Source: a virus (taxonomy: Duplodnaviria > Caudoviricetes). Taken from it: a stretch of 64,000 nucleotides of DNA. A program made the translations under genes and the position numbers. Below, piece after piece: positions 1 through 64,000 of this stretch. The first letter of the stretch is position 1. Every line of letters starts with the position of its first letter. The notes beneath the pieces are model-generated. The model did not search any database. It worked only from the letters and a program-made list of their open reading frames with translations, and was not told where the DNA came from. The stretch spans positions 78,783-142,782 of IMG/VR virus record IMGVR_UViG_3300032292_000618, one strand, 5' to 3'.

Positions 1-1
1 T

Positions 2-529
2 TCAGACAGTGGATTGAACTTCATGGCACAAGTTGGGTATCGTGCTCCTCAATGGGGTGCTGCTGTTGCTTATCGTTATGGTACTGAAGGCAGTCGTGTT
101 CGTACCTTTAATGCCCTTGGTGGTGGATCTGGTGTCCTTGCTACTGGACAAGAAAGCAATAGCATTGCTGCTAATGCTTACTGGCAACCTTCCCAAAGTG
201 GATTCGTGCCTTCCATTTCAGTAGGTTATGGATACAATGATGTTGATGGTGCTGGTAAGAAAACTGGTGCTACTGATTCTGATTCCTGGTTCGTTGGACT
301 TCAGTGGTCTGATGTGTTTGTTCAAGGTAATGCTGCTGGCATTGCTGTGGGTCAACCTGGAAATTCTGATAACATCTCTGATGATGCTACGATGCTTGAA
401 GTTTTCTACAAGTATAAAGTTTCAGACAACATCAGCATCACTCCTGCTATCTTCTATGTAAGTAACAACCAAAGATTCCAAAATGAATCTGCTTGGGGTG
501 GTGTGGTTCAGACCAAGTTCACATTCTGA
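2..529 (+). CDS. Cyanobacterial-type outer-membrane porin (Som/OprB-like), 5'-truncated by the window edge
   Basis: Alternating beta-strand pattern; EVFYKYKVSDNISITPAIFY and terminal GVVQTKFTF with C-terminal Phe, typical of cyanobacterial porins; frame is open from base 2. Confidence 0.85.
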   Translation, partial: SDSGLNFMAQVGYRAPQWGAAVAYRYGTEGSRVRTFNALGGGSGVLATGQESNSIAANAYWQPSQSGFVPSISVGYGYNDVDGAGKKTGATDSDSWFVGLQWSDVFVQGNAAGIAVGQPGNSDNISDDATMLEVFYKYKVSDNISITPAIFYVSNNQRFQNESAWGGVVQTKFTF

Positions 530-550
530 TAAACAACTCATAACATGAGT

Positions 551-580
551 AGAACCACCCTCAAAAGGGGTGGTTTTTTT
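551..580 (+). terminator. Rho-independent terminator after the porin
   Basis: AACCACCC-TCAAAAG-GGGTGGTT hairpin followed by a T run. Confidence 0.85.
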
Positions 581-626
581 ATAGATGATTTGCTATTGAT
601 AAATATAAAAAATATTATGTAGACCT

Positions 627-878
627 ATGTTAAAAATAAGGTGCAAAAATTGTAATACAGAATTAATATCACATCCAATAAGAACTAAATGTTGTGGATG
701 TGAAAATATGTCTTCTATAACAGGAGAAACCATTACAGCAATTGACTTGACATTAGTTGAATTGTTGAGTAGTATAGACAAGAAGAATAAAGATTCTCTT
801 TTTTCAAAAGAAGATCTTGCTTTTCAGGAAGCAAGAAAAAAACGTAAAATCAAAAAATTGGAGTTTGAAATTAAATGA
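627..878 (+). CDS. Small Cys-rich (CxxC...CxC) hypothetical protein
   Basis: 83-aa ORF with CKNC and CCGC; late-promoter-like ATAAATA at 599-605. Confidence 0.7.
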   Translation: MLKIRCKNCNTELISHPIRTKCCGCENMSSITGETITAIDLTLVELLSSIDKKNKDSLFSKEDLAFQEARKKRKIKKLEFEIK

Positions 879-1030
879 GTTGGGAGTCCCCAAAGTTAGG
901 AAAAGGTGATGTTGAATTAATCACTCTTGCACTAGATGACTACATATATTATTCTAAGCAAGATGGAATGGACGTTCGAGAAGCAGAAAAAATGTTGCTT
1001 AGATTAAATGACCATTTACAAAAATTCTAA
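875..1030 (+). CDS. Hypothetical protein, 51 aa (MSWESPKLGK...)
   Basis: Hand translation; ATGA overlap with the upstream stop and TAATG coupling to the next ORF. Confidence 0.65.
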   Translation: MSWESPKLGKGDVELITLALDDYIYYSKQDGMDVREAEKMLLRLNDHLQKF

Positions 1031-1185
1031 TGGATCAACACACCTATGATAATTGGGTGAAAATAAAAGAAACATTTGAAAAATCTGGTAATACCAATAA
1101 TATGTTTTACAAAAGAGCATGTGCTATAATAAAAACTAAAATAGATCCTATGGATAAATTTTGGAGCAACAAAGAAAAAGCTTGA
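1030..1185 (+). CDS. Hypothetical protein, 51 aa (MDQHTYDNWVKIKETFE...)
   Basis: Hand translation; translationally coupled to the upstream ORF. Confidence 0.7.
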   Translation: MDQHTYDNWVKIKETFEKSGNTNNMFYKRACAIIKTKIDPMDKFWSNKEKA

Positions 1186-1210
1186 CCTAACCCCAAGTTT
1201 ATAGTATGAT
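1182..1210 (+). promoter_or_regulatory. Sigma70-type early promoter
   Basis: TTGACC-N17-TATGAT. Confidence 0.7.
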
Positions 1211-1231
1211 AACTAAATCAACTTCAACATT

Positions 1232-1423
1232 ATGGAACAATTTACTATTGAACACTTTCAACAAGATTTTGATAATTTGTTGAATAGAGTTGAAAATGGA
1301 GAATCATTTTTAATCACAAGTGAATATGGTAATGCTGTAATGACTCCTTATGTTGGAAAAAACCAACTAAGTCTAGTTGATGAATTTGTTAAGATCCACA
1401 CAGAACATGAAGATGGACCTTAA
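1232..1423 (+). CDS. Phd/YefM-like antitoxin-family protein (orphan)
   Basis: FTIEHFQQDFDNLLNRVENGESFLITSEYGNAVM matches the Phd/YefM N-terminal pattern; no toxin adjacent. Confidence 0.65.
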   Translation: MEQFTIEHFQQDFDNLLNRVENGESFLITSEYGNAVMTPYVGKNQLSLVDEFVKIHTEHEDGP

Positions 1424-1431
1424 CTTTTTTA

Positions 1432-1503
1432 GGGAGTATAGCTTAATGGTTAGAGCGGGCTCCTTATAAGGGCTTAGTCTGGGTTCAACTCCCAGTATTC
1501 CCA
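1432..1503 (+). tRNA. trnI: tRNA-Ile(UAU)
   Basis: Cloverleaf: acceptor GGGAGTA/TATTCCC, D-loop AATGGTTA, anticodon stem GGCTC/GGGCT with loop CT-TAT-AA (1465-1467), T-arm CTGGG-TTCAACT-CCCAG; no encoded CCA. Confidence 0.92.
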
Positions 1504-1525
1504 TTTGCTATTCGCAAATAGCAAA
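1504..1525. repeat. Perfect 9-bp inverted repeat directly 3' of tRNA-Ile
   Basis: TTTGCTATT-CGCA-AATAGCAAA. Confidence 0.85.
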
Positions 1526-1528
1526 TAT

Positions 1529-1725
1529 AGTCATGGAGAGACTTTAAAAACCCTGGTCGGGATGAACCCCCTTCAGTCATGGAGAGACTTTAAAAATCCT
1601 GGTGGAGTCAATATGACCCTCATTAGGTTTCCAATTTCCTCAAAAAATTGGTGGTGCGGATGGAGGTTACTCCCGCCTGGTTTCCAATTTCCAGTTAAAG
1701 AATTGGTGGCGTGCATGAAAGACCT
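1529..1725 (+). ncRNA. Structured RNA of four tandem H-type pseudoknot + UGGY + hairpin units; 3' half resembles the cyanophage wcaG RNA motif
   Basis: 29-nt direct repeats at 1529-1557 and 1575-1603; GGTTTCCAATTTCC at 1626-1639 and 1679-1692 with loop CCAATT complementary to downstream AATTGG; lies upstream of gmd/fcl, the context described for wcaG RNAs. Confidence 0.75.
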
Positions 1726-1729
1726 AATA

Positions 1730-1756
1730 GGAGAGTTGCATAAACTCTCCTTTTTT
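1730..1756 (+). terminator. Intrinsic terminator closing the tRNA/ncRNA unit
   Basis: GGAGAGTT-GCATA-AACTCTCC-TTTTTT. Confidence 0.85.
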
Positions 1757-1764
1757 AGTATAAT
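1736..1764 (+). promoter_or_regulatory. Sigma70-type promoter for the gmd operon, embedded in the terminator
   Basis: TTGCAT-N17-TATAAT. Confidence 0.65.
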
Positions 1765-1784
1765 AATGAAAAAGTAATCTGTAT

Positions 1785-2786
1785 ATGAAAGTAGCTTTAA
1801 TTACTGGTATCACTGGCCAAGATGGATCGTATCTTGCTGAATTATTACTCCAAAAAGGTTATGAAGTTCATGGCATTATTAGAAGGTCTTCCCTTATCAA
1901 TACGCATCGTATTGATCATGTATATGATTCAATTAATTTGCATTATGGGGACCTTACTGATGCTACGAACTTAGTTAGAGTTATTCAACAAGTTCAACCA
2001 GATGAAATCTATAACCTTGCTGCACAAAGTCATGTAAAGGTATCTTTTGAGATGCCTGAGTACACTGCTGATGTTGATGGTGTTGGCACACTAAGGATCC
2101 TAGAATCAGTTAGGTTGCTTGGTATGGAAGATAAAGTGAGAATCTATCAGGCATCTACATCTGAACTGTATGGACTTGTTCAGGAAATCCCTCAGAAAGA
2201 AACAACACCTTTTTATCCTAGGTCTCCTTATGGTGTTGCTAAGTTATATGCTTATTGGATCACAAAGAACTATAGAGAAGCGTATGACATGTATGCCTGT
2301 ACTGGCATCCTGTTCAATCACGAATCTCCTAGAAGAGGAGAAACATTTGTAACTAGAAAGATTGTTAGAGCACTATCTAAAATTTCTTGTGGTTTGCAAG
2401 ATACATTATATCTGGGCAACCTTAATGCCCAAAGAGATTGGGGTCATGCAAAAGATTATGTAGAAGCAATGTGGTTAATGCTCCAGCAAAAATATGCAGA
2501 TGATTATGTTATTGCAACAGGAGAACAATACTCAGTCAGAGAATTTGTAGATAAAGCAGCACCTTACTTTGGATTTAATATTGAATGGAAAGGTAAATAT
2601 ATGGATGAAGTTGGGATTGATACTAATACTGGAAAAGAGGTTATTAAAGTAGATCCTAAATATTTTAGACCTGCTGAAGTAGAGACTTTGTTAGGTGATG
2701 CCTCTAAGGCAAAAGTTGAATTAGGTTGGGAACCTAAGATTTCATTTGATCAATTAGTTGAGGATATGTGCATTTATGGACAGTAA
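1785..2786 (+). CDS. gmd: GDP-mannose 4,6-dehydratase
   Basis: [58 protein letters not shown]. Confidence 0.97.
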
Positions 2787-3744
2787 TTCTAAAGTATTGG
2801 TTGCCGGTGCCAATGGAATGGTTGGATCGGCAATTGTCAGAAATCTTGAGAGTAAAGGATATACTAATATCATGAAAGGAACTCGCCATATTGTAGATTT
2901 TACTGACCAAGAAGAAACTGATAGGTTTTTTCAGTTAGCAAAACCCGAGTATGTTTTTGTTGCCGCTGCTAAAGTTGGTGGCATTATGGCAAACAATAAC
3001 TATAAGGCAGATTTTCTAACTGAGAATCTTCGCATTCAAACTAATATTATTGAGTCTGCTAATCGTTGGAATGCAACTAAACTTCTGTTCCTTGGTTCCT
3101 CTTGCATCTATCCTAAGTTTGCTACTCAACCAATCAGAGAAGATCAGTTTATGACTGGTTCTTTGGAACCAACAAACGATGCCTATGCAATTGCCAAGAT
3201 ATCTGGTATTATGATGTGTCAGGCATATAGAGAACAGTATGGGTTCAATGCCATCTCACTGATGCCTACAAATCTTTATGGTACTAATGATAATTTTGAT
3301 TTGGAAACATCACATGTTCTTCCTGCAATGATTAGGAAGTTTCATGAAGCTGCTAGAAAGGGATATGTAATAGATCCAGGTGGTCCTTGGTATGGTCCAT
3401 CAGTAGAATTGTGGGGAGATGGATCTGCAAGGAGAGAGTTTCTTCATGTTGATGATCTTGCAGAAGCATGTTTCAGATGTATGATTTCATACGATGATTC
3501 TGAAATTATTAATGTAGGAACTGGTGAAGATCTTACTATTAAAGAACTTGCAGAATTAATTTCTATTATTGTTGATTATCCAGGTAAAATTGAATGGGAT
3601 ACTTCTAAACCTAATGGTACTCCTAGAAAAGTCTTGAATGTAGACAAAATCAAATCTCTTGGTTGGAGTCCTAAGATTGGGATTCGTCAAGGAATCTATG
3701 AAACTTATGAGTGGTACAAGAATGAGCAAACTAGTAATCTTTGA
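2776..3744 (+). CDS. fcl: GDP-L-fucose synthase (WcaG/Fcl)
   Basis: [54 protein letters not shown]; start set to the ATG of MDSNSK. Confidence 0.96.
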
Positions 3745-5089
3745 TTTAGATGGTGTTTTGATTGATAGCAAGGACTATCACTATGAAGCACTTAATCAGG
3801 CACTTGGAGACAAGTACTCTATTAGTAGAGAAGAGCATGTTAGCGTTTATGATGGTCTTCCAACCAGGGCAAAGTTAGAACTTCTTACTAAAAATAAAGG
3901 TTTGCCGGTAGATCTTTATGATCAGATTTGGCAAGACAAACAAGAGGCAACACTTAAGATCTTTAATGACTGTGTAGCAAAAGATTATGAGTTGATGGGA
4001 TACTTCCAACAACTTGTAGATGCTGGGTATAAGATTGCTGTTGCATCTAATTCTATTAGGAATACTGTTAAAATACTTTTATTAAGATTGGGAGTATTGG
4101 AGTTTGTAGACATGTATGTGTCTAATGAAGATGTAGTCAGGAACAAGCCATTCCCAGCAATGTATTGGAAGTGTATGACTGCTCTTGGTGCTCTTCCTGC
4201 AGATACTGTGATTGTTGAGGATAGTCATATTGGCAGACAGGGAGCATTAGATAGTAAGGCACATCTGGTTCCAGTAGAAAATAGAAAAGATCTTAATCAA
4301 GAAAAGATCAATAGAATTAAAAAGATTTTAAATGGCACAAAACAAAAAGTGGCATGGGAGAGTAAGACCATGAATGTTCTGATTCCTATGGCAGGAGCTG
4401 GTAGTAGATTTGCTAGTCAGGGATATACCTTCCCTAAACCTTTGATTGAAGTTAGAGGGAAACCAATGATTCAGGTAGTAGTTGAGAACCTGAATATTAA
4501 AGCAAACTATACTTTTATTGTTCAGAAAGAACACTATGAAAAATATAATTTAAATTATCTACTTCCCCTGATTGCTCCCAATTGTAATATTGTTCAAGTA
4601 GATGGAATCACTGAAGGTGCTGCTTGTACAACTCTTCTTGCTAAAGAGTTTATCAATAATGATGAACCTCTGGTGATGGCAAACTCAGACCAGTTTGTTG
4701 TATGGGATTCTAATGAAACTCTCTATGCATTTCAGAATGGTGAATGTGATGGAGGTATCCTGACATTCCCTGCAACTCACCCTAAATGGTCCTATGCTAA
4801 GCTTGGTGATGATGGGTATGTTGAAGAAGTTGCAGAGAAGAAACCAATCTCTGAACATGCTACTGTTGGTATCTACTACTGGAAGAAAGGTTCTGATTAT
4901 GTAAAGTATGCAGAACAAATGATTAAGAAAAACATTAGAGTTAATAATGAATTCTATGTCTGTCCAGTATTCAATGAGGCAATTTCCGATAGTAAAAAAA
5001 TCAGAATTAAAGAGATTGAAAAGGATGGGATGTGGGGTATTGGGACACCTGAAGATTTAAATTATTTCTTGGAGCACTACAAAGAATGA
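3722..5089 (+). CDS. HAD-family phosphatase fused to a sugar nucleotidyltransferase
   Basis: N-terminal [11 protein letters not shown]...KPFP...VEDS (HAD motifs); C-terminal LIPMAGAGSRF...PKPLI...EKK...GTPEDL (NTP transferase). Confidence 0.9.
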   Translation: MSKLVIFDLDGVLIDSKDYHYEALNQALGDKYSISREEHVSVYDGLPTRAKLELLTKNKGLPVDLYDQIWQDKQEATLKIFNDCVAKDYELMGYFQQLVDAGYKIAVASNSIRNTVKILLLRLGVLEFVDMYVSNEDVVRNKPFPAMYWKCMTALGALPADTVIVEDSHIGRQGALDSKAHLVPVENRKDLNQEKINRIKKILNGTKQKVAWESKTMNVLIPMAGAGSRFASQGYTFPKPLIEVRGKPMIQVVVENLNIKANYTFIVQKEHYEKYNLNYLLPLIAPNCNIVQVDGITEGAACTTLLAKEFINNDEPLVMANSDQFVVWDSNETLYAFQNGECDGGILTFPATHPKWSYAKLGDDGYVEEVAEKKPISEHATVGIYYWKKGSDYVKYAEQMIKKNIRVNNEFYVCPVFNEAISDSKKIRIKEIEKDGMWGIGTPEDLNYFLEHYKE

Positions 5090-5550
5090 AACTGATTGCA
5101 CATAGAGGAAATATTAACGGACCTGATCCCTCTAAGGAAAATAATCCAGATTATATTGAACAAGCAATTTCTCAAGGTTTTGATGTTGAAATTGATGTTA
5201 GATATAGTCCTCTAGATTCTAAATTGTATCTAGGACATGATGAACCAGATTATAAAGTAGATTGGTTTTGGTTTGGTAAATATAGAGATAATTTATGGAT
5301 TCATTGTAAAAACATTGAAGCACTTTATGAGTTTTCTCGTGGCACAAGTGGATTTAATTATTTTTGGCATCAAGAAGATGATTATAGTTTAACTAGTAGA
5401 AATTATATTTGGACTTATCCAGGTAAACCTTATACTTCAAAGTCTGTAATAGTCATGCCAGAATGGAATAAAAATGTAAATGAATTTGTAGACCTTAGAG
5501 CATATGATTGCTTTGGTATTTGTAGTGATTATGTTGGGTATCTAGTATGA
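5086..5550 (+). CDS. Glycerophosphodiester phosphodiesterase-like protein
   Basis: IAHRGN...EN...VEIDV...LGHD. Confidence 0.75.
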   Translation: MKLIAHRGNINGPDPSKENNPDYIEQAISQGFDVEIDVRYSPLDSKLYLGHDEPDYKVDWFWFGKYRDNLWIHCKNIEALYEFSRGTSGFNYFWHQEDDYSLTSRNYIWTYPGKPYTSKSVIVMPEWNKNVNEFVDLRAYDCFGICSDYVGYLV

Positions 5551-6233
5551 AATTTACTTTTGGTATTATTACTGATGGAAATTCTGAAGATAATTTAAAT
5601 AAAGTTATTGACAGCATAGAATCACAAAATATTAAAGAGTATCAAATTATAATAGTTGGGAACAGTTATATCTCTAGAGATAATACTTTTATAATTCCAT
5701 TTAATGAAACTATTAGACCTTCTTGGATTACTAGGAAAAAGAATTTAATTACTATAAATTCTAGATATGAAAATATAGTTTACTCTCATGACTATGTTGT
5801 ATTTGAACCTGGATGGTATGATGGGTTTTTAAAATTTGGAGAAGATTTTAAAATTTGTATGAACAAGTTCGTGAATCCAGATAACTCAAGATTTAGAGAT
5901 TGGGTAATTTGGCCACATAATGATAATTTTATGGATGGTATTGTTCTCCCTAACAGAGAATGCTTGATCCCATATGATATTACTCATCTATCCAAGTACA
6001 TGTATATTTCTGGAACATATTGGGTTGCTAAAAAAAGCACCATGATGGAATTCCCATTAAATGAAAATCTTTCTTGGGGGCAGGGAGAAGATGTGTTCTG
6101 GTCAAAGCAAGTCAGACAAAAATATGATTTTTCAATTAATCAATTCTCAACAGTAAAATCTTTAAAATTTAAAGATCCTGCATTCAATATTACAGGTCAA
6201 GATACTGCTGATAAGTTAAGAGAGGTTGTATGA
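5547..6233 (+). CDS. Glycosyltransferase, GT-A/GT2-like
   Basis: FTFGIIT...IDSI...IIIVGN...HDY...GEDVFWS. Confidence 0.7.
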   Translation: MKFTFGIITDGNSEDNLNKVIDSIESQNIKEYQIIIVGNSYISRDNTFIIPFNETIRPSWITRKKNLITINSRYENIVYSHDYVVFEPGWYDGFLKFGEDFKICMNKFVNPDNSRFRDWVIWPHNDNFMDGIVLPNRECLIPYDITHLSKYMYISGTYWVAKKSTMMEFPLNENLSWGQGEDVFWSKQVRQKYDFSINQFSTVKSLKFKDPAFNITGQDTADKLREVV

Positions 6234-7084
6234 AAAAAGTTGCAGTTATAATGCTTGGGGGCATTAGGCAAAAGGATCTTTTTTGGAAGTCCTACAATAA
6301 CTGTATTTCTGGATATCCTCATGATTTGATAGTTGTTCATAGAGACTATGCTGGATTTCCATCTAAGGTTAGAAACTATGATGGGAGGATGATTATAGAA
6401 AATAAAATTATTAATGGTCAGGATATTCCACATAAAGCTTTTGGTGCTTATAGACATTACTTCTATAAGTATAAAAGTGATTATGAATTTTTTGTTTTTA
6501 TATCAGATGATGTTATCTTAAAAAGAGATAATTGGTTAAAAGATATTATTCATACCATGTACTCCCATGAGAAAATTGGATTTGGAGCAAGTCAAATATT
6601 TAATGGACATAAATCATATCCACATGAAAGTCATTTAAGATCCCCTTTTTGGTTTGCTAAAGCAGAAGTATTAGATCAAATAAATTGGGAGTTTACTTGG
6701 GATCATGATGGAGAAATGAAAATAGGAGATCAATGCACTGCAGTTGGATATGTTGGTGTTCAAGTTGGAAATAAAATTAATCTTGGATATGATGCAACTG
6801 AACAAGATCACATCACTCAACTATTAGAAAAAAAATATTGTTCTCCATATAGTCCTTATTCAAAATTTAAATCTGATGATTTTTTTAAAATAGCTTTTGA
6901 AAAATTATCAGAGACTGACATATTTCAAGAGTTTGTAGAATCTCCTTATCCCCATATAGGATTTCAAAATACCTTTATTGATATAGAACCATTTAATAAT
7001 TTGATCTACTATCCTTCATTGGAAATTGCAAAAACTTATTCCTTAGTTAAAAGTCTTCCATACGATATTAATGTGTTATGTTAA
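6230..7084 (+). CDS. Putative glycosyltransferase (GT-A-like)
   Basis: FFVFISDDVIL (DxD-like) and operon context. Confidence 0.5.
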   Translation: MKKVAVIMLGGIRQKDLFWKSYNNCISGYPHDLIVVHRDYAGFPSKVRNYDGRMIIENKIINGQDIPHKAFGAYRHYFYKYKSDYEFFVFISDDVILKRDNWLKDIIHTMYSHEKIGFGASQIFNGHKSYPHESHLRSPFWFAKAEVLDQINWEFTWDHDGEMKIGDQCTAVGYVGVQVGNKINLGYDATEQDHITQLLEKKYCSPYSPYSKFKSDDFFKIAFEKLSETDIFQEFVESPYPHIGFQNTFIDIEPFNNLIYYPSLEIAKTYSLVKSLPYDINVLC

Positions 7085-7761
7085 ATTTTAAACAAGTTAC
7101 AGACATCCTTTTAAATCTAAAGGGAATAGAGTTTGGAGGACCTACTGAACTTTTTAGTGAACTGCAACATAACATGTTGCTATATCCATATGTAAATTTG
7201 GATGGGGGAAATATTATAAGTAATAATTACTTTCAGACAAATATATCATCAAATTTTATCTATGGAGATAAAATAGGAAGACAATATGATGTTGATTGTA
7301 CAAATGAGGATCAATTAAAGAAGTTAAAGAAATATGATTTTGTTGTAACCTCACATGCAATAGAGCACTTTGCAAATCCCATTCATACTTTAAAGTTGTG
7401 GCAACAATATCTGTTGAATTCAGGTGGTTATATTTTAACTATTATTCCAGACTATCAATATTGTTTTGACAGGAAGAGACCACTAACCAGAATGGATCAT
7501 TTGATTTGTGATTATGTGGAAGGGGTTGGGGAAGATGATACTACCCATATAGAAGAACAGAAACAATTACATGATTGGTCTTATGGTGGGCATCATCAAT
7601 TCTATGAATTATGTGAAATCAATCATCTCACAAGAGTTGTACATCATCACACATTTACGATAGAATTAGTAGAAGAACTTTTTGATTATTGTGGATTTGA
7701 AAAAGTCCTATCATTTAAGAATGATGAATTGAACATTGTAAATCTGTCTAGGATTCCATGA
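7078..7761 (+). CDS. Class I SAM-dependent methyltransferase
   Basis: GIEFGGP, YDFVVTSHAIEHFANP, LNSGGYILTIIPD. Confidence 0.8.
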   Translation: MLNFKQVTDILLNLKGIEFGGPTELFSELQHNMLLYPYVNLDGGNIISNNYFQTNISSNFIYGDKIGRQYDVDCTNEDQLKKLKKYDFVVTSHAIEHFANPIHTLKLWQQYLLNSGGYILTIIPDYQYCFDRKRPLTRMDHLICDYVEGVGEDDTTHIEEQKQLHDWSYGGHHQFYELCEINHLTRVVHHHTFTIELVEELFDYCGFEKVLSFKNDELNIVNLSRIP

Positions 7762-8720
7762 TTACTATTAATTATTTGTCCCATCAAAGAAAAGATCTCC
7801 ATAAGTATTGGGAGATAACAACACATTTTCTGAATAAAATTAAACCAGAGAATAAAGAGAAAGTAAAAATTAATGTTCTTGCATCAAAGTCTTTTGATTG
7901 GGGATCTTATCTTGAAGGATTTGAATCTCAAGTTATGGTGTTTCCTGATGTAGAACTCAACTACATGCAAAAGATTAGTGCAGCATTAGATGAAACAAAT
8001 AAGTATTCAGTTAAGCTTGATGAAGATTGTTTTATTAGCAATCATGTATGGGATTATATTATTGAGAACATAGATGTCTTAGATGATGAAGATAATTTTA
8101 TTCTTACACCAATGCTGTCTAATGGTATTCCCCATACAGATAGATTTGTAGAATCTTTTGTTAAAGATCCTTGGATGATAGGGGCAATATATAGAAATTA
8201 TTTGAACCAAGAAATGCCCAATGGATTATGGGGTGCAGATTATACTCCTCTAAATGCACATACAATCAATGCTAATTCTTGGGACTCCAAAGCATTTTTT
8301 GAAGGTGTTTCTAACCTGAATACATACTTAAAGGGAATTCACCCTATTAGAATTTGTGCTAAAGCTCAGTTATTATTAAACAATTATATTGTAGAAAACT
8401 TTGATAGACTAATATCAAAGCATGACTATAGTATCAAAGAATTTAAAGAACCATATTACACAACAAGCACATTTATAATTAAAACTGAAGATTGGAAAAG
8501 GTTACTAGATATTGGTGCTCATGATTCATTTGATGAAATTCAGTTGAATTTGTATAGAGAAAAGTATAATAAAAAGTTTCTTTATATTGAAAATGGATTT
8601 GGCATCCATACCATTTACAATACCATCTATGGTAACAAAAATATTTGGAACATAGGTATGGAAGATGGGTACACCTATGAGGTAGAATTTGTAGACAGCA
8701 TTCTTGGTAAATTAAAATGA
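7758..8720 (+). CDS. Putative glycosyltransferase
   Basis: YSVKLDEDCFI DxD motif and operon context. Confidence 0.55.
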   Translation: MITINYLSHQRKDLHKYWEITTHFLNKIKPENKEKVKINVLASKSFDWGSYLEGFESQVMVFPDVELNYMQKISAALDETNKYSVKLDEDCFISNHVWDYIIENIDVLDDEDNFILTPMLSNGIPHTDRFVESFVKDPWMIGAIYRNYLNQEMPNGLWGADYTPLNAHTINANSWDSKAFFEGVSNLNTYLKGIHPIRICAKAQLLLNNYIVENFDRLISKHDYSIKEFKEPYYTTSTFIIKTEDWKRLLDIGAHDSFDEIQLNLYREKYNKKFLYIENGFGIHTIYNTIYGNKNIWNIGMEDGYTYEVEFVDSILGKLK

Positions 8721-9364
8721 TTCATTGTATTGGAGATAGTCATTCAGCAGTATTCAGTGGTGAGGAAACAATGCAACCTTGCTGGCCAGATCCAGCTGCA
8801 AATAAACTTCCTTACTTTAAGAGTTATAGAATTGGTCCTGCTACTGCATATCAATTAGCAACTAAGCAACCTATTATTGAATCTCTAATTAATTCACTAG
8901 AACTTACATCAGAAGATTATTTAATGTTTTGTTTTGGTGAAGTTGATATTAGAGCTCATTTAATTAAGCAATCTAAAATTCAAAATAGACCAGTAGAAGA
9001 ATTGGTGGTAGAATGTGTAGAAAGATATGTTGAATCTCTAAGTGTATATAAAAAGTATAATATTCCTATTGTTGTATGGGGACCTATTGCGTCATGGTGC
9101 GATCAGAAGGTATATACTGGAGGGCCATCTTTTGGAACAAATTTGGAAAGAAATTTAATAACAAAAGCATTTAATACAACACTTGAATTGTGTTGCATTA
9201 AACCCCAATTTGAATTTATTACAATCTTTTCAGAAATGCTTAATGATGATGGAACAACCAATGGTGATTTTCTAGATGACTGGGAAGGATCTCATATGCA
9301 TTTGTCCCAAAGGTCAATGCCAACAATACTACAAAAATTTAAATCTGCAGGATTAATTAAATGA
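8717..9364 (+). CDS. SGNH/GDSL hydrolase-like protein (putative O-acetyl esterase or transferase)
   Basis: CIGDSH (block I), FGEVDIR, C-terminal MHLS. Confidence 0.75.
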   Translation: MIHCIGDSHSAVFSGEETMQPCWPDPAANKLPYFKSYRIGPATAYQLATKQPIIESLINSLELTSEDYLMFCFGEVDIRAHLIKQSKIQNRPVEELVVECVERYVESLSVYKKYNIPIVVWGPIASWCDQKVYTGGPSFGTNLERNLITKAFNTTLELCCIKPQFEFITIFSEMLNDDGTTNGDFLDDWEGSHMHLSQRSMPTILQKFKSAGLIK

Positions 9365-10095
9365 GTTACAAAGGTTATGAAAATAAAGTTGAATTCATTA
9401 AAAATGAATTTGTAAATTATTATGTAGATAAAGGACCTGAAAATGGGATCCTTCAGGGGTTTAAATATCAAGGAGCAGCAACTCATTGTAGAAATTGTCT
9501 TGCCACTTTAGTCAAAATGATTGAAGCAAAAACTGTTCTTGAAATTGGTTCTTGGCATTATGAAAGTTCTAATGCTATGGCTTTTGCTATGGATGAACTT
9601 TATGGTAGATCTGGATATGGTGTGATTGATTCCTTTGACATTAGAAAGGGTGGTTATGATGGACAGATTTCATATGTTCCTCATTCAACTAGAGTCAATG
9701 CCAGATACTGGTATCCTCATCATTCAGATTATGATGATTGGAAGTATAAAGTAGATCTTCCATTTAATGATTTTGTAGACTATACAAATGATGAGATTTC
9801 AGAAAAGAATATTCAAATTCTTAAAGAAGCATCTAAAGATTTTGGTAGCAGATATGATCTTATTTTTGTAGATGGAGATCATTCTTATGAAGGAGTTAAG
9901 AGAGATTTTGAAGTTGCTATGTCAGTAGCAGATAAAGATACTCTTATTGTCATTGATAATGTTTGGGACATTAGACTTAAAGATGTAAGACAGTTCTATG
10001 ATGAACTAGAATTAACTAAGTGGGACTTTGAAGAATGGAATGATGAACATTATCAAAGTAATATGGTTCAAGACACTGCCATCTGTATCCTATGA
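9361..10095 (+). CDS. Class I SAM methyltransferase (Methyltransf_24-like)
   Basis: VLEIGS...YDLIFVDGDHSYEGVKRDF...IVIDN. Confidence 0.85.
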   Translation: MSYKGYENKVEFIKNEFVNYYVDKGPENGILQGFKYQGAATHCRNCLATLVKMIEAKTVLEIGSWHYESSNAMAFAMDELYGRSGYGVIDSFDIRKGGYDGQISYVPHSTRVNARYWYPHHSDYDDWKYKVDLPFNDFVDYTNDEISEKNIQILKEASKDFGSRYDLIFVDGDHSYEGVKRDFEVAMSVADKDTLIVIDNVWDIRLKDVRQFYDELELTKWDFEEWNDEHYQSNMVQDTAICIL

Positions 10096-10949
10096 AAATT
10101 AAAGTTTATTTTGTTACTTATGATAATGATTTTGAGTTGAATAAAACTCTTAAAACATTTGAAAAAAGTGGAATCAAAGATTTTGATCATGAAATTTTTA
10201 TAGTCAATAATTTTAAAGATGCCCCAGTTGTTCTTGAGGATGTTGATTTAAAATATACTGTTATTACTAATTCTACTAGACCAACATTTTCTACTGGACA
10301 CCTTGCTAGAAATTGGAATGAGTGTTTGATTGATGGGTTTAGGGATTTGGAAAATCCAGATTGTGATATTGTTATTCTTTCTCAAAATGACGTTCATTAT
10401 GATGAAGGCACTATTAATAAATTAGTTGAAAGTCATAAGATTTATAATTTTATTACTAGTGGATGTGGAGATGCTTTCCATAGCTATACTGTTGATGCAA
10501 TTATAGCAGTTGGATTGTGGGATGAAAGATATTGTAACATTGGATGGCAAGAGTGTGATTACTTTTTAAGACATTTGATTTATAATAAAAATGCAAGTTC
10601 TATAAATGACCTTTTACATGCTAGAATCAATAATAGATTAGATTATGATGTAGCTAATGTAGAAGAAAAGTATTCTGGGTTTGTTAGAAATGACATACAT
10701 CATATGAAATCAATGAAATACCATAGTATTTCTATGAATACTTTTATCAAAAAATGGGGATTAGGAGTTCCTGGAATAGATTGGCAGGGTCCCATGTATG
10801 AATATAAAGATGGAATATATCCTAGTGCATATGGCATTACTCCTGATATTGTGCTAGAATCTCCACAGTGGATAATGTATCCTTTTTTTGAAAGTAAGAT
10901 ACCTAACTTAAAAAATAAAAATTATATCAATTATGAAACACAGAATTAA
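10092..10949 (+). CDS. Glycosyltransferase, GT2-like
   Basis: VYFVTY...IVNN...ARNWN...QNDV...VGLWDERY...ECDYFLR. Confidence 0.7.
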   Translation: MKIKVYFVTYDNDFELNKTLKTFEKSGIKDFDHEIFIVNNFKDAPVVLEDVDLKYTVITNSTRPTFSTGHLARNWNECLIDGFRDLENPDCDIVILSQNDVHYDEGTINKLVESHKIYNFITSGCGDAFHSYTVDAIIAVGLWDERYCNIGWQECDYFLRHLIYNKNASSINDLLHARINNRLDYDVANVEEKYSGFVRNDIHHMKSMKYHSISMNTFIKKWGLGVPGIDWQGPMYEYKDGIYPSAYGITPDIVLESPQWIMYPFFESKIPNLKNKNYINYETQN

Positions 10950-11736
10950 TTTAGTTGGAAATTCCTTTACCCATCTTACTGGAGGAAATAAAGGATACTC
11001 TGTACATGGAAAGGAATCTAAGTATATTGAATGGGTCTTTGATCTTTCTGCAAATGAAACTGTTTATGTAGATCAGAATATTAATCAGGCATTTACTGAT
11101 GGAATTCCAGGCAAAAAATATGGATGGTTGCTTGAATCTAAATTTGTAGTTCCTGGGATTGCAGATGAGATAAAGGCAAATGTAGAAGAATACTTTAAAG
11201 TATTTGAATATATTTTTACGCATAATAAAGAACTTCTTAGTCTTGACTCTAGATTTAAGTGGTGTCCAGCTCAAGGATTTTGGATTAAAGAACCAAAGAT
11301 CTATGAGAAAAGTAAAATGATTTCTATGATCTCTTCTAATAAAGCATTTACTGAAGGGCAAAAAAATAGATTAGATTGGGTGGAAAGACTTGGGGATCAG
11401 GTTGATATCTATGGTAGAGGTATCAATCCAATTGATGATAAAGAAGAAGGTCTCTGTGATTATATGTTTTCTGTTGTAATTGAAAATGGAGTTTATGAAT
11501 CATACTACACAGAGAAGATTCTTGATTGTTTTGCTACTGGTACTATCCCTGTTTATCTGGGATCTCCTGACATTGGTGAACATTTTAACCAAGATGGAAT
11601 CATTCAACTGAGTGATGAGTTTGATGTTTCTGAAGAAATTTATGAAAGCAAGATTGAAGCAATCAAAGATAACTTAAAAAGAGTCAAACAGATTGAAGTT
11701 CTAGAAGATTTTATTTACGTTAATTATTTGCAATGA
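10933..11736 (+). CDS. GT10-like alpha-1,3-fucosyltransferase
   Basis: YMFSVVIENGVYESYYTEKILDCFATGTIPVYLG, the alpha-1,3-FucT motif. Confidence 0.82.
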   Translation: MKHRINLVGNSFTHLTGGNKGYSVHGKESKYIEWVFDLSANETVYVDQNINQAFTDGIPGKKYGWLLESKFVVPGIADEIKANVEEYFKVFEYIFTHNKELLSLDSRFKWCPAQGFWIKEPKIYEKSKMISMISSNKAFTEGQKNRLDWVERLGDQVDIYGRGINPIDDKEEGLCDYMFSVVIENGVYESYYTEKILDCFATGTIPVYLGSPDIGEHFNQDGIIQLSDEFDVSEEIYESKIEAIKDNLKRVKQIEVLEDFIYVNYLQ

Positions 11737-12533
11737 TCTCATTTAATCAGTTAGGAAATTTAGGAAGACTTGGAAATCAGATGTTTCAGTATGCCTCTTT
11801 AAGAGGTATTGCTGCGAATAGAGGATTTGAATTTTGCATTCCTCCACAACAAGTGTTTGGTGTTAGTGATCCAAATGTAAAAAATTCAGAAACTAATATT
11901 CACACTGCTTTTGATTTAAGTAAGTATAATAAATTCCTTGAACCAAATCAAATGGTTAAGGAATCTGGATTTCATTTTGATGAATACTTGTTTAATAACT
12001 GTGAAGATAATGTAGATCTTTATGGATATTTTCAATCTGAAAAATACTTTAAGAATATTGAAGAAGATCTTAGAAAAGATTTTACTTTTAAATCTGAAGT
12101 AGTGGATGTATGTGAAGAGTTTATTCAAGAGATTGTTAAGAGTGATCAAATAATCTCTTTGCATATTAGAAGAGGGGATTATTTAACCTTACAATCCTTT
12201 CATCCAACTCCACCACTTGAGTATTATTCTGAAGCACTATCAAGGTTTGGGGATATTCCAGTCATTATTTTTTCAGATGATAGTGAGTGGTGCGTGAGAC
12301 AAAATTTATTTGATCCAGATAGATTTTTTATATCTCAAGCAAATATGGCAGAATATGATATGTGCCTTATGTCTATGTGTACTCATCATATCATTGCAAA
12401 TAGTTCATTTAGTTGGTGGGGAGCATGGTTAGCTAAAAGTAAAAATGTTATTGCTCCAAAAATTTGGTTTGGACCTTCTTTACCAGACCATAATACAAAG
12501 GATCTTTATCTAGATGATTGGGAGGTTTTATGA
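11733..12533 (+). CDS. GT11 alpha-1,2-fucosyltransferase
   Basis: GRLGNQMFQYA, GYFQSEKYF, SLHIRRGDY, IIANSSFSWWGAWL. Confidence 0.92.
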   Translation: MISFNQLGNLGRLGNQMFQYASLRGIAANRGFEFCIPPQQVFGVSDPNVKNSETNIHTAFDLSKYNKFLEPNQMVKESGFHFDEYLFNNCEDNVDLYGYFQSEKYFKNIEEDLRKDFTFKSEVVDVCEEFIQEIVKSDQIISLHIRRGDYLTLQSFHPTPPLEYYSEALSRFGDIPVIIFSDDSEWCVRQNLFDPDRFFISQANMAEYDMCLMSMCTHHIIANSSFSWWGAWLAKSKNVIAPKIWFGPSLPDHNTKDLYLDDWEVL

Positions 12534-13180
12534 GAACTTTAAATGATTTTTTTGACAAGATTTATTGTATTAATCTTGATGATAGAAAAGATAGGATGGT
12601 AGAGGCTGCAAAGCAATTCCATAAACATAACCTTTGGGTGGAAAGAGTTCCTGGAATTAAAGGTTCTAATATGAATCTTGACTTTCCTCCCCAAATTAAA
12701 GAAGGGGCAGTTGGATGTGCACTGTCTCAGTTGTTTACTCTTAAGTTGGCAAAACAAATTAAAGCAAAAACTTTTTTGCTTCTTGAAGATGATATTGAAT
12801 TTGATGAAGATTTAAATAGCAAGTTCAATAGGTATCGTGCTGAAGTTCCACATGATTGGGACATGCTATATCTTGGAGGTCAACATTTTCATGGAATGAA
12901 TCTTACCCAAGTATCTGAACATATTTACAGATGTGAATATACTTTGGCAGCACATTCTGTTGCTTTTAAGTATACAGTTTATGATAGGTTCATTAATAAC
13001 TTAATAGATATTACTAAACCTTGTGATGTTCATTATGCACAATCTCATAAGGAAATTAATGCATATGTAATAGTCCCACATTTAACTTGGCAAAGAGAAA
13101 GTTATTCAGATATTGAAGGTTTTAATGTTGACTATTCATTTTTAAAAGATCATAGATATCCACAGTGGGGGAAACCATGA
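12530..13180 (+). CDS. GT25-family glycosyltransferase
   Basis: YCINLDDRKDR, GAVGCALS, LLLEDDI, WDMLYLGG; GGAGG ribosome-binding site before the ATG at 12530. Confidence 0.85.
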   Translation: MRTLNDFFDKIYCINLDDRKDRMVEAAKQFHKHNLWVERVPGIKGSNMNLDFPPQIKEGAVGCALSQLFTLKLAKQIKAKTFLLLEDDIEFDEDLNSKFNRYRAEVPHDWDMLYLGGQHFHGMNLTQVSEHIYRCEYTLAAHSVAFKYTVYDRFINNLIDITKPCDVHYAQSHKEINAYVIVPHLTWQRESYSDIEGFNVDYSFLKDHRYPQWGKP

Positions 13181-13971
13181 CAGATACTTCTACAGTAAAA
13201 AAGAAACTTAAAGGAATTGGTCCTATTCTTTGGATCAATCTTGATACTGAAACAAACAGACAGGACCACATGAATAGTCTGTTTGATTTTTATGGAATAG
13301 AAAATACTAGAATCTCTGGAATTGATGCCAGAGGAGATAATGATGTAACTGATCTTCTAGTTGGTAAATTTCCTGAGTTATTGACTCAAGGAGAACTTGG
13401 GTGTACTATGTCTCACCTAAAGGCGATAAAACATTTCTACTTTGAAACACAATTAGATCACATTATTATATGTGAAGATGATATTGTATTTGATACAGTT
13501 CCTTACTGGCCTTTTACATGGGGTGGGTTTATGGCTTCTGCACCTTATGACTGGGATGTTTTGCAGTGTGCTATTACTAGCACTAAAAATCTAAGAGCAA
13601 ATCTACACCCAAGACTTATAAATGATTTCTGTGCAGCATTTTATGTCATAACAAGACATCATGCAAAGAAAATAATTACTAATCATTGTAGAGGAGACAA
13701 ATATAGGTTAGATCAAAAAATAAAACCAAGAGCAACTTCAGAAGAGATTATCTATAATTCTGGCAGGACTTACTCAATGCCATTATTTACATATAGATAT
13801 GATTTTGAATCTGGAATTCACCAAGATCATATTGAAGTTTTTCACAAACAAAACGTGGAAGGAGTGTTAAATTTTTGGAAAAATAGACAACCATCTATGG
13901 ACTCTAATAATCTTTTAGATTATGAGTACTATGGATTCTGGGAACCATTAGTCCATGCTATAGATCCTTGA
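13177..13971 (+). CDS. GT25-family glycosyltransferase
   Basis: WINLD...RISGIDA...GELGCTMSH...ICEDDI...WDVLQ. Confidence 0.85.
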   Translation: MTDTSTVKKKLKGIGPILWINLDTETNRQDHMNSLFDFYGIENTRISGIDARGDNDVTDLLVGKFPELLTQGELGCTMSHLKAIKHFYFETQLDHIIICEDDIVFDTVPYWPFTWGGFMASAPYDWDVLQCAITSTKNLRANLHPRLINDFCAAFYVITRHHAKKIITNHCRGDKYRLDQKIKPRATSEEIIYNSGRTYSMPLFTYRYDFESGIHQDHIEVFHKQNVEGVLNFWKNRQPSMDSNNLLDYEYYGFWEPLVHAIDP

Positions 13972-13996
13972 CAAAACTTAATGGATCATATATAAT
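13968..13996 (+). promoter_or_regulatory. Consensus sigma70 promoter for the hli operon
   Basis: TTGACA-N17-TATAAT. Confidence 0.9.
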
Positions 13997-14022
13997 ATTG
14001 TAATGTTTCTTAACAATTTTAA

Positions 14023-14232
14023 ATGACTGTAACAACTAATGAGTATGGGCAGCAAAACATGTTTGCTAAAGAACCTGTTATGTATATCTCTGATGCTGAT
14101 GCAATCAAGTATGGTATGATGACCCATAATGAAAGAGCAGAACTTGCTAATGGTCGTTGGGCAATGATGGGCATCATTGCAGGACTTGCCTCTTATGCAA
14201 TCACTGGTAATCTGTTCTTTGGTCTTGCCTGA
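14023..14232 (+). CDS. hli: High-light-inducible protein
   Basis: AELANGRWAMMG chlorophyll-binding motif; phage-type N-terminus MTVTTNEYGQQNMFAKEP. Confidence 0.93.
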   Translation: MTVTTNEYGQQNMFAKEPVMYISDADAIKYGMMTHNERAELANGRWAMMGIIAGLASYAITGNLFFGLA

Positions 14233-14318
14233 TGACTGAAACAATCTTTACATTTACAGGGGTTGCATTTTTGGTGCTTTTGAGTTATGCTGTAGAGAAG
14301 GTCTGCGAAACTTACTGA
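14232..14318 (+). CDS. Small membrane peptide, 28 aa (MTETIFTFTGVAFLVLLSYAVEKVCETY)
   Basis: Hand translation; TGATG coupling on both sides. Confidence 0.55.
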   Translation: MTETIFTFTGVAFLVLLSYAVEKVCETY

Positions 14319-14482
14319 TGAGTGCTGGAATGCTTGGGCAACTTAGTCTTGCCCTTCAACAACTTATAGAAGATGGTGCCTGGTCTACTGATGATGAACT
14401 TAAAGTTTGTATCGCAGGCACATTAAAAAAAGACAAATTTATTGTTATTCAAAACACTACTAAAAGAGGACAAACAAAATGA
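14318..14482 (+). CDS. Hypothetical protein, 54 aa (MSAGMLGQLSLAL...)
   Basis: Hand translation; coupled to both neighbours. Confidence 0.6.
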   Translation: MSAGMLGQLSLALQQLIEDGAWSTDDELKVCIAGTLKKDKFIVIQNTTKRGQTK

Positions 14483-14598
14483 AATTCGGATGGACACCTG
14501 AGGCAGAGATTCTTAATGGTCGCCTTGCTATGCTTGGTTTTGTAATTGCAGTTGGAACTTATTTCACAACTGGGCAAATTATTCCTGGAGTATGGTGA
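14479..14598 (+). CDS. hli: High-light-inducible protein, 39 aa
   Basis: MKFGWTPEAEILNGRLAMLGFVIAVGTYFTTGQIIPGVW; below the ORF-track length cutoff. Confidence 0.95.
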   Translation: MKFGWTPEAEILNGRLAMLGFVIAVGTYFTTGQIIPGVW

Positions 14599-14746
14599 AA
14601 CCCTAACAAAAATAAGCAATAATACTTATCCTCATTCTAAATATGAGTGGGGAACATTTATATTTCAAATGATAATAGCAGAATTATATTTTACAATATT
14701 ATTCTCTATTATAATAATAAAAGCAGCATATACAAAATAGTTTTAT

Positions 14747-14777
14747 ATCCTCTTCTATATACAGGAGAGGATTTTTT
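14747..14777 (+). terminator. Intrinsic terminator
   Basis: ATCCTCTTCT-ATATAC-AGGAGAGGAT followed by a T run. Confidence 0.75.
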
Positions 14778-14780
14778 ATT

Positions 14781-14933
14781 ATGCCTAGAAATCAACTAAC
14801 AAAAGAAGAAATTAAAGTTCAGGTAGAGAAGTTAAAGACTGAACTTTATAATGAGAAAACTTTTGAGTCAAAGGATCTTGCTCATAAGTATCTCAACAAA
14901 GTCTTAGACAAGATTGGTGAATATTTTTCTTGA
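14781..14933 (+). CDS. Hypothetical protein, 50 aa (MPRNQLTKEEIK...)
   Basis: Hand translation; purine-rich AGGAGAGG upstream. Confidence 0.65.
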   Translation: MPRNQLTKEEIKVQVEKLKTELYNEKTFESKDLAHKYLNKVLDKIGEYFS

Positions 14934-14985
14934 TTGGTGTGGGTGAAGGTATCAAAATCTAAATAGGGTAGTTGTCAAAGATATA

Positions 14986-15681
14986 ATGAAAATAGATCTT
15001 CATAACTTCTTTCTACATTTTGATCCAAAGAATCCAAAGCATGTTGCAGCAGTAGAGCAACTTGAAAAAGATTTGGAACAAAAGCAACCAGATTTGATTC
15101 AAGATGAATCTAATTGGGTCAAAATTTTTAGAGAAAAAACACCAGTTCCTACACATACTGGAGTTTTATCCGTTCCATATTTTCCTCAAACTGATAATTA
15201 TAGAGATGCAGATAGAACTTGCAACTCTTCATCCTGTGCTATGTGCCTTGAGTTTTTAAAACCAGGAACACTAAAAGGGGCAAAGGGAGATGATGCCTAC
15301 ATTCAAAAAGTATTTGCAATTGGTGATACAACAGATCACTCAGTTCAAACCCGTGTTCTTGAGGGTTATGGTGTTAAGTCATACTTTAGTTACAACCTTT
15401 CTTTTTCTGATCTTGATAAGAGTTTATCTATTGGAAAGCCTGTCGTTATTGGCATTCTGCACAGGGGTTCTCTTTCTGCACCTACTGGCGGGCACATGGT
15501 TGTAGTCATTGGTAAGAAAGGTAATGACTATGTTGTTAATGATCCTTATGGTAGTTTGAATGATGGATACACTGGTGCAGTAACCAATGGCAAAGGTGCA
15601 GTATACAAGAGATCTGATTTAACTCATAGGTGGTTAGAGCACGGTAAAGATAAGACTGGTTGGGGAAGAATCTTTAAATGA
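14986..15681 (+). CDS. Peptidase C39-like protein (putative cell-wall hydrolase)
   Basis: VPYFPQ...TCNSSSCAM (Cys), GGHMVVVIG (His), VNDPYG (Asp); CTAAATA late-promoter-like site near 14959. Confidence 0.8.
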   Translation: MKIDLHNFFLHFDPKNPKHVAAVEQLEKDLEQKQPDLIQDESNWVKIFREKTPVPTHTGVLSVPYFPQTDNYRDADRTCNSSSCAMCLEFLKPGTLKGAKGDDAYIQKVFAIGDTTDHSVQTRVLEGYGVKSYFSYNLSFSDLDKSLSIGKPVVIGILHRGSLSAPTGGHMVVVIGKKGNDYVVNDPYGSLNDGYTGAVTNGKGAVYKRSDLTHRWLEHGKDKTGWGRIFK

Positions 15682-16142
15682 CTTTAAAGGCAGGAATAGA
15701 TTTAATTAAAAAATTTGAAGGATGCCATCTTAAAGCATATCCAGACCCACTATCTGGTGGTCTTCCAATCACTATTGGTTGGGGGTCTACTCGTAAGAAG
15801 AATGGGACACCATTTAAACTTGGAGATACCATTACTCAAAAGGAAGCAGATGAATTGTTGATTGCTCAATGTGAGAGTCAGTTCTTACCAGCACTTTCTA
15901 AAATCCCATATTGGAGAGAAATGAATGACAATCAACGCGGAGCACTTTTATCCTTTGCTTACAATCTCGGTGCTGGCTTTTACGGGGGAAGTAACTTTAA
16001 TACTATCACTCGCAACCTTCGTGAGAAAAATTGGACGGCAATTCCAAAAACATTAGAGATATATCGTAATCCTGGAAGTAATGTTGAGGTGGGATTATTG
16101 AGACGTAGAAAAGCAGAAGGAAAACTTTGGTCTACACCATAA
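15678..16142 (+). CDS. Phage lysozyme / endolysin (GH24)
   Basis: IKKFEGC...AYPD...TIGWGST, ALLSFAYNLG, GLLRRRKAE. Confidence 0.92.
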   Translation: MTLKAGIDLIKKFEGCHLKAYPDPLSGGLPITIGWGSTRKKNGTPFKLGDTITQKEADELLIAQCESQFLPALSKIPYWREMNDNQRGALLSFAYNLGAGFYGGSNFNTITRNLREKNWTAIPKTLEIYRNPGSNVEVGLLRRRKAEGKLWSTP

Positions 16143-16473
16143 AAGGTTTTGCGATTCCCTCATTTATCATTCTTTCATTAACTGTAACAGGTTCTCCGAC
16201 AAGATAAAGAGTTCCAAGAATTCTTCCATACTTATCTTCCTTGAATGTTTCAATAACCCATTCACCTTTTTTGGATAATTCAGTTTTTAACCATTCCTTT
16301 GCCACTAATCCCTTTGCTTTTTCTTCTAGGTTTAATGTCTTTGTTTCGGCAGTATTAATACCTTTAAGACGAACTCTTTGGGATATTGTAATTCCAAATC
16401 CTAAATCAATATCTAAATCAACAGTGTCTCCATCAACGACCTTGTTGATTTTTTTTATTTTGTAGTTATACAT
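16132..16473 (-). CDS. Thermonuclease (SNase-like)
   Basis: VVDGDTV, RVRLKGINTAE, DKYGRILG, NERMINEGIA. Confidence 0.88.
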   Translation of the reverse strand: MYNYKIKKINKVVDGDTVDLDIDLGFGITISQRVRLKGINTAETKTLNLEEKAKGLVAKEWLKTELSKKGEWVIETFKEDKYGRILGTLYLVGEPVTVNERMINEGIAKPFMV

Positions 16474-16583
16474 TATTCTTTAGTCTCCAAATATGCCAAT
16501 CTTAGTATGTAGTAAATGCACCACATAGTAAAAACTAAACCTGATCCAAGAATTATACATACTCCCCAAGGAAAATTATTCAT
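16473..16583 (-). CDS. Small single-TM protein, 36 aa (MNNFPWGVCIILGSGLVFTMWCIYYILRLAYLETKE)
   Basis: Hand translation; coupled to flanking ORFs. Confidence 0.6.
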   Translation of the reverse strand: MNNFPWGVCIILGSGLVFTMWCIYYILRLAYLETKE

Positions 16584-16773
16584 CCCACCCCTCTTGTCTG
16601 TGTATCCATATTTTTAAATCTTTTACATATTTTCTTAATATTTGTGCTTGTTCTTCGTGCCATGGATTTCCTGTTTCCATTCCTATCCTTGTATGATTAT
16701 CTATTGCTTGTAGTATTTGGTGAATGGGTTTGTTCCAACATTCACGATTGGGAGTATTCCACTCTCTTGGCAT
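16576..16773 (-). CDS. Hypothetical protein (MPREWNTP...)
   Basis: 65-aa ORF with GAGG upstream, in the minus-strand operon. Confidence 0.7.
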   Translation of the reverse strand: MPREWNTPNRECWNKPIHQILQAIDNHTRIGMETGNPWHEEQAQILRKYVKDLKIWIHRQEGWDE

Positions 16774-16779
16774 AAGACC

Positions 16780-16884
16780 TCATTTTTTCTTGCCACCATT
16801 CTTTGCTTTCTTAGCAGTAGCATTCCCTTGATTTTGTTTGGATCCATTAGATCCCTTCTTGCCTTTATTTGGCGACTTAGACAT
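16780..16884 (-). CDS. Small Lys/Gly/Asn-rich basic peptide, 34 aa (MSKSPNKGKKGSNGSKQNQGNATAKKAKNGGKKK)
   Basis: Hand translation; minus-strand ATAAATA at 16907-16913 upstream. Confidence 0.6.
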   Translation of the reverse strand: MSKSPNKGKKGSNGSKQNQGNATAKKAKNGGKKK

Positions 16885-16930
16885 TTTTAATTTATCTAAT
16901 AATTAATATTTATCTTTTAGCAAATGCCAG

Positions 16931-16959
16931 TTGACAAGGCAGCAGTGACTTGTTACTAT
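16931..16959 (+). promoter_or_regulatory. Sigma70 promoter
   Basis: TTGACA-N17-TACTAT. Confidence 0.8.
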
Positions 16960-16981
16960 AAGGTGTAACATTGGTTAAACT

Positions 16982-17581
16982 ATGAAACTTTTTGGAACTG
17001 CCATTGCTGGCATTATGATTGCCACCAGTCTTCTTCCTGCTTATGCTGGTGATGATGATAGGCGAAATCAATCTAACAACACTAATACCAATACCAATAC
17101 CAATACTAATAATAACGATAATAGTAACAGTAATACCATTACTTCTAATGGTGGTTCTTCTACTTCTACTTCCACCCAAACTACTTCTAATAATCTAGGT
17201 GGGTCTACGAATACTCTTGTTAATCAAGGAACTGTTTATTACCCTGATTGGATTAATGTTGCCCCCTCGCAGTCTTCTCTTTCTATGAGTTCTGCTTCTT
17301 GTCAGGGCCCAACTATTAATGGTGCTGTTCAAACTTTGGAGACTGATCCTTTTAATAATCAATATGGAGTTCAAGGAAGTATTGGTATTTCTATTCCCCT
17401 GACAGGTCAGAAGGATTGTTATGCTGTTCAGTCCAGTCTTCGTAAGAGGGCACTGTTTGAGAATGCTGCCAATACTGCTATGATGTGCAGTCAATTGGAA
17501 AAGATGAATGTCAAATTTGATGATGCAAGGTTCCCTGAACTTTCTTCCTGCCTTCCTCCTGTGGTCTCTACTGCGAAGTAA
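16982..17581 (+). CDS. Secreted/periplasmic protein with signal peptide, Asn/Thr/Ser linker and 4-Cys C-terminal domain
   Basis: MKLFGTAIAGIMIATSLLPAYA signal with AxA cleavage site; NTNTNT tract. Confidence 0.8.
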   Translation: MKLFGTAIAGIMIATSLLPAYAGDDDRRNQSNNTNTNTNTNTNNNDNSNSNTITSNGGSSTSTSTQTTSNNLGGSTNTLVNQGTVYYPDWINVAPSQSSLSMSSASCQGPTINGAVQTLETDPFNNQYGVQGSIGISIPLTGQKDCYAVQSSLRKRALFENAANTAMMCSQLEKMNVKFDDARFPELSSCLPPVVSTAK

Positions 17582-17615
17582 ATCTTAAGAAACCTGTCAT
17601 AGGCACTTTTGCTCA

Positions 17616-17649
17616 TTGACAGGATTTCCTGACAATGCTATAATAAATA
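17616..17649 (+). promoter_or_regulatory. psbA promoter: sigma70 consensus overlapped by a late-promoter-like ATAAATA
   Basis: TTGACA-N17-TATAAT immediately followed by AAATA. Confidence 0.88.
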
Positions 17650-17711
17650 AATGTTAAGGAAGGAAACATTCCTTAATAATTATTTCTAACAAACTTAACG
17701 GAGTTTTACTT

Positions 17712-18791
17712 ATGGTCGCTTCAATCGCCCAAAGGCGTGAGAGCAATACTTGGGAACAGTTCTGTGAGTGGGTAACTTCAACTAACAATAGACTCTATGT
17801 TGGTTGGTTTGGGACACTAATGATCCCTACTCTTCTTGCTGCTACTATCTGTTTCATTGTTGCTTTCATTGCTGCACCTCCTGTCGATATTGATGGGATT
17901 AGAGAACCTGTTTCTGGTTCACTCATGTATGGCAACAACATCATTTCTGGTGCTGTTGTTCCTTCTAGCAACGCTATTGGTCTTCACTTCTATCCCATCT
18001 GGGAAGCAAACTCACTTGATGAGTGGCTATATAATGGTGGACCTTTTCAACTGGTTGTTTTCCATTTCCTGATTGGTATTTATGCTTACATGGGACGCGA
18101 ATGGGAATTGTCTTACAGATTGGGTATGCGTCCTTGGATTTGTGTTGCCTACTCTGCACCCGTTGCTGCTGCTAGCGCAGTGTTTCTGGTCTATCCCTTT
18201 GGTCAGGGATCCTTCTCTGATGCAATGCCTCTGGGGATTTCAGGAACTTTCAACTACATGCTTGTTTTCCAGGCAGAACACAACATTCTTATGCACCCTT
18301 TCCATATGCTGGGAGTTGCTGGGGTCTTCGGTGGTTCTCTTTTCTCTGCTATGCACGGATCTCTTGTCACCTCTAGTCTCGTTCGTGAGACGACAGAAAC
18401 TGAGTCACAGAACTATGGATATAAGTTTGGACAAGAAGAAGAAACATACAACATTGTAGCTGCACATGGTTACTTTGGTCGTCTGATCTTCCAGTATGCT
18501 TCTTTCAACAACTCACGTTCACTACACTTCTTCCTTGCTGCTTGGCCTGTTGTTGGCATCTGGTTTACTGCTCTTGGTGTTAGCACCATGGCATTCAACT
18601 TGAATGGATTCAACTTCAACCAGTCTATTGTTGATAGTCAGAACCGTGTGATCCCTACTTGGGCAGACATTCTAAACCGTGGTGGTCTTGGTATGGAAGT
18701 GATGCATGAAAGAAATGCTCACAACTTCCCCCTTGACCTTGCTGCTGCTGAGACAACTCAGGTTGCCTTGACTGCACCTTCTATTGGTTGA
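17712..18791 (+). CDS. psbA: Photosystem II D1 protein, intronless, E130 (high-light-type) form
   Basis: [58 protein letters not shown]. Confidence 0.99.
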
Positions 18792-18816
18792 TACCTTAAC
18801 TGGTATAAAATAAATT

Positions 18817-18839
18817 AATCCCCTTCTGGGGATTTTTTT
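18817..18839 (+). terminator. Intrinsic terminator after psbA
   Basis: AATCCCC-TTCT-GGGGATT followed by a T run. Confidence 0.85.
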
Positions 18840-18872
18840 ATGTAAATAAATACCTATAAGTCGCAAGTACTT

Positions 18873-19244
18873 ATGGTTCCTCTGCATTCGCCTAAGGACT
18901 ATCTGTTTAATCTTCACACATCATCTAAAAGTGAGGCAAAGCGATTATGGAGACAGAATATAAAGGATGCATGGAACCATGAATGTGCTTATTGTCAATC
19001 AAAAGAAAATATAACACTAGATCATATCCTGCCCCAGTGTAAGGGTGGTTTAGATATTAAGACAAATGTAGTTGCATGTTGCCATTCCTGCAATCAATCC
19101 AAGGGACATATTCCTTGGGAAGAATGGTACTTCAATCAAGTTTTCTTTTCTGAAGAGAACTATAATAAGATTAGAAATTGGATGAAACCAGAAAAACCAT
19201 CTAATTTATACAGATATCCTCCTAGAAGAAATTATGTACCTTAA
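18873..19244 (+). CDS. Free-standing HNH endonuclease
   Basis: CAYC...TLDHILPQCKGG...NVVACCHSCNQSKG. Confidence 0.9.
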   Translation: MVPLHSPKDYLFNLHTSSKSEAKRLWRQNIKDAWNHECAYCQSKENITLDHILPQCKGGLDIKTNVVACCHSCNQSKGHIPWEEWYFNQVFFSEENYNKIRNWMKPEKPSNLYRYPPRRNYVP

Positions 19245-19373
19245 ATGATATCCTCAGACACTCCTTATAAACTAGCAGAAATTATCAGAGATACATGGCC
19301 TCAACTTTACAGGCCAATAAAAATGCCTTATAATAAAACAAAAGAATTAAAATCCAAGAATGAAAAAGTATAA
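19245..19373 (+). CDS. Hypothetical protein, 42 aa (MISSDTPYKLAEIIRDTWPQLY...)
   Basis: Hand translation; abuts the HNH stop codon. Confidence 0.55.
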   Translation: MISSDTPYKLAEIIRDTWPQLYRPIKMPYNKTKELKSKNEKV

Positions 19374-19677
19374 TACAGAAGATTACTTTTCTGTAAGAGA
19401 AAGAAGGACTGGAAGAAAGATTTGTGACTGTGGGGATTTTGAAGATGCAAGAATGCTCATGTATATGGATGCACCAAATCGTGAAATTGTAAAAAACAAA
19501 ACACTCATGAGCTCAGTTATTGATGTAGAAATGCCAAAAGCACTTCCTACTAATGAGATAGTACAAGGTGGTGTTGGTAATTCTTGGGAAAATCCAATGC
19601 CATCTGGTAATGGACCTGGATCATTACCTCAAATTAAACTTCCAGAAAGACAACAAGAACCTTTTATTGTTAATTAA
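19360..19677 (+). CDS. Hypothetical protein
   Basis: 105-aa ORF in the operon. Confidence 0.65.
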   Translation: MKKYNTEDYFSVRERRTGRKICDCGDFEDARMLMYMDAPNREIVKNKTLMSSVIDVEMPKALPTNEIVQGGVGNSWENPMPSGNGPGSLPQIKLPERQQEPFIVN

Positions 19678-19678
19678 T

Positions 19679-20437
19679 ATGAAAGTATGTCATGTAGTTT
19701 TTTCTACCAATAGGGTAGAGTTTTTGAAAAAAACATTTGAAGCACAAAAGAAATTTGATTATACTGGAGTAGAAGTACATAAACTTTTTATTGATGATTA
19801 TCCTCTAGGTAGAGACAATGATGCTTTAGTTGAATTTGTAAAATCTTATGGATATAATGAAGTAATCCTTCATGAAGAAAACCTTGGAATTACAAAAACT
19901 TGGCAACAACTTTTTGATATAGTTAAGGATAGGGATTATGATTATATTCTACATCAAGAAGATGATGTAGAAATCATGTACCCATTAAAAGTTCTTGACA
20001 TGATTGAAATTCTTCAACAAGATCCTACTTTATCTCAAGTTCAATTGAAGAGAAATAATTGGTATGGTCATGAAACAGAAGAGATAGGACCTAGAGAAGA
20101 TGATGTAGTTTTTAAAAATTATAGATATGAAAAAGCAACTCCATATTTTTGGATGTTAACTTCTCTTTATCCTGCATGGATAGCAAAAGAACCTATTCTA
20201 GAAAGAACTGGATATAATCCTTCAGAATCAGTTATTGCTCAATATTTACAAATGCAATATAATATTGGTGCAGCATTATTAAAAACTGATACTGGTGGAA
20301 TGATGGTCAATCATATTGGCGATTATTTTCATGGTAAAAGAGTTGCAGAAGGAGAACCTGGATGGGATAGATTTCATATGCTTAATCCAGACATAAAATA
20401 TTGTTCACGAACAGGAGATTATTGGAATGAAGGTTAA
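19679..20437 (+). CDS. GT2-like glycosyltransferase
   Basis: FSTNRVEFLKKT...FIDD...NLGI...YILHQEDD; start set to MKVCHVV. Confidence 0.75.
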   Translation: MKVCHVVFSTNRVEFLKKTFEAQKKFDYTGVEVHKLFIDDYPLGRDNDALVEFVKSYGYNEVILHEENLGITKTWQQLFDIVKDRDYDYILHQEDDVEIMYPLKVLDMIEILQQDPTLSQVQLKRNNWYGHETEEIGPREDDVVFKNYRYEKATPYFWMLTSLYPAWIAKEPILERTGYNPSESVIAQYLQMQYNIGAALLKTDTGGMMVNHIGDYFHGKRVAEGEPGWDRFHMLNPDIKYCSRTGDYWNEG

Positions 20438-20993
20438 TTTAATAGTTGTTGATAATTTTTACGATAATCCTGATCAAGTCAGAGAATTTGCATTAGCACA
20501 ACAGTTTGAAGTTAGGGGAAATTATCCTGGACTTAGAACTAAATCATTTTTAAATGATAGTCAAAAAGCAGTTATAGATGCACTACTTAGATACCCTGCT
20601 GGAGGAGTATCTGATTGGCTACTTGATGAGAATTCAGATGGATATGATGGAGCATTTCAAATCTGTACCCAAAATGATAGAACCTGGATTCATTCAGACT
20701 ATAATAATATGTGGGCAGGAGTTTGTTATCTAACTCCAGATGCTCCTATCAGTGGAGGCACTGCTCTCTACATGCACAAACAAAGTGGAGAGAGACAATC
20801 AGTAGGTAATACTGATCATGGAGAAGATGCTAGAGATTATACTAAATGGGAAGTAGTAGATAGGATTGGAAACATTTACAATAGATTAATTCTTTATCCT
20901 GGTAATATGTACCATGCATCTTTAGATTACTTTGGGTCAAATCTAAATGATGGAAGACTGTTTCAAACTTTCTTTTTTAATACTGCGTATTGA
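20427..20993 (+). CDS. 2OG-Fe(II) oxygenase-like protein (DUF6445-like)
   Basis: IVVDNFYDNPD, WIHSD (HxD), GVCYLTP, YNRLILY...YHAS...RLFQTFF. Confidence 0.75.
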   Translation: MKVNLIVVDNFYDNPDQVREFALAQQFEVRGNYPGLRTKSFLNDSQKAVIDALLRYPAGGVSDWLLDENSDGYDGAFQICTQNDRTWIHSDYNNMWAGVCYLTPDAPISGGTALYMHKQSGERQSVGNTDHGEDARDYTKWEVVDRIGNIYNRLILYPGNMYHASLDYFGSNLNDGRLFQTFFFNTAY

Positions 20994-20995
20994 TC

Positions 20996-21583
20996 ATGAG
21001 AATTTATAATGAAGGAACTTCTTATCAGGAAGTTCCTTGGGAGATGGGAAAATTTAGTTATGGACCAGAATGTGGACATGTTCACATTCAGCAATTCTTT
21101 GAAAATACTAAATTATACATAGGAAATTATACTGCTATAGGTCCAAATACAGCTGTTTATTTGGGGGGCAATCATATTACTAATTGGGCAACTGCTTTCC
21201 CCTTTAAAGCATATTATATGTTCAATAAAGCAAATCCTTTAATTAATTACAGTAATGGTGATGTAGTTATTGGCAATGATGTTTGGATTGCTGCCAATAC
21301 AACTATTATGAGTGGAGTTACTATTGGAGATGGAGCAGTAATTGCTAATAATTCTCATGTGGTTAAGGATGTACATCCCTATACTGTTGTTGGAGGAAAC
21401 CCAGCTAAAGTAATTAGAAAGAGATTCTCAGATAACATTATAGAACTACTTCTGAAATTGAGATGGTGGGAGTTTGAGGATGATCAAATTAATGATATGC
21501 TTCCAATACTCCAAAACGATCCTACAGAAATAGAGATAACAGATTTACTTAATAGGTATAGATCCCATGAACTACATGCTTAA
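20996..21583 (+). CDS. CatB/Vat-like hexapeptide-repeat O-acetyltransferase
   Basis: GDVVIGNDVWIA...GVTIGDGAVIA...VVGGNPAKVIRKRF...LRWW. Confidence 0.9.
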   Translation: MRIYNEGTSYQEVPWEMGKFSYGPECGHVHIQQFFENTKLYIGNYTAIGPNTAVYLGGNHITNWATAFPFKAYYMFNKANPLINYSNGDVVIGNDVWIAANTTIMSGVTIGDGAVIANNSHVVKDVHPYTVVGGNPAKVIRKRFSDNIIELLLKLRWWEFEDDQINDMLPILQNDPTEIEITDLLNRYRSHELHA

Positions 21584-22151
21584 TGCAACTATTAATCAAG
21601 ATTTTTCAAAAAGAATCTTTGTTGTAGATAATTTTTACTCTGATCCTTATACAGTAAGAGAGTATGCTTTGCAACAAGAATTCATTGCAGACCTTAGATA
21701 TTATAAAGGAAAAAGAACTCAAGAAAAGTTTTTTGTTCCTGGAACAAAAGAAGTCTTTGAATCTATCATTGGATCTCAAATTAATATTTGGGAAGAGTAT
21801 GGTATGAATGGTGTATTTCAAACATGTAATGCAGAAGATCCCCTTGTATATCATACAGATTTACAACAATGGGCAGGCATGGTATACTTAACTCCAGATG
21901 CTCCTTTTGAGTGTGGAACTTCCATGTATGCTCATAAAGAAACTAGAGCAAGGCATACATCAGATCCTGGGATTGAAAATGCATTTGCTGGAGGATTTTA
22001 TGATAAAAGTAAATTTGAATTAGTTGATACTGTTGGTAATGTTTTTAATAGACTTGTTATTTTTAATGGCAAGTGTATACATTCTGCCTCAGAATACTTT
22101 GGCCAAACATTAGAAGATTCCAGATTGTTCCATATGTTTTTCTTTGATTGA
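21567..22151 (+). CDS. 2OG-Fe(II) oxygenase-like protein (DUF6445-like), paralog
   Basis: VVDNFYSDP, YHTD, GMVYLTP, FNRLVIF...IHSA...RLFHMFF. Confidence 0.75.
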   Translation: MNYMLNATINQDFSKRIFVVDNFYSDPYTVREYALQQEFIADLRYYKGKRTQEKFFVPGTKEVFESIIGSQINIWEEYGMNGVFQTCNAEDPLVYHTDLQQWAGMVYLTPDAPFECGTSMYAHKETRARHTSDPGIENAFAGGFYDKSKFELVDTVGNVFNRLVIFNGKCIHSASEYFGQTLEDSRLFHMFFFD

Positions 22152-22152
22152 T

Positions 22153-23409
22153 ATGAAAAATTATAAGTTTAGTATTATTACTCCAGAGCATAGTAAAAAA
22201 AATATTCCTTTCCTAATTGAATTGTATGAAACAATTAGGGATCAAACTTATACTGATTGGGAATGGATTCTTTATTTGAATGGTGAATGTAAAGTTTCAG
22301 ACATTCCAGATGAAATTAAATCCGATAAAAAAGTAAAGATCCATACAGGAATAACTAATCCCAATATTGGGTTTATTAAAAATAAAGCTTTTTTCCTGGG
22401 GACTGGAGATATTCTAGTAGAAGTAGATCATGATGATTTACTTTCTTTAGATTGTTTAGAGGAACTCAATCTAGCTTTCCAAGATGAAGAAATTGGATTT
22501 GCTTACAGTGAAAATCTTCTTTATGATATGAGAGGCAATGAGTTTAAAGTTCCTTGGAATCCTGAAAATGGATGGACCAATACTTGGGTCAATTTCAGGG
22601 GAGAAGATTTTATGAAAATAGATCAGTTCCCAGCAACTAGTCAGAGTGTGAGTATTATTTGGTATGCTCCAGACCATGTTAGATCTTGGAGAAAGGAAAT
22701 TTATCATGAATTGGGTGGGCATAATCCAGAGTTAAATATCTGCGATGATCATGAATTAGTAATTAGGACTTATCTTAAAACTAAATTTAAATTTATTAAG
22801 AAAATTCTTTATTACTATAGATGGTTGCCAGGAGGAGATAATACCCAACTCATTAGAAATGAAGCAATTCAAATCAAAACTTTTGAATTGATGAGGGAAT
22901 ATTCTCAACTGTTGGCAGAAAGAGATGCTGATCTTAAGGGTTTGATGAAGGTTGATATTGGTGGAGGATTATTTCCAAGACCTGGATATGTTACTATTGA
23001 CCAAGAAGGTGGGGACATTACTTGTGATTTAAATGAAGGAATTCCACTACCAGACAATAGTGTTGGTGTTATTAATGCAAGTCATGTATTAGAACACCTA
23101 AAGGATCCAATCAAATCCATGAAAGAAATTTACAGAGTTCTTTGTGATGGGGGTTGGGCATTCATTGAAGTTCCTTCTACTGATGGTAGAGGAGCTTTCC
23201 AAGATCCAACTCATGTTAGTTTTTGGAATGAAAATAGTTTCTGGTATTATACTAGAAGAGATAAAGCACAATTCATCAGAAATGATACAATTAAGTTTCA
23301 AGAGTTTAGACTTGATACTACATGGTGGCAAGACAACATAGCAGTAACAAGTGCTTGGCTTTGTGCCATAAAATCAAATACACGTAGACCACATCCAGTT
23401 AGAATTTAA
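22153..23409 (+). CDS. GT2 glycosyltransferase fused to a class I methyltransferase
   Basis: FSIITP...QTYTDWEWI...VDHDD...CDDHEL; C-terminal DIGGG...ASHVLEH...VLCDGG...DPTH. Confidence 0.85.
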   Translation: MKNYKFSIITPEHSKKNIPFLIELYETIRDQTYTDWEWILYLNGECKVSDIPDEIKSDKKVKIHTGITNPNIGFIKNKAFFLGTGDILVEVDHDDLLSLDCLEELNLAFQDEEIGFAYSENLLYDMRGNEFKVPWNPENGWTNTWVNFRGEDFMKIDQFPATSQSVSIIWYAPDHVRSWRKEIYHELGGHNPELNICDDHELVIRTYLKTKFKFIKKILYYYRWLPGGDNTQLIRNEAIQIKTFELMREYSQLLAERDADLKGLMKVDIGGGLFPRPGYVTIDQEGGDITCDLNEGIPLPDNSVGVINASHVLEHLKDPIKSMKEIYRVLCDGGWAFIEVPSTDGRGAFQDPTHVSFWNENSFWYYTRRDKAQFIRNDTIKFQEFRLDTTWWQDNIAVTSAWLCAIKSNTRRPHPVRI

Positions 23410-23413
23410 AGTT

Positions 23414-23662
23414 ATGAATTTTACAGTTTACAGCAAAAGAGGTTGTCCATATTGCGACAAAATTAAAACAGTTCTTGGGGATCTTAGTATCAGAAAAGGG
23501 ATCCCTGTAATTTCATATGAGCTTGGTACTGATTTTACCAGAGAAGAATTTTATTCAGAATTTGGTCAAGGATCTACTTTTCCTCAAATCATTATGAATG
23601 GTAAGCATCTTGGTGGATGTTCTGATACAGTTAAATACCTTAGTGAACAATCACTTCTTTGA
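23414..23662 (+). CDS. nrdC: Glutaredoxin
   Basis: CPYC, TFPQI, GGCSD. Confidence 0.93.
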   Translation: MNFTVYSKRGCPYCDKIKTVLGDLSIRKGIPVISYELGTDFTREEFYSEFGQGSTFPQIIMNGKHLGGCSDTVKYLSEQSLL

Positions 23663-23841
23663 TGAGTTCTATAAATAATCAAAGAACCCCTGATATTAAT
23701 AGGGGTGTTGAGTTGCTGTTAAGAAGGAGGACACCTGAAAAGAAAACATTTTCATTTGTTTTTCAAAAGATGGTCTCTTTTTTAAGAAAAGATATAACCA
23801 TCTACTTTAATATTTCTCTTGATATCAAGAGACAAAAGTAG
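23659..23841 (+). CDS. Hypothetical protein
   Basis: 60-aa ORF overlapping the glutaredoxin stop. Confidence 0.6.
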   Translation: MMSSINNQRTPDINRGVELLLRRRTPEKKTFSFVFQKMVSFLRKDITIYFNISLDIKRQK

Positions 23842-23855
23842 TAAGGAGTACTAAA

Positions 23856-24071
23856 ATGATAGCAATAACACTAGTTTTCTCAGTAATGTTTTTCATTATG
23901 TCTTTGGTGGTTGGGGGATTAGTTGGTTGGGTTTATAGAGAACATGCTTGGTCCCAACAAGTTGCAAGATTACATCCAGAAATGTATGATGAAAATGGAA
24001 ATGTTATTCCTGATGAAATTATTGCCTTTAGATTTGAAGGAGATCTAGAGGAAGAAGATCCTGAAGATTAA
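23856..24071 (+). CDS. Hypothetical membrane protein
   Basis: N-terminal TM helix, HPEMYDENG motif, AAGGAG ribosome-binding site. Confidence 0.75.
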   Translation: MIAITLVFSVMFFIMSLVVGGLVGWVYREHAWSQQVARLHPEMYDENGNVIPDEIIAFRFEGDLEEEDPED

Positions 24072-24089
24072 TTAATTGGAGTTAAACTT

Positions 24090-24527
24090 ATGAAATTACC
24101 ACCAAATCAATTGGTGTCTGAAATCATTCAAAGAGTTTCTAATGCAAAAACTAGAGACGAAAAGATTCAAATTTTAAGGCACTATGATTCCCCTGCTCTT
24201 AGAGCAGTTCTCATATGGAATTTTGAAGATAAAGTATTATCTGATCTACCTCCTGGAGATGTCCCATATACCCCAAATGATGCCCCAGCAGGCACAGAAC
24301 ACTCAAAGCTTATTCATGAGTGGCAAAAGTTTAATCACTTTGTTCAAGGGGTTACTAATGTTACTAAAATTAAAAAAGAAGTAATGTTTATTCAACTTCT
24401 AGAAGCTCTACATGCATCTGAAGCTGAATTAGTTTGCGTTATGAAAGATAAGCAACTACATAAAAGATTTAAAATTACAAAAGCAGTTGTTCAAGATGCT
24501 TTCCCAGAAATTCAATTCTCATCTTGA
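24090..24527 (+). CDS. Conserved T4-like phage protein (DUF6433-like)
   Basis: LPPGDVPY...FIQLLEALHASEAEL. Confidence 0.75.
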   Translation: MKLPPNQLVSEIIQRVSNAKTRDEKIQILRHYDSPALRAVLIWNFEDKVLSDLPPGDVPYTPNDAPAGTEHSKLIHEWQKFNHFVQGVTNVTKIKKEVMFIQLLEALHASEAELVCVMKDKQLHKRFKITKAVVQDAFPEIQFSS

Positions 24528-24547
24528 TTAAATTGAGGTAAGTAGAA

Positions 24548-24799
24548 TTGAATGTTATTCATAAAGATTGTAATAAAGATTTATCTAAAGATAAATCTCT
24601 TCCAAGAAATAGTTACTTAGTTACTTATATTGACAAAGATAAACTTAAATATGATATAGTGCAAGCAAGTTGTTTTGTGGAAGTTTTTGATAACTATTAT
24701 GATGAGTTAGGAAAGGATAAGATTAAAAGCATTAAATGGACTGATGGGGCAGCAAACCCCAAAACATACGGAGAAAAACCTAAAAAAAAGTCAAGATGA
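24548..24799 (+). CDS. Hypothetical protein
   Basis: 83-aa ORF, TTG start after GAGG. Confidence 0.65.
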   Translation: MNVIHKDCNKDLSKDKSLPRNSYLVTYIDKDKLKYDIVQASCFVEVFDNYYDELGKDKIKSIKWTDGAANPKTYGEKPKKKSR

Positions 24800-24800
24800 A

Positions 24801-25127
24801 ATGGGCAAACATTATTTACTAAACCTATATGGATGCTCATTCGTTCTTTTGGATGATGAACAAATTTTAGTTAACCTGCTGGAATTTGCAGCAGTTAAAA
24901 GCAAAGCAACTGTGATTCAAACTATATCTAAAAAGTTTGAACCACAAGGAGTGACTGTAATATGCTTACTCTCAGAGAGTCATATTAGTATTCACACTTG
25001 GCCTGAAGAAGGAAAGGCTGCAGTAGATGTATATACTTGTGGTGATTGTGATCCAAAAATTGGGTGTGATATTATCATAGAACAACTGTGCTCACAAAGT
25101 CATACTTTAAGTTATATTGAAAGGTAA
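24801..25127 (+). CDS. speD: S-adenosylmethionine decarboxylase proenzyme
   Basis: MGKH...FEPQGVT...LSESHISIHTWPE...DVYTCG. Confidence 0.95.
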   Translation: MGKHYLLNLYGCSFVLLDDEQILVNLLEFAAVKSKATVIQTISKKFEPQGVTVICLLSESHISIHTWPEEGKAAVDVYTCGDCDPKIGCDIIIEQLCSQSHTLSYIER

Positions 25128-25183
25128 ATTTTAAATAACATTACTAAAGATAGATCCGATGACTGAAGACAAAGAGATTGACT

Positions 25184-25219
25184 GGGGGGATTGACTTTCC
25201 CCCTTTTTTTGTGTAGACT
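25184..25219 (+). terminator. Terminator with an embedded sigma70 promoter
   Basis: GGGGGA-TTGACTT-TCCCCC-TTTTTTT; TTGACT-N17-TAGACT. Confidence 0.75.
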
Positions 25220-25240
25220 ATCTTAAAAGTAAGATATCTT

Positions 25241-25393
25241 ATGGATAGAGAAAAAGTTAGAATGATTGTTAGAAACATGGAACTTCTAGTTCAATCTTTA
25301 AAGCACGAAATAGAAGGACCTCCCATGCATATTTCAGTAGAAGAGGATGCTATGGTAACTCCTTTTACTGAAGATTATGATGAGGCGTACTAA
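25241..25393 (+). CDS. Hypothetical protein, 50 aa (MDREKVRMIVRNMELLVQSLK...)
   Basis: Hand translation; first ORF after the promoter. Confidence 0.7.
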   Translation: MDREKVRMIVRNMELLVQSLKHEIEGPPMHISVEEDAMVTPFTEDYDEAY

Positions 25394-25548
25394 TGAAGTT
25401 TAATGATGCTGCAAGGTTAGCCAAGGTTGCATTGAAACAACCTTGGTTGTATGATGAGAAAGAACTACAGTACATTAAAAAAGCAAAAAAACTTGCACAA
25501 AAAGCTTTAAAACTTAAGCATATGAAAGGAGAAAAAGATGAGTTCTAA
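25393..25548 (+). CDS. Hypothetical basic protein, 51 aa (MKFNDAARLAKVALKQPWLY...)
   Basis: Hand translation; TAATG coupling. Confidence 0.65.
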   Translation: MKFNDAARLAKVALKQPWLYDEKELQYIKKAKKLAQKALKLKHMKGEKDEF

Positions 25549-26230
25549 TGTTAAATTTATTTCAGTTACCCCAGATGCAGAAAAAACAATGGCATATATT
25601 GCTAGAGTTTCTAATCCTGCAAATCAAGATAACGAGAACTATGCCAAGTTGCTTGCTTATTGTATTAAGCATAATCATTGGTCTGTGTTTGAACAGTCTT
25701 CTATGACATTAGAGATTGAAACCAATCGTGGTATTGCAGCACAAATATTGAGGCATAGATCTTTCACATTTCAAGAATTTTCTCAAAGATATGCAGACAC
25801 AAATCTGCTATCTAATCATATTCCTATTCCAGATCTTCGTAGACAGGATACAAAGAATCGTCAAAACTCTACTGATGATCTTGGTGAATATGTAAAATTA
25901 GGATTACAAGGTGAAATTGCAGAGCACTTTAAATCATCTTTGAATCTTTATAATAGACTTATTGAAAGAGGAGTTGCAAAGGAGTGTGCTCGTTTTGTTC
26001 TTCCTTTAGCAACCCCCACTAGAATCTATATGACTGGCTCTTGCAGGTCCTGGATTCATTATATCAATCTGCGTTCTGCTCATGGCACTCAGAAAGAACA
26101 CATGGATATTGCTGAAGCATGTAAGTGTGTTTTCATTTGCCAGTTCCCAGAAGTATCTAAAGCTCTTGGATGGGACAATACAGAAAATTGCCCAGAATGT
26201 ATTGATGCTCCTTCAATTTGTATAGAATAA
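25538..26230 (+). CDS. thyX: FAD-dependent thymidylate synthase
   Basis: HWSVFE, QILRHRSFTFQEFSQRY, KECARFVLP, HGTQKEH. Confidence 0.97.
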   Translation: MSSNVKFISVTPDAEKTMAYIARVSNPANQDNENYAKLLAYCIKHNHWSVFEQSSMTLEIETNRGIAAQILRHRSFTFQEFSQRYADTNLLSNHIPIPDLRRQDTKNRQNSTDDLGEYVKLGLQGEIAEHFKSSLNLYNRLIERGVAKECARFVLPLATPTRIYMTGSCRSWIHYINLRSAHGTQKEHMDIAEACKCVFICQFPEVSKALGWDNTENCPECIDAPSICIE

Positions 26231-26255
26231 ATATCTTTGTATAGTATTATTACTT

Positions 26256-26498
26256 ATGGCAGTATATCCAATTATTCATGTAGATACTGGAGAAAAGAAA
26301 GTAATTGAAATGAGCATTCATGATATTACTCAGTGGTATAAAGATAACCCTGAATGGAGAAGAGATTGGTCTGAGGGATGTGCAAGTCCTGGAGAAACTG
26401 GTGATTGGAGAAACAAACTAATTAGCAGAAATCCAGGATGGAATGATGTCCTAAGTAAAGCAAGTAAAGCCCCTGGATCTAGAGTAAAAAAAATCTAA
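26256..26498 (+). CDS. Conserved cyanophage hypothetical protein
   Basis: 80-aa ORF between thyX and phoH; ATAAATA at 26227-26233. Confidence 0.75.
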   Translation: MAVYPIIHVDTGEKKVIEMSIHDITQWYKDNPEWRRDWSEGCASPGETGDWRNKLISRNPGWNDVLSKASKAPGSRVKKI

Positions 26499-27256
26499 TG
26501 ACAAGAAAAAAAAGAAACAACGATTTACATCCAATTGGTATTGGAATGACTTCAAGGCAAATGAAGAGAAGGAAACCAATCAATACAGATCTATTGCTGG
26601 ATATAAATCCAGTAACTGAAAACCAAGGTAAACTTTTTGATGCTTATAATTCAGATAAACATCTTTTTGTTTATGGTTGTGCTGGAACTGGTAAAACATT
26701 TTGTGCATTATACTTAGCACTTAAAGATGTTCTTTCTGAGATTACTCCATATCAAAAGATTGTTATTGTTAGATCTTTAGTTGCAACTAGAGAGATTGGT
26801 TTTCTTCCTGGAGATCATGATGACAAGTCTGCACTTTATCAGATCCCATACAAGAACATGGTTAAGTACATGTTTGAAATGCCATCTGATGCAGAATTTG
26901 AAATGCTCTATGGAAGTCTAAAAACTCAAGAGACTGTTACTTTTTGGAGCACATCTTTTATCAGGGGGACAACCTTAGATAATTCTATTATTATTGTAGA
27001 TGAAGCTCAAAACTTGAACTTTCATGAACTTGATAGTATAATTACAAGGGTTGGAGACAACTCAAGGATTGTGTTTTGTGGAGATGCTACACAATCAGAT
27101 TTAACTAAGACTAATGAAAGAAATGGCATTTTAGATTTTATGAAAATCATTCAAAGAATGCCTGAATTTGAAACCATTGAATTTGGCGTAGAAGATATTG
27201 TTAGATCTGGACTAGTTAAATCTTATATCGTTAATAAAATAGCTGCTGGATTTTAA
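26498..27256 (+). CDS. phoH: PhoH-like ATPase
   Basis: GCAGTGKT, GFLPG, FIRGTT, VDEAQN, CGDATQSDL, DIVRSG. Confidence 0.95.
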   Translation: MTRKKRNNDLHPIGIGMTSRQMKRRKPINTDLLLDINPVTENQGKLFDAYNSDKHLFVYGCAGTGKTFCALYLALKDVLSEITPYQKIVIVRSLVATREIGFLPGDHDDKSALYQIPYKNMVKYMFEMPSDAEFEMLYGSLKTQETVTFWSTSFIRGTTLDNSIIIVDEAQNLNFHELDSIITRVGDNSRIVFCGDATQSDLTKTNERNGILDFMKIIQRMPEFETIEFGVEDIVRSGLVKSYIVNKIAAGF

Positions 27257-27936
27257 TGTTTAATCATATTGATATTAGTCTCCCTCAATTAGAGAGGGAG
27301 GCAATTGATGGTGTAAGATACTATAAAGTTCCTGATGGAGATGAACTTCTAAAGTTTGTCTCCATTACTTCTGTAACTAGTCACCACAATAAACATATTT
27401 TTGAGAAGTGGCGAAAAAAGGTAGGAGAAGAAGAAGCAAATAGAGTCAACAAACAAGCAACTACACGTGGTACTCAAATGCACTTTTTGTGCGAGCAGTA
27501 CTTAAATAACCTAGATTGTAATAGTGATGTCAACCCAATGTCTGAAATGTTATTTCAGATTATGTGTAGAGAATTAAAAAAAATAAATAATATCTATGCA
27601 CTTGAGTCTTCATTATACAGCAAGCAGTTGGGTATAGCAGGAACAGTAGACTGTATTGCTGAATATAATGGTGAGTTGGCAATCATAGACTTTAAAACTT
27701 CAAAGAAAGAAAAACCAAGAGAATGGGTTGAACATTACTTTGTTCAAGCAGCAGCATATGCTTGTATGTTTTATGAATTGACTGGTATCCCAGTTAAAAA
27801 ACTTGTAATTCTTATGGCATGTGAAGATGGTGATTGCGTTGTTTATGAAGAGTATGATAAAATGAAATACATCAAACTTCTTTCACAGTATATTAAAGAT
27901 TTTATACAATTTAAACTAAAAGAATATGGAAAGTAA
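27256..27936 (+). CDS. PD-(D/E)xK exonuclease (T4-like exonuclease A / Cas4-like fold)
   Basis: RGTQMH, AGTVDCIAEY...IIDFKTS, QAAAYA. Confidence 0.9.
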   Translation: MFNHIDISLPQLEREAIDGVRYYKVPDGDELLKFVSITSVTSHHNKHIFEKWRKKVGEEEANRVNKQATTRGTQMHFLCEQYLNNLDCNSDVNPMSEMLFQIMCRELKKINNIYALESSLYSKQLGIAGTVDCIAEYNGELAIIDFKTSKKEKPREWVEHYFVQAAAYACMFYELTGIPVKKLVILMACEDGDCVVYEEYDKMKYIKLLSQYIKDFIQFKLKEYGK

Positions 27937-28183
27937 ATTAAAATCTGCATTAGAATCAAAGTTTTTATGTCAGGCAAAATTCTCTCAACTGATTGAAGAT
28001 CTAGTCAAGGTCAATAAAGATATGAATTATATTGATGCAATAGTTCACTATTGCGATCAAAATAATATTGAAGTAGATTCTGTTGGTAAACTAATTAGCA
28101 AACCTTTGAAAGAAAAACTCAAATGTGATGCTATCAATTTAAATTTTCTAAAGCGTACATCTAGAGCAAAACTTTTAATATGA
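27926..28183 (+). CDS. gp33: Late-promoter transcription co-activator
   Basis: YIDAIVHYC...KLISKPLKEKL...LNFL; synteny with gp59 and gp32. Confidence 0.88.
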   Translation: MESKLKSALESKFLCQAKFSQLIEDLVKVNKDMNYIDAIVHYCDQNNIEVDSVGKLISKPLKEKLKCDAINLNFLKRTSRAKLLI

Positions 28184-28773
28184 CACCATTTGATGCCTAT
28201 AAAACTTACATTGCATTGAAGAATCATTTTAGCAAAGACAAATATGATTATCACAAGTATGCAGGCAAGTCTAGAGCATCAATAGAATCATTTAATAAAA
28301 GAAAGGATAAGTATTGGTTTGAAAAACTTAGCAGACAAAAGAGCGATGATGAGGTTAAAAACTTCTACATCGCTAATTTTGTAGAAGCAGATGATCCAAA
28401 TAGTTTGTGGATTGGTAATGTGATTAGAGCAGGAGATATTTACTATAAGGATTGGGTTAAACGACAGCAAAGTTTGCAGTATCTTTTCACACAAGAGTCA
28501 CAAACTTTCTTTTCTGAGTATACTTTAGACCAAGCATTTGATTGTAAGAAGGGTCATCCACCTGTATTAAGAAAGTTCCTGAGCGGGAATATTTCACCTG
28601 AAACACTAGTGATCTATGATAGAATATTCCTGATCAGGAATAATTTTGACAAGAAACTTTTAGATCCAATTTGGGAATCTGTGTCTTTAAAAATAAAGAA
28701 GTACACACCATTTCTAAATATCGATGTGTTTAAGTATAAAAAGATTTTAAAGGATACAATTACAGGAGAATAA
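28180..28773 (+). CDS. gp59: Helicase loader
   Basis: YKTYIALKNHF...YDYHKY...KRKDKYWFEKL...ISPETL. Confidence 0.9.
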   Translation: MTPFDAYKTYIALKNHFSKDKYDYHKYAGKSRASIESFNKRKDKYWFEKLSRQKSDDEVKNFYIANFVEADDPNSLWIGNVIRAGDIYYKDWVKRQQSLQYLFTQESQTFFSEYTLDQAFDCKKGHPPVLRKFLSGNISPETLVIYDRIFLIRNNFDKKLLDPIWESVSLKIKKYTPFLNIDVFKYKKILKDTITGE

Positions 28774-28774
28774 A

Positions 28775-29110
28775 ATGTCTTTTTTTGATTCAGAAATGGT
28801 TCAAGAAGAAATGAATACTATTGCAAAGATTCAAAAGAAGATCGTAAAAGAACTTCCATCATTTTTCATTATGGATACTAATGAAAAATTAGAACATATA
28901 AATCTTCTTTCTGAACTTTTAGAAAAGCAACAAATTCTTTATACTAGACTAACTCTTTCTGATGATCCAGATGCTCTGAGATTGAAAGAGCAAATGATAG
29001 AATCAGCAAAGATATTAGGATTTGGCCCAAATCCTGATGTGAATGTTGTATTTAAATCTATGCAGAAAACAATTGATAGTCTTAGAAAGACTGCTCTAAA
29101 GGGCAGATAA
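28775..29110 (+). CDS. DUF1825-like protein
   Basis: MSFFDSEMVQEE...RLTLSDDPDA. Confidence 0.75.
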   Translation: MSFFDSEMVQEEMNTIAKIQKKIVKELPSFFIMDTNEKLEHINLLSELLEKQQILYTRLTLSDDPDALRLKEQMIESAKILGFGPNPDVNVVFKSMQKTIDSLRKTALKGR

Positions 29111-29116
29111 ATAAGG

Positions 29117-29145
29117 TTGACAAGAGTATTTGGTTGTGCTATAAT
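29117..29145 (+). promoter_or_regulatory. Sigma70 promoter for gp32
   Basis: TTGACA-N17-TATAAT with extended -10 TG. Confidence 0.9.
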
Positions 29146-29192
29146 ACTTTTGTGATCTCAATCCGATCAATCCAATTAATCCGAGGTAATCC

Positions 29193-30104
29193 ATGTCTTT
29201 TTCAGACCTTAAAAAACAATCCAAGCTTGGTTCTCTTACTTCTAAACTGGTACAAGAAGTAGAGAAGATGAATACTTCAAGTAATTCTGCAGATGATAGA
29301 CTGTGGAAACCTGAAGTAGACAAAGCAGGTAATGGATTTGCAGTTATTAGATTTCTTACTGCTCCAGAGGGAGAAGATCTTCCATGGGCAAAAGTATATA
29401 ATCATGCCTTCCAGGGAACTGGTGGATGGTTAATTGATAATTGTCTTACAACTCTTGGTCAACAGTGTCCAGTTTGCGAAGCAAATCGTGAACTGTGGAA
29501 TACTGGAAGCAAAGCAAACCAAGAAATTGTTCGTCAAAGAAAGCGTAAACTTTCTTACTACTCCAACATCTATGTTGTGAGTGACAAGGCACACCCTGAG
29601 AATGAAGGTAAGGTGTTCCTGTTCAAGTATGGCAAGAAGATCTTTGATAAGATCTCTGCTGCTATGCAACCAGAGTTTGATGATGAAACTCCTATTGATC
29701 CTTTTGACTTCTGGAATGGTGCAAACTTCAAAGTGAAGATCACCAAGAAAGATGGTTACTGGAACTATGATAAGTCTGAGTTTGAATCTCCATCAACCTT
29801 GGGGAACTTTGATGATGATACCCTTGAAGGAATCTGGAAAAAAGCATACTCTCTTCAAGAGTTTATGAAGGCAGAAAACTTCAAGTCTTATGAGCAACTT
29901 GATGGTAGACTGAAAGCAGTTCTTGGTAAGAAGACTACTCCTAAGCAAGATGAATCTACTGAAGGAGAAGATGATAGTCGTGGTTCTCTGGAAGAAGAAG
30001 TGATTGATCTTCCTAGGTTTACTTCTAATAGTAAAGCATCACAATCTTCTGATGATGAAGATGATGATGCTCTGAGTTATTTCCAAAGACTGGCTGAAGA
30101 ATGA
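29193..30104 (+). CDS. gp32: Single-stranded DNA-binding protein
   Basis: DDRLWKP...GNGFAVIRFL...CPVC...YGKKIFDKI...NYDKSEF; acidic tail. Confidence 0.97.
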   Translation: MSFSDLKKQSKLGSLTSKLVQEVEKMNTSSNSADDRLWKPEVDKAGNGFAVIRFLTAPEGEDLPWAKVYNHAFQGTGGWLIDNCLTTLGQQCPVCEANRELWNTGSKANQEIVRQRKRKLSYYSNIYVVSDKAHPENEGKVFLFKYGKKIFDKISAAMQPEFDDETPIDPFDFWNGANFKVKITKKDGYWNYDKSEFESPSTLGNFDDDTLEGIWKKAYSLQEFMKAENFKSYEQLDGRLKAVLGKKTTPKQDESTEGEDDSRGSLEEEVIDLPRFTSNSKASQSSDDEDDDALSYFQRLAEE

Positions 30105-30120
30105 TTATATCAGGAGGTGC

Positions 30121-30870
30121 TTAGTCACCTCCTTTTTTTGTTTTTATATCTACATACTGAGTTGAAAATCCATAGGACATTATTTCTTCCATATCATCTA
30201 TAATAGTCTGTAAGAATTTTGGTTTTAGTACATAGATATTTCTTTTCTTATCATTTTGAGCAATCTCATATTCATAAATGCTTACTGATTTTACTGGGTT
30301 AATAGTAACTGTATCTCCTTGTATGTTTTCTACTACTTGTGCTGAGTCAAATTTAACCAAAGTTGAATCAAATTTTTGTAATGTTGAATCAAATGAAAAT
30401 GGTACAGTGATTACATTAATCTGTTGAATAGATGGTTCAAAGTATGTAACAGTAAAATTAGAATCTACTAGTTTCCCAGAAGGAACTATAAGTTTTCCTC
30501 TACTATCATAGTGAGATACTGTTTCATAATGATGTGCTTCTGTTAATTGTTCTGAAGTATATTTTCTAAAAATATAATCATCAAATTCAGAGTCTGATAG
30601 TGGCCATTCAGTTCTAATATTAATTATATTGTTTGCTAGTAAAACTACCCAATCAAATGTAGGACTTCCATATATTTTTTCTGCAATTTGTTCTGGTCTC
30701 TCCTCTCCAACAATTTTATACTTAGTAAATGCCACTGCACTATTAAGTATGTCATCACGAATTTTAGATCTACGAAAGAGATTTTTAACTCTTACTAGAT
30801 CAGAGGATGAATTTTTAGATTGTAGTTGAGAAGGATATAAAATATCCGAAAAATTTCTAAAGTATGTCAT
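30121..30870 (-). CDS. gp53: Baseplate wedge subunit
   Basis: YFRNF...ERPEQIAEKIYG...DWVVLLANNI...WPLS...HHYET...YEYE...KRNIYVLKP. Confidence 0.9.
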   Translation of the reverse strand: MTYFRNFSDILYPSQLQSKNSSSDLVRVKNLFRRSKIRDDILNSAVAFTKYKIVGEERPEQIAEKIYGSPTFDWVVLLANNIINIRTEWPLSDSEFDDYIFRKYTSEQLTEAHHYETVSHYDSRGKLIVPSGKLVDSNFTVTYFEPSIQQINVITVPFSFDSTLQKFDSTLVKFDSAQVVENIQGDTVTINPVKSVSIYEYEIAQNDKKRNIYVLKPKFLQTIIDDMEEIMSYGFSTQYVDIKTKKGGD

Positions 30871-30872
30871 TA

Positions 30873-32567
30873 TTAAAATCCTCCTCTTCTATCAAATTGA
30901 GACCCAGTACCTTCAAGCAAACCTCCTCCTGGTGAGGGAGGTCTATATCCAGGATCTCCTGGTATTGCAGTTGGATCTCTTCCTCCAGTAATTGGTATTA
31001 GTGGAGCCACTGGAGCACCTGCTCCTCCTGCTGAAGGTCTTGAAGATCCAGGATTATCAGGATTATTTGGAGTTTCTCCTGTTGCTTCAAAATTAGATGA
31101 ATCTAAACCATTAAGATCAACACCATCTCCAAATCCAACATGATCATCTATTCCATAGTTATCTTCATATATTGGGGTTAACTCTGAGAATGACATAGTT
31201 ATATTAGTTGCTATTGGTTGAGAACCATTGGCAGATGAATCTTCATAAGTTGCATATAAACCATCTGCAGTATAGTCAACTGTAAAATTAGTTAGGGCAC
31301 AGGTTTTAATTTGAGTAATACTTCTTAATTGTCTACCATTTGACATGAATTTAATTTGAAATACATTTGGAGCTCCTAAGAAAAATGAAGTTTCTGATGC
31401 ATTTGATCTTTGAGCAGACATTCCTTTCTTAAAGAATTTAATAATCCTTCTAATATTATTTGCTTCTTTTTGACTTCTTGGTGTCATTTTAATTTGGAAT
31501 TGAAATGACCTTAACTTTGGACCTTGGAATAATAATTCAAGATTTGGGTTGACTACTGTTCCTGTAGCTCTTGATAAGTATGCAGCAGGATCTACATTAA
31601 GTCCAAACTTACTAACTATGGATGCTCCAGCTTTTAAAGTTGCTAATTTTATTATAGTTTCTGAAGCAGCAGCACCTCTAGCTCCTTGAAGTGCTCCTCC
31701 TAATCTTGATGTAAACTTAGCAAGATCTAATTCAGTGATATCATTTGCTGCTCCTACTCCTACACTCAATGCTGCTGCTGATAAGGTAGAAAGTTCATTT
31801 GATCCCCATCCAGTTTCATTTGCCTCAGATATATTGCTTGGCATTGGAAGAATTACTGACCCTTTTAAATCAGTAAATTGTCTTGAACTTAAGGATTTGT
31901 TTCCTAAAATATCAGATGTATTTGCAGAATCAAACCCAGATGAAAATACTTCAGGCACAACATATTTAAATTGACTTATCATCATATAATCTTGACCTAG
32001 ATTTATATTTTCTGGATAAGAATATGTTTCGTATTTTCCTTCAGATCCATATTTACTTAGATTATTATCAAATGATACTGGTGCACTAGTGCCACCAGCA
32101 GCACCTCCAGTATTTGGAGGATTAGATCCTGAATCAGGAGCATTTGGATCTCTAGTTGGTGGAGCTGGTTGTTGTGCTTGACTAAATCTACCTAAAGAGT
32201 TTAATCTTTGTTCCTGAACCCCAGTTAAAGGTAGATTTGTTCTTGCCCAATTTGCATAATTTTGATCTACTCTTTGCAGAGCAGTAACATCTAATCCTCC
32301 TCCAGACTTAATACTTTTTATTAATTCAGAATCTACATTTACTGGTTTATATGGATCACTTCCATTTGCTTGCCATATACCTTGTCTGGATAATCCCCCC
32401 GTTAAAATATTAGAACTTCCAGTTCTTGTATTAAATTCATAGATATAGTCTCCAATATATGTGCTACCTACTGCAGAACTTTTTATGTAAGCTCTGTAAA
32501 TATCTGGGTTACTACCATCTTGATACCATCCTGGTTTTACTTGCTTGTCTCCAGAAACTATTGACAT
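30873..32567 (-). CDS. gp48: Baseplate tail-tube cap with N- and C-terminal extensions
   Basis: LPMPSNI, NPNLELLFQGPKLRSFQF, CALTNFTVDYT, FSELTPI. Confidence 0.85.
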   Translation of the reverse strand: MSIVSGDKQVKPGWYQDGSNPDIYRAYIKSSAVGSTYIGDYIYEFNTRTGSSNILTGGLSRQGIWQANGSDPYKPVNVDSELIKSIKSGGGLDVTALQRVDQNYANWARTNLPLTGVQEQRLNSLGRFSQAQQPAPPTRDPNAPDSGSNPPNTGGAAGGTSAPVSFDNNLSKYGSEGKYETYSYPENINLGQDYMMISQFKYVVPEVFSSGFDSANTSDILGNKSLSSRQFTDLKGSVILPMPSNISEANETGWGSNELSTLSAAALSVGVGAANDITELDLAKFTSRLGGALQGARGAAASETIIKLATLKAGASIVSKFGLNVDPAAYLSRATGTVVNPNLELLFQGPKLRSFQFQIKMTPRSQKEANNIRRIIKFFKKGMSAQRSNASETSFFLGAPNVFQIKFMSNGRQLRSITQIKTCALTNFTVDYTADGLYATYEDSSANGSQPIATNITMSFSELTPIYEDNYGIDDHVGFGDGVDLNGLDSSNFEATGETPNNPDNPGSSRPSAGGAGAPVAPLIPITGGRDPTAIPGDPGYRPPSPGGGLLEGTGSQFDRRGGF

Positions 32568-33137
32568 TTATCTTCCCCACACTTTATTTGATGGAATTGG
32601 AATTTCTACGCCACCCAAATCCATCACAAATTCTTCTAATGGTAGTACACATATGGTTTCCCATTCTGCTTCAGCAAGATCTAGGTAAGGGGTTTTAACC
32701 TCTGATAATAAGTATTTATGTGCTCCAGTTTCAAATCTTGGAATTTTATTTTTAATCAAACTTTGAACTATTCCTATTCTTTGCTCTGGTTTATAGTAAT
32801 GTAAATTTACAGCAAAAAATGATTTTGGTTTAAAGTCTAATACAAATGCTAAAGGATATTTATCGTAGTATGGAAGTTCTTCTCTATACTTTGCCTTATA
32901 TTGAAAGAGCATGAGACTGAACAATTTTGGGAATACCCTCATTGTATTTTGATCTCTTTTTAAAACATTGTCAGACTGATCATAATTCTCTTGTCTGATT
33001 AATTTTGTAGGATCATTTTCATATTGTATAGTTTTGGCAGCAAATACTTGAGTTCTATACCATTCTCTAGAAGGAGTTCCTGTTAATTCTTGATTTGATT
33101 TTTCTTTAACTTCTTCAAAAATGGTTTTATATGCCAA
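32568..33137 (-). CDS. gp2: DNA end-protector protein
   Basis: FQYKAK...LPYYDKYPL...NLHY...HKYL...LPLEEF. Confidence 0.82.
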   Translation of the reverse strand: MAYKTIFEEVKEKSNQELTGTPSREWYRTQVFAAKTIQYENDPTKLIRQENYDQSDNVLKRDQNTMRVFPKLFSLMLFQYKAKYREELPYYDKYPLAFVLDFKPKSFFAVNLHYYKPEQRIGIVQSLIKNKIPRFETGAHKYLLSEVKTPYLDLAEAEWETICVLPLEEFVMDLGGVEIPIPSNKVWGR

Positions 33138-33561
33138 GGTTATCCTCCGTTAGTATTTGAAATTTCCATTTTCTATCAGCACAAAATTCTTCTGCAGCAG
33201 CCCACTTTGCTTGATTTTTTGCAAACTCTTTTATTTCATATACTTGTTTCTGAGAAACTTTTTTACCAAGTTTAGGTCCAGCAACTTGTCTTTTTGGTTT
33301 TACTTCTATTAGACTTTCACTTATAGATTTCTCTTTGTCTATGTACTTAATGTAAAAATCAGGAAAGTACTTATGAATTCTTTTATCTAATGGAGATATG
33401 TATGGTATCCAAATTTCTTCACTAGACCATTTAATAATATTTTCATTCTTATCGCAGTAATTCATAAACTTTAATTCCCACAAAGATCTGTAGATTATAT
33501 TTGTATAATCTCCAATATATTTTTGGGGAAATGATGGTTTAAATATTCCCTTATAACTCAT
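33127..33561 (-). CDS. gp4: Head completion nuclease
   Basis: YKGIFKP...KYIGD...YRSLWE...WSSEE...YFPDF...IEVKP...NQAKW...LTE; start set to MSYKG. Confidence 0.92.
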   Translation of the reverse strand: MSYKGIFKPSFPQKYIGDYTNIIYRSLWELKFMNYCDKNENIIKWSSEEIWIPYISPLDKRIHKYFPDFYIKYIDKEKSISESLIEVKPKRQVAGPKLGKKVSQKQVYEIKEFAKNQAKWAAAEEFCADRKWKFQILTEDNLGI

Positions 33562-33592
33562 ACATATATTATAAGGCACTTAAGTTATTTAG

Positions 33593-34342
33593 ATGACAGT
33601 AACTAATTACCAACAACTATACTATACAACTGATCAGTTAATAGACAAATTTAAACCTGCTCTAACATCATACTTTAGTGTTTTTATTCCTGGCAAATAT
33701 GGTAACGCAGATAATGATGATGTAAATTTTTTGGCATATGAAGCTGTTCTTCCCGGAACTTCATTTGAAACTGGTCAAGTTTTTGGAGACAGACAAGGAA
33801 TCACAGAGCAGTATGCAAATAAAAGAGTTTATCCTTCAGTAGATGTAAGTTTTTATATAGATCAAGACTATAAGGTTATAGAATTCTTTGAGCAATGGAT
33901 GTCAAAAATATCTCCAAATAAAGGAAAGAGTGGAAATATTGATTCATATAATAAGTTTCAATATCCAGATAAGTACGAAACAAATGTTATAATTACAAAA
34001 TTTGAAAAAAACTTTAGAGAACCTAGTCAAAGATTATCTAAAGCTGGTATGTATTCTATGCCTAGAAATAGGGTTGAGTACAAGCTTCTAAATGCTTATC
34101 CAATCAACCTAATTTCTATCCCTATATCTTATGGTCAAGCAGACATCTTAAGAACTACAGTAACATTTAATTATGATGTGTATAGATATACACCCTTTGC
34201 TGATGATAGACAAATTGGTGGTAATGATGAAGGAGGTGCTCGTGTTGTAGGTCCAGGAAATGATAGACCTCTTGAAGGTTCATTTAATGATCCAAATAGT
34301 GGATTGTCTAGAGCAGCTAGAGTAGCTCTTGGTGAAGAATGA
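33593..34342 (+). CDS. Tail-tube-fold baseplate protein (gp19/gp54-like)
   Basis: AVLPGTS...VSFYID...FFEQW...YKLLNAYP...TVTFNYD. Confidence 0.72.
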   Translation: MTVTNYQQLYYTTDQLIDKFKPALTSYFSVFIPGKYGNADNDDVNFLAYEAVLPGTSFETGQVFGDRQGITEQYANKRVYPSVDVSFYIDQDYKVIEFFEQWMSKISPNKGKSGNIDSYNKFQYPDKYETNVIITKFEKNFREPSQRLSKAGMYSMPRNRVEYKLLNAYPINLISIPISYGQADILRTTVTFNYDVYRYTPFADDRQIGGNDEGGARVVGPGNDRPLEGSFNDPNSGLSRAARVALGEE

Positions 34343-34389
34343 TTTGATTTTTCTCCATAAATAATCATACCTGAATTGTATATTTCAAA

Positions 34390-35121
34390 ATGCCTTTACC
34401 AAAAGTAGTAACTCCTTCTTATGAGTTGACTCTTCCTTCTAATAAAAAGCAAATTAAATATAGACCATTTTTAGTTAAAGAAGAAAAAATTCTAATCATC
34501 GCTATGGAGAGTGAAAATCCTAGTGAAATTAGAGATGCAATTAAAAATGTATTGAAAGAGTGTATTCTTACTAGAGGAATTAAAGTAGAAACTCTTCCCA
34601 GTTTTGATATTGAATATTTGTTCTTGAACATCAGAGCAAAATCAGTTGGTGCTTTAATAGATCTTATTGTTACTTGTCCAGATGATAATGAAACACAAGT
34701 AGAAGTGAGTATCAGTGTTGATGAAATTGAAGTTGATGTTCCAGAAGGTCATTCTCAAGATTTGAAAGTGAATGATGATATAACAGTTAAGATGAAGTAT
34801 CCTTCACTTCAAGAATTTATAGACAATAATTTTAATTTTAGTTCTACTAATAATAGTCAAGAAACTATTCAAAAGTCATTTGAAATTGTTGCTTCTTGTG
34901 TAGATCAAGTTTATACCAAAGAAGAATCTTGGTCTGCTTCTGATCTAACTAAGAAGGAACTTGTAGAATGGTTACAAACTTTTGATTCCTTGCAATTTAA
35001 AAATATTGAAAAGTTTTTTGATACAATGCCTAAGTTGTCTCATACACTTAAAGTAACTAATCCAAAAACTAAAGTAGAAAATGAGATAGTATTAGAAGGG
35101 TTATCAAGTTTTTTCGGATAG
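34390..35121 (+). CDS. gp26: Baseplate hub assembly protein
   Basis: MPLPK...YELTLPS...YRPFLVKEEK...FDIEYLFLNIRAKSVG...LEGLSSFF; ATAAATA at 34357. Confidence 0.92.
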   Translation: MPLPKVVTPSYELTLPSNKKQIKYRPFLVKEEKILIIAMESENPSEIRDAIKNVLKECILTRGIKVETLPSFDIEYLFLNIRAKSVGALIDLIVTCPDDNETQVEVSISVDEIEVDVPEGHSQDLKVNDDITVKMKYPSLQEFIDNNFNFSSTNNSQETIQKSFEIVASCVDQVYTKEESWSASDLTKKELVEWLQTFDSLQFKNIEKFFDTMPKLSHTLKVTNPKTKVENEIVLEGLSSFFG

Positions 35122-35123
35122 TG

Positions 35124-35300
35124 ATGGGGCATGAAAGTTTAGAAACTTTCTATAGAATTAATTTTGCTTTGATGCAGCATCATAAATATTCATTGACAGA
35201 TATTGAAAATATGATGCCTTGGGAAAGAGAAGTTTATCTTTCTTTATTGGAACAGTACATTGAAGATGAAGAAAAAAAAGCAGCCAAAGCAAATAAATGA
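35124..35300 (+). CDS. gp51: Baseplate hub assembly chaperone, 58 aa
   Basis: Hand translation MGHESLETFYRINFALMQHHKYSLTDIENMMPWEREVY... Confidence 0.88.
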   Translation: MGHESLETFYRINFALMQHHKYSLTDIENMMPWEREVYLSLLEQYIEDEEKKAAKANK

Positions 35301-37351
35301 ACGTAACAGATGCACCATCTGGAATACTAGACCCAAAGCAACCTTATTGGCCTGCTGATAAGGTTAATGAGAGAACTTGGTTGCGTCTTAAAGGAAAATT
35401 AACTGGCAGATCAATCCCAGGATTGAGCGAGAACTTTACATCTTATGTAAAACTTGGTGATGCTGATGCTGATAAATTGATTGCAAATATTAAAAAGTAT
35501 GGTCAGTATCCACAAGTTAATCAAAATGATAAGTATGGTGGTGCATATAATAACGAAGAATATCAGAAGTGGTTAGTTGAAGAGTTTCTTGAAAAACCAT
35601 TTCAACAACAGACTAATCAAAAGATTGAAGATGCTGCAATAGAATCTAGACTAAAAGAGATACAAGAAGAAAGGAAACAAAAAGCAACATCATTTATTTC
35701 TGGAGCAACTTCATTCAGACCAGGCAAAAAAATGTCTCTGAATGTGACTAAAATGCAGGGAATAATTCCAAAAAGATCTATTCCATCAGAAGTATTTCAA
35801 AAAATATCCTCTCCTGTAGATACACCAAATATACAACCAAAAGAAGAAGAAGACTCTTCTTCCTTCGGAAGATTGTTATTAAATTTTGTTCAGATTAATA
35901 ACGATTTAGATGCTATAAAGGAAGTAATAGAAGAAGACTTTAAAACTACAAAAGAAAAAAATAAACAAGAAACAGATGAGTATAGAAAGAGAGTAGCAAA
36001 TAGAGGAAGAAAACTTACAAAGAAAGAACTTGGATCTGATAAAAAAAGTGTAACTGAATCAATTAAACCTTTTATAAGTAATTTCTTTTCTGGTGCTGGT
36101 GGTGCAATAAGATCTCTAGCATTATTAAAAATGCTTCTTGGCATTTTAAATGGAGATATTTCCTCAGTATTTAAAGGTCTTTTTGGTATTGGATTATCAT
36201 TCCTACCAAAGATTGGAATGATGATTGCTGGAGGAATACTTAAAAATCTACTAGCATCAATGGCAGGTAGAGCAGTTGGTGGTGGAATTTCAAGGGGTGT
36301 TGGCGGTGGAATGAGAAGAGCACCTATTGCAGCACCAACTTCTGGGTTTGGAAAGTGGGCAAAAATTGCATCTTTAGGTGCTGGTGCATTAGCATTGGGA
36401 TCTGCTTTTTCTGCATCTAATCAAGATCAACAACCAGAAACAGAAAAAAGATTAGAAGAATTAACTCTCCAACAAAAATCTTCTCCTGAAGTAAGTTCAA
36501 TAGCTCAAGAAGATCTCAAAAAGTTTGAAGCATTAAATATAAGATTTGAAAAAGCACTTGAATTTTTTATTGAAACTTATAAAAAAACTATGCAGGATAG
36601 GGGTCAACAAAGACCATCATCTTCTGGACCAGGAACATCTCCTGGCAGTGCACCCCCTTTAGGGAGCATGAGTTTAATGTCTGGCAATGCCCCACCAGAG
36701 ATGAAAGCACTCATGGATACTATATCTTCTCCAGAATCTGGAGGAAACTATGAAGCTATGTATCCAAGTACTACTCTTCCAGGTGCAACTGAAATGACAA
36801 TTTCAGAGGTTGCTAGAACTGCAACTGGACCAGTTGGAAAATATCAACATAAACCACAGTTTTTAGAAGAAAGAGCTAGGCAAGTTGGATTAGATCCAGC
36901 CACTGCAAAATTTAGTCCTCAAAATCAAGACCTAATTACTAGGGGACATATTACAAGTGTTTTAGGTGGAGATGAGGCAAGCATTGTAGAGCAATTAAAG
37001 AGAGATCCAAATGCTATTAAAAGTAGATTGGAAGGGACAACTTATACTGGACTTCAAAAATATGGATCTGATTATAATGAATTATTTAAAAATAGACTAA
37101 GGCAATATGAAGGCACCTCTCCAGTTCAACCAGCTCCAAGACCAGCAGATGGTAGAAGAGCTAGTGCTTTATCTGGATCAGGATCCCAATCAAATCTTGC
37201 AGTTACTGTAGTTCCAGTTTCTTCAAATAAATCAGGAGCAGTAGCAGCAAATTCAGGAACTAACCTTCCAAACATTGATCCAAATTATGGGGGTGATAGA
37301 TTTTCATTATTAACAGCAGGAGAGTTAAATTTAGTTGGAGCTCTAGGATAG
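35297..37351 (+). CDS. Tape-measure/hub-like virion protein with a C-terminal lysozyme-like domain
   Basis: Coiled-coil and Gly-rich hydrophobic core; ALMDTISSPESGGNY...GKYQ...FSPQNQD. Confidence 0.65.
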   Translation: MNVTDAPSGILDPKQPYWPADKVNERTWLRLKGKLTGRSIPGLSENFTSYVKLGDADADKLIANIKKYGQYPQVNQNDKYGGAYNNEEYQKWLVEEFLEKPFQQQTNQKIEDAAIESRLKEIQEERKQKATSFISGATSFRPGKKMSLNVTKMQGIIPKRSIPSEVFQKISSPVDTPNIQPKEEEDSSSFGRLLLNFVQINNDLDAIKEVIEEDFKTTKEKNKQETDEYRKRVANRGRKLTKKELGSDKKSVTESIKPFISNFFSGAGGAIRSLALLKMLLGILNGDISSVFKGLFGIGLSFLPKIGMMIAGGILKNLLASMAGRAVGGGISRGVGGGMRRAPIAAPTSGFGKWAKIASLGAGALALGSAFSASNQDQQPETEKRLEELTLQQKSSPEVSSIAQEDLKKFEALNIRFEKALEFFIETYKKTMQDRGQQRPSSSGPGTSPGSAPPLGSMSLMSGNAPPEMKALMDTISSPESGGNYEAMYPSTTLPGATEMTISEVARTATGPVGKYQHKPQFLEERARQVGLDPATAKFSPQNQDLITRGHITSVLGGDEASIVEQLKRDPNAIKSRLEGTTYTGLQKYGSDYNELFKNRLRQYEGTSPVQPAPRPADGRRASALSGSGSQSNLAVTVVPVSSNKSGAVAANSGTNLPNIDPNYGGDRFSLLTAGELNLVGALG

Positions 37352-37355
37352 TAGC

Positions 37356-39254
37356 ATGGAAGTTACTAAGTTATTAAACTCTCCAAAAGAGGAAACAACT
37401 ACAACTCCAACCATAGTTGCTAAGACAACAAAAATAAAATCGCTTATTGCTATTAGTGTAGACACTAAAAAAACTTCTAAAAAATTGAGAACTATTTTTG
37501 AGAAAGGAGTTTATCAAAAGAAAACTCAACTATCAGTTCTAACTAGGTATAAAAAAAGATTAGATTCTATAGAAAAACAAGAAGAATCTAAGCAGAAAAA
37601 AACATTACGTAAAAAATTATCTCCTAAAAATGCTCTACCAGAATTTAAGAGTAACCTTTTTTCTGGACAAGATGATGTATTTAATAATCTTGCGCAACTA
37701 GCAGCATTTAAAGCATTCTTAAATTTTGGAAAGGGAGATATATTTACTGGACTTGGGCAATCATTACTTGCTGGAGGATTGTTACTTGCTCCAGCATTTA
37801 TAAAGGGTGCTGGTAGTGCTATGTTTGGAAGAACTCCAAAACCACAAAGAGGATTTGATGTTACTGGGAGAAGAGTTACTAGACCTGTTCAGCAAAGATA
37901 TTTGAGTAGATATGGTGAAGGTGCATTTAAAAATAGATTTGGAAAAGATGCATTAAAAACAGCAACTCAAGGATCAGAAGTAGCACAAACTGCAACAAAA
38001 GGAGCAAAAGTAGGAAAGGCATTTGGTAGATTTGGGGCAGCATTAATTCCTGGAGTTGGTGTTGCAGTTGGTGTTGCAGATGCTGCACTTAGAGCTCAAT
38101 CTGGAGATCAAACTGGATCTGCAATTGCTGGAACTGCTGCTGCTTTAGATGCTGCTGCAGCAGCAAGTGCTGTAACTGGAATTGGATTACCTGTTGCAGG
38201 GTTACTTTCTGTAGCATCTTTTGCTTTGGATGCAACTAATTTAATTAGAGATCTATCTGGAGCAAGTTCAAGAGAAGAAGAGAAAAATAAATTAGTACAA
38301 CCACAACAAACAAAAATAGAAGAACGACTAAAAGAAGAAACTCAAAAACAAAAAGAACAAACTAGAGCAAGTAGTTCTACTTTATCTTTTAAAACAACTC
38401 TTATAAGTTATGAAAAAGCATTAATAAAGTTTGATGAGTTTGTTAAAGGATTTAATGGCACTATGGGAATGAATGAACAACAAGTAAGAGAAACAGCAGC
38501 AAGAATTGAAGACTTGGGTGGTGGGTCAACTCCAATTTCAGCAGCAGGATATGAATTTACAAATGAATCATCATTCTCTCAGTATTTGACTGGAGATCCA
38601 AATGCTCCTGGTGGAGCATATGATCCATCTCATGGAACAGTATCTAATTATCATGATCATTTGGCATTTAAAGATGTAGAAACTACAAGAAGAGCATACA
38701 ATTTCTTACAGAGTAAGGGAATTCAGGTTACTGAACTTGGGGTAACATCTGGACACACAGCAGGATCTGCTCATTATGAGGGACGTGCTTTTGATGTTCC
38801 TGGGGCACAGTGGGGAGGAAGTCCAGGAAGTCCTATAGGACAAAGAGAATATGCAGGATCTGCAAAAGTCAGGGCATTTATGAATGACTTCTACAATTTA
38901 GAAAGACAAAGATCTAGAGGTCCTGATGCTGTTCCAACACCTAGAACTTCTGGTACTCCTCAACCACCTAGACCTTCTGGTACTCCTCAACCACCTAGAC
39001 CTGTTCAATCAAGACCATCCACTTTACAACAATTACAAGATCTAGGAATCCCAGTTCAATCTTCTAATGTTGAACCAATAAAAAGAAATCCTATTGCATC
39101 AGCAATTAATTCTCCAATGACAAGATCCATCACTGTTCCATTTCCACTACCACCTCAACCTCAACAGTTGGCTATGGGAGCATCACCACAGATGCCTCTA
39201 AATAATGGAAATAGTCTACTAGAAAGATCCATAATGTATAAGGCATTTTCATAA
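37356..39254 (+). CDS. Tape-measure-like virion protein with an M15/hedgehog-type Zn peptidase-like domain
   Basis: Ala/Gly-rich helices; GHTAGSAHYEGRAFDV (H-x6-D). Confidence 0.62.
   Translation: MEVTKLLNSPKEETTTTPTIVAKTTKIKSLIAISVDTKKTSKKLRTIFEKGVYQKKTQLSVLTRYKKRLDSIEKQEESKQKKTLRKKLSPKNALPEFKSNLFSGQDDVFNNLAQLAAFKAFLNFGKGDIFTGLGQSLLAGGLLLAPAFIKGAGSAMFGRTPKPQRGFDVTGRRVTRPVQQRYLSRYGEGAFKNRFGKDALKTATQGSEVAQTATKGAKVGKAFGRFGAALIPGVGVAVGVADAALRAQSGDQTGSAIAGTAAALDAAAAASAVTGIGLPVAGLLSVASFALDATNLIRDLSGASSREEEKNKLVQPQQTKIEERLKEETQKQKEQTRASSSTLSFKTTLISYEKALIKFDEFVKGFNGTMGMNEQQVRETAARIEDLGGGSTPISAAGYEFTNESSFSQYLTGDPNAPGGAYDPSHGTVSNYHDHLAFKDVETTRRAYNFLQSKGIQVTELGVTSGHTAGSAHYEGRAFDVPGAQWGGSPGSPIGQREYAGSAKVRAFMNDFYNLERQRSRGPDAVPTPRTSGTPQPPRPSGTPQPPRPVQSRPSTLQQLQDLGIPVQSSNVEPIKRNPIASAINSPMTRSITVPFPLPPQPQQLAMGASPQMPLNNGNSLLERSIMYKAFS
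38940..39001 (+). repeat. 27-bp tandem repeat encoding PR(T/P)SGTPQP
   Basis: CCTAGA(A/C)CTTCTGGTACTCCTCAACCA twice plus a partial copy. Confidence 0.85.
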
Positions 39255-40534
39255 TGGCATCATATTTTAATTACAAAATATTAGAATTTTCAGTAGAAAT
39301 ATCAGAAGGGAAATTCATTTCTTTATTGGAAACTGTTGCATCAATAGAGTATGTGGAAAATATATTATCTCCAGTAGTGTATGTGAATTTGGTATTGCTT
39401 AATACTAGTGGCATTATTTCTAATTTAAAATTGAGAGGAGGAGAAAAAGTAAGACTGCATGTATCTCAACCTGCCACAGGTAAAAAAATTCTATTTGATG
39501 AGACAAGTAAAGTATTTTACATAAGCAGAATAGGTGGATCTAGTACGCAATCAACAAAGGAACTTCTTTCCATGGAGTTAGTTCCCAGAGAACTTTTAAC
39601 TAATGAAACTGCTAGAGTCTTCAGAAGATACGATAAGACTATTGATAAAACTGTTGTAAAAATATTAACAGAGGAGTTAAAGACTTCAAGATTTAGTTCT
39701 TCCACTATTGATTCTACAGTAAATTCCTATTCTTTTATGGGCAATGCCAGAAAACCATTTACTGTTTTGACATGGTTGTTGCCAAAAGGAATCCCACAAA
39801 CTTCCTCAGGATCTTCTGGATCTGAAAAAGGAACTGCTGGATATCTATTTTATGAAAATAAAAATGGATATAATTACAAGAGTGTAGATTTTCTTTTTTC
39901 TCCTGATAGACAACCTGCTGAGAAATATTTTTACAGTGAAACTGTTTTAACTCCAGCAGACTCTAGATTAAATTTTAAGATGATAACCACTCCAGTTTTT
40001 AGTAAGAATGTAGATATAATAGACAATTTAAAAGTTGGAATGTATTCTAGTTTGAATTACTTTCTAGATTTTAATTCTAGAAAATTTTATGTGAACAAAT
40101 ATAAGTTATCAGAAAGTTATAATACAATGAATCATGCAAGCAATAAAGATGCATCTCCAATAATTCCAAATGGTCTCCAAGATTCTCCATCTAGATTGAT
40201 GGTTAGGATGTTGGATAATGGGCAAATGAATAAAAGTGGAAAATTAGAAACTACTGATAATAGAATGAAGTACCAGGCTCAAAGTGTCACTAGATATAAT
40301 TTATTGTTTAGTCAAACGTTAAATATAACTATACCATTAAATTTAAACTTGTGCGTTGGGGATGTTATTGAACTAGAATTTCCAAATATAACAAAAGACA
40401 AAGACAAAAAAGGATTAAAGGATAACAGTAAATCTGGCAAATATTTGATAAGTAAATTAAAGCATTCACTAGAAGGCGTAAAAGGTCTTACTGGATTAGA
40501 ACTACTAAGAGATTCTTATGGAGTAGCAAAATGA
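39254..40534 (+). CDS. Baseplate hub protein (gp27 / late control D-like)
   Basis: YVENILSP...GGEKV...GYLFYENKNGYNYKS...VGDVIEL...SGKYLISKLKH...RDSYG; lies before gp5. Confidence 0.72.
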   Translation: MASYFNYKILEFSVEISEGKFISLLETVASIEYVENILSPVVYVNLVLLNTSGIISNLKLRGGEKVRLHVSQPATGKKILFDETSKVFYISRIGGSSTQSTKELLSMELVPRELLTNETARVFRRYDKTIDKTVVKILTEELKTSRFSSSTIDSTVNSYSFMGNARKPFTVLTWLLPKGIPQTSSGSSGSEKGTAGYLFYENKNGYNYKSVDFLFSPDRQPAEKYFYSETVLTPADSRLNFKMITTPVFSKNVDIIDNLKVGMYSSLNYFLDFNSRKFYVNKYKLSESYNTMNHASNKDASPIIPNGLQDSPSRLMVRMLDNGQMNKSGKLETTDNRMKYQAQSVTRYNLLFSQTLNITIPLNLNLCVGDVIELEFPNITKDKDKKGLKDNSKSGKYLISKLKHSLEGVKGLTGLELLRDSYGVAK

Positions 40535-40749
40535 ATCACAAATCAATTCAAGATCACATAGATCAGGACATTAAACAACTTTCGGATCCTTTGATAAATT
40601 CTCAAAGAAAAAGGCATCTTGAAAGTGAGTTGGATGAACTCAATAGATATAGAGTGACTCATCCAAATGATGATCATGATCCAACCCCCTTTGAATTATA
40701 TTGTAATGACAATCCAGGTTCACTAGAATGTAAAATTTACGATCTATAA
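40531..40749 (+). CDS. cp12: CP12 Calvin-cycle inhibitor (C-terminal Cys pair only)
   Basis: DPTPFELYCNDNPGSLECKIYD, the CP12 C-terminal motif. Confidence 0.9.
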   Translation: MNHKSIQDHIDQDIKQLSDPLINSQRKRHLESELDELNRYRVTHPNDDHDPTPFELYCNDNPGSLECKIYDL

Positions 40750-42845
40750 TGTTATTAGAACAAAGTTTAGTTAATCCAAATTTTATTGGTAAAGATTCTT
40801 TTAGGTGGTTTGTCGGTCAGGTAACTAAATTTAAAAATACCGATAACGGATATAAAGTAAAGGTTAGAGTTATTGGATACCATCCTGATGCTGCTAGTCT
40901 GGTCAAAGATGAAGATCTCCCTTGGGCTCATGTCTTAGTACCATTAAACATGGGTGCTGGTGAAGGTGGTACTGGAGTAAGTTTTAACCCAAGAGGATCA
41001 GAGACAGTAATTGGATTTTTTGCTGATGGAGAAGATGGTCAGCAACCAGTTGTAATAGGTGCTCTTTTTTCTGGAGCTACTATTGTTCACCCAAATGGAT
41101 GGAATGTTGGAACTAATGGGTTTAAACCATTTAAAGCAGAGCCAGGATCACAACCTAATCAAAGCAATGTTGTAGCAGAAACTGGAAAACCACCTGGAGA
41201 TAGTGGAACTATTCCAAATGCAGATGGAACTATCACTGATAAGGATGGAAAAAATAAAGAAACACAAAGACAAAAAACAGCAGCATCTAATGAGAGTCAA
41301 GTAGTAACTATAGTTCCTTCATGTAAGAGTAGTGAAGATATCTTTGGAAAAATAGCACAAGCTTTAAGAAAATTCGTAAAAATATTAAACACTGTTACTA
41401 ATTTTGCAGATACTTATATAAATCCAGTTCTGAATTATATTCAAGACATTCCATCTTTAATTTTTGAAATAGCAACAGCAGTTTCTGATGGCATTTCAAA
41501 TTATATTAAAATAGTAAGAGACACTATTATTTCAGAAATATATGATAAGTTGAAGGGTATTATAGAAGGATTCCTTCCTAAAGATTTAATATTAATTAAA
41601 AAAATAGCTACTGATAAAATAGTAGATGGAATTTGGTGCCTTTTTCAAAATATTCTTAAAAAATTATTTAAATTTGTGTTTGATTTTCTGTTTGGAATGA
41701 TTGGAAAGGTGGTATCCATTCCACTTTGTGCAGCAGAAAGTTTCATTGGAAGTATTATGCAATCTCTTGCTAATGAGATTGCGGAAAATATAGGTCCAGC
41801 ATTAGATGAAATCACTTCAGTTCTTGGGGAAGGGATTGGAACAATTGCATCATATATTGGAAAGGCAATAGGGTATGCAAGATTAGCTTTATCATTCTTA
41901 ACTTGTGAGAATGCAGAGTGTCAAGCAGTTTTTGATTATGAGATGAATAAAGGATATGTTCCAAAGGGTGATGTTAACTTTGCCAAAATTTTAAATTATA
42001 GTCCTGCTCAAGGGGTTAGAAATTTATTCAATGATGGAGCATCCCAATCTAAAATTTGGTTGGGTTCTGTTGGAGTAGGTGAAGGAGTTACCGCAGAGGC
42101 AATTGAGCAGTTTAATTCTGGTTTAGGTTTTGGATTAAGTATTGTTGGTGGTTGTGATGCTTCTATTCTTGATTGTGGATTCCCTAAAGTTACTATATTT
42201 GGAGGAGGGGGATCTGGTGCTTCAGGAAGTGTCATTGTAGATACTTTTGGACAAATTCTTGGAGTTAATATTTTAGATCCAGGATCTGGATATACATCAG
42301 CACCTTATATTTCTATAGATGATAATTGTGAAACTGGATCTGGGGCAAGAGCATATTCTACATTAGGTACAAATGGATCAATTAATACAATAGTAATGAC
42401 ATATCCAGGATCTGGGTATATTGGACCAGATAGTGTTTCTACTGGAACTGGAACTGCTACTGGATCTGATGGGATTGAAGTAGATCCTTGTGATGTAAAT
42501 CCAGTTGATGAAAATGGTAATGAAGTTGTGGCATTTATTAAAGATGTTATAGTTTTAAATACAGGAATTTCTTACAAGACTACAGATAAAATAACAAATT
42601 CAATTTGTAATACTGATGTAGAAATTTATCCCAAAACAGATCCTGATGGTAGAATAATAGGAGTAAACATAGTAAATCCTGGAACTGCAATTAGAGTCTA
42701 TCCAGAATTGACAATAAATACTGAGGATGGTTTTGGTGCTACTTTACTTCCAATTTTAGAGTTTAGACCTATAAAACCCGTGTCTATAGAAACTGATAGA
42801 CAAAAAGTTGAACAAGTAATTCTTTGTGCAGAAGAACATGAGTGA
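40749..42845 (+). CDS. gp5: Baseplate hub / central spike N-terminal part (OB fold) with extensions
   Basis: FRWFVGQV...KVRVIGYH...LPWAHV...VIGFFADGEDGQQPVVIG. Confidence 0.85.
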   Translation: MLLEQSLVNPNFIGKDSFRWFVGQVTKFKNTDNGYKVKVRVIGYHPDAASLVKDEDLPWAHVLVPLNMGAGEGGTGVSFNPRGSETVIGFFADGEDGQQPVVIGALFSGATIVHPNGWNVGTNGFKPFKAEPGSQPNQSNVVAETGKPPGDSGTIPNADGTITDKDGKNKETQRQKTAASNESQVVTIVPSCKSSEDIFGKIAQALRKFVKILNTVTNFADTYINPVLNYIQDIPSLIFEIATAVSDGISNYIKIVRDTIISEIYDKLKGIIEGFLPKDLILIKKIATDKIVDGIWCLFQNILKKLFKFVFDFLFGMIGKVVSIPLCAAESFIGSIMQSLANEIAENIGPALDEITSVLGEGIGTIASYIGKAIGYARLALSFLTCENAECQAVFDYEMNKGYVPKGDVNFAKILNYSPAQGVRNLFNDGASQSKIWLGSVGVGEGVTAEAIEQFNSGLGFGLSIVGGCDASILDCGFPKVTIFGGGGSGASGSVIVDTFGQILGVNILDPGSGYTSAPYISIDDNCETGSGARAYSTLGTNGSINTIVMTYPGSGYIGPDSVSTGTGTATGSDGIEVDPCDVNPVDENGNEVVAFIKDVIVLNTGISYKTTDKITNSICNTDVEIYPKTDPDGRIIGVNIVNPGTAIRVYPELTINTEDGFGATLLPILEFRPIKPVSIETDRQKVEQVILCAEEHE

Positions 42846-43398
42846 ACCACAACCAGGATATGTATTTAATGATTCTAGATTTGGATCTTTGTTCATTGGA
42901 TCAGACAAAGGTGCAAAAGTAAAAAGACCTAGACAAGTAGAACTTCATTCAGCATCAAATGCTCATTTAAAATTATTTGATGATGGTGGATTTGAGTTAA
43001 CTAGTAATCCTACAGCAAGAGAATCTGATAATATTAATAGCAATTCTAAAGATGGATTAAATATACAAGGAAATAATATCAGAATTGATGCTAGAAATGG
43101 AGAACTTACATTAGCAGCAAGAGTCATTAGGTTTGAATCTTCTGCTAGTGATCAAACTTTGGTCTTTAGATCTTCTAATAACATTGAGATAGAAGCAGCA
43201 GACACAGTAAGAATATGTGCTGCTAATATTGCAATTGGTGCTAAAAATAAACTGATACTTTCAAGCAAAGGTCCTACATACATTAGAGGTACTGGTGGAG
43301 TTACCATCATAGAACCTAGATCTAAATTAATTCCAACTAGTCTTAATGAACTAGTAGAAAAAATTATAGAAACTATTTTACCTGATGCTGGTTGTTAA
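42838..43398 (+). CDS. Spike beta-helix-like protein (gp5 C-terminal-like)
   Basis: Short beta repeats (IRIDARNGELTLAARVI...NIEIEAAD); follows gp5. Confidence 0.6.
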   Translation: MSEPQPGYVFNDSRFGSLFIGSDKGAKVKRPRQVELHSASNAHLKLFDDGGFELTSNPTARESDNINSNSKDGLNIQGNNIRIDARNGELTLAARVIRFESSASDQTLVFRSSNNIEIEAADTVRICAANIAIGAKNKLILSSKGPTYIRGTGGVTIIEPRSKLIPTSLNELVEKIIETILPDAGC

Positions 43399-43400
43399 TT

Positions 43401-44096
43401 ATGGCAATTATTAATACCGTAGAAACAGAAGGGATGCAGGCTGGATTAGCAGCAGCACCTCCTTTAGCTACTGTTGACATTTGGCAAAGTCTAGATCCAA
43501 TTAGACCTTTTGCACTACAAACAACAGGAATTAATCAACTCAATGGATTAACTAATCAAATTGGAACACATAATGCATTTGGATTATCTAATGCTTTTGG
43601 GGCACATTTAAAATTTGGCACTAGTACTTCTTTTGGGTTGAAAGGAGACCTTGGAATTAAGGCAGATGCTATTATCAAAAAATTTGAAGCAACTCCTGGT
43701 TGGAGTGCAGCATCTCCACTTGGAAAGTTTTTTGGTAAATTTGATGTTATTGGGTCATTAACAGAAAATGGTACAGCAGTCAGATTAGTTTCTGATGGTA
43801 GATTAAAAACTAATATTACTCCACTTAAAAATTCTTTGAGTAAGATTTTAAGTCTTCAAGGAGTTGAATATGATAGAATTAAAAATAACAACCATGAAGT
43901 TGGAATGATAGCTCAAGAAGTGGAAAAAATAATACCAGAATTAGTAGTAGAAAATTCTGAAGGATATAAAATGATCTATTATGAAAATTTAAGTGCAGTG
44001 TTAGTAGAAGCAATTAAAGAGCAGCAAGAACAAATCAATACCTTGAAGCAGACAGTTCAGGAACTGTCCACTAAGTTGGCAGAGTGCTGCCCTTGA
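43401..44096 (+). CDS. Beta-repeat spike/fibre protein with a C-terminal peptidase S74 intramolecular chaperone
   Basis: SDGRLKTNI...LQGVEY...VGMIAQEVEKIIPELV...LVEAIKE; N-terminal 6-residue G-x5 repeats. Confidence 0.8.
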   Translation: MAIINTVETEGMQAGLAAAPPLATVDIWQSLDPIRPFALQTTGINQLNGLTNQIGTHNAFGLSNAFGAHLKFGTSTSFGLKGDLGIKADAIIKKFEATPGWSAASPLGKFFGKFDVIGSLTENGTAVRLVSDGRLKTNITPLKNSLSKILSLQGVEYDRIKNNNHEVGMIAQEVEKIIPELVVENSEGYKMIYYENLSAVLVEAIKEQQEQINTLKQTVQELSTKLAECCP

Positions 44097-44105
44097 TGCT
44101 ATAAT
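44051..44105 (+). promoter_or_regulatory. Early promoter with an upstream inverted repeat
   Basis: GACAGTT-CAGG-AACTGTC, then TTGGCA-N18-TATAAT with extended -10 TG. Confidence 0.6.
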
Positions 44106-44133
44106 GGTAGGGTAAGCAAGACCAGTACCTACC

Positions 44134-44304
44134 ATGCAGATTGATCGCACCCAACTTGATGAACTCAATGGCATTCTTGAAGATGTTGCCTCTCATTTCT
44201 GTGAAGAAAATATGGTGAGTGGCGAAACTTTTTGGACTTGTGTTGAAGCATTTGCTCAAGCAAAACTTGCAGAACTTCGTGGTGAGTTGGTATATGAGGG
44301 TTGA
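44134..44304 (+). CDS. Hypothetical acidic protein, 56 aa (MQIDRTQLDELNGILEDVASHFC...)
   Basis: Hand translation; follows the promoter. Confidence 0.7.
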   Translation: MQIDRTQLDELNGILEDVASHFCEENMVSGETFWTCVEAFAQAKLAELRGELVYEG

Positions 44305-44329
44305 CTTGGTAAGGTGTTTGTGGTATAAT
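44301..44329 (+). promoter_or_regulatory. Sigma70 promoter for tRNA-Leu
   Basis: TTGACT-N17-TATAAT with TG extension; hairpin GGAGAGGA-TTTT-TCCTCTCC at 44352-44371 in the leader. Confidence 0.8.
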
Positions 44330-44376
44330 ATTTTAGTGTGAAGGAAGTGCTGGAGAGGATTTTTCCTCTCCATTCT

Positions 44377-44459
44377 GGGAGCGTGGTGAAATTGGTAAAC
44401 ACACGACACTTAAAATGTCGCGGGCATTGCCCTTGTCGGTTCAATTCCGACCGTTCCTA
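44377..44459 (+). tRNA. trnL: tRNA-Leu(UAA)
   Basis: Acceptor GGGAGCG/CGTTCCT, anticodon arm CGACA-CTTAAAA-TGTCG, long variable arm GGGC-ATT-GCCC, T-arm GTCGG-TTCAATT-CCGAC; no intron. Confidence 0.94.
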
Positions 44460-44504
44460 TTGTGTAATATGGGTTATAAATAACTAATAGTTATCTGGAA
44501 CCTA

Positions 44505-44831
44505 ATGCCTTACAAAGACAAAGATAAACAAAAAGAATATCAAAAAATTTGGGCACAACAAAATATCAAACCAAAATCACAACAAACTGGTTGGATAAAA
44601 AGAAAAGAAATAGTGCAACAAGCAAAAAATAAACCTTGTTGTTGTTGTGGTGTTGAATACAATTCAGTTGTGATGGATTTGCATCACAAAGACCCATCTA
44701 TCAAAGATGCTCACATAAGTAAACTTATGAAATCTTGTTCTTACCAAAAATTACAAGAAGAAATTGATAAGTGTGTTGTTCTTTGTGCTAACTGCCATCG
44801 TATGATACATGCAAATTTAATTGAATTGTAG
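44505..44831 (+). CDS. HNH endonuclease
   Basis: PCCCCG...DLHHKDP...EEIDKCVVLCANCHRMIH; TATAAATA at 44475-44482. Confidence 0.88.
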   Translation: MPYKDKDKQKEYQKIWAQQNIKPKSQQTGWIKRKEIVQQAKNKPCCCCGVEYNSVVMDLHHKDPSIKDAHISKLMKSCSYQKLQEEIDKCVVLCANCHRMIHANLIEL

Positions 44832-44903
44832 CAAACTAAAATCAACTTTTAATTCCAAAAATACCCTCGAAAAATCTCCAGGAAAAAATTGCCTGTAGGG
44901 TTT

Positions 44904-45695
44904 TTATAACCATTCTTCATTAGCAGGGTCTTGGAAGAAACTTATAATAGTATTGCTAGTTGCAATTTCTGCATTTAATTCTTCTTTTTGTCTATCAAAC
45001 CCATATTTTCTAATTTCAAATCTTGACCTTTCTTTTTTCAAATAATTTACTTTTGTGATTAAATCATTTCTTTCAGTTTGAAGAGGTGTTATTTGAGAAG
45101 TTAGATTTGTTATTGAGGTTGCATATCCAGTACAATCAGTTACTCCAGGACAAACTGGAAGAGTTGTTCTTGCAATTCCAACATTTCCATAATAGACCCC
45201 AAGAGAAGATTGTCCTACCAAATCTTCAGTTCCTATACCTACATTTACAGATGTTAAAGATCCATTAATTTCTGCAAATGGATTTGGAGATGTGTATGAA
45301 TATCCTCTGTATGGAATAGTATCTGCATACACAGTGATTGTATTAATACCAAGAAAGAATGGAGTATAAGTGAATGGAAATATTCCTGAAGTGCTAAATC
45401 CTGTAGCTCCTCCACAACCACAATCATTAGCAGTTTGCCCAACATCTAAAATGGTGTTTTGAAGTCCTACAATTTTTGCATTTATTTCAACTATTTTATT
45501 ATCTATTTTTTTAATTGGAGCATCAAAATAGTCTAATGTTTCTTGCACTCCATATAACCTAAACTCTTCCCCATTAGATAGTGTAGAGGTAAATCCGTTT
45601 TCTGTGTATATTACTTGTTGTATTTGCTCTGTATCAGATTCTACTTTTTGTTGATATAACGATATCAATGCTTCAGTACTAGTGCTAATTGCCAT
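44904..45695 (-). CDS. Hypothetical virion-associated coiled-coil protein
   Basis: 263-aa ORF with heptad segments; divergent late promoter upstream. Confidence 0.7.
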   Translation of the reverse strand: MAISTSTEALISLYQQKVESDTEQIQQVIYTENGFTSTLSNGEEFRLYGVQETLDYFDAPIKKIDNKIVEINAKIVGLQNTILDVGQTANDCGCGGATGFSTSGIFPFTYTPFFLGINTITVYADTIPYRGYSYTSPNPFAEINGSLTSVNVGIGTEDLVGQSSLGVYYGNVGIARTTLPVCPGVTDCTGYATSITNLTSQITPLQTERNDLITKVNYLKKERSRFEIRKYGFDRQKEELNAEIATSNTIISFFQDPANEEWL

Positions 45696-45718
45696 AAATT
45701 ACAAAATCTAGATAACAG

Positions 45719-45735
45719 TATTTATTGATAAATAA
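45719..45735. promoter_or_regulatory. Back-to-back T4-type late promoters
   Basis: TATTTAT-TG-ATAAATA between divergent genes. Confidence 0.7.
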
Positions 45736-45765
45736 GACAGAAGAAAAATAGCAGGATACTCTACA

Positions 45766-48700
45766 ATGCCTTTAGCGAGACTAGAGAATTTTTTGAAGAA
45801 TTTAAATGGAAATACTCTATATGTAGATCCTAATGAATTAGATGCCTCAGATTCTATTGAAAATAGAGGAAACTCTAGAATTAGACCATTTAAGACGATT
45901 CAAAGAGCTTTAATTGAAGCAGCAAGATTCTCATATATACCTGGACCTAATAATGATCTATTTGATCAAACTACGATTTTAATTTCTCCAGGAACTCATT
46001 TTATTGATAATAGACCTGGATTTTATGTAGACCAAAATCAGGTTTTGAGAGATGTAAATAATTCCATAAAAACTATATCTGAATTAAATATTTCTTCAAA
46101 TTTTGATTTAGATGACCCAGCAAATATATTATATACACTTAATAGTGCAGATGGGGGAGTAATATTACCTAAGGGAACATCTATTGTTTCTACGGATCTT
46201 AGAAAAACTAAGATTAAACCAAAGTTTGTCCCCAATCCTATCAATGATTTAATTGCTCCTGCTGCTATTTTTAGGCTTACTGGTGCTTGTTACATTTATG
46301 GATTTACTATTTTTGATGGAGATCCAGTAGGAAAAGTTTACAGTAACTATACAACAAATACTTCAGTACCAAATTATTCTCACCATAAATTAACTGCATT
46401 TGAGTATGCAGATGATAGTAATACTTTAGTAAGGAATGGGGTAGATACTGGATATACAGATTTAGAGGCATATTACTATAAATTAAGTCTAGCATATGGT
46501 GCTCAATCTGGAAGAAGCATTATTGATGGATTTACCAACTTCCAACCAAATGTAGATGAAAATAGAATCGTTGGAGAGTTGGGTCTTGGTTCAATTAGCA
46601 TTATATCTGCAGTTTCTGGAAATGGAACTTCTGGTACTAATGTAATTACTGTACAGACTCAAACACCTCATGGTCTTTCTCCATTAACGCCAATTTTACT
46701 TTCTGGTCTTGGGCAAGATGAAGGTCCAACAAGTGAATTAGAGTATAATGGAAATTATGTTGTTGCCCAGGTAACTAGCGAAACTGAGTTTACATATTTA
46801 CTTTCAAATGTTCCTACCCAAACTCTAAATCCAAGTGTTTCTGGAGCAACAGTTAAGGTAATTTCAGATACAGTATCATCTGCATCTCCATACATATACA
46901 ATTGCAGTTTGAAATCAGTCTATGGCATGAATGGTATTCATGCTGATGGTTCTAAAGTATCTGGATTTAAATCAGTTGTTACTGCACAATTTACTGGAAT
47001 TTCCCTACAAAAAGATGATAGAGCTTTTGTAGAATATGATGAAGCAGTTGGTGGATATAATTACCAAGAAAATTATGGTGTGGATAAATTCCTTCACCAA
47101 TCATCTAGAGCAAAATATAGACCATCTTGGGAAAGTTACCATGTAAAGGCAAGCAATAATTCATTCATTCAGTGTGTATCTATTTTTGCTATTGGTTATG
47201 CCAAACAGTTTGTAACTGAAAGTGGTGGTGATCAATCAATTACAAACTCTAACTCTAACTTTGGAGCTATATCTTTATTCTCAACTGGATTCAAAGATAT
47301 TGTTTTAGCAAAAGATAATCATGCATACATAACTCACATTATCCCGCCAAAAGATATCTCATCAATTGAAAGTGATGTTAGATATATTGATATAGATGCT
47401 ACCTTAACATCAACAAAAGCACCTTCAAATCAAAACACTAGAGTATATCTGAAGGGATATATTGATCTATTAGATCCACCTCCAAACAATGTTAGAAATT
47501 TTGTTATTGGTGGTAAGCAAAATGATACTATATCATTTAAGAGAGCAAATGATCAATATTCTATTCCTATAAGTCCAAGTTATAAATCTGAATATGATGT
47601 AACTGGAATTGATGCAGATACAAATATTATTACACTTTCTAGTGTATCTGGAATATCTACAGGCATATCTGGTAAAATTATTTCTGGTACTGGAGAACTT
47701 CCAGATGGAATAGTAGCAGATAAACTTTATAATTTAAGATTGACTGGAGGAACTGGAGTTAGGTTATACTCAAATTCTCTTAATGCAGAAACAAATACTG
47801 CACCAATAGATATAAAAAATAGCGTAGGATTAACTACATCAAATTTAAAATTTGTTAGTAGAATTTCTGAAAAAAATTCTGGTGATGTTGGAAGTCCTGT
47901 TCAATGGGATGAAACTGCTTTAAATTGGTATGTTGGAGTAAACTCAGTAGGTTCTGGCGCAACTGACTTCTTTTTAAATCTAATTGGAGTTACTGCTCCA
48001 GGTTCATTCTTTACTAGAAAAGTTGACTCTAGATTTAATAAAGATAAACTTTATAGAGTAAGAATAGTAATACCAAAAGAATCAGAAAATTCTTCAGATT
48101 TATCTTCTGGTTTTATTATTCAAAAAGCATCTAATGCTCTAGATTCTGCATTATATCAAGCAGATAGTGAGCAGTTAGTATCTTCTAATCCAATCAATCA
48201 AATAAGAAATGATGGGGCTATTGTAGATGCTTGGTATTCCTCTGGTACAGCCACTATAGTAACTAGCAAACCCCACAAATTAAATGTTGGTGATACTATT
48301 GAAGTTTATAATTTAAAGAGCACTAATGAACCAACCCCAGTGGGGTTAGGAACTGGAACTGGGTATAATGGAAAATTTACTGTTGCAAGTGTAATTAATG
48401 AAATTAGATTTACATATACAATTTCAAGAAATCCTGGAACAATAACTTTAGGAACTTCTGCTGTTGCAACTTGGTTGAGCGAAAGAAATTGTTCTCAAAC
48501 TTCAAACTATAGAGTTCCTCCATACACAATTTATGATGCAAATAGAACTAATTTGCCATATTTTGTTAATAAAAAGATAATTAATGATTATCAATTATAT
48601 GATATTGAAACTATTCAAGAATATGTAGAGGGAACTTCAGATGGAATTTATCATGTAACATTAAATGCATTTAAAAATACCCCTACTATTGTTCCATTTA

Positions 48701-51159
48701 ATACTGAGCAATATAAATTATCTCAAAGCATAGAAAAATTATACCCAACTCAAGATTTAGACAATCCAATTGCAGATCCAGAAGGAACTATTAGTTTAGC
48801 TTCCAGAAAAGAAATTGGCACAGTAACTGTTAATGATGTTAAAAAGAGCGTTACTAAGGAAACTCTAACTTCATATCTTAAGGATTTTAATTTAACATCT
48901 AAAATTTCAGGCATTACTACATATTATGATTCTGGGGTAGGAATTGCAACAGTAACAACTGCAATTTCTCATGGACTAGGTGGAATTAGAAGACTTACTG
49001 TTACAACTCCAGGATCAGGGTATGTTAATGGATTATTTTATGATGTTCCTCTTTGTGGTGGGAGTGGATCTAATGCAACTGCAAATATTAGAGTAGCATC
49101 TAATGTAGTAGCAGAAGCTAGTATTCAAAATCAAGGATCTGGTTATCTCTCTGGAGATCTATTAAGGGTTAGAGGAATTCCTGGATCTACTAATGATTGT
49201 TTCTTAACTGTATCTTCTGTCAATTACAGTGCATCAGATACTGATACAATTCAAATAATTGGGTGCGCCAAAGAACAAAATAATGGAACATTTGTTATAC
49301 AGTCAGTAAAATCAAATACAATTACATATTATAATAATAATGCAACTCCAGAAACTCCTGCAAATGCAGTATCGTTCTTATCTGGAATTGGATACCAAAT
49401 AAGAAATAGTCCAGATGGATCTGTATATAATGCATTAACAGATACTACAACAATAACTACTCAATTACCACACTCATTTGCTGTTGGTAGTAAAGTTATT
49501 TTTGATGATGCAATTGGAAATCCACCTGAAAAAATTGGAATTTCTACTATTTCTACAGTTACTGGTATTACTACATTTACTGTAAAGGGAGATGCTAGTG
49601 ATGCAGTAAGAGTATTTGGTGCAGGATTACTTTCAAATCCAAAAGATACTTCAATTACTAATGAAAATTTAAACTCAAGATTGTTTACTATTCTTGGTGG
49701 ATATAAAGGAGCAATCTCTCAACAAATATCTGCATCAGTTTCTAATTTCTTAATAAATGATCTTTATGGATTAGATAAAGGAGATTTTATACAAATCAAT
49801 TCAGAAATTATGCTTATTACCAGAATTTCTGGTGGTGAAGTTTTTGTTAAGAGAGCATTATTTGGAACTAGAGCAGTAGCTCATGAAAATAATTCAAATA
49901 TTAAGAAAATTAAAATAGTACCAATTGAACTTAGAAGAAATTCTATCATTCGTGCATCTGGTCATACTTTTGAATACACTGGATTTGGTCCTGGTAACTA
50001 TTCAACAGGAATGCCAACAAACCAAGATAGAATTCTTTCTGATGCTGAAGTATTAACTTCACAATCTCTGAATAGTAGAGGAGGTTTAGTAGTTTATACT
50101 GGAATGAATAGTGATGGAGAATTTTATATTGGTAAAACTAAATTTGATGCAGTAACTGGCAAACAAATTGATGTTGGACTTCCAGAAGCAGAATCTTCTA
50201 ATGCTGCAACTCTTGATGTTGTTGTTGCTAACAAAGTAATTATTAATGATGAATTAGATGGGACAACTGCTGCAGCAAATCTCAATAAACTTACAGTATC
50301 TACTGATGCATTTATTGTTGGTATTACTACAGTAGCAAGCACTCAAGATACTACAGATCCTTCTAATGGAGCTTTAGTTGTTCTTGGTGGAGTTGGAATA
50401 GATAAAAGTGTCAATATTGGAGAAAACTTAAAAGTAATTGGAACTGCAGGTATTTCATCAATAAGAATTGGAATTGCATCAGCATCTACTATTGACACTT
50501 CGTCTCAAAATTTATATTTAAATTCTGCTGATGGAAATGTTATTGTTAATGATAATTTACATGTATCTGACAATATAAGAGTTGCTGGTGTTTCTACCTT
50601 TGTTTCTAATGTAAGTGCTGGTGCTAGTATAACTTCAGTTGGAGATATTGTTGCTGGTTCTAGTGCTAAGTTTAAAGGATATGGAACTATTCCTATTAAT
50701 GGAATCATTATGTGGTCTGGATCAGTAGCAACCATTCCTTCTGGATGGGCTCTTTGTGATGGTACAAGTGGAACTCCAGATTTAAGAGAAAGGTTTATTG
50801 TTGGTGCTGGTGGCGATAATCCAGCAGTAGCAGGAACAGTTGGGTATACTCCAGGAACTCAAGGTGGATTAAATTCAGTAACCTTAGATTCTACTCAGAT
50901 TCCAGCACACACCCATGTGGCAATATCTACTACAACAACTACAATATCTCCTGCTAATGTTTTAACTGATATAACTACTACATCTGCAGCAAGGGGAGCT
51001 CAGGGCAACACTGCAATTATCTCAATTACGGAAACTTCATCAGCAACTAGTGCTACTTCTACAACTGACACAACAATTCAACCTAATACTGGTGGTGGTG
51101 GATCTCATGAAAACAGACCTCCATATTATGCACTCGCATTTATTATGAGAACTTTATAA
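45766..51159 (+). CDS. Large tail-fibre/virion structural protein with C-terminal tail-collar domain
   Basis: MPLARLENFLKN...PFKTIQRALIEAARFSY start; C-terminal GIIMWSG...IPSGWALCDG...PDLRERF...HENRPPYYALAFIMR. Confidence 0.85.
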   Translation: MPLARLENFLKNLNGNTLYVDPNELDASDSIENRGNSRIRPFKTIQRALIEAARFSYIPGPNNDLFDQTTILISPGTHFIDNRPGFYVDQNQVLRDVNNSIKTISELNISSNFDLDDPANILYTLNSADGGVILPKGTSIVSTDLRKTKIKPKFVPNPINDLIAPAAIFRLTGACYIYGFTIFDGDPVGKVYSNYTTNTSVPNYSHHKLTAFEYADDSNTLVRNGVDTGYTDLEAYYYKLSLAYGAQSGRSIIDGFTNFQPNVDENRIVGELGLGSISIISAVSGNGTSGTNVITVQTQTPHGLSPLTPILLSGLGQDEGPTSELEYNGNYVVAQVTSETEFTYLLSNVPTQTLNPSVSGATVKVISDTVSSASPYIYNCSLKSVYGMNGIHADGSKVSGFKSVVTAQFTGISLQKDDRAFVEYDEAVGGYNYQENYGVDKFLHQSSRAKYRPSWESYHVKASNNSFIQCVSIFAIGYAKQFVTESGGDQSITNSNSNFGAISLFSTGFKDIVLAKDNHAYITHIIPPKDISSIESDVRYIDIDATLTSTKAPSNQNTRVYLKGYIDLLDPPPNNVRNFVIGGKQNDTISFKRANDQYSIPISPSYKSEYDVTGIDADTNIITLSSVSGISTGISGKIISGTGELPDGIVADKLYNLRLTGGTGVRLYSNSLNAETNTAPIDIKNSVGLTTSNLKFVSRISEKNSGDVGSPVQWDETALNWYVGVNSVGSGATDFFLNLIGVTAPGSFFTRKVDSRFNKDKLYRVRIVIPKESENSSDLSSGFIIQKASNALDSALYQADSEQLVSSNPINQIRNDGAIVDAWYSSGTATIVTSKPHKLNVGDTIEVYNLKSTNEPTPVGLGTGTGYNGKFTVASVINEIRFTYTISRNPGTITLGTSAVATWLSERNCSQTSNYRVPPYTIYDANRTNLPYFVNKKIINDYQLYDIETIQEYVEGTSDGIYHVTLNAFKNTPTIVPFNTEQYKLSQSIEKLYPTQDLDNPIADPEGTISLASRKEIGTVTVNDVKKSVTKETLTSYLKDFNLTSKISGITTYYDSGVGIATVTTAISHGLGGIRRLTVTTPGSGYVNGLFYDVPLCGGSGSNATANIRVASNVVAEASIQNQGSGYLSGDLLRVRGIPGSTNDCFLTVSSVNYSASDTDTIQIIGCAKEQNNGTFVIQSVKSNTITYYNNNATPETPANAVSFLSGIGYQIRNSPDGSVYNALTDTTTITTQLPHSFAVGSKVIFDDAIGNPPEKIGISTISTVTGITTFTVKGDASDAVRVFGAGLLSNPKDTSITNENLNSRLFTILGGYKGAISQQISASVSNFLINDLYGLDKGDFIQINSEIMLITRISGGEVFVKRALFGTRAVAHENNSNIKKIKIVPIELRRNSIIRASGHTFEYTGFGPGNYSTGMPTNQDRILSDAEVLTSQSLNSRGGLVVYTGMNSDGEFYIGKTKFDAVTGKQIDVGLPEAESSNAATLDVVVANKVIINDELDGTTAAANLNKLTVSTDAFIVGITTVASTQDTTDPSNGALVVLGGVGIDKSVNIGENLKVIGTAGISSIRIGIASASTIDTSSQNLYLNSADGNVIVNDNLHVSDNIRVAGVSTFVSNVSAGASITSVGDIVAGSSAKFKGYGTIPINGIIMWSGSVATIPSGWALCDGTSGTPDLRERFIVGAGGDNPAVAGTVGYTPGTQGGLNSVTLDSTQIPAHTHVAISTTTTTISPANVLTDITTTSAARGAQGNTAIISITETSSATSATSTTDTTIQPNTGGGGSHENRPPYYALAFIMRTL

Positions 51160-51162
51160 ATA
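51155..51162 (+). promoter_or_regulatory. T4 late promoter
   Basis: Exact TATAAATA. Confidence 0.8.
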
Positions 51163-51188
51163 ATACAAAAGGGGGATAGTGGAACCCG

Positions 51189-54100
51189 ATGCCATCACAA
51201 GAAAACTATTTTGTAGTAAGAACTGGTCTTGGTGTAGGAACACAAGCACTGTATGTGGATTCCAACACAAAAACAGTTGCTATAGGAAAGACAGTAGTAA
51301 GTGATAATGTAACTCTTGATGTAACAGGAGATATAAGGTCAACAGAAAGTATCTATGCAGAAACGTCTTTTGGCGTAGGTACTATTAACCCAACTGTAGA
51401 ATTTGATGTAATTGGATCTGGATTAGTTTCTGATCAGTTTGGCGTTAATACTGATGCTGCTTCTCTTGGTGATTATAAAGTAAAAGTTAATACAAACTAT
51501 ACAGAATCAGTTGTAATAACTGGACTTGGTTCAGTTGGTGTTGGAGTATCTATTCCAAAATATGAATTAGATGTTCTAAAGAATTTCAGAGTAACTGGAT
51601 TTTCTTCAATAACTACTGCATATGTTGGGTTTGCAACCATTGGAATTGCAACAATTGCATCTTCATATCTTGGAGTTACTACCATAGGTTTTGGAACTAT
51701 TACAGCTTCCAGAACAGGGGTTGCCACTATTTCCGATGCATTTGTTACTAATGCCAGAATAGGAATATCTACAATTTCTTTTGCTAATATTACAGATGAG
51801 CAAGTAGGAATATCTACTGTAGGGTATGTAAATGCAACTGATGTAAGAACAGGGATTGCTACTGTTGGATTTGCTACTATTACTAGGGCAATAATAGGTA
51901 TTACTACAACAGATGTAGCAACAATTGGACGTGAAGTAGTTGGAATTTCATCAATTACATCTGCTTATATTGGATTATCCACCATTGGTCAAACTTATAT
52001 TGGTATTGCTACAGTAGGTTTTGCAACTATTACTGATGCCAGAATAGGGATTGCAACTGTTGGTGTTGCAAGCATTACATCTGCTTATATTGGATTATCC
52101 ACTATTGGTCAAAGTTATATTGGTATTGCCACAGTAGGAATTGCTACTGTAGGGATTCTAACTGCATCTCAGTTTTTGACTGGTATTGCCACAGTTGGAA
52201 TAGCATCTATTGGATCAGAAACTGTCATAAATTCTGAAATTGTAAATCTTTTAGTTACTGGAATTACTACCACAGAAAGGTTAAATGTTGGTACTGGTGG
52301 TACTATACTATCAGCAAAAAGATTTTTTAATACTGAAGATGTATATGGAACTATTGGAACTGATTTCGTAAAAACTATCAATCCTTTAGTTGGAATTAAT
52401 ACAACATTACCAACTAGAACTCTTGATGTAGCAGGGGATCTGAGAATTAGAGGAGAAGTAGTAGATGCATATGAGAATGTAGGATTTGCATATTCGGTTC
52501 TTTCTTCTGGTTATAATATTCCAGGAAGATTCTTAGATGCTGCAAATCTTTTAACAAGAAATAAAGAATTTATTGCTAATGAAATTGTAGGATTTATAAC
52601 CAGTACAGATGGTCCTTTTGGTTATTATGGTCCTGATTTTGATTATGGAAAAGTTGGAGTTGCAACCGGAAGAGTAAAGTGTAGAAGAGATATTGGTTTA
52701 ATTATTGATGCAATAGCATTTGATATTTCTAAGGGTGGAAACTCTAAGTCTGTTGGAGCTGGATTATCATACTACTCAGGAGTAACTTTACAGTACCTAG
52801 ATGATTCTGTAGTAATACCAACAGGATTTTCTACTGGGTATGTAAAGAGAGCAACACTTGTAGGATTTAGCAGTATTGCAAGTCTATCAAGATATGTAAT
52901 TAATAATGCTATTATTCCAAAATCTTACCAAGTTCCACCAATATCTGGAAAAAATGCAGATGCTACTAGAGTAATTCTTGCAAACAAGCAATTAATTGCA
53001 GAAGTTGCAGTTGGTAGAATGTTAGCATTCTACACTGGATTTTCAGTTCCTGGTGGAAACCAGAATTGTGTTGATGACATTGTAGATGTAATAGAAGCAA
53101 TTTGTTATAATTTAGAGATTGGTGGAAATGACCAAGTTTATGATGCTGCTAAGATTTACTTAGAAAATAATTATCTTCTCCAGGAAGAAGCACAATCAAT
53201 TTACGCATTTAATCAAGCAAGAGATATGGCCATCCAGGCCATGAGAAATCAGAGTATTACTATTGGTGGGTATAGTGCATTAACTCAATATAAAGATAAT
53301 ACAATTGTAGGAGATATCTCTGGACTTCCAGGAGTTTACAATCTTGGAGATTGTTCTGATACTGCTTCAGCAATCACTACATTCTTCCAAATAATTACTA
53401 ATGCAATTGATGTAAATGTACAAACACTTCCTGCAACTAGAACTATTGCTGGAATTGGAAGCATTCCACAATTAATTGATACTGAACTTCTTCCAGATGG
53501 TGACAGTAATATTAATCCAAATGCTTGCTCCAATGTAGTATCAGCAATTTATAGTTGTGTTGGTATTGTTACAACTATTATTAATGGAGGTCCAATTAGT
53601 GCTCCAAAAATCAACAAACCAGTTGGAGAATTGGTTTGGTCCCCACCAGGAGCAAAAGTTGGCAATGAATGGTTTGTAAGTAAGTTTGGCAATGACAGCA
53701 ACCAAGGATTATCTCCTGGAGATGCCTTCTTAACTATCAAAAAAGCATGTTCATTTGCTCAACCTGGAGATACAGTAAGAGTTTTTGCTGGTCTTTATGT
53801 TGAGGATGGTCCAATTCAAGTAGCAGAAAGAGTTGCTGTTGTAGGAGAAGATTTAAGAAGAACTCTTGTCTCAACCAGAGGACAAACTGATCTTTATCAT
53901 GTAAGAAGAGGTTGCTATATTTCTCACCAATCTTTTGTTGGTGTAACAAATCCAAATGCCATGGTATCTTTCCCAACTCAAGGGCTTGGGTATGCTGATG
54001 GAACTGAGCAAAATTGGCAGTCACCATATGTTCAGAACTGCACCAACTTTGTTCCTAATAGTGTTGGAATGAGGATTGATGGTAATAGAGCAGGTGGATT

Positions 54101-55685
54101 TAAGTCCATGGTTCTTGATGCATACACTCAATACAATCAAGGTGGAATTGGAGTTTCAATCACTAACTTTGGATATGCTCAGTTAGTTTCACTATTCACA
54201 ATTTGCTGTGATACTGCAGTATACAATGATAGTGGTGGCGTCTGTGACATGAACAACAGTAATGCCTCATTTGGTAATTATGGATTGTGGGCAAATGGCA
54301 CTACACCACTTCAATATGTTGGAGTAGTTACTGTTGCTCCTACTGGTGATAATGTAGATACTCTTATTCTTAATGTTGGTGCTGGAGTTACTCAGGCATC
54401 TTTAGATGCAGTAGATCTATTAAGAGCAAATGCAGATTTCATTGCAAATGAAGTTGTTGGATTTGTAACTAGCACAGATGGTCCATATGGAGCACTTGGC
54501 CCAACATTTGATTATGGTGGATCAATCAAGGGAAGAGATTTCTGTAAGAGAGATTCTAAGATTATAGTAGAAACTATTGCATTAGATCTTCTTTCTCAAG
54601 GAAATGGAAATTCTATTGATAGTGGACTTGCATACAGAGATTCACCCACTTATGCAAGAACTTATCTAAATGATTCATCTCCACGTCCAGTTGGATTTGC
54701 CACTGGATATGTTGCAACAGGAGAAATTGAATCAATTAAATATCTTGCTGGAATTTGTACTTATGTTATTGCAAATCAAAATCTTCCAAAATCATATCAA
54801 AGTGGCGTAAGTAGCATCAGTCAGTTTAAGAATACCAATAAGAATGGATACACTCCTACAATTAGATCTTCAATTACAACTAATGCAGGAATTATCACAA
54901 GTATAATTGGAATAGGAACTACTTCTATCCCAGCAAGACAACTTCCAAGAGGTCAAAGACCTTATGATGGACAAGTAACCTTTATTGGTACTCAATATTA
55001 TACAGTTAATAGTATTAGAGTTACAAATCCTGGATATGGATATTTACCTGGAGCTGCAGTGGAAGTTCAAATTGGACTTCCTGCACTAGGTGATGATGCT
55101 ATTCCTGCAGAAGTTACAATATTTGAAGATGGGGTTGGTTCTGATGGAACAGTTCAAGAAATTACTATATTAGTTTCTGGTACTGGATATACTGAAACTC
55201 CTCCAACTGTGACAATTTCTCCACCTCCATTAATTGGACCAGGAATTGGAACAACTGCAACTGCAGTTGCTGTAATGGAAAAATTATTCTTTAATGTTGT
55301 TTCTTCTACAAAACCAGACCCAACTGGTATTTGCACAGTAACATTTGACCAATTTATTACTTATCCAGTTTCTGTTGGTGCAACAGTCAACTTCTTCCAA
55401 GCAAGTAAGATTATTGCATCAGGTATAACATTTGAATATATAGGTACAGGTACAGATATTGTCAATTCTATTCCTTCTAAGGGTGCTGTTGCAATTGATG
55501 AAAATCAAATAGTAGCAACAGATGGGGGAAGAGTTCCTTTTACCAGTACTGATCAAGGAGGAAACTTTAGAATTAGTGAAGGAATTACTATTAATCAAAA
55601 TACAGGAACCATTAGTGGGACCGCATTCAGTAAGAGTCTTCAATCTGAAGTCACTCCACTCATCATTGCCCTAGGAGGAGGTTAA
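51189..55685 (+). CDS. Tail-fibre-like virion protein with GIAT(V/I) beta repeats and three repeated helical domains
   Basis: GIATVGFATI repeats; three copies of DAxxLLxxNxxFIAxE...CxRD; GNDSNQG...AFLTIKKA; SPYVQNCT. Confidence 0.82.
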   Translation: MPSQENYFVVRTGLGVGTQALYVDSNTKTVAIGKTVVSDNVTLDVTGDIRSTESIYAETSFGVGTINPTVEFDVIGSGLVSDQFGVNTDAASLGDYKVKVNTNYTESVVITGLGSVGVGVSIPKYELDVLKNFRVTGFSSITTAYVGFATIGIATIASSYLGVTTIGFGTITASRTGVATISDAFVTNARIGISTISFANITDEQVGISTVGYVNATDVRTGIATVGFATITRAIIGITTTDVATIGREVVGISSITSAYIGLSTIGQTYIGIATVGFATITDARIGIATVGVASITSAYIGLSTIGQSYIGIATVGIATVGILTASQFLTGIATVGIASIGSETVINSEIVNLLVTGITTTERLNVGTGGTILSAKRFFNTEDVYGTIGTDFVKTINPLVGINTTLPTRTLDVAGDLRIRGEVVDAYENVGFAYSVLSSGYNIPGRFLDAANLLTRNKEFIANEIVGFITSTDGPFGYYGPDFDYGKVGVATGRVKCRRDIGLIIDAIAFDISKGGNSKSVGAGLSYYSGVTLQYLDDSVVIPTGFSTGYVKRATLVGFSSIASLSRYVINNAIIPKSYQVPPISGKNADATRVILANKQLIAEVAVGRMLAFYTGFSVPGGNQNCVDDIVDVIEAICYNLEIGGNDQVYDAAKIYLENNYLLQEEAQSIYAFNQARDMAIQAMRNQSITIGGYSALTQYKDNTIVGDISGLPGVYNLGDCSDTASAITTFFQIITNAIDVNVQTLPATRTIAGIGSIPQLIDTELLPDGDSNINPNACSNVVSAIYSCVGIVTTIINGGPISAPKINKPVGELVWSPPGAKVGNEWFVSKFGNDSNQGLSPGDAFLTIKKACSFAQPGDTVRVFAGLYVEDGPIQVAERVAVVGEDLRRTLVSTRGQTDLYHVRRGCYISHQSFVGVTNPNAMVSFPTQGLGYADGTEQNWQSPYVQNCTNFVPNSVGMRIDGNRAGGFKSMVLDAYTQYNQGGIGVSITNFGYAQLVSLFTICCDTAVYNDSGGVCDMNNSNASFGNYGLWANGTTPLQYVGVVTVAPTGDNVDTLILNVGAGVTQASLDAVDLLRANADFIANEVVGFVTSTDGPYGALGPTFDYGGSIKGRDFCKRDSKIIVETIALDLLSQGNGNSIDSGLAYRDSPTYARTYLNDSSPRPVGFATGYVATGEIESIKYLAGICTYVIANQNLPKSYQSGVSSISQFKNTNKNGYTPTIRSSITTNAGIITSIIGIGTTSIPARQLPRGQRPYDGQVTFIGTQYYTVNSIRVTNPGYGYLPGAAVEVQIGLPALGDDAIPAEVTIFEDGVGSDGTVQEITILVSGTGYTETPPTVTISPPPLIGPGIGTTATAVAVMEKLFFNVVSSTKPDPTGICTVTFDQFITYPVSVGATVNFFQASKIIASGITFEYIGTGTDIVNSIPSKGAVAIDENQIVATDGGRVPFTSTDQGGNFRISEGITINQNTGTISGTAFSKSLQSEVTPLIIALGGG

Positions 55686-55691
55686 AATTAC

Positions 55692-56075
55692 ATGGCACAA
55701 CAACCACTAAATACATACAAAACAGTTACTGGTATTGTTAGCACTACTGCTAACACAGAGGTTTATACTACAAGGACAGGTTATACCAGCATTGTTCTTT
55801 TTGCACAAACTGCTAATACTGGATCTGGAATAGGAACAGTAACATTTTCACATAAAAGAGTCAATAGAAGTCAATCTGGAGTATCTACTGATATTACAGA
55901 AGTTATTAGTGGGGGCATAGTTCCTCCTAATGATGCTTTGATTCTTTTAGAAGGAAGATTGGTTTTAGAAAGGACAGCATTAAAAACTGATAGCATTGTA
56001 ATGAGTGGAATTTCTACCACATCTCCAAATCATATCAAATACACTATAAGTATCCTGGAAACTCTTAATCAATAA
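55692..56075 (+). CDS. Small virion structural protein
   Basis: PLNTYKTVT...VYT...IVLFAQ...SILET; GGAGG ribosome-binding site. Confidence 0.72.
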   Translation: MAQQPLNTYKTVTGIVSTTANTEVYTTRTGYTSIVLFAQTANTGSGIGTVTFSHKRVNRSQSGVSTDITEVISGGIVPPNDALILLEGRLVLERTALKTDSIVMSGISTTSPNHIKYTISILETLNQ

Positions 56076-59000
56076 TGGCAAAGTATCTTAGTCGCAGAGT
56101 AATAAGAACTCCCCAATCTAGGCTAACTTCTGATAGATATCAGTACCTAGGATTAAATCAGGCAGAACCTAACTTGGGAGATCCTCCATATTCTGGATCT
56201 ATTCCAGTAGGAGATAGATATTTCTTAATTTCTATTCCTACATATCCAGGACAAAGATTTTGGGTTCCTCTAGAAACTCTACCTCTAGGATTTACAGTAA
56301 GGGATGAAGGCACATTAGTTGGTGTAGCTAACTCAATTACTATTTTAGACTTTGTTGGAGTTAGTGTTAGTGTTGTAGGTTTTGCATCTGCTGGTGTAGG
56401 TATTGCAACTATTAGAGTTGATTCAAAGATTCCAGTAGTTGAGCCAGATGATGCACGCCCAAGATACTTAGGATTTACTACCGAAAGATTTGGTGGTTTA
56501 GTAACTACCTTTGATATTGCTCCAAGTAATATAGTTTATATTCCTGCAGCTCAGTCATTAGGTATTGGAACCAATAATCCAAATACAAATTATCAGTTGG
56601 ACATACAAGTTCCAACAGTAAGAATAAAGGGAGATATTGCAAATAAAGATGGGAATGTTGGACTATTCCCTCAAGTATTAACATCATTAGGTCCAGGAGC
56701 AGGATTTACTTGGAACTCCGTTAGTGGATTTATTGGACCACAAGGACCTCAAGGATTTAGAGGACCTCAGGGATCACAAGGATTCCAAGGATTTAGAGGA
56801 CCTCAGGGATCACAAGGATTCCAAGGTTTTGTAGGTCCACAGGGACCACAAGGATTCCAAGGACCTCAAGGATTTGGACCTCAAGGAGCTCAAGGTCCTC
56901 AAGGAGCACAAGGATTCCAGGGATTCCAAGGTCCCCAAGGCGCACAAGGATTCCAAGGATTCCAGGGAAACCAAGGCAATCAAGGATTCCAAGGAGACCA
57001 GGCACCACAGGGAATTCAAGGTCCTCAAGGATTCCAAGGACCTCAAGGAGCTCAAGGTAATCAAGGTTTCCAGGGACCTCAAGGAGCTCAAGGATTCCAA
57101 GGAAACCAAGGATTCCAGGGATTCCAAGGTCCTCAAGGAGCACAAGGATTCCAAGGTAATCAAGGATTCCAAGGATTCCAGGGACCTCAAGGTGTACAGG
57201 GAAATCAAGGAACTCAGGGAAATCAAGGTTTCCAGGGACCACAAGGATCTCAAGGTGCCCAAGGATTCCAGGGACCACAAGGTGCTCAAGGCAATCAAGG
57301 ATTCCAGGGACCCCAAGGTGTTCAAGGATTCCAAGGATTTAGAGGACCTCAAGGACCTCAAGGTTTACAGGGTCCTCAAGGAGTTCAAGGATTTCAGGGA
57401 AATACTGGAACATCTATTACTATTGTAGGATCAGTTCCATCAGTTACTACTTCTGCACCAAATACAACACTAACAGCAAATGATACTGGATTCCCGTGGT
57501 ATCCACCAGCTGCTGGTGAAGGAGTCATTGCTCTAGATACCGGAAATCTTTGGGTTTATAATGGATCTGATTGGGATAATGTAGGTCAAATTAGAGGAGA
57601 TACTGGTTTCCAAGGACCTCAAGGTGCTCAAGGCAATCAAGGTACACAAGGCAATCAAGGTACACAAGGCAATCAAGGTAATCAAGGATTCCAAGGACCT
57701 CAAGGTGTACAAGGATTCCAAGGAACTCAAGGATTCCAAGGAACTCAAGGATTCCAAGGATTCCAGGGATTCCAAGGACCTCAGGGTGCTCAAGGATTCC
57801 AAGGATTACTAGGACCTCAAGGTAATCAAGGATTCCAAGGATTACTAGGACCTCAAGGAACACAAGGAACCCAAGGAGTATTAGGACTACAAGGACCTCA
57901 AGGATTGCAAGGACCTCAAGGATTCCAGGGACCACAAGGTTCTCAAGGTAATCAAGGTTTCCAAGGACCACAAGGAGCTCAAGGATTCCAAGGTAATCAA
58001 GGAAACCAAGGAAACCAAGGGTTCCAAGGTCCTCAAGGTGCTCAAGGTTTACAAGGTCCTCAGGGATTCCAAGGACCTCAAGGTAATCAAGGATTCCAGG
58101 GTCCCCAAGGAGCTCAAGGATTCCAGGGGAATCAGGGCAATCAAGGAAATCAAGGTGTTCAGGGTGTAATAGGACCTCAAGGAACTCAAGGATTCCAAGG
58201 AATAGCAGGAAACCAAGGTGGAGATGGATTTTTTGGACCTCAAGGACCTCAAGGGGTTCAAGGACCTCAAGGATTCCAGGGAACTCAAGGTTTCCAAGGA
58301 CCTCAAGGATCTCAAGGAAATCAAGGTTTCCAAGGTAATCAAGGTAATCAAGGTTTCCAGGGATTCCAAGGACCTCAAGGAGCTCAAGGATTCCAAGGAA
58401 ATCAAGGATTCCAAGGAAATCAAGGATTTAGAGGACCTCAAGGACCTCAAGGTTTACAAGGTCCTCAAGGATTTGGTCCACAGGGTCCTCAAGGATTCCA
58501 AGGAAATCAAGGAAATCAAGGATTCCAAGGAGAAACTGGAGCAAGAGGACCACAAGGATCTCAAGGAAACCAAGGAACACAAGGTAATCAAGGTAATCAA
58601 GGATTCCAAGGTCCACAAGGATCTCAGGGAAATGTAGGACCTCAAGGATTCCAAGGATCTCAAGGTTTACAAGGTCCACAAGGAACTCAAGGAACTCAAG
58701 GAAACCAGGGTAATCAAGGTGCCCAAGGATTCCAGGGACCTCAAGGTGTACAAGGATTCCAGGGTTTCCAAGGAAATCAAGGATTCCAAGGTTTCCAAGG
58801 ACCTCAAGGTGTCCAAGGATTCCAAGGAAATCAAGGAAACCAAGGATTTAGAGGACCTCAAGGAGTACAAGGACCACAAGGTATTGCAGGTCCTCAGGGT
58901 GGATCTGGTGGAGCAGGATTCCAAGGACCACAAGGTTCACAAGGAAACCAAGGATTTAAAGGAGAAGTTGGTCCACAAGGACCTCAAGGATTCCAAGGAC

Positions 59001-60394
59001 CTCAGGGTGTTCAAGGATTCCAGGGGAATCAAGGAAATCAAGGATTCCAAGGTTCTCAGGGACCACAAGGTTTCCAAGGACCTCAAGGAACTCAAGGTTT
59101 CCAAGGAAACCAAGGCAATCAAGGATTCCAAGGACCTCAAGGTTCACAAGGATTCCAAGGACCTCAAGGAACTCAAGGATTCCAAGGCAATCAAGGAAAT
59201 CAAGGATTTAGAGGACCTCAGGGTGTTCAAGGTCCTCAAGGATTCCAAGGACCTCAGGGACCAGCAGGAACAGCACTTGATATTAAAGGGACTGTTGCAA
59301 CAGTAGGAAATCTACCTACCTGTAATGGAACTACAATTGGAGATGCCTATGTTGTCCAGGCAGATGGTAATCTTTATGTTTGTAATGGAGCTACCTATGA
59401 CAATGTAGGTAAAATTCTTGGTCCACAAGGATTCCAAGGACCTCAAGGTTCTCAGGGTGCTCAAGGATTCCAGGGATTCCAAGGACCTCAAGGTGTTCAA
59501 GGATTCCAAGGTAATCAAGGCAATCAAGGTACTCAGGGATTTACAGGACCACAAGGTGTTCAAGGTCCTCAAGGATTCCAAGGTCTTATTGGACCTCAAG
59601 GAGCTCAAGGATTCCAAGGAAACCAAGGTAATCAAGGAACAGGACCACAGGGATCTCAAGGAAACCAAGGTACTCAAGGTACTCAAGGTACTCAAGGACC
59701 TCAAGGTGCTCAAGGATTCCAAGGAACTCAAGGATTCCAAGGTTTCCAAGGACCTCAAGGTGTCCAAGGATTCCAAGGAAATCAAGGAAACCAAGGATTT
59801 AGAGGACCTCAAGGTGTTCAGGGTGGACAAGGACCTCAAGGTGCAGTTGGACCTCAAGGTGCTCAAGGTTCTCCAGGTTCTGGAGGAACTCAGGGAGATC
59901 CTGGTGCTATTGGACCTCAAGGTGCAAGAGGACCTCAAGGAGCTCAAGGATTCGAAGGAAACCAGGGCAACCAAGGAAATCAAGGATTCCAAGGTGTAGA
60001 TGGAACAAATGGTACTCAAGGAATAAATGGTACTCAAGGTTTCCAAGGTTTCCAAGGAAATCAAGGTCTTACTGGACCATCAACAGTAGTAAATGCCACT
60101 AACACTACAGGTAGTGCTACTTACTATCCAGTATTTGTTGATAGTGCAGGCGTTAATGCTACTCCTAGAATTAGATCAACTGCTCCTGCACTATCTTATA
60201 ACCCAGGAACAGGTGAATTAGCAGTTGGTGGAGCATTTGCTCTTACTAACACTCCATTCTTCAGAAATGTTCCTACAATTGCTGCAGACTACACAGTAAC
60301 AACAACATATAATGAAATGAGTATTGGTCCTATCACTATTAACTCTGGCATCACTGTCACAGTTAACAGTGGAGCAACTTGGACTGTAGTTTAG
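56075..60394 (+). CDS. Collagen-like (Gly-X-Gln) fibre protein 1
   Basis: Hundreds of G-X-Q triplets with two non-collagen knuckles; C-terminal MSIGPITINSGITVTVNSGATWTVV fibre-tip motif. Confidence 0.9.
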   Translation: MAKYLSRRVIRTPQSRLTSDRYQYLGLNQAEPNLGDPPYSGSIPVGDRYFLISIPTYPGQRFWVPLETLPLGFTVRDEGTLVGVANSITILDFVGVSVSVVGFASAGVGIATIRVDSKIPVVEPDDARPRYLGFTTERFGGLVTTFDIAPSNIVYIPAAQSLGIGTNNPNTNYQLDIQVPTVRIKGDIANKDGNVGLFPQVLTSLGPGAGFTWNSVSGFIGPQGPQGFRGPQGSQGFQGFRGPQGSQGFQGFVGPQGPQGFQGPQGFGPQGAQGPQGAQGFQGFQGPQGAQGFQGFQGNQGNQGFQGDQAPQGIQGPQGFQGPQGAQGNQGFQGPQGAQGFQGNQGFQGFQGPQGAQGFQGNQGFQGFQGPQGVQGNQGTQGNQGFQGPQGSQGAQGFQGPQGAQGNQGFQGPQGVQGFQGFRGPQGPQGLQGPQGVQGFQGNTGTSITIVGSVPSVTTSAPNTTLTANDTGFPWYPPAAGEGVIALDTGNLWVYNGSDWDNVGQIRGDTGFQGPQGAQGNQGTQGNQGTQGNQGNQGFQGPQGVQGFQGTQGFQGTQGFQGFQGFQGPQGAQGFQGLLGPQGNQGFQGLLGPQGTQGTQGVLGLQGPQGLQGPQGFQGPQGSQGNQGFQGPQGAQGFQGNQGNQGNQGFQGPQGAQGLQGPQGFQGPQGNQGFQGPQGAQGFQGNQGNQGNQGVQGVIGPQGTQGFQGIAGNQGGDGFFGPQGPQGVQGPQGFQGTQGFQGPQGSQGNQGFQGNQGNQGFQGFQGPQGAQGFQGNQGFQGNQGFRGPQGPQGLQGPQGFGPQGPQGFQGNQGNQGFQGETGARGPQGSQGNQGTQGNQGNQGFQGPQGSQGNVGPQGFQGSQGLQGPQGTQGTQGNQGNQGAQGFQGPQGVQGFQGFQGNQGFQGFQGPQGVQGFQGNQGNQGFRGPQGVQGPQGIAGPQGGSGGAGFQGPQGSQGNQGFKGEVGPQGPQGFQGPQGVQGFQGNQGNQGFQGSQGPQGFQGPQGTQGFQGNQGNQGFQGPQGSQGFQGPQGTQGFQGNQGNQGFRGPQGVQGPQGFQGPQGPAGTALDIKGTVATVGNLPTCNGTTIGDAYVVQADGNLYVCNGATYDNVGKILGPQGFQGPQGSQGAQGFQGFQGPQGVQGFQGNQGNQGTQGFTGPQGVQGPQGFQGLIGPQGAQGFQGNQGNQGTGPQGSQGNQGTQGTQGTQGPQGAQGFQGTQGFQGFQGPQGVQGFQGNQGNQGFRGPQGVQGGQGPQGAVGPQGAQGSPGSGGTQGDPGAIGPQGARGPQGAQGFEGNQGNQGNQGFQGVDGTNGTQGINGTQGFQGFQGNQGLTGPSTVVNATNTTGSATYYPVFVDSAGVNATPRIRSTAPALSYNPGTGELAVGGAFALTNTPFFRNVPTIAADYTVTTTYNEMSIGPITINSGITVTVNSGATWTVV

Positions 60395-60426
60395 AAATAA
60401 ATACAATTAAGTAGGAAATTAAGGAT

Positions 60427-60747
60427 ATGGCAGTGCCATCAGTTAATTTAACAGTAGAGCAAGGAACTGATTTTTCCTTTGCTATGAGAATTAAATTGGA
60501 TGGTGCTGCTTTGAATTTGAGCGGATATACCTTTTCATCAAAAATTAAAAAGCACTATGGGTCATCTACTTCATATCCAATAACAGTTGAATCGGAAGGT
60601 GATGGGATAATAACTTTATCAATAGCAAGCACAATAACTTCTACTATTCCAGTTGGTAGATATTATTATGATGTTTTATATGATAATGGACCAACTGTTA
60701 CAAAAGCAGTTGATGGTATGGTGATAATTAGGGGAACAGCATCATGA
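60427..60747 (+). CDS. Small Ig-like/BppU-N-like virion protein
   Basis: VNLTVEQGTDFS...LNLSGY...GRYYYDV...GMVIIRG; ATAAATA at 60397. Confidence 0.72.
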   Translation: MAVPSVNLTVEQGTDFSFAMRIKLDGAALNLSGYTFSSKIKKHYGSSTSYPITVESEGDGIITLSIASTITSTIPVGRYYYDVLYDNGPTVTKAVDGMVIIRGTAS

Positions 60748-63700
60748 TAGATATTGAGATTGGATCAAATTCAAATAGTATAGAAATTGGATTAAACTCT
60801 ACTCAATCTTTAGAAAGTTTTGTTAGTGGAAGAGGACCAAGGGGACCTCAAGGTGCAGGGGGACCTCAAGGATCACAAGGCAATCCTGGGTATATTGGTA
60901 TTGATGGTCCTCAAGGACCCCCAGGATCACAGGGATCTCAAGGATTCCAAGGTCCACAAGGATTCCAAGGTCCACAAGGGGTTCAAGGACCTCAAGGATT
61001 TGGTCCTCAAGGATCTCAGGGCAACCAAGGATTCCAAGGACCACAAGGATTCCAAGGACCTCAAGGATTTGGTCCTCAAGGATTCCAAGGTTTCCAAGGA
61101 CCACAAGGTGCACAGGGAAATCAAGGCAATCAAGGAAATCAAGGATTCCAAGGTCCTCAAGGTAATCAGGGGAATCAAGGTTTCCAAGGCAATCAAGGAA
61201 CCCAAGGATTTCAGGGACCACAGGGAGTTCAGGGATTCCAGGGATTTCAGGGACCTCAAGGAAATCAAGGTTTCCAGGGAAATCAAGGTCCTCAAGGTGT
61301 TCAGGGATTCCAAGGAAATCAAGGAAACCAAGGTAATCAAGGTTTCCAGGGACCACAAGGCACACAAGGAAACCAGGGATTCCAGGGACCTCAAGGGTCT
61401 CAAGGTTTCCAGGGAAATCAAGGTCCACAAGGATCTCAAGGAAACCAAGGATTCCAAGGTAATCAAGGCAATCAAGGTTTCCAAGGACCTCAAGGCACAC
61501 AAGGAAACCAGGGATTCCAAGGACCACAAGGATCCCAAGGCAATCAAGGTAATCAAGGAAACCAGGGCAATCAAGGATTCCAGGGTCCACAAGGAGCTCA
61601 GGGATTCCAGGGATTCCAAGGACCACAAGGTGCTCAAGGTTTCCAGGGATTCCAAGGACCTCAAGGTGTACAAGGAAACCAAGGCAATCAAGGAAACCAA
61701 GGATTTAGAGGACCACAAGGACCTCAAGGTTTACAAGGACCTCAAGGATTCCAAGGACCTCAAGGATCCCAAGGCAATCAAGGTTTCCAGGGTCCACAGG
61801 GATCTCAAGGATTCCAAGGTAATCAGGGAAACCAGGGCAATCAAGGATTCCAGGGACCTCAAGGTGCTCAAGGTTTCCAGGGATTCCAAGGACCACAAGG
61901 ATCCCAAGGCAATCAAGGTTTCCAGGGACCTCAAGGTGCACAAGGAAACCAAGGAAACCAAGGAAATCAAGGAAACCAAGGATTCCAAGGTCCTCAAGGA
62001 GTTCAAGGATTCCAGGGATTCCAGGGACCACAAGGTGTTCAGGGATTCCAGGGATTCCAGGGTCCACAGGGATCTCAAGGATTCCAAGGTAATCAGGGAA
62101 ACCAGGGCAATCAAGGATTCCAGGGACCTCAAGGTTCACAAGGATTCCAGGGATTCCAGGGACCTCAAGGTGCTCAAGGTTTCCAAGGCAATCAAGGTAA
62201 TCAAGGTAATCAAGGAAACCAAGGAAACCAAGGATTTAGAGGACCACAAGGACCTCAAGGATTACAGGGACCTCAAGGTGTACAAGGATTCCAGGGAAAC
62301 ACTGGAACATCTATTACTATTGTAGGATCAGTTCCATCAGTTACAACTTCATCTCCTAATACTACATTAACTGTAGATGATACAGGATTTCCTTGGTATC
62401 CACCAACTACTGGTGAAGGAGTTATTGCTTTAGATACTGGAGATCTGTGGATTTATAATGGATCTGATTGGGATAATGTAGGTCAAATTAGAGGAGATAC
62501 TGGTTTCCAAGGACCTCAAGGTGCTCAAGGTAATCAAGGAAATCAAGGATTCCAAGGTCCTCAAGGATCTCAAGGTTTCCAGGGACCACAAGGTAATCAA
62601 GGATTCCAAGGCAATCAAGGAAATCAAGGATTCCAGGGACCACAAGGATCACAGGGAAATCAAGGAAATCAAGGAAATCAAGGATTTAGAGGACCTCAAG
62701 GACCTCAAGGATTACAAGGACCACAGGGGTTCCAAGGTCCTCAAGGTTCACAAGGATTCCAGGGATTCCAAGGACCTCAAGGTGCACAAGGAAATCAAGG
62801 CAATCAAGGAAACCAAGGAAACCAAGGGTTCCAAGGTCCTCAAGGGTCTCAAGGAAACCAAGGATTCCAGGGCCCTCAAGGGTCTCAAGGTAATCAAGGA
62901 TTCCAGGGTCCCCAAGGAGCTCAAGGATTCCAGGGAAATCAAGGTAATCAAGGAAATCAAGGATTCCAAGGACCACAAGGTTCACAAGGATTCCAAGGTT
63001 TCCAAGGACCACAAGGTTCTCAAGGTAATCAAGGTTTCCAAGGACCACAAGGGGTTCAAGGATTCCAGGGGAATCAAGGCAATCAAGGAAACCAGGGATT
63101 CCAAGGACCACAAGGAAATCAAGGTAATCAAGGATTCCAGGGTCCTCAAGGCAATCAAGGAAACCAAGGATTCCAAGGTCCTCAAGGATCTCAGGGAAAT
63201 CAAGGTAATCAAGGTAATCAAGGATCTCAAGGATTCCAGGGTCCACAAGGATCTCAGGGATTCCAGGGATTCCAAGGACCTCAAGGTGCTCAAGGATTCC
63301 AGGGAAACCAAGGAAATCAAGGTACACAGGGCAATCAAGGAAACCAAGGACCTCAAGGAGTTCAAGGATTCCAGGGAAATCAAGGAAACCAAGGTACACA
63401 AGGATTCCAGGGACCTCAAGGTGCACAAGGTTTCCAGGGGAATCAAGGAAACCAAGGAAATCAAGGGAACCAAGGTAATCAAGGAAATCAAGGATTCCAG
63501 GGACCTCAAGGTGCACAAGGAAACCAAGGCAATCAAGGTAATCAAGGTAATCAAGGATTCCAGGGACCTCAAGGTTCACAAGGATTCCAGGGGAATCAGG
63601 GTGCGCAAGGAAATCAAGGATTCCAAGGACCTCAAGGTGTTCAAGGTTTCCAAGGGAATCAAGGAAATCAAGGCAATCAAGGAAACCAGGGATTCCAAGG

Positions 63701-64000
63701 ACCACAAGGTTCTCAAGGAAATCAAGGAAATCAAGGCAACCAAGGTGCTCAAGGAAACCAGGGCAATCAAGGATTCCAAGGTCCTCAAGGTGTCCAAGGA
63801 TTCCAAGGTCCTCAAGGTGTCCAAGGATTTCAAGGAAATCAAGGCAATCAAGGCAATCAAGGATTCCAGGGTCCTCAAGGATCTCAGGGAAATCAAGGAA
63901 ACCAGGGATTCCAAGGTCCTCAAGGATCTCAGGGAAATCAAGGTAATCAAGGAAACCAAGGTTTCCAAGGACCACAAGGGGTTCAAGGATTCCAGGGAAA
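60744..64000 (+). CDS. Collagen-like (Gly-X-Gln) fibre protein 2, 3'-truncated by the window edge
   Basis: ATG at 60744 (ATGA overlap); MIDIEIGSNSNSIEIG...GRGPRGPQG...; apparently open to the window end, which would explain its absence from the ORF track. Confidence 0.88.
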   Translation, partial: MIDIEIGSNSNSIEIGLNSTQSLESFVSGRGPRGPQGAGGPQGSQGNPGYIGIDGPQGPPGSQGSQGFQGPQGFQGPQGVQGPQGFGPQGSQGNQGFQGPQGFQGPQGFGPQGFQGFQGPQGAQGNQGNQGNQGFQGPQGNQGNQGFQGNQGTQGFQGPQGVQGFQGFQGPQGNQGFQGNQGPQGVQGFQGNQGNQGNQGFQGPQGTQGNQGFQGPQGSQGFQGNQGPQGSQGNQGFQGNQGNQGFQGPQGTQGNQGFQGPQGSQGNQGNQGNQGNQGFQGPQGAQGFQGFQGPQGAQGFQGFQGPQGVQGNQGNQGNQGFRGPQGPQGLQGPQGFQGPQGSQGNQGFQGPQGSQGFQGNQGNQGNQGFQGPQGAQGFQGFQGPQGSQGNQGFQGPQGAQGNQGNQGNQGNQGFQGPQGVQGFQGFQGPQGVQGFQGFQGPQGSQGFQGNQGNQGNQGFQGPQGSQGFQGFQGPQGAQGFQGNQGNQGNQGNQGNQGFRGPQGPQGLQGPQGVQGFQGNTGTSITIVGSVPSVTTSSPNTTLTVDDTGFPWYPPTTGEGVIALDTGDLWIYNGSDWDNVGQIRGDTGFQGPQGAQGNQGNQGFQGPQGSQGFQGPQGNQGFQGNQGNQGFQGPQGSQGNQGNQGNQGFRGPQGPQGLQGPQGFQGPQGSQGFQGFQGPQGAQGNQGNQGNQGNQGFQGPQGSQGNQGFQGPQGSQGNQGFQGPQGAQGFQGNQGNQGNQGFQGPQGSQGFQGFQGPQGSQGNQGFQGPQGVQGFQGNQGNQGNQGFQGPQGNQGNQGFQGPQGNQGNQGFQGPQGSQGNQGNQGNQGSQGFQGPQGSQGFQGFQGPQGAQGFQGNQGNQGTQGNQGNQGPQGVQGFQGNQGNQGTQGFQGPQGAQGFQGNQGNQGNQGNQGNQGNQGFQGPQGAQGNQGNQGNQGNQGFQGPQGSQGFQGNQGAQGNQGFQGPQGVQGFQGNQGNQGNQGNQGFQGPQGSQGNQGNQGNQGAQGNQGNQGFQGPQGVQGFQGPQGVQGFQGNQGNQGNQGFQGPQGSQGNQGNQGFQGPQGSQGNQGNQGNQGFQGPQGVQGFQG

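What the first reader, a model, noticed from the sequence alone, without database searches (positions are those of the whole stretch)
1182..1756. Self-contained unit: orphan Phd-like antitoxin + tRNA-Ile(UAU) + pseudoknot RNA array, a candidate anti-defence cassette
Seen: one sigma70 promoter (1182-1210) and one intrinsic terminator (1730-1756) bracket a Phd/YefM-like ORF with no toxin, a tRNA, a perfect hairpin and four pseudoknot units; gmd has its own promoter downstream. Established: type III toxin-antitoxin antitoxins (ToxI, antiQ, CptI) are tandem H-type pseudoknot repeats ending in a terminator, phages can escape ToxIN with pseudo-ToxI repeats, and phage tRNAs and antitoxin mimics can offset host ribonuclease toxins. 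Inference: all three products may neutralise host TA/Abi nucleases, so the RNA would act in trans rather than as a gmd riboswitch.
Basis: partly seen in the sequence, partly recalled or inferred. Interest (0 to 1): 0.85.

Follow-up and report, generated by a model that had tools for sequence, protein, structure and literature searches.

The report
Known wcaG RNA inside tRNA operon
The "pseudoknot array" is the already catalogued cyanophage wcaG RNA, here four modules long. It sits at the tail of a small transcription unit (Phd-like protein, tRNA-Ile, RNA) that recurs in ocean cyanophages, its job is still unknown, and nothing found here shows that the unit is an anti-defence cassette.

Summary
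All the described features are present. Units 3-4 (1623-1720) are one copy of Rfam wcaG RNA (RF01761, 94 bits against a cut-off of 42). Units 1-2 (1529-1622) are two further modules of the same building block: a small H-type pseudoknot, then UGGY, then a tail hairpin. The window is a 34% GC T4-like cyanophage.

Across IMG/VR cyanophage contigs:
- **Phd-like ORF and tRNA.** This is the tightly conserved pair. A tRNA starts within 60 nt of the stop codon in 51 of 63 loci, and it is usually Ile(UAU).
- **RNA array.** It is facultative (13 of 55 Phd-sampled loci). In most relatives it starts 0-1 nt after a tRNA 3' end. It ends at a terminator (55 of 87) or runs into more tRNAs (21 of 87).
- **Terminator.** Its loop and T-run carry a conserved promoter for gmd, like the PeSL terminator/promoter composites of T4-like phages.

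I found no antiterminator complementarity, no toxin gene and no ToxI-like match, and no true match to the wcaG core in a cyanobacterial genome. The simple gmd-riboswitch reading is weakened. The type III antitoxin-mimic reading fails its defining features. The anti-defence idea is untested.

My best reading is a processed trailer RNA of the tRNA operon. Earlier notes of this scan describe the same RNA family on other DNA.

The parts
1182..1210 (+). sigma70-type promoter-like site (TTGACC-17-TATGAT) in front of the Phd-like ORF; it overlaps the stop codon of the upstream 51-aa ORF
   Evidence: 10 of 12 matches. An equivalent site is conserved before the homologous ORF in several relatives. No terminator lies between the upstream ORFs 627-1185 and this site, so read-in from upstream is possible.
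1232..1423 (+). 63-aa orphan Phd/YefM-fold protein with a conserved C-terminal motif (I-H/Y-T-x-H-E/D-E-G/A-S/C in relatives)
   Evidence: No cognate toxin family in the record.
1432..1503 (+). tRNA-Ile, anticodon UAU, no encoded CCA; starts 8 nt after the ORF's stop codon
   Evidence: 65.3 bits. It is the first tRNA after the Phd-like ORF in 44 of the 56 loci that have a tRNA within 300 nt of the stop (63 loci sampled).
1503..1526 (+). perfect 10-bp A+U-rich hairpin between the tRNA and the first module; a lineage-specific insert
   Evidence: Present only in the window, L142 and L135. In 14 of 17 distinct junctions the first module follows the tRNA directly.
1529..1574 (+). module 1: mini H-type pseudoknot (S1 AGUC/GACU, loop GG pairing with CC before UGGU, A-rich linker), then UGGU, then tail hairpin CGGG..CCC
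   Evidence: S1 covaries (GUC/GAC, GUG/CAC, GAC/GUC, AUC/GAU). Not matched by any Rfam model.
1575..1622 (+). module 2: the same pseudoknot, then UGGU, then tail hairpin GG-A-GUCA..UGAC-CC
   Evidence: This module lies 72-78 nt before the wcaG core in most of the >=119 viral contigs that carry it.
1623..1720 (+). modules 3 and 4 = one Rfam wcaG RNA (RF01761). Each module has a 6-bp stem whose loop pairs with the 3-4 nt in front of GUUUC (AGG/CCU and CUGG/CCAG), followed by UGGUG / UGGCG
   Evidence: 94.1 bits, cut-off 42. Stems and the CUGG/CCAG pseudoknot covary, 99-100% paired.
1729..1756 (+). intrinsic terminator (9-bp stem, T6) that ends the unit
   Evidence: Five pairs have compensatory changes in relatives. 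A terminator follows 55 of 87 non-redundant arrays.
1736..1764 (+). promoter for gmd embedded in the terminator: -35-like TTGCAT in the loop, 17 nt, TATAAT after the T-run (a PeSL-like composite)
   Evidence: GTATAAT nearly invariant; loop TTGCAT, TTGACA or TTTACA. A -10 box follows the T-run in 18 of 21 arrays that precede SDR sugar genes. The PeSL class is described in PMC4122927.
1785..3744 (+). context: gmd (1785-2786) and GDP-fucose synthase fcl/wcaG (2776-3744)
   Evidence: GDP_Man_Dehyd 3.3e-156; Epimerase 6.8e-61.

Best explanation
The locus is a small early-type transcription unit of a T4-like cyanomyovirus, built around its tRNA genes. The order is: sigma70-type promoter, orphan Phd/YefM-fold protein, tRNA-Ile(UAU), a four-module RNA of the wcaG family, and an intrinsic terminator whose loop and T-run carry the promoter of gmd-fcl.

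Shown here:
- Units 3-4 are the catalogued wcaG RNA.
- Units 1-2 are two more copies of its building block (small H-type pseudoknot, single-stranded UGGY, tail hairpin).
- The array is part of the tRNA transcript. In most relatives it begins 0-1 nt after the tRNA discriminator base.

Inferred: tRNA 3' processing and the terminator would release the array as a discrete structured RNA of about 225-250 nt. It would act on its own or as a processing/stability element of tRNA-containing transcripts, probably through its repeated UGGY sites binding a protein or RNA partner. It would not act as a ligand-controlled read-through switch for gmd. tRNA-Ile(UAU) supplies the phage's frequent AUA codon. The Phd-like protein is a conserved companion of the tRNA genes and its target is unknown.
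For: - Identity: Rfam wcaG at 94.1 bits. The same module types occur upstream of the wcaG core in DSL-LC03, S-CREM1, S-RIM4 and S-MS29 and in >=119 IMG/VR contigs. Weinberg's own seed alignment already holds the GUC-NNGGNNN-GAC hairpin as a P1 variant.
- Structure: 95.3% of cells paired and 23 covarying pairs, against 3-5 in slid controls. Covariation of S1 and of the loop pseudoknot across 174 module variants, for example GCAGG/CCUGC against GUUGG/CCAAC.
- tRNA-operon context: the first module abuts the tRNA 3' end in 14 of 17 distinct junctions. 21 of 87 non-redundant arrays are followed by a tRNA, 18 of them with no terminator between. In S-CREM1 the array lies among tRNAs together with manA and abiF RNAs.
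- Against a simple switch: every array before an SDR sugar gene has a terminator, and 18 of 21 have a -10 box right after the T-run. Terminator arms show no excess complementarity to the last 70 nt of the array (mean z -0.55 and +0.24).
- Phd-tRNA pair: 51 of 63 loci have a tRNA within 60 nt of the stop codon.
- Codon supply: AUA is 25% of Ile codons. The record's three tRNAs read GGA, AUA and UUA.
- Weinberg 2010 noted that the duplicated UGGYG could be a site for a dimeric protein.
Against: - No expression or processing data could be obtained, so the discrete RNA product is inferred.
- About 31 of the 87 non-redundant arrays are followed by nucleotide-sugar or glycan genes of at least six protein families: SDR, mannose-6-P isomerase, GT11, Nucleotid_trans, NTP_transferase and cytidylyltransferase. 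That fits the published cis-regulatory reading. It can only be explained away by position, if the glycan island lies next to the tRNA cluster.
- In some relatives a module ends 2-3 nt before an ORF's start codon, which looks cis-acting.
- The antiterminator test is crude.
- No partner for the UGGY sites has been identified.
Confidence: 0.5

Rival explanations
1. The published reading: the wcaG RNA is a cis-acting riboswitch or attenuator. It senses a metabolite or protein and sets how much transcription passes the 1729-1756 terminator into gmd-fcl. The extra modules add cooperativity.
For: - Rfam and Weinberg 2010 class wcaG as cis-regulatory and a probable riboswitch.
- Strong enrichment of nucleotide-sugar and glycan genes directly downstream (21 SDR, 4 mannose-6-P isomerase, 4 GT11 and others among 87 arrays).
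- An intrinsic terminator always lies between the RNA and these genes.
- The RNA and the downstream gene are on the same strand here and in every relative examined.
Against: - A conserved -10 box (TGTATAAT in relatives) directly after the T-run gives gmd its own start.
- No conserved complementarity between the array and the terminator arms. The spacer between them varies from 8 to 21 nt and is not conserved.
- 24% of arrays are followed by tRNAs, not mRNAs.
- Arrays begin at tRNA 3' ends.
- No ligand has been reported in the papers searched since 2010.
Confidence: 0.25
2. One reading: the three products form an anti-defence cassette. The Phd-like protein neutralises a host type II toxin, the tRNA replaces a cleaved host tRNA, and the pseudoknot array acts as a pseudo-antitoxin of a host type III (ToxN-like) or Abi nuclease.
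For: - The orphan Phd/YefM fold is real and no toxin gene is in the record.
- The Phd-like ORF and tRNA-Ile(UAU) are a tightly conserved pair.
- One of the closest solved relatives, VapB46, partners a VapC-family toxin (that VapC toxins are PIN-domain RNases and some cut tRNAs is from my own knowledge).
- Orphan antitoxin genes in cyanophages have been proposed as counter-defence (PMC9964418).
- S-CREM1 carries an abiF RNA in the same tRNA cluster.
- The modules are pseudoknots with A-rich linkers.
Against: - Type III features are not met. The repeats are heterogeneous in relatives, the next gene is gmd, and there is no ToxI/CptI-type Rfam match at E <= 10.
- The wcaG core pattern had only 3 true hits in the genome collection (one genome per species, 185,579 species), all on small contigs of non-cyanobacterial MAGs. 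No host RNA to mimic was found.
- The RNA is missing from 42 of 55 Phd-sampled loci.
- The tRNA is explained by AUA usage.
- The window's protein is short. The model shows a low-confidence C-terminal helix, and no toxin-binding region was identified.
Confidence: 0.08
3. The modules have no RNA-level function. They are recombination-prone intergenic 'punctuation' that travels with PeSL-like terminator/promoter cassettes in a hyperplastic region.
For: - The modules shuffle freely: tails and 5' parts combine in many orders, and small ORFs are inserted between modules.
- The terminator/promoter composite resembles the PeSLs implicated in modular shuffling (PMC4122927).
Against: Compensatory base changes in stems and pseudoknots across many lineages show selection on RNA structure, not only on DNA.
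Confidence: 0.05

Closest known systems
wcaG RNA motif (Rfam RF01761; Weinberg et al. 2010, PMC2864571)
   Same: 1623-1720 matches the model end to end at 94 bits. It is in a T4-like cyanophage and directly upstream of gmd and wcaG/fcl. It carries the two conserved UGGYG motifs.
   Different: - The natural RNA here is about twice as long: four modules, not two.
- It starts just after a tRNA.
- It is separated from gmd by a terminator that carries a promoter.
- The pseudoknot pairings (flank with hairpin loop) are not part of the Rfam structure line shown.
PeSL composite terminator/promoter elements of T4-like phages (Arbiol 2010, PMC2839356; Comeau 2014, PMC4122927)
   Same: A stem-loop terminator fused to an early-type promoter, sitting between cassettes of accessory genes in a variable region.
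   Different: PeSLs were described in coliphage, Vibrio and other T4-like phages. Here the -35 lies in the hairpin loop and the -10 after the T-run. I did not test activity or a role in recombination.
Phd/YefM type II antitoxins (Pfam PF02604; P1 Phd, E. coli YefM, M. tuberculosis VapB46)
   Same: The N-terminal beta-alpha-alpha-beta-beta domain (rmsd 1.0 A over 39 columns to the P1 Phd DNA-binding domain). PHROG 375 'Phd-like antitoxin'.
   Different: - No toxin partner gene.
- 63 aa only.
- A distinct conserved C-terminal motif.
- It is embedded among tRNA genes.
- The window's protein scores below the Pfam cut-off.
Type III antitoxin RNAs (ToxI, CptI, TenpI)
   Same: Tandem short pseudoknot-forming units with A-rich single strands, ending at a terminator.
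   Different: - The units are not near-identical repeats.
- No toxin gene follows.
- No sequence or CM similarity.
- No host counterpart found.
The likeness is one of form only.
Small stable RNAs of the phage T4 tRNA cluster (species 1 and 2, rnaC/rnaD). From my own knowledge, not checked here.
   Same: Structured RNAs of unknown function, co-transcribed with phage tRNAs and cut out by tRNA processing.
   Different: No sequence relation was tested. This is an analogy of context only.

Membership tests
wcaG RNA (RF01761) | Covariance-model score at or above the gathering threshold of 42 bits | tested here: met
   94.1 bits, model positions 1-98 of 98, window 1623-1720.
wcaG RNA (RF01761) | Three hairpins with two conserved UGGYG motifs | tested here: met
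   Alignment to the consensus. The two module stems (helices 8 and 12) covary and are 99-100% paired; the middle hairpin's base never varies.
wcaG RNA (RF01761) | Occurs in T4-like cyanophages or marine metagenomes, upstream of exopolysaccharide or high-light genes | tested here: met
   Kyanoviridae relatives. gmd and fcl lie downstream.
wcaG RNA as a riboswitch | Ligand-dependent alternative pairing with the expression platform | tested here: inconclusive
   No excess complementarity between the terminator arms and the array in 22 sequences. This is a crude test, and no ligand is known.
Type III toxin-antitoxin antitoxin RNA | Tandem near-identical direct repeats of about 34-45 nt | tested here: not met
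   Only the 29-nt 5' parts of units 1 and 2 are alike (97%). In relatives unit 1 differs from unit 2. Units 3 and 4 share 14-21 nt.
Type III toxin-antitoxin antitoxin RNA | Endoribonuclease toxin gene (ToxN, AbiQ, CptN or TenpN) immediately downstream of the terminator | tested here: not met
   The downstream gene is GDP-mannose 4,6-dehydratase, E = 3.3e-156.
Type III toxin-antitoxin antitoxin RNA | Similarity to a host antitoxin RNA (needed for a pseudo-antitoxin) | tested here: not met
   No Rfam antitoxin family at E <= 10. The wcaG core pattern has 3 true hits in the genome collection (185,579 species), none in a cyanobacterial genome. This was an exact-pattern search only.
Phd/YefM antitoxin (PF02604) | Pfam score at or above the gathering threshold | tested here: not met
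   17.2 bits against 29.8 for the window's protein. However, 28 of 33 relatives match at E <= 0.01, best 3.6e-9, and PHROG 375 gives E = 2.4e-11.
Phd/YefM antitoxin (PF02604) | Phd/YefM N-terminal fold | tested here: met
   AlphaFold pLDDT is 91-96 over residues 1-40. The top PDB matches are Phd, VapB46 and YefM, TM 0.56-0.63. Foldseek E-values are only 4e-3 to 1e-2.
Phd/YefM antitoxin (PF02604) | Adjacent cognate toxin gene (Doc, YoeB, VapC or ParE) | tested here: not met
   The neighbours are a tRNA and small ORFs with no family match. No YoeB, Fic, PIN or ParE in the record.
Phd/YefM antitoxin (PF02604) | Binds and neutralises a toxin | not testable with these tools
   No candidate host toxin was available, and complex prediction was not used.
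PeSL composite terminator/promoter | Stem-loop terminator combined with an early sigma70-type promoter between accessory genes | tested here: met
   Terminator 1729-1756 with TTGCAT-17-TATAAT across it, conserved in 21 of 22 relatives. 37 of 87 arrays have a terminator followed by a -10 box. This is sequence evidence only.

The most novel reading that the evidence does not exclude
wcaG-family arrays are not riboswitches. They are trailer RNAs of phage tRNA operons whose single-stranded UGGY-plus-tail segments base-pair with the mature RCCA 3' ends of particular tRNAs. The phage RNA would then capture, shield or sense specific tRNAs during infection, and the conserved Phd-like protein would belong to the same tRNA-centred module.

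Partial test here, against phage-encoded tRNAs only:
- The UGGU-CGGGAUG tail is the exact antisense of the 3' end of cyanophage tRNA-Pro(UGG).
- The UGGU-GCGGAUG tail differs from the antisense of tRNA-Gly(UCC) only at the discriminator position.
- The other two common tails (GGAGUCA and CGWGCMUG) match no phage tRNA.
- None of the window's tails matches the record's own three tRNAs beyond UGGUGG.
- Host tRNAs could not be searched.
Probability: 0.15. Interest if true: 0.8.

Novelty: new variant of a known kind. Interest (0 to 1): 0.5.

Why it matters
wcaG has been listed since 2010 as an orphan riboswitch candidate for exopolysaccharide genes. Three things about this locus and its relatives say the cis-riboswitch label may be wrong or incomplete:
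- The catalogued 98-nt motif is only part of a longer modular pseudoknot RNA.
- That RNA is physically part of tRNA transcripts.
- It is cut off from the sugar genes by a terminator that carries their promoter.

This tells experimenters where to look: processing by RNase Z or RNase P, and partners of the UGGY sites.

The tight pairing of an orphan Phd-fold protein with tRNA-Ile(UAU) across cyanomyoviruses is a separate regularity that I did not see described in the papers I searched. It may bear on phage counter-defence or on tRNA biology.

Tried and rejected
- **Rfam on 1529-1622:** a permissive search (E <= 10) found nothing but noise.
- **MFE folding of 1504-1625:** uninformative (z = -0.95), because pseudoknots are not modelled.
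- **14-mer scan CCTGGTCGGGATGG:** too unspecific, giving many unrelated contigs, so I replaced it with a longer pattern.
- **The search for related loci with the broad Phd alignment:** failed because no conserved stretch was available. It was redone with a closer subset.
- **Host tRNA test:** The route through Gmd homologues led only to a metagenome assembly. Complementarity of the tails to host tRNA 3' ends therefore stays untested.
- **GGAGAG and the terminator:** in the window, GGAGAG in the module loops could pair with CUCUCC of the terminator. This is not conserved in relatives, so I rejected it as an antiterminator.
- **CsrA-type GGA-loop decoy:** considered and dropped. The loop GG is used in the pseudoknot, and modules 3-4 have no GGA loop.
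- **The 90-aa TTG ORF 1505-1777 across the array:** treated as spurious. Relatives differ by 1-, 2- and 4-nt indels and show RNA-type covariation.
Full report
**What the window is.** The window is the last 64 kb of a 142,782-nt IMG/VR virus record with 33.9% G+C and three tRNA genes: Gly-UCC, Ile-UAU and Leu-UAA. The region around the finding matches only Synechococcus and cyanophage records of the family Kyanoviridae. All 107 records that hit 1150-1800 are cyanophages. The genes after the finding are GDP-mannose 4,6-dehydratase (1785-2786, Pfam 3.3e-156) and a GDP-fucose synthase-type epimerase (2776-3744).

**Check of the observation.** All the features exist.
- The promoter-like site TTGACC-17-TATGAT lies at 1182-1210. 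On its own it is not above chance (15 sites found, 10.1 +/- 3.0 expected). An equivalent site stands before the homologous ORF in several relatives.
- The 63-aa ORF 1232-1423 scores below the Pfam cut-off for PhdYeFM (17.2 against 29.8 bits). It matches PHROG 375 'Phd-like antitoxin' at 2.4e-11. 28 of 33 relatives hit PF02604.
- An AlphaFold model (pLDDT 91-96 over residues 1-40) finds Phd, VapB46 and YefM as its best PDB matches.
- No YoeB, Fic/Doc, PIN or ParE gene is in the record.
- tRNA-Ile(UAU) is at 1432-1503. The perfect hairpin is at 1503-1526. The terminator is at 1729-1751 plus a T-run.

**Identity of the RNA.** Units 3 and 4 are one full-length copy of Rfam wcaG RNA (RF01761; 1623-1720; 94.1 bits, cut-off 42). 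This motif was described in 2010 from marine metagenomes and T4-like cyanophages, and was proposed to regulate exopolysaccharide and high-light genes (PMC2864571).

Units 1 and 2 (1529-1622) hit no Rfam family, even at E <= 10. They are still conserved directly 5' of the wcaG RNA in DSL-LC03, S-CREM1, S-RIM4 and S-MS29. Their signature occurs in at least 119 IMG/VR contigs, mostly 72-78 nt (one unit) or about 123 nt (two units) before the wcaG core. In about 16 loci the unit's 5' part is fused directly to the wcaG tail GCGGAUGG. Weinberg's seed alignment already aligns such hairpins as variants of P1. Units 1-2 are therefore further modules of the same family, not a new RNA.

**Structure.** Each module is a small H-type pseudoknot followed by UGGY and a tail hairpin.
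- In modules 3-4, the 3-4 nt before GUUUC pair with the loop of the 6-bp hairpin (AGG/CCU and CUGG/CCAG).
- In modules 1-2, a 4-bp stem (AGUC/GACU) closes a 7-nt loop. The loop's GG pairs with the CC before UGGU, across an A-rich linker.
- On 22 related arrays the full proposal is 95.3% paired, with 23 pairs showing compensatory changes, against 3-5 for slid controls. Both long stems, the CUGG/CCAG pseudoknot and the terminator covary.
- Across 174 module variants the short stem covaries (GUC/GAC, GUG/CAC, GAC/GUC, AUC/GAU, CCC/GGG). So does the loop pseudoknot (GCAGG/CCUGC against GUUGG/CCAAC; GGUUA/UGA-G-CC; GGACA/UGU-G-CC).

**Linkage of the parts.**
- I clustered arrays at 93% identity, giving 95 clusters. 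34 of the 85 with enough flank have a Phd-like ORF within 1.5 kb upstream, more than for any other neighbouring ORF. This holds with gmd downstream (11 loci) and without it (20 loci).
- The reverse test is weaker. Of 55 distinct loci sampled by the Phd-like protein, only 13 have wcaG-type modules within 1.5 kb. Twenty of the negatives were checked with Rfam and have no wcaG, but they do have tRNAs straight after the ORF.
- The robust pair is the Phd-like ORF plus a tRNA. A tRNA starts within 60 nt of the stop codon in 51 of 63 loci. It is Ile(UAU) in 44 and Met/Ile-type CAU in 12.
- In many relatives the ORF is itself preceded by a tRNA with a Pro-type (UGG) anticodon, so it sits inside the tRNA cluster.
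- The array is a facultative 3' part of that cluster. In 14 of 17 distinct junctions its first module starts 0-1 nt after the tRNA. The window, L142 and L135 have the extra hairpin.

**What follows the array.**
- Of 87 non-redundant arrays, 21 run into tRNAs, 18 of them without a terminator.
- 55 of the 87 are followed by a hairpin plus T-run, and 37 of these have a -10 box directly after the T-run.
- All 21 arrays before SDR nucleotide-sugar enzymes have the terminator, and 18 have the -10 box. The same holds for GT11, nucleotide-sugar transferase, NTP-transferase and cytidylyltransferase genes.
- In the window the terminator loop holds TTGCAT (1736-1741), 17 nt before TATAAT (1759-1764). Relatives have TTGACA or TTTACA, and TGTATAAT.
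- This is the composite terminator/promoter type described as PeSL in T4-like phages (PMC4122927).
- Terminator arms show no excess complementarity to the last 70 nt of the array, and the spacer is variable.

**Host side.** An exact-pattern scan for the wcaG core, over one genome for each of 185,579 prokaryote species, gave 23 hits. Only three are real. All three lie on small contigs of non-cyanobacterial MAGs, and one is almost identical to S-CREM1. On this exact-pattern test the RNA looks phage-restricted.

**Reading.**
- The identity is settled: wcaG family, four modules, in a tRNA operon.
- For function I favour a processed, discrete trailer RNA of the tRNA transcript that acts through its repeated UGGY sites (about 0.5). 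Weinberg's supplement already remarked that the duplicated UGGYG could bind a dimeric protein.
- The classical riboswitch reading keeps about 0.25, because of the striking enrichment of glycan genes downstream.
- The anti-defence cassette as a whole gets about 0.08. The type III features were tested and not met. The tRNA is explained by codon supply (AUA 25% of Ile codons, 18 per 1000; GGA 54% of Gly; UUA 36% of Leu). Nothing links the RNA to a nuclease. An anti-toxin role for the orphan Phd-like protein alone remains plausible and has been proposed for cyanophage antitoxin genes (PMC9964418).

**tRNA 3'-end lead.** Earlier notes of this scan report the same family on other DNA, including the idea that UGGY tails pair with tRNA 3' ends. 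I reached the same idea independently and tested it only against phage-encoded tRNAs.
- The tail UGGU-CGGGAUG is the exact antisense of cyanophage tRNA-Pro(UGG) 3' ends.
- UGGU-GCGGAUG is one mismatch (at the discriminator) from tRNA-Gly(UCC).
- The GGAGUCA and CGWGCMUG tails match no phage tRNA.
- The window's own three tRNAs do not match.
- Host tRNAs could not be reached.
- The same data fit an origin of the tails from tRNA acceptor arms.

This stays a lead.

**Limits.** I have no expression data. Module detection in the linkage counts used sequence signatures, backed by Rfam on only 20 loci. IMG/VR contigs are fragments. The antiterminator test is crude.

Noticed in passing
window 2-529 and 541-580: The 3' part of an OprB-type porin gene (Pfam PF04966, E = 2e-7), followed by a strong terminator (ACCACCC..GGGTGG plus T7). 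Relatives carry a 'Phage_OMP' beta-barrel gene downstream of some arrays.
   Followed up: partly
window 627-1185: Three small overlapping ORFs (83, 51 and 51 aa; ATGA overlaps) lie directly upstream of the unit with no terminator before 1182. The first is PHROG 8074 (E = 9e-24). All three are syntenic in the closest relatives. The unit may therefore also be transcribed from further upstream.
   Followed up: partly
window 3659-5089: A 476-aa ORF after fcl, with 74-76% DNA identity to genes annotated 'nucleoside-diphosphate-sugar pyrophosphorylase' or 'HAD-superfamily hydrolase' in S-CAM9, S-8S53 and S-8S55. It is part of a phage glycan-precursor island.
   Followed up: no
L138, L140, L147, L127, L133, L157, L168 (IMG/VR relatives): Small ORFs are inserted between modules of an array. 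One is a roughly 69-aa 'MTPYELRFEIFKQA...' protein. The other looks like a small membrane protein whose ATG lies 2-3 nt after a module's tail hairpin (..CCCCUUAUG). This suggests modules can also sit at mRNA 5' ends.
   Followed up: partly
L002 (S-CREM1) 1609-2431: wcaG, manA and abiF RNAs all lie within one tRNA cluster, between tRNA-Arg, Met, Leu, Asn and Gly. Cyanophage tRNA clusters seem to collect structured RNAs.
   Followed up: no
L293 771-970: A group I intron match (RF00028, 60.8 bits) next to tRNAs, downstream of a Phd-like ORF in an IMG/VR contig.
   Followed up: no
genome 77666-77806 (about 1 kb before the window) and window 44346-44460: tRNA-Gly(UCC) is preceded by a hairpin with TATAAT in its loop (GGGAGTTATAATACTCCC) and followed by a terminator. 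tRNA-Leu(UAA) is preceded by the hairpin GGAGAGGATTTTTCCTCTCC. Neither has a wcaG-type module next to it.
   Followed up: partly
Phd-like family alignment A2: The family has a conserved C-terminal motif (..L-I-R-I-Y/H-T-D/E-H-E/D-E-G/A-S/C) after a variable linker. AlphaFold predicts a low-confidence helix there. It could be the partner-binding part.
   Followed up: partly

Follow-up and report, generated by a model that had tools for sequence, protein, structure and literature searches.

The closest described relative of the RNA reported here is wcaG, a motif rated as a riboswitch candidate by Weinberg and colleagues (Weinberg 2010, PMC2864571). The supplement to that study raises the two UGGYG elements of the motif as a possible site for a dimeric protein, and the accompanying Stockholm file annotates, as SS_cons_1, a pseudoknot of the type found in the last unit of our array. 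We describe here a locus in which wcaG is the tail of a longer chain of modules, in a 64,000-nucleotide stretch of viral DNA (the window) from a 143-kb IMG/VR virus record. The nearest DNA matches of the record by blastn are Synechococcus myoviruses of the Kyanoviridae, and blastn matches fall in 134 Synechococcus phage and four cyanophage records. We favor reading positions 1529 to 1725 as a single structured RNA, modular in design and belonging to the wcaG family, encoded on the + strand, although we hold this reading with somewhat less than even confidence.

Results

Four modules between a tRNA gene and gmd

The array of four units lies between tRNA-Ile(UAU) and gmd (Table 1). A preliminary description had proposed that the units share one architecture in two sequence types, and checking the sequence locates every element that it named, including a UGGY behind each of the four heads (UGGUC 1554, UGGUG 1600, UGGUG 1652-1656, and UGGCG 1707-1711). 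In each unit an H-type pseudoknot whose third loop is rich in A forms the head, and a short unpaired UGGY(G) joins it to a hairpin that serves as the tail; all four heads share this topology, and homologues carry compensatory substitutions in the stems, in agreement with the proposal that stems differ while topology is kept. Stem 1 is the strong one in the A heads of units 1 and 2, and stem 2 in the B heads of units 3 and 4. The two A heads form a 29-nt direct repeat with 97% identity. An open reading frame at 1505-1777 was rejected as a gene, with stops in all six frames in 22 of 35 arrays of at least four modules and an open frame that differs between relatives.

Table 1. Coordinates of the modules and of the flanking features in the window
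Feature	Position	Strand	Details
Putative sigma70-like promoter	1182..1210	+	TTGACC-17-TATGAT; consensus scan, 10/12 matches
Phd-like antitoxin ORF, 63 aa	1232-1423		phrog_375, E 2e-11; Pfam PhdYeFM below cut-off
tRNA-Ile, anticodon UAU	1432..1503	+	Directly upstream of array; Rfam tRNA 65.3 bits; ARAGORN
Perfect 10-bp palindromic hairpin	1503..1526	+	ATTTGCTATT / AATAGCAAAT; gap between tRNA and module 1; inverted repeat
Module 1	1529..1574	+	A-type head, UGGU, minimal t1 tail; model R1 51.5 bits
Unit 1 head	1529-1543		Stem AGTC 1529-1532 / GACT 1540-1543; loop ATGGAGA 1533-1539
Unit 1, remainder	1544-1569		Linker TTAAAAA 1544-1550; CCC 1551-1553; TGGT 1554-1557; hairpin GGG 1559-1561 / CCC 1567-1569
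Module 2	1575..1622	+	A-type head, t2 tail; model R1 47.8 bits
Unit 2 head	1575-1589		Stem S1 1575-1578 / 1586-1589
Unit 2, linker to UGGY	1590-1603		Linker 1590-1596; TCC 1597-1599; TGGT 1600-1603
Unit 2 tail	1607-1617		t2 UGGUGGAGUC; hairpin GTCA 1607-1610 / TGAC 1614-1617
Module 3, first half of Rfam wcaG	1623..1676	+	B-type head, UGGUGCGGAUGG, P2 hairpin 1662-1673
Unit 3 head	1625-1655		Pseudoknot AGG 1625-1627 / CCT 1638-1640; main stem 1631-1637 / 1645-1651; TGGT 1652-1655
Unit 3 P2 hairpin	1662-1673		GGAG 1662-1665 / CTCC 1670-1673
Module 4, second half of Rfam wcaG	1677..1720	+	B-type head, UGGCGUGC tail
Unit 4 head	1677-1710		Pseudoknot CTGG 1677-1680 / CCAG 1691-1694; stem CCAATT 1684-1689 / AATTGG 1701-1706; TGGC 1707-1710
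Intrinsic terminator	1729..1763, including promoter overlap	+	Stem 1729-1751 and U run; terminator scan
Promoter-like element before gmd	1735-1763	+	TTGCAT 1735-1740, 17 nt, TATAAT 1758-1763; overlaps terminator
gmd	1785-2786		Downstream of array

Units 3 and 4 are wcaG, and units 1 and 2 are its uncatalogued kin

The B half had been likened to the wcaG motif, and it is indeed wcaG: RF01761 matches 1623-1720 from end to end (model positions 1-98) with 94.1 bits, the gathering score of the family being 42 bits. The SS_cons_1 pseudoknot, in which nucleotides that precede the second GUUUC pair with the second hairpin loop, is present as CUGG 1677-1680 / CCAG 1691-1694. No Rfam covariance model spans all four units, and the array as a whole is thus not an already catalogued element; units 1 and 2 (1529-1622) match no Rfam 15 family at E<=10 in a 401-nt search. 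The preliminary description also named the ToxI and manA families for comparison, and neither gives an Rfam match; manA RNA (RF01745) has none in the whole window at its gathering score and none in 1400-1800 at E<=10. RF01761 scores pairs of A and B modules from other loci at 41.7-49 bits, and Weinberg's raw alignment (PMC2864571) contains rows in which an A head occupies the position of P1, which together argue that the A modules are divergent kin of wcaG and not a separate invention. Units 1 and 2 are therefore uncatalogued sister modules. What was known is the B half, and what is new is the A half as a variant within the wcaG family; in the literature searched we found no arrays of two to five modules, no free combination of heads and tails, and no open reading frames between modules.

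The A-type head is conserved, and its pseudoknot partner differs from that first proposed

Sequence similar to the A half lies upstream of the wcaG RNA in the cultured phages DSL-LC03, S-CREM1, S-RIM4, and SynMITS9220M01 (blastn), and when IMG/VR was scanned for the tail CCCTGGTCGGGATG, at least 120 stretches matched, some 65 of which are AT-rich contigs of cyanophages that share this layout. We gathered 92 distinct A copies from cyanomyovirus contigs, and model R1 was built from an alignment (A2) of 93 A units. With 42 distinct sequences aligned solely on the tail and the loop GG, the four S1 pairs are paired in 86-100% of sequences, as compared with 2-57% for most pairs in slid controls, and compensatory types are frequent (C:G 35 and G:C 6; U:A 35 and A:U 6; A:U 23 and C:G 13). 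With the tail as the only anchor, S1 pairing amounts to 98-100% of the 42 copies. Across A2, 93.7% of cells are paired versus 72.4% in shuffles, and none of 500 shuffles reached the covariation score. Model R1 recovers both window copies at E ~1e-13 (bit scores in Table 1), and in the 143-kb phage record it finds no copy besides these two. The R1 scores, the lack of any other copy in the phage record, and the stem covariation together indicate that the A-unit pattern is more than a chance arrangement.

The preliminary description paired the GG of the A loop with the downstream (C/T)CC, and here the comparative evidence points elsewhere. These bases are invariant, except that the second C is an A in 14-17 of the 92 copies (giving xAC before UGG), so that a GG:CC pairing gains no support from covariation and is broken in the xAC copies. 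Covariation instead assigns the loop partner to the base just 5' of CCC, which forms pair 8:29 with loop position 2 (C:G 58, U:A 34, unpaired 0). In a longer, 38-nt class of heads the next base 5' pairs with loop position 5 (pair 11:28; G:C 26, A:U 25, U:A 5, unpaired 0), and loop position 6 is paired in half of the copies. The window heads belong to a short, 36-nt class, in which the covariation-supported pairs are U1534:A1550 and U1580:A1596 only. Both window copies have the full set of A-type features, namely a 4-bp stem, a 7-nt loop nYGGnnn, an A-rich linker, a purine opposite loop position 2, (N)CC, and UGGU. The A head combines a strong hairpin stem with a pseudoknot reduced to one to three pairs. 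The invariant loop bases G3 and G4 sit between supported pairs, and the invariance of GG and CCC is not explained by pairing.

B-head pseudoknots, strand, and folding

In the B heads, the trinucleotide that precedes UUU pairs with the 5' end of the hairpin loop. Heads of the module 3 type have GAG/CUC, AGG/CCU, or UGG/CCA at these positions, and heads of the module 4 type show at least six pair types over 64 copies, including UGG/CCA, AGG/CCU, CUG/CAG, CAG/CUG, UAG/CUA, and GAG/CUC. The wobble counts in stems (26 G:U against 0 A:C), the tail helix, in which CGGG pairs with CUCG or CCUG, and the position of the terminator fix the strand as +. Folding energies relative to shuffles (z of +0.39 for the + strand and -2.13 for the - strand) show no gain over shuffles for the + strand and are uninformative for pseudoknots, and the structural evidence is comparative and not thermodynamic. 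In four RNA runs, contigs of relatives alone were recovered; their summed depth peaks over 1524-1739, a profile from contigs that cannot show level, ends, or strand.

Modules combine freely and are confined to cyanomyovirus-type DNA

Five tail types were distinguished: t1, UGGUCGGGAUG with a hairpin and CYYG; t2, which is the tail of module 2 and recurs across many loci; t3, the module 3 tail with its hairpin; t4, UGGCG(A/U)GC; and t5, UGGUGGAGCUAAGCAG. Heads and tails mix freely in arrays of two to five modules, and the window array uses two head types and four tail types. The commonest order is A:t2 A:t1 B:t3 B:t4, and the window order, A:t1 A:t2 B:t3 B:t4, is common to three close relatives. 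Head 1 in those relatives is a different A head, of the 38-nt class, which suggests that the window's head 1 was copied recently from head 2.

In a sample anchored on the wcaG core, 85 copies have sufficient sequence on their 5' side, and 78 of these are preceded by A modules on the same strand, no more than 700 nt away. The A modules directly adjoin wcaG in about half, and in the other half an insert of 235-550 nt carries a small open reading frame, with products that include a phrog_2318 membrane protein, phrog_35121, an MTPYELRF family, and DUF6171. The phrog_2318 protein (75-79 aa, with two membrane helices) is encoded between A and B modules at L128:4137-4361 (-) and about 30 other loci, its AUG lying 2-3 nt past the tail hairpin of the A module and its stop codon inside the next B head. 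Before the MTPYELRF frames, (AC)n-rich leaders such as ACACACAUACACACA separate the A-module tail from the GGAG ribosome-binding site (loci L145, L154, L183, L198, and L207).

A pattern of 22 specified bases has a single match in 185,579 species genomes and more than 120 in metagenomes. The genome match (L228; PCAW01000016.1, 380-760, - strand) lies on a 25-kb contig of a metagenome-assembled genome labelled as a Methanobacteriota archaeon, and since it consists of a cyanophage-type A:t1-B:t2 array followed by a MATKGT small gene, the contig is probably mis-binned phage DNA. A search for homologues of the gmd product returned metagenome and phage proteins only. The modules are conserved, covarying, freely combining, and confined to cyanomyovirus-type DNA.

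Transcription signals and neighbors of the window array

The promoter at 1182..1210 is likely the start of a transcript that carries the Phd-like frame, tRNA-Ile, and the array. The Phd-like frame heads this transcript with its own promoter upstream and has no toxin gene downstream, and a 'prevent host death' gene is likewise near in phage DSL-LC03. The UAU anticodon of tRNA-Ile is unusual for bacteria-type decoding of AUA. The palindromic hairpin that separates this tRNA from module 1 is missing from the closest relatives (L049, L055, and L084), where the tRNA-to-array gap is 0 nt. Further upstream, an open-ended frame at 2-529 resembles the C-terminal portion of an outer-membrane porin from cyanobacteria, and a terminator-like hairpin lies downstream of it at about 553-580.

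At the other end of the array, the terminator is overlapped by the promoter-like TTGCAT-17-TATAAT, from which we infer that gmd has its own promoter. The -35-like hexamer lies in the loop of the terminator hairpin and TATAAT follows the U run. A T run occurs 39-50 nt past the last UGG in about half of all arrays, and the terminator/promoter layout recurs in L002 (~1704-1740) and L003 (~1710-1745), with a perfect TTGACA-17-TATAAT, and in L005, with a TTGCAT-17-TATAAT identical to that of the window. Such a layout resembles that of T4-type phages, in which promoter-early stem-loops border mobile cassettes of small genes.

Module boundaries and the riboswitch interpretation

Among 164 distinct A units, the next element is another module in 110 and the start of an open reading frame in 52, typically as UGGUCGGGAGCAAACCCCUU-AUG. 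These 52 units end 9-25 nt or slightly more upstream of the start codon, and GGGAG lies within the tail hairpin. This placement is the reason for retaining a model in which the modules are tandem riboswitch aptamers, whose binding of a small molecule or ion would remodel the tail hairpin over the ribosome-binding site, or a downstream terminator such as the one that follows the window array. The candidate rating of wcaG in 2010 is in keeping with this model, as are the small size of the H-type pseudoknots, their A-rich third loop, and the many invariant unpaired bases. We nonetheless consider it unlikely: the neighbors are of many kinds (GDP-fucose genes, 2OG oxygenases, small membrane proteins, and tRNAs), several arrays have only a tRNA downstream, 36-63 nt away, gmd appears to have its own promoter beyond the terminator, and we see no conserved anti-terminator pairing. 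A 2017 survey, moreover, found very few riboswitches in phages.

The same boundaries invite a second model, in which the modules would be punctuation or processing elements that delimit the units of polycistronic early transcripts, with host RNases, which would cut or protect them, as their sole partners. The modules do sit exactly at boundaries (tRNA/module, stop codon/module, and module/AUG), and the tail hairpins start right after a U, as is frequent among RNase P substrates. Plain processing signals rarely need pseudoknots with so many invariant bases, however, and we regard this model as improbable.

Proximity to tRNAs

Arrays also occur within tRNA clusters, with a tRNA ending 0-1 nt before the array in nine loci and starting 36-63 nt after it in eight. 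The antiterminator bulge of T-box leaders carries a UGGN that pairs with the NCCA end of a tRNA, and by analogy UGGU and UGGC could pair with ACCA and GCCA ends, so as to sense, hold, or protect tRNA ends or to mark trailers for processing. The presence of UGGN between two helices in every module and the frequent start of arrays 0-1 nt past a tRNA fit such docking. So does the complementarity, scored against phage tRNAs, of the t1 tail to the 3' ends of tRNA-Pro (10-11 of 11 positions) and of UGGUGGAG to the CUCC-ACCA end of phage tRNA-Ala copies in these loci, an end shared by tRNA-Ala generally. When compared with 297 phage tRNA ends, the tails score no higher than random 7-mers rich in G (the best Watson-Crick match is 8-10 of 11, and the null gives 9-10 in 66% of trials), and tail 7-mers do not covary with the acceptor strands of co-resident tRNA-Gly or tRNA-Pro. 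The bases after UGGN are already paired inside the tail hairpin, the T-box models of Rfam find nothing in 1400-1800 at E<=10, nor was a Stem I-like element or specifier recognized there, and the loci contain no tRNA genes with an encoded CCA matching the tails. Docking of tRNA 3' ends is, in our view, quite unlikely. A more specific version, with modules as portable sensors or docks for NCCA ends, UGGU serving A73 and UGGC serving G73 tRNAs, and with acceptor-tuned tails (for tRNA-Pro and tRNA-Ala), seems to us slightly more doubtful still. If it were true, a lytic cyanophage would carry a T-box-like, multi-site RNA that binds tRNA ends, and early gene expression or tRNA handling would be coupled to the state of the host tRNA pool.

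Proximity to manA

A manA RNA adjoins the array in some phages. A 2026 preprint reports that manA RNA forms homo-oligomeric cages, with assemblies of 8, 10, and 60 copies for manA RNAs of these phage regions. By analogy the array might be a self-assembling RNA scaffold, and the near-palindromic t4 tails (GGCGAGCC and GUGCAUG) are of interest in this respect. The widely varying number and order of modules fit a fixed assembly geometry poorly, and we think a scaffold highly improbable.

Discussion

The nature of the array and of its settings leads us to favor, tentatively and with confidence just below even, a model in which the modules are portable docking units for one shared, putative partner and not a riboswitch for gmd. 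Three considerations favor this model: a single-stranded UGGY(G) is conserved between two helices, the number and order of modules vary while the modules themselves stay constant, and the neighbors are very different (tRNAs, small open reading frames, and terminators). In the window, transcription would begin at the 1182-1210 promoter, on the evidence of its consensus match, and the array would be co-transcribed with the Phd-like frame and tRNA-Ile. Its 5' end would be freed by 3' processing of the tRNA and its 3' end set at the terminator (1729-1757); ending there, the array would be insulated from gmd, which would be served by its own promoter. The UGGY(G) between two helices would be the recognition element for the shared partner, for which the candidates are an RNA-binding protein that forms oligomers and the 3' end of an RNA, and modules in series would offer it a multivalent platform for docking. 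In other phages, wherever an open reading frame directly adjoins a module, the tail hairpin would cover the ribosome-binding region and the same partner could control translation; the window array, which has no inserted frame, would act on the transcript of which it is part, or else titrate that partner. The multivalent protein-binding sponge put forward in the preliminary description is a plausible, if putative, reading. We note that the invariant single-stranded bases and the A modules at start codons count against docking, in that they would fit a ligand-sensing riboswitch equally well.

These observations recast wcaG, an orphan riboswitch candidate since 2010. The catalogued motif corresponds to the last two units of a modular chain that has a second head type with its own covarying pseudoknot and whose modules stand beside small genes and tRNAs. 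The functional unit is probably a single module of pseudoknot, UGGY, and hairpin, and the gmd and fcl genes are probably not the target of a wcaG-family array. Multivalent binding, of protein or of tRNA ends, is now a concrete hypothesis. Aquatic metagenomes contain the modules in abundance; they look phage-restricted, and they may constitute a widespread phage device for the handling of early transcripts.

Several known systems offer partial likenesses. Small riboswitches of the preQ1-I and SAM-II classes also combine a short hairpin and an A-rich 3' tail with a mini-helix between the loop and the end of the tail, and they often occur in tandem; the array has different conserved bases and no Rfam match to these classes. 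The ToxI antitoxins of type III systems are likewise tandem, pseudoknot-forming units in phage-related DNA, whereas the units here are non-identical and have no Rfam match to ToxI at E<=10, and among the frames inspected (Phd-like upstream, gmd downstream) none beside the array is toxN-like. The likeness to T-box leaders, which we treat as a lead, lies in a single-stranded UGGN between two helices and near tRNAs; the array differs in having no recognized Stem I or specifier and in residing in a phage of cyanobacteria. The nearest system remains wcaG, although its published model and description cover two modules only and do not include the A head, which lacks GUUUC and has instead a strong 4-bp hairpin, the loop nYGGnnn, and a pseudoknot of one to three pairs followed by CCC. 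Units 3 and 4 share with wcaG the two UGGYG elements, the P2 hairpin, and the pseudoknotted second hairpin, and the setting in T4-like cyanophages and marine DNA is shared as well.
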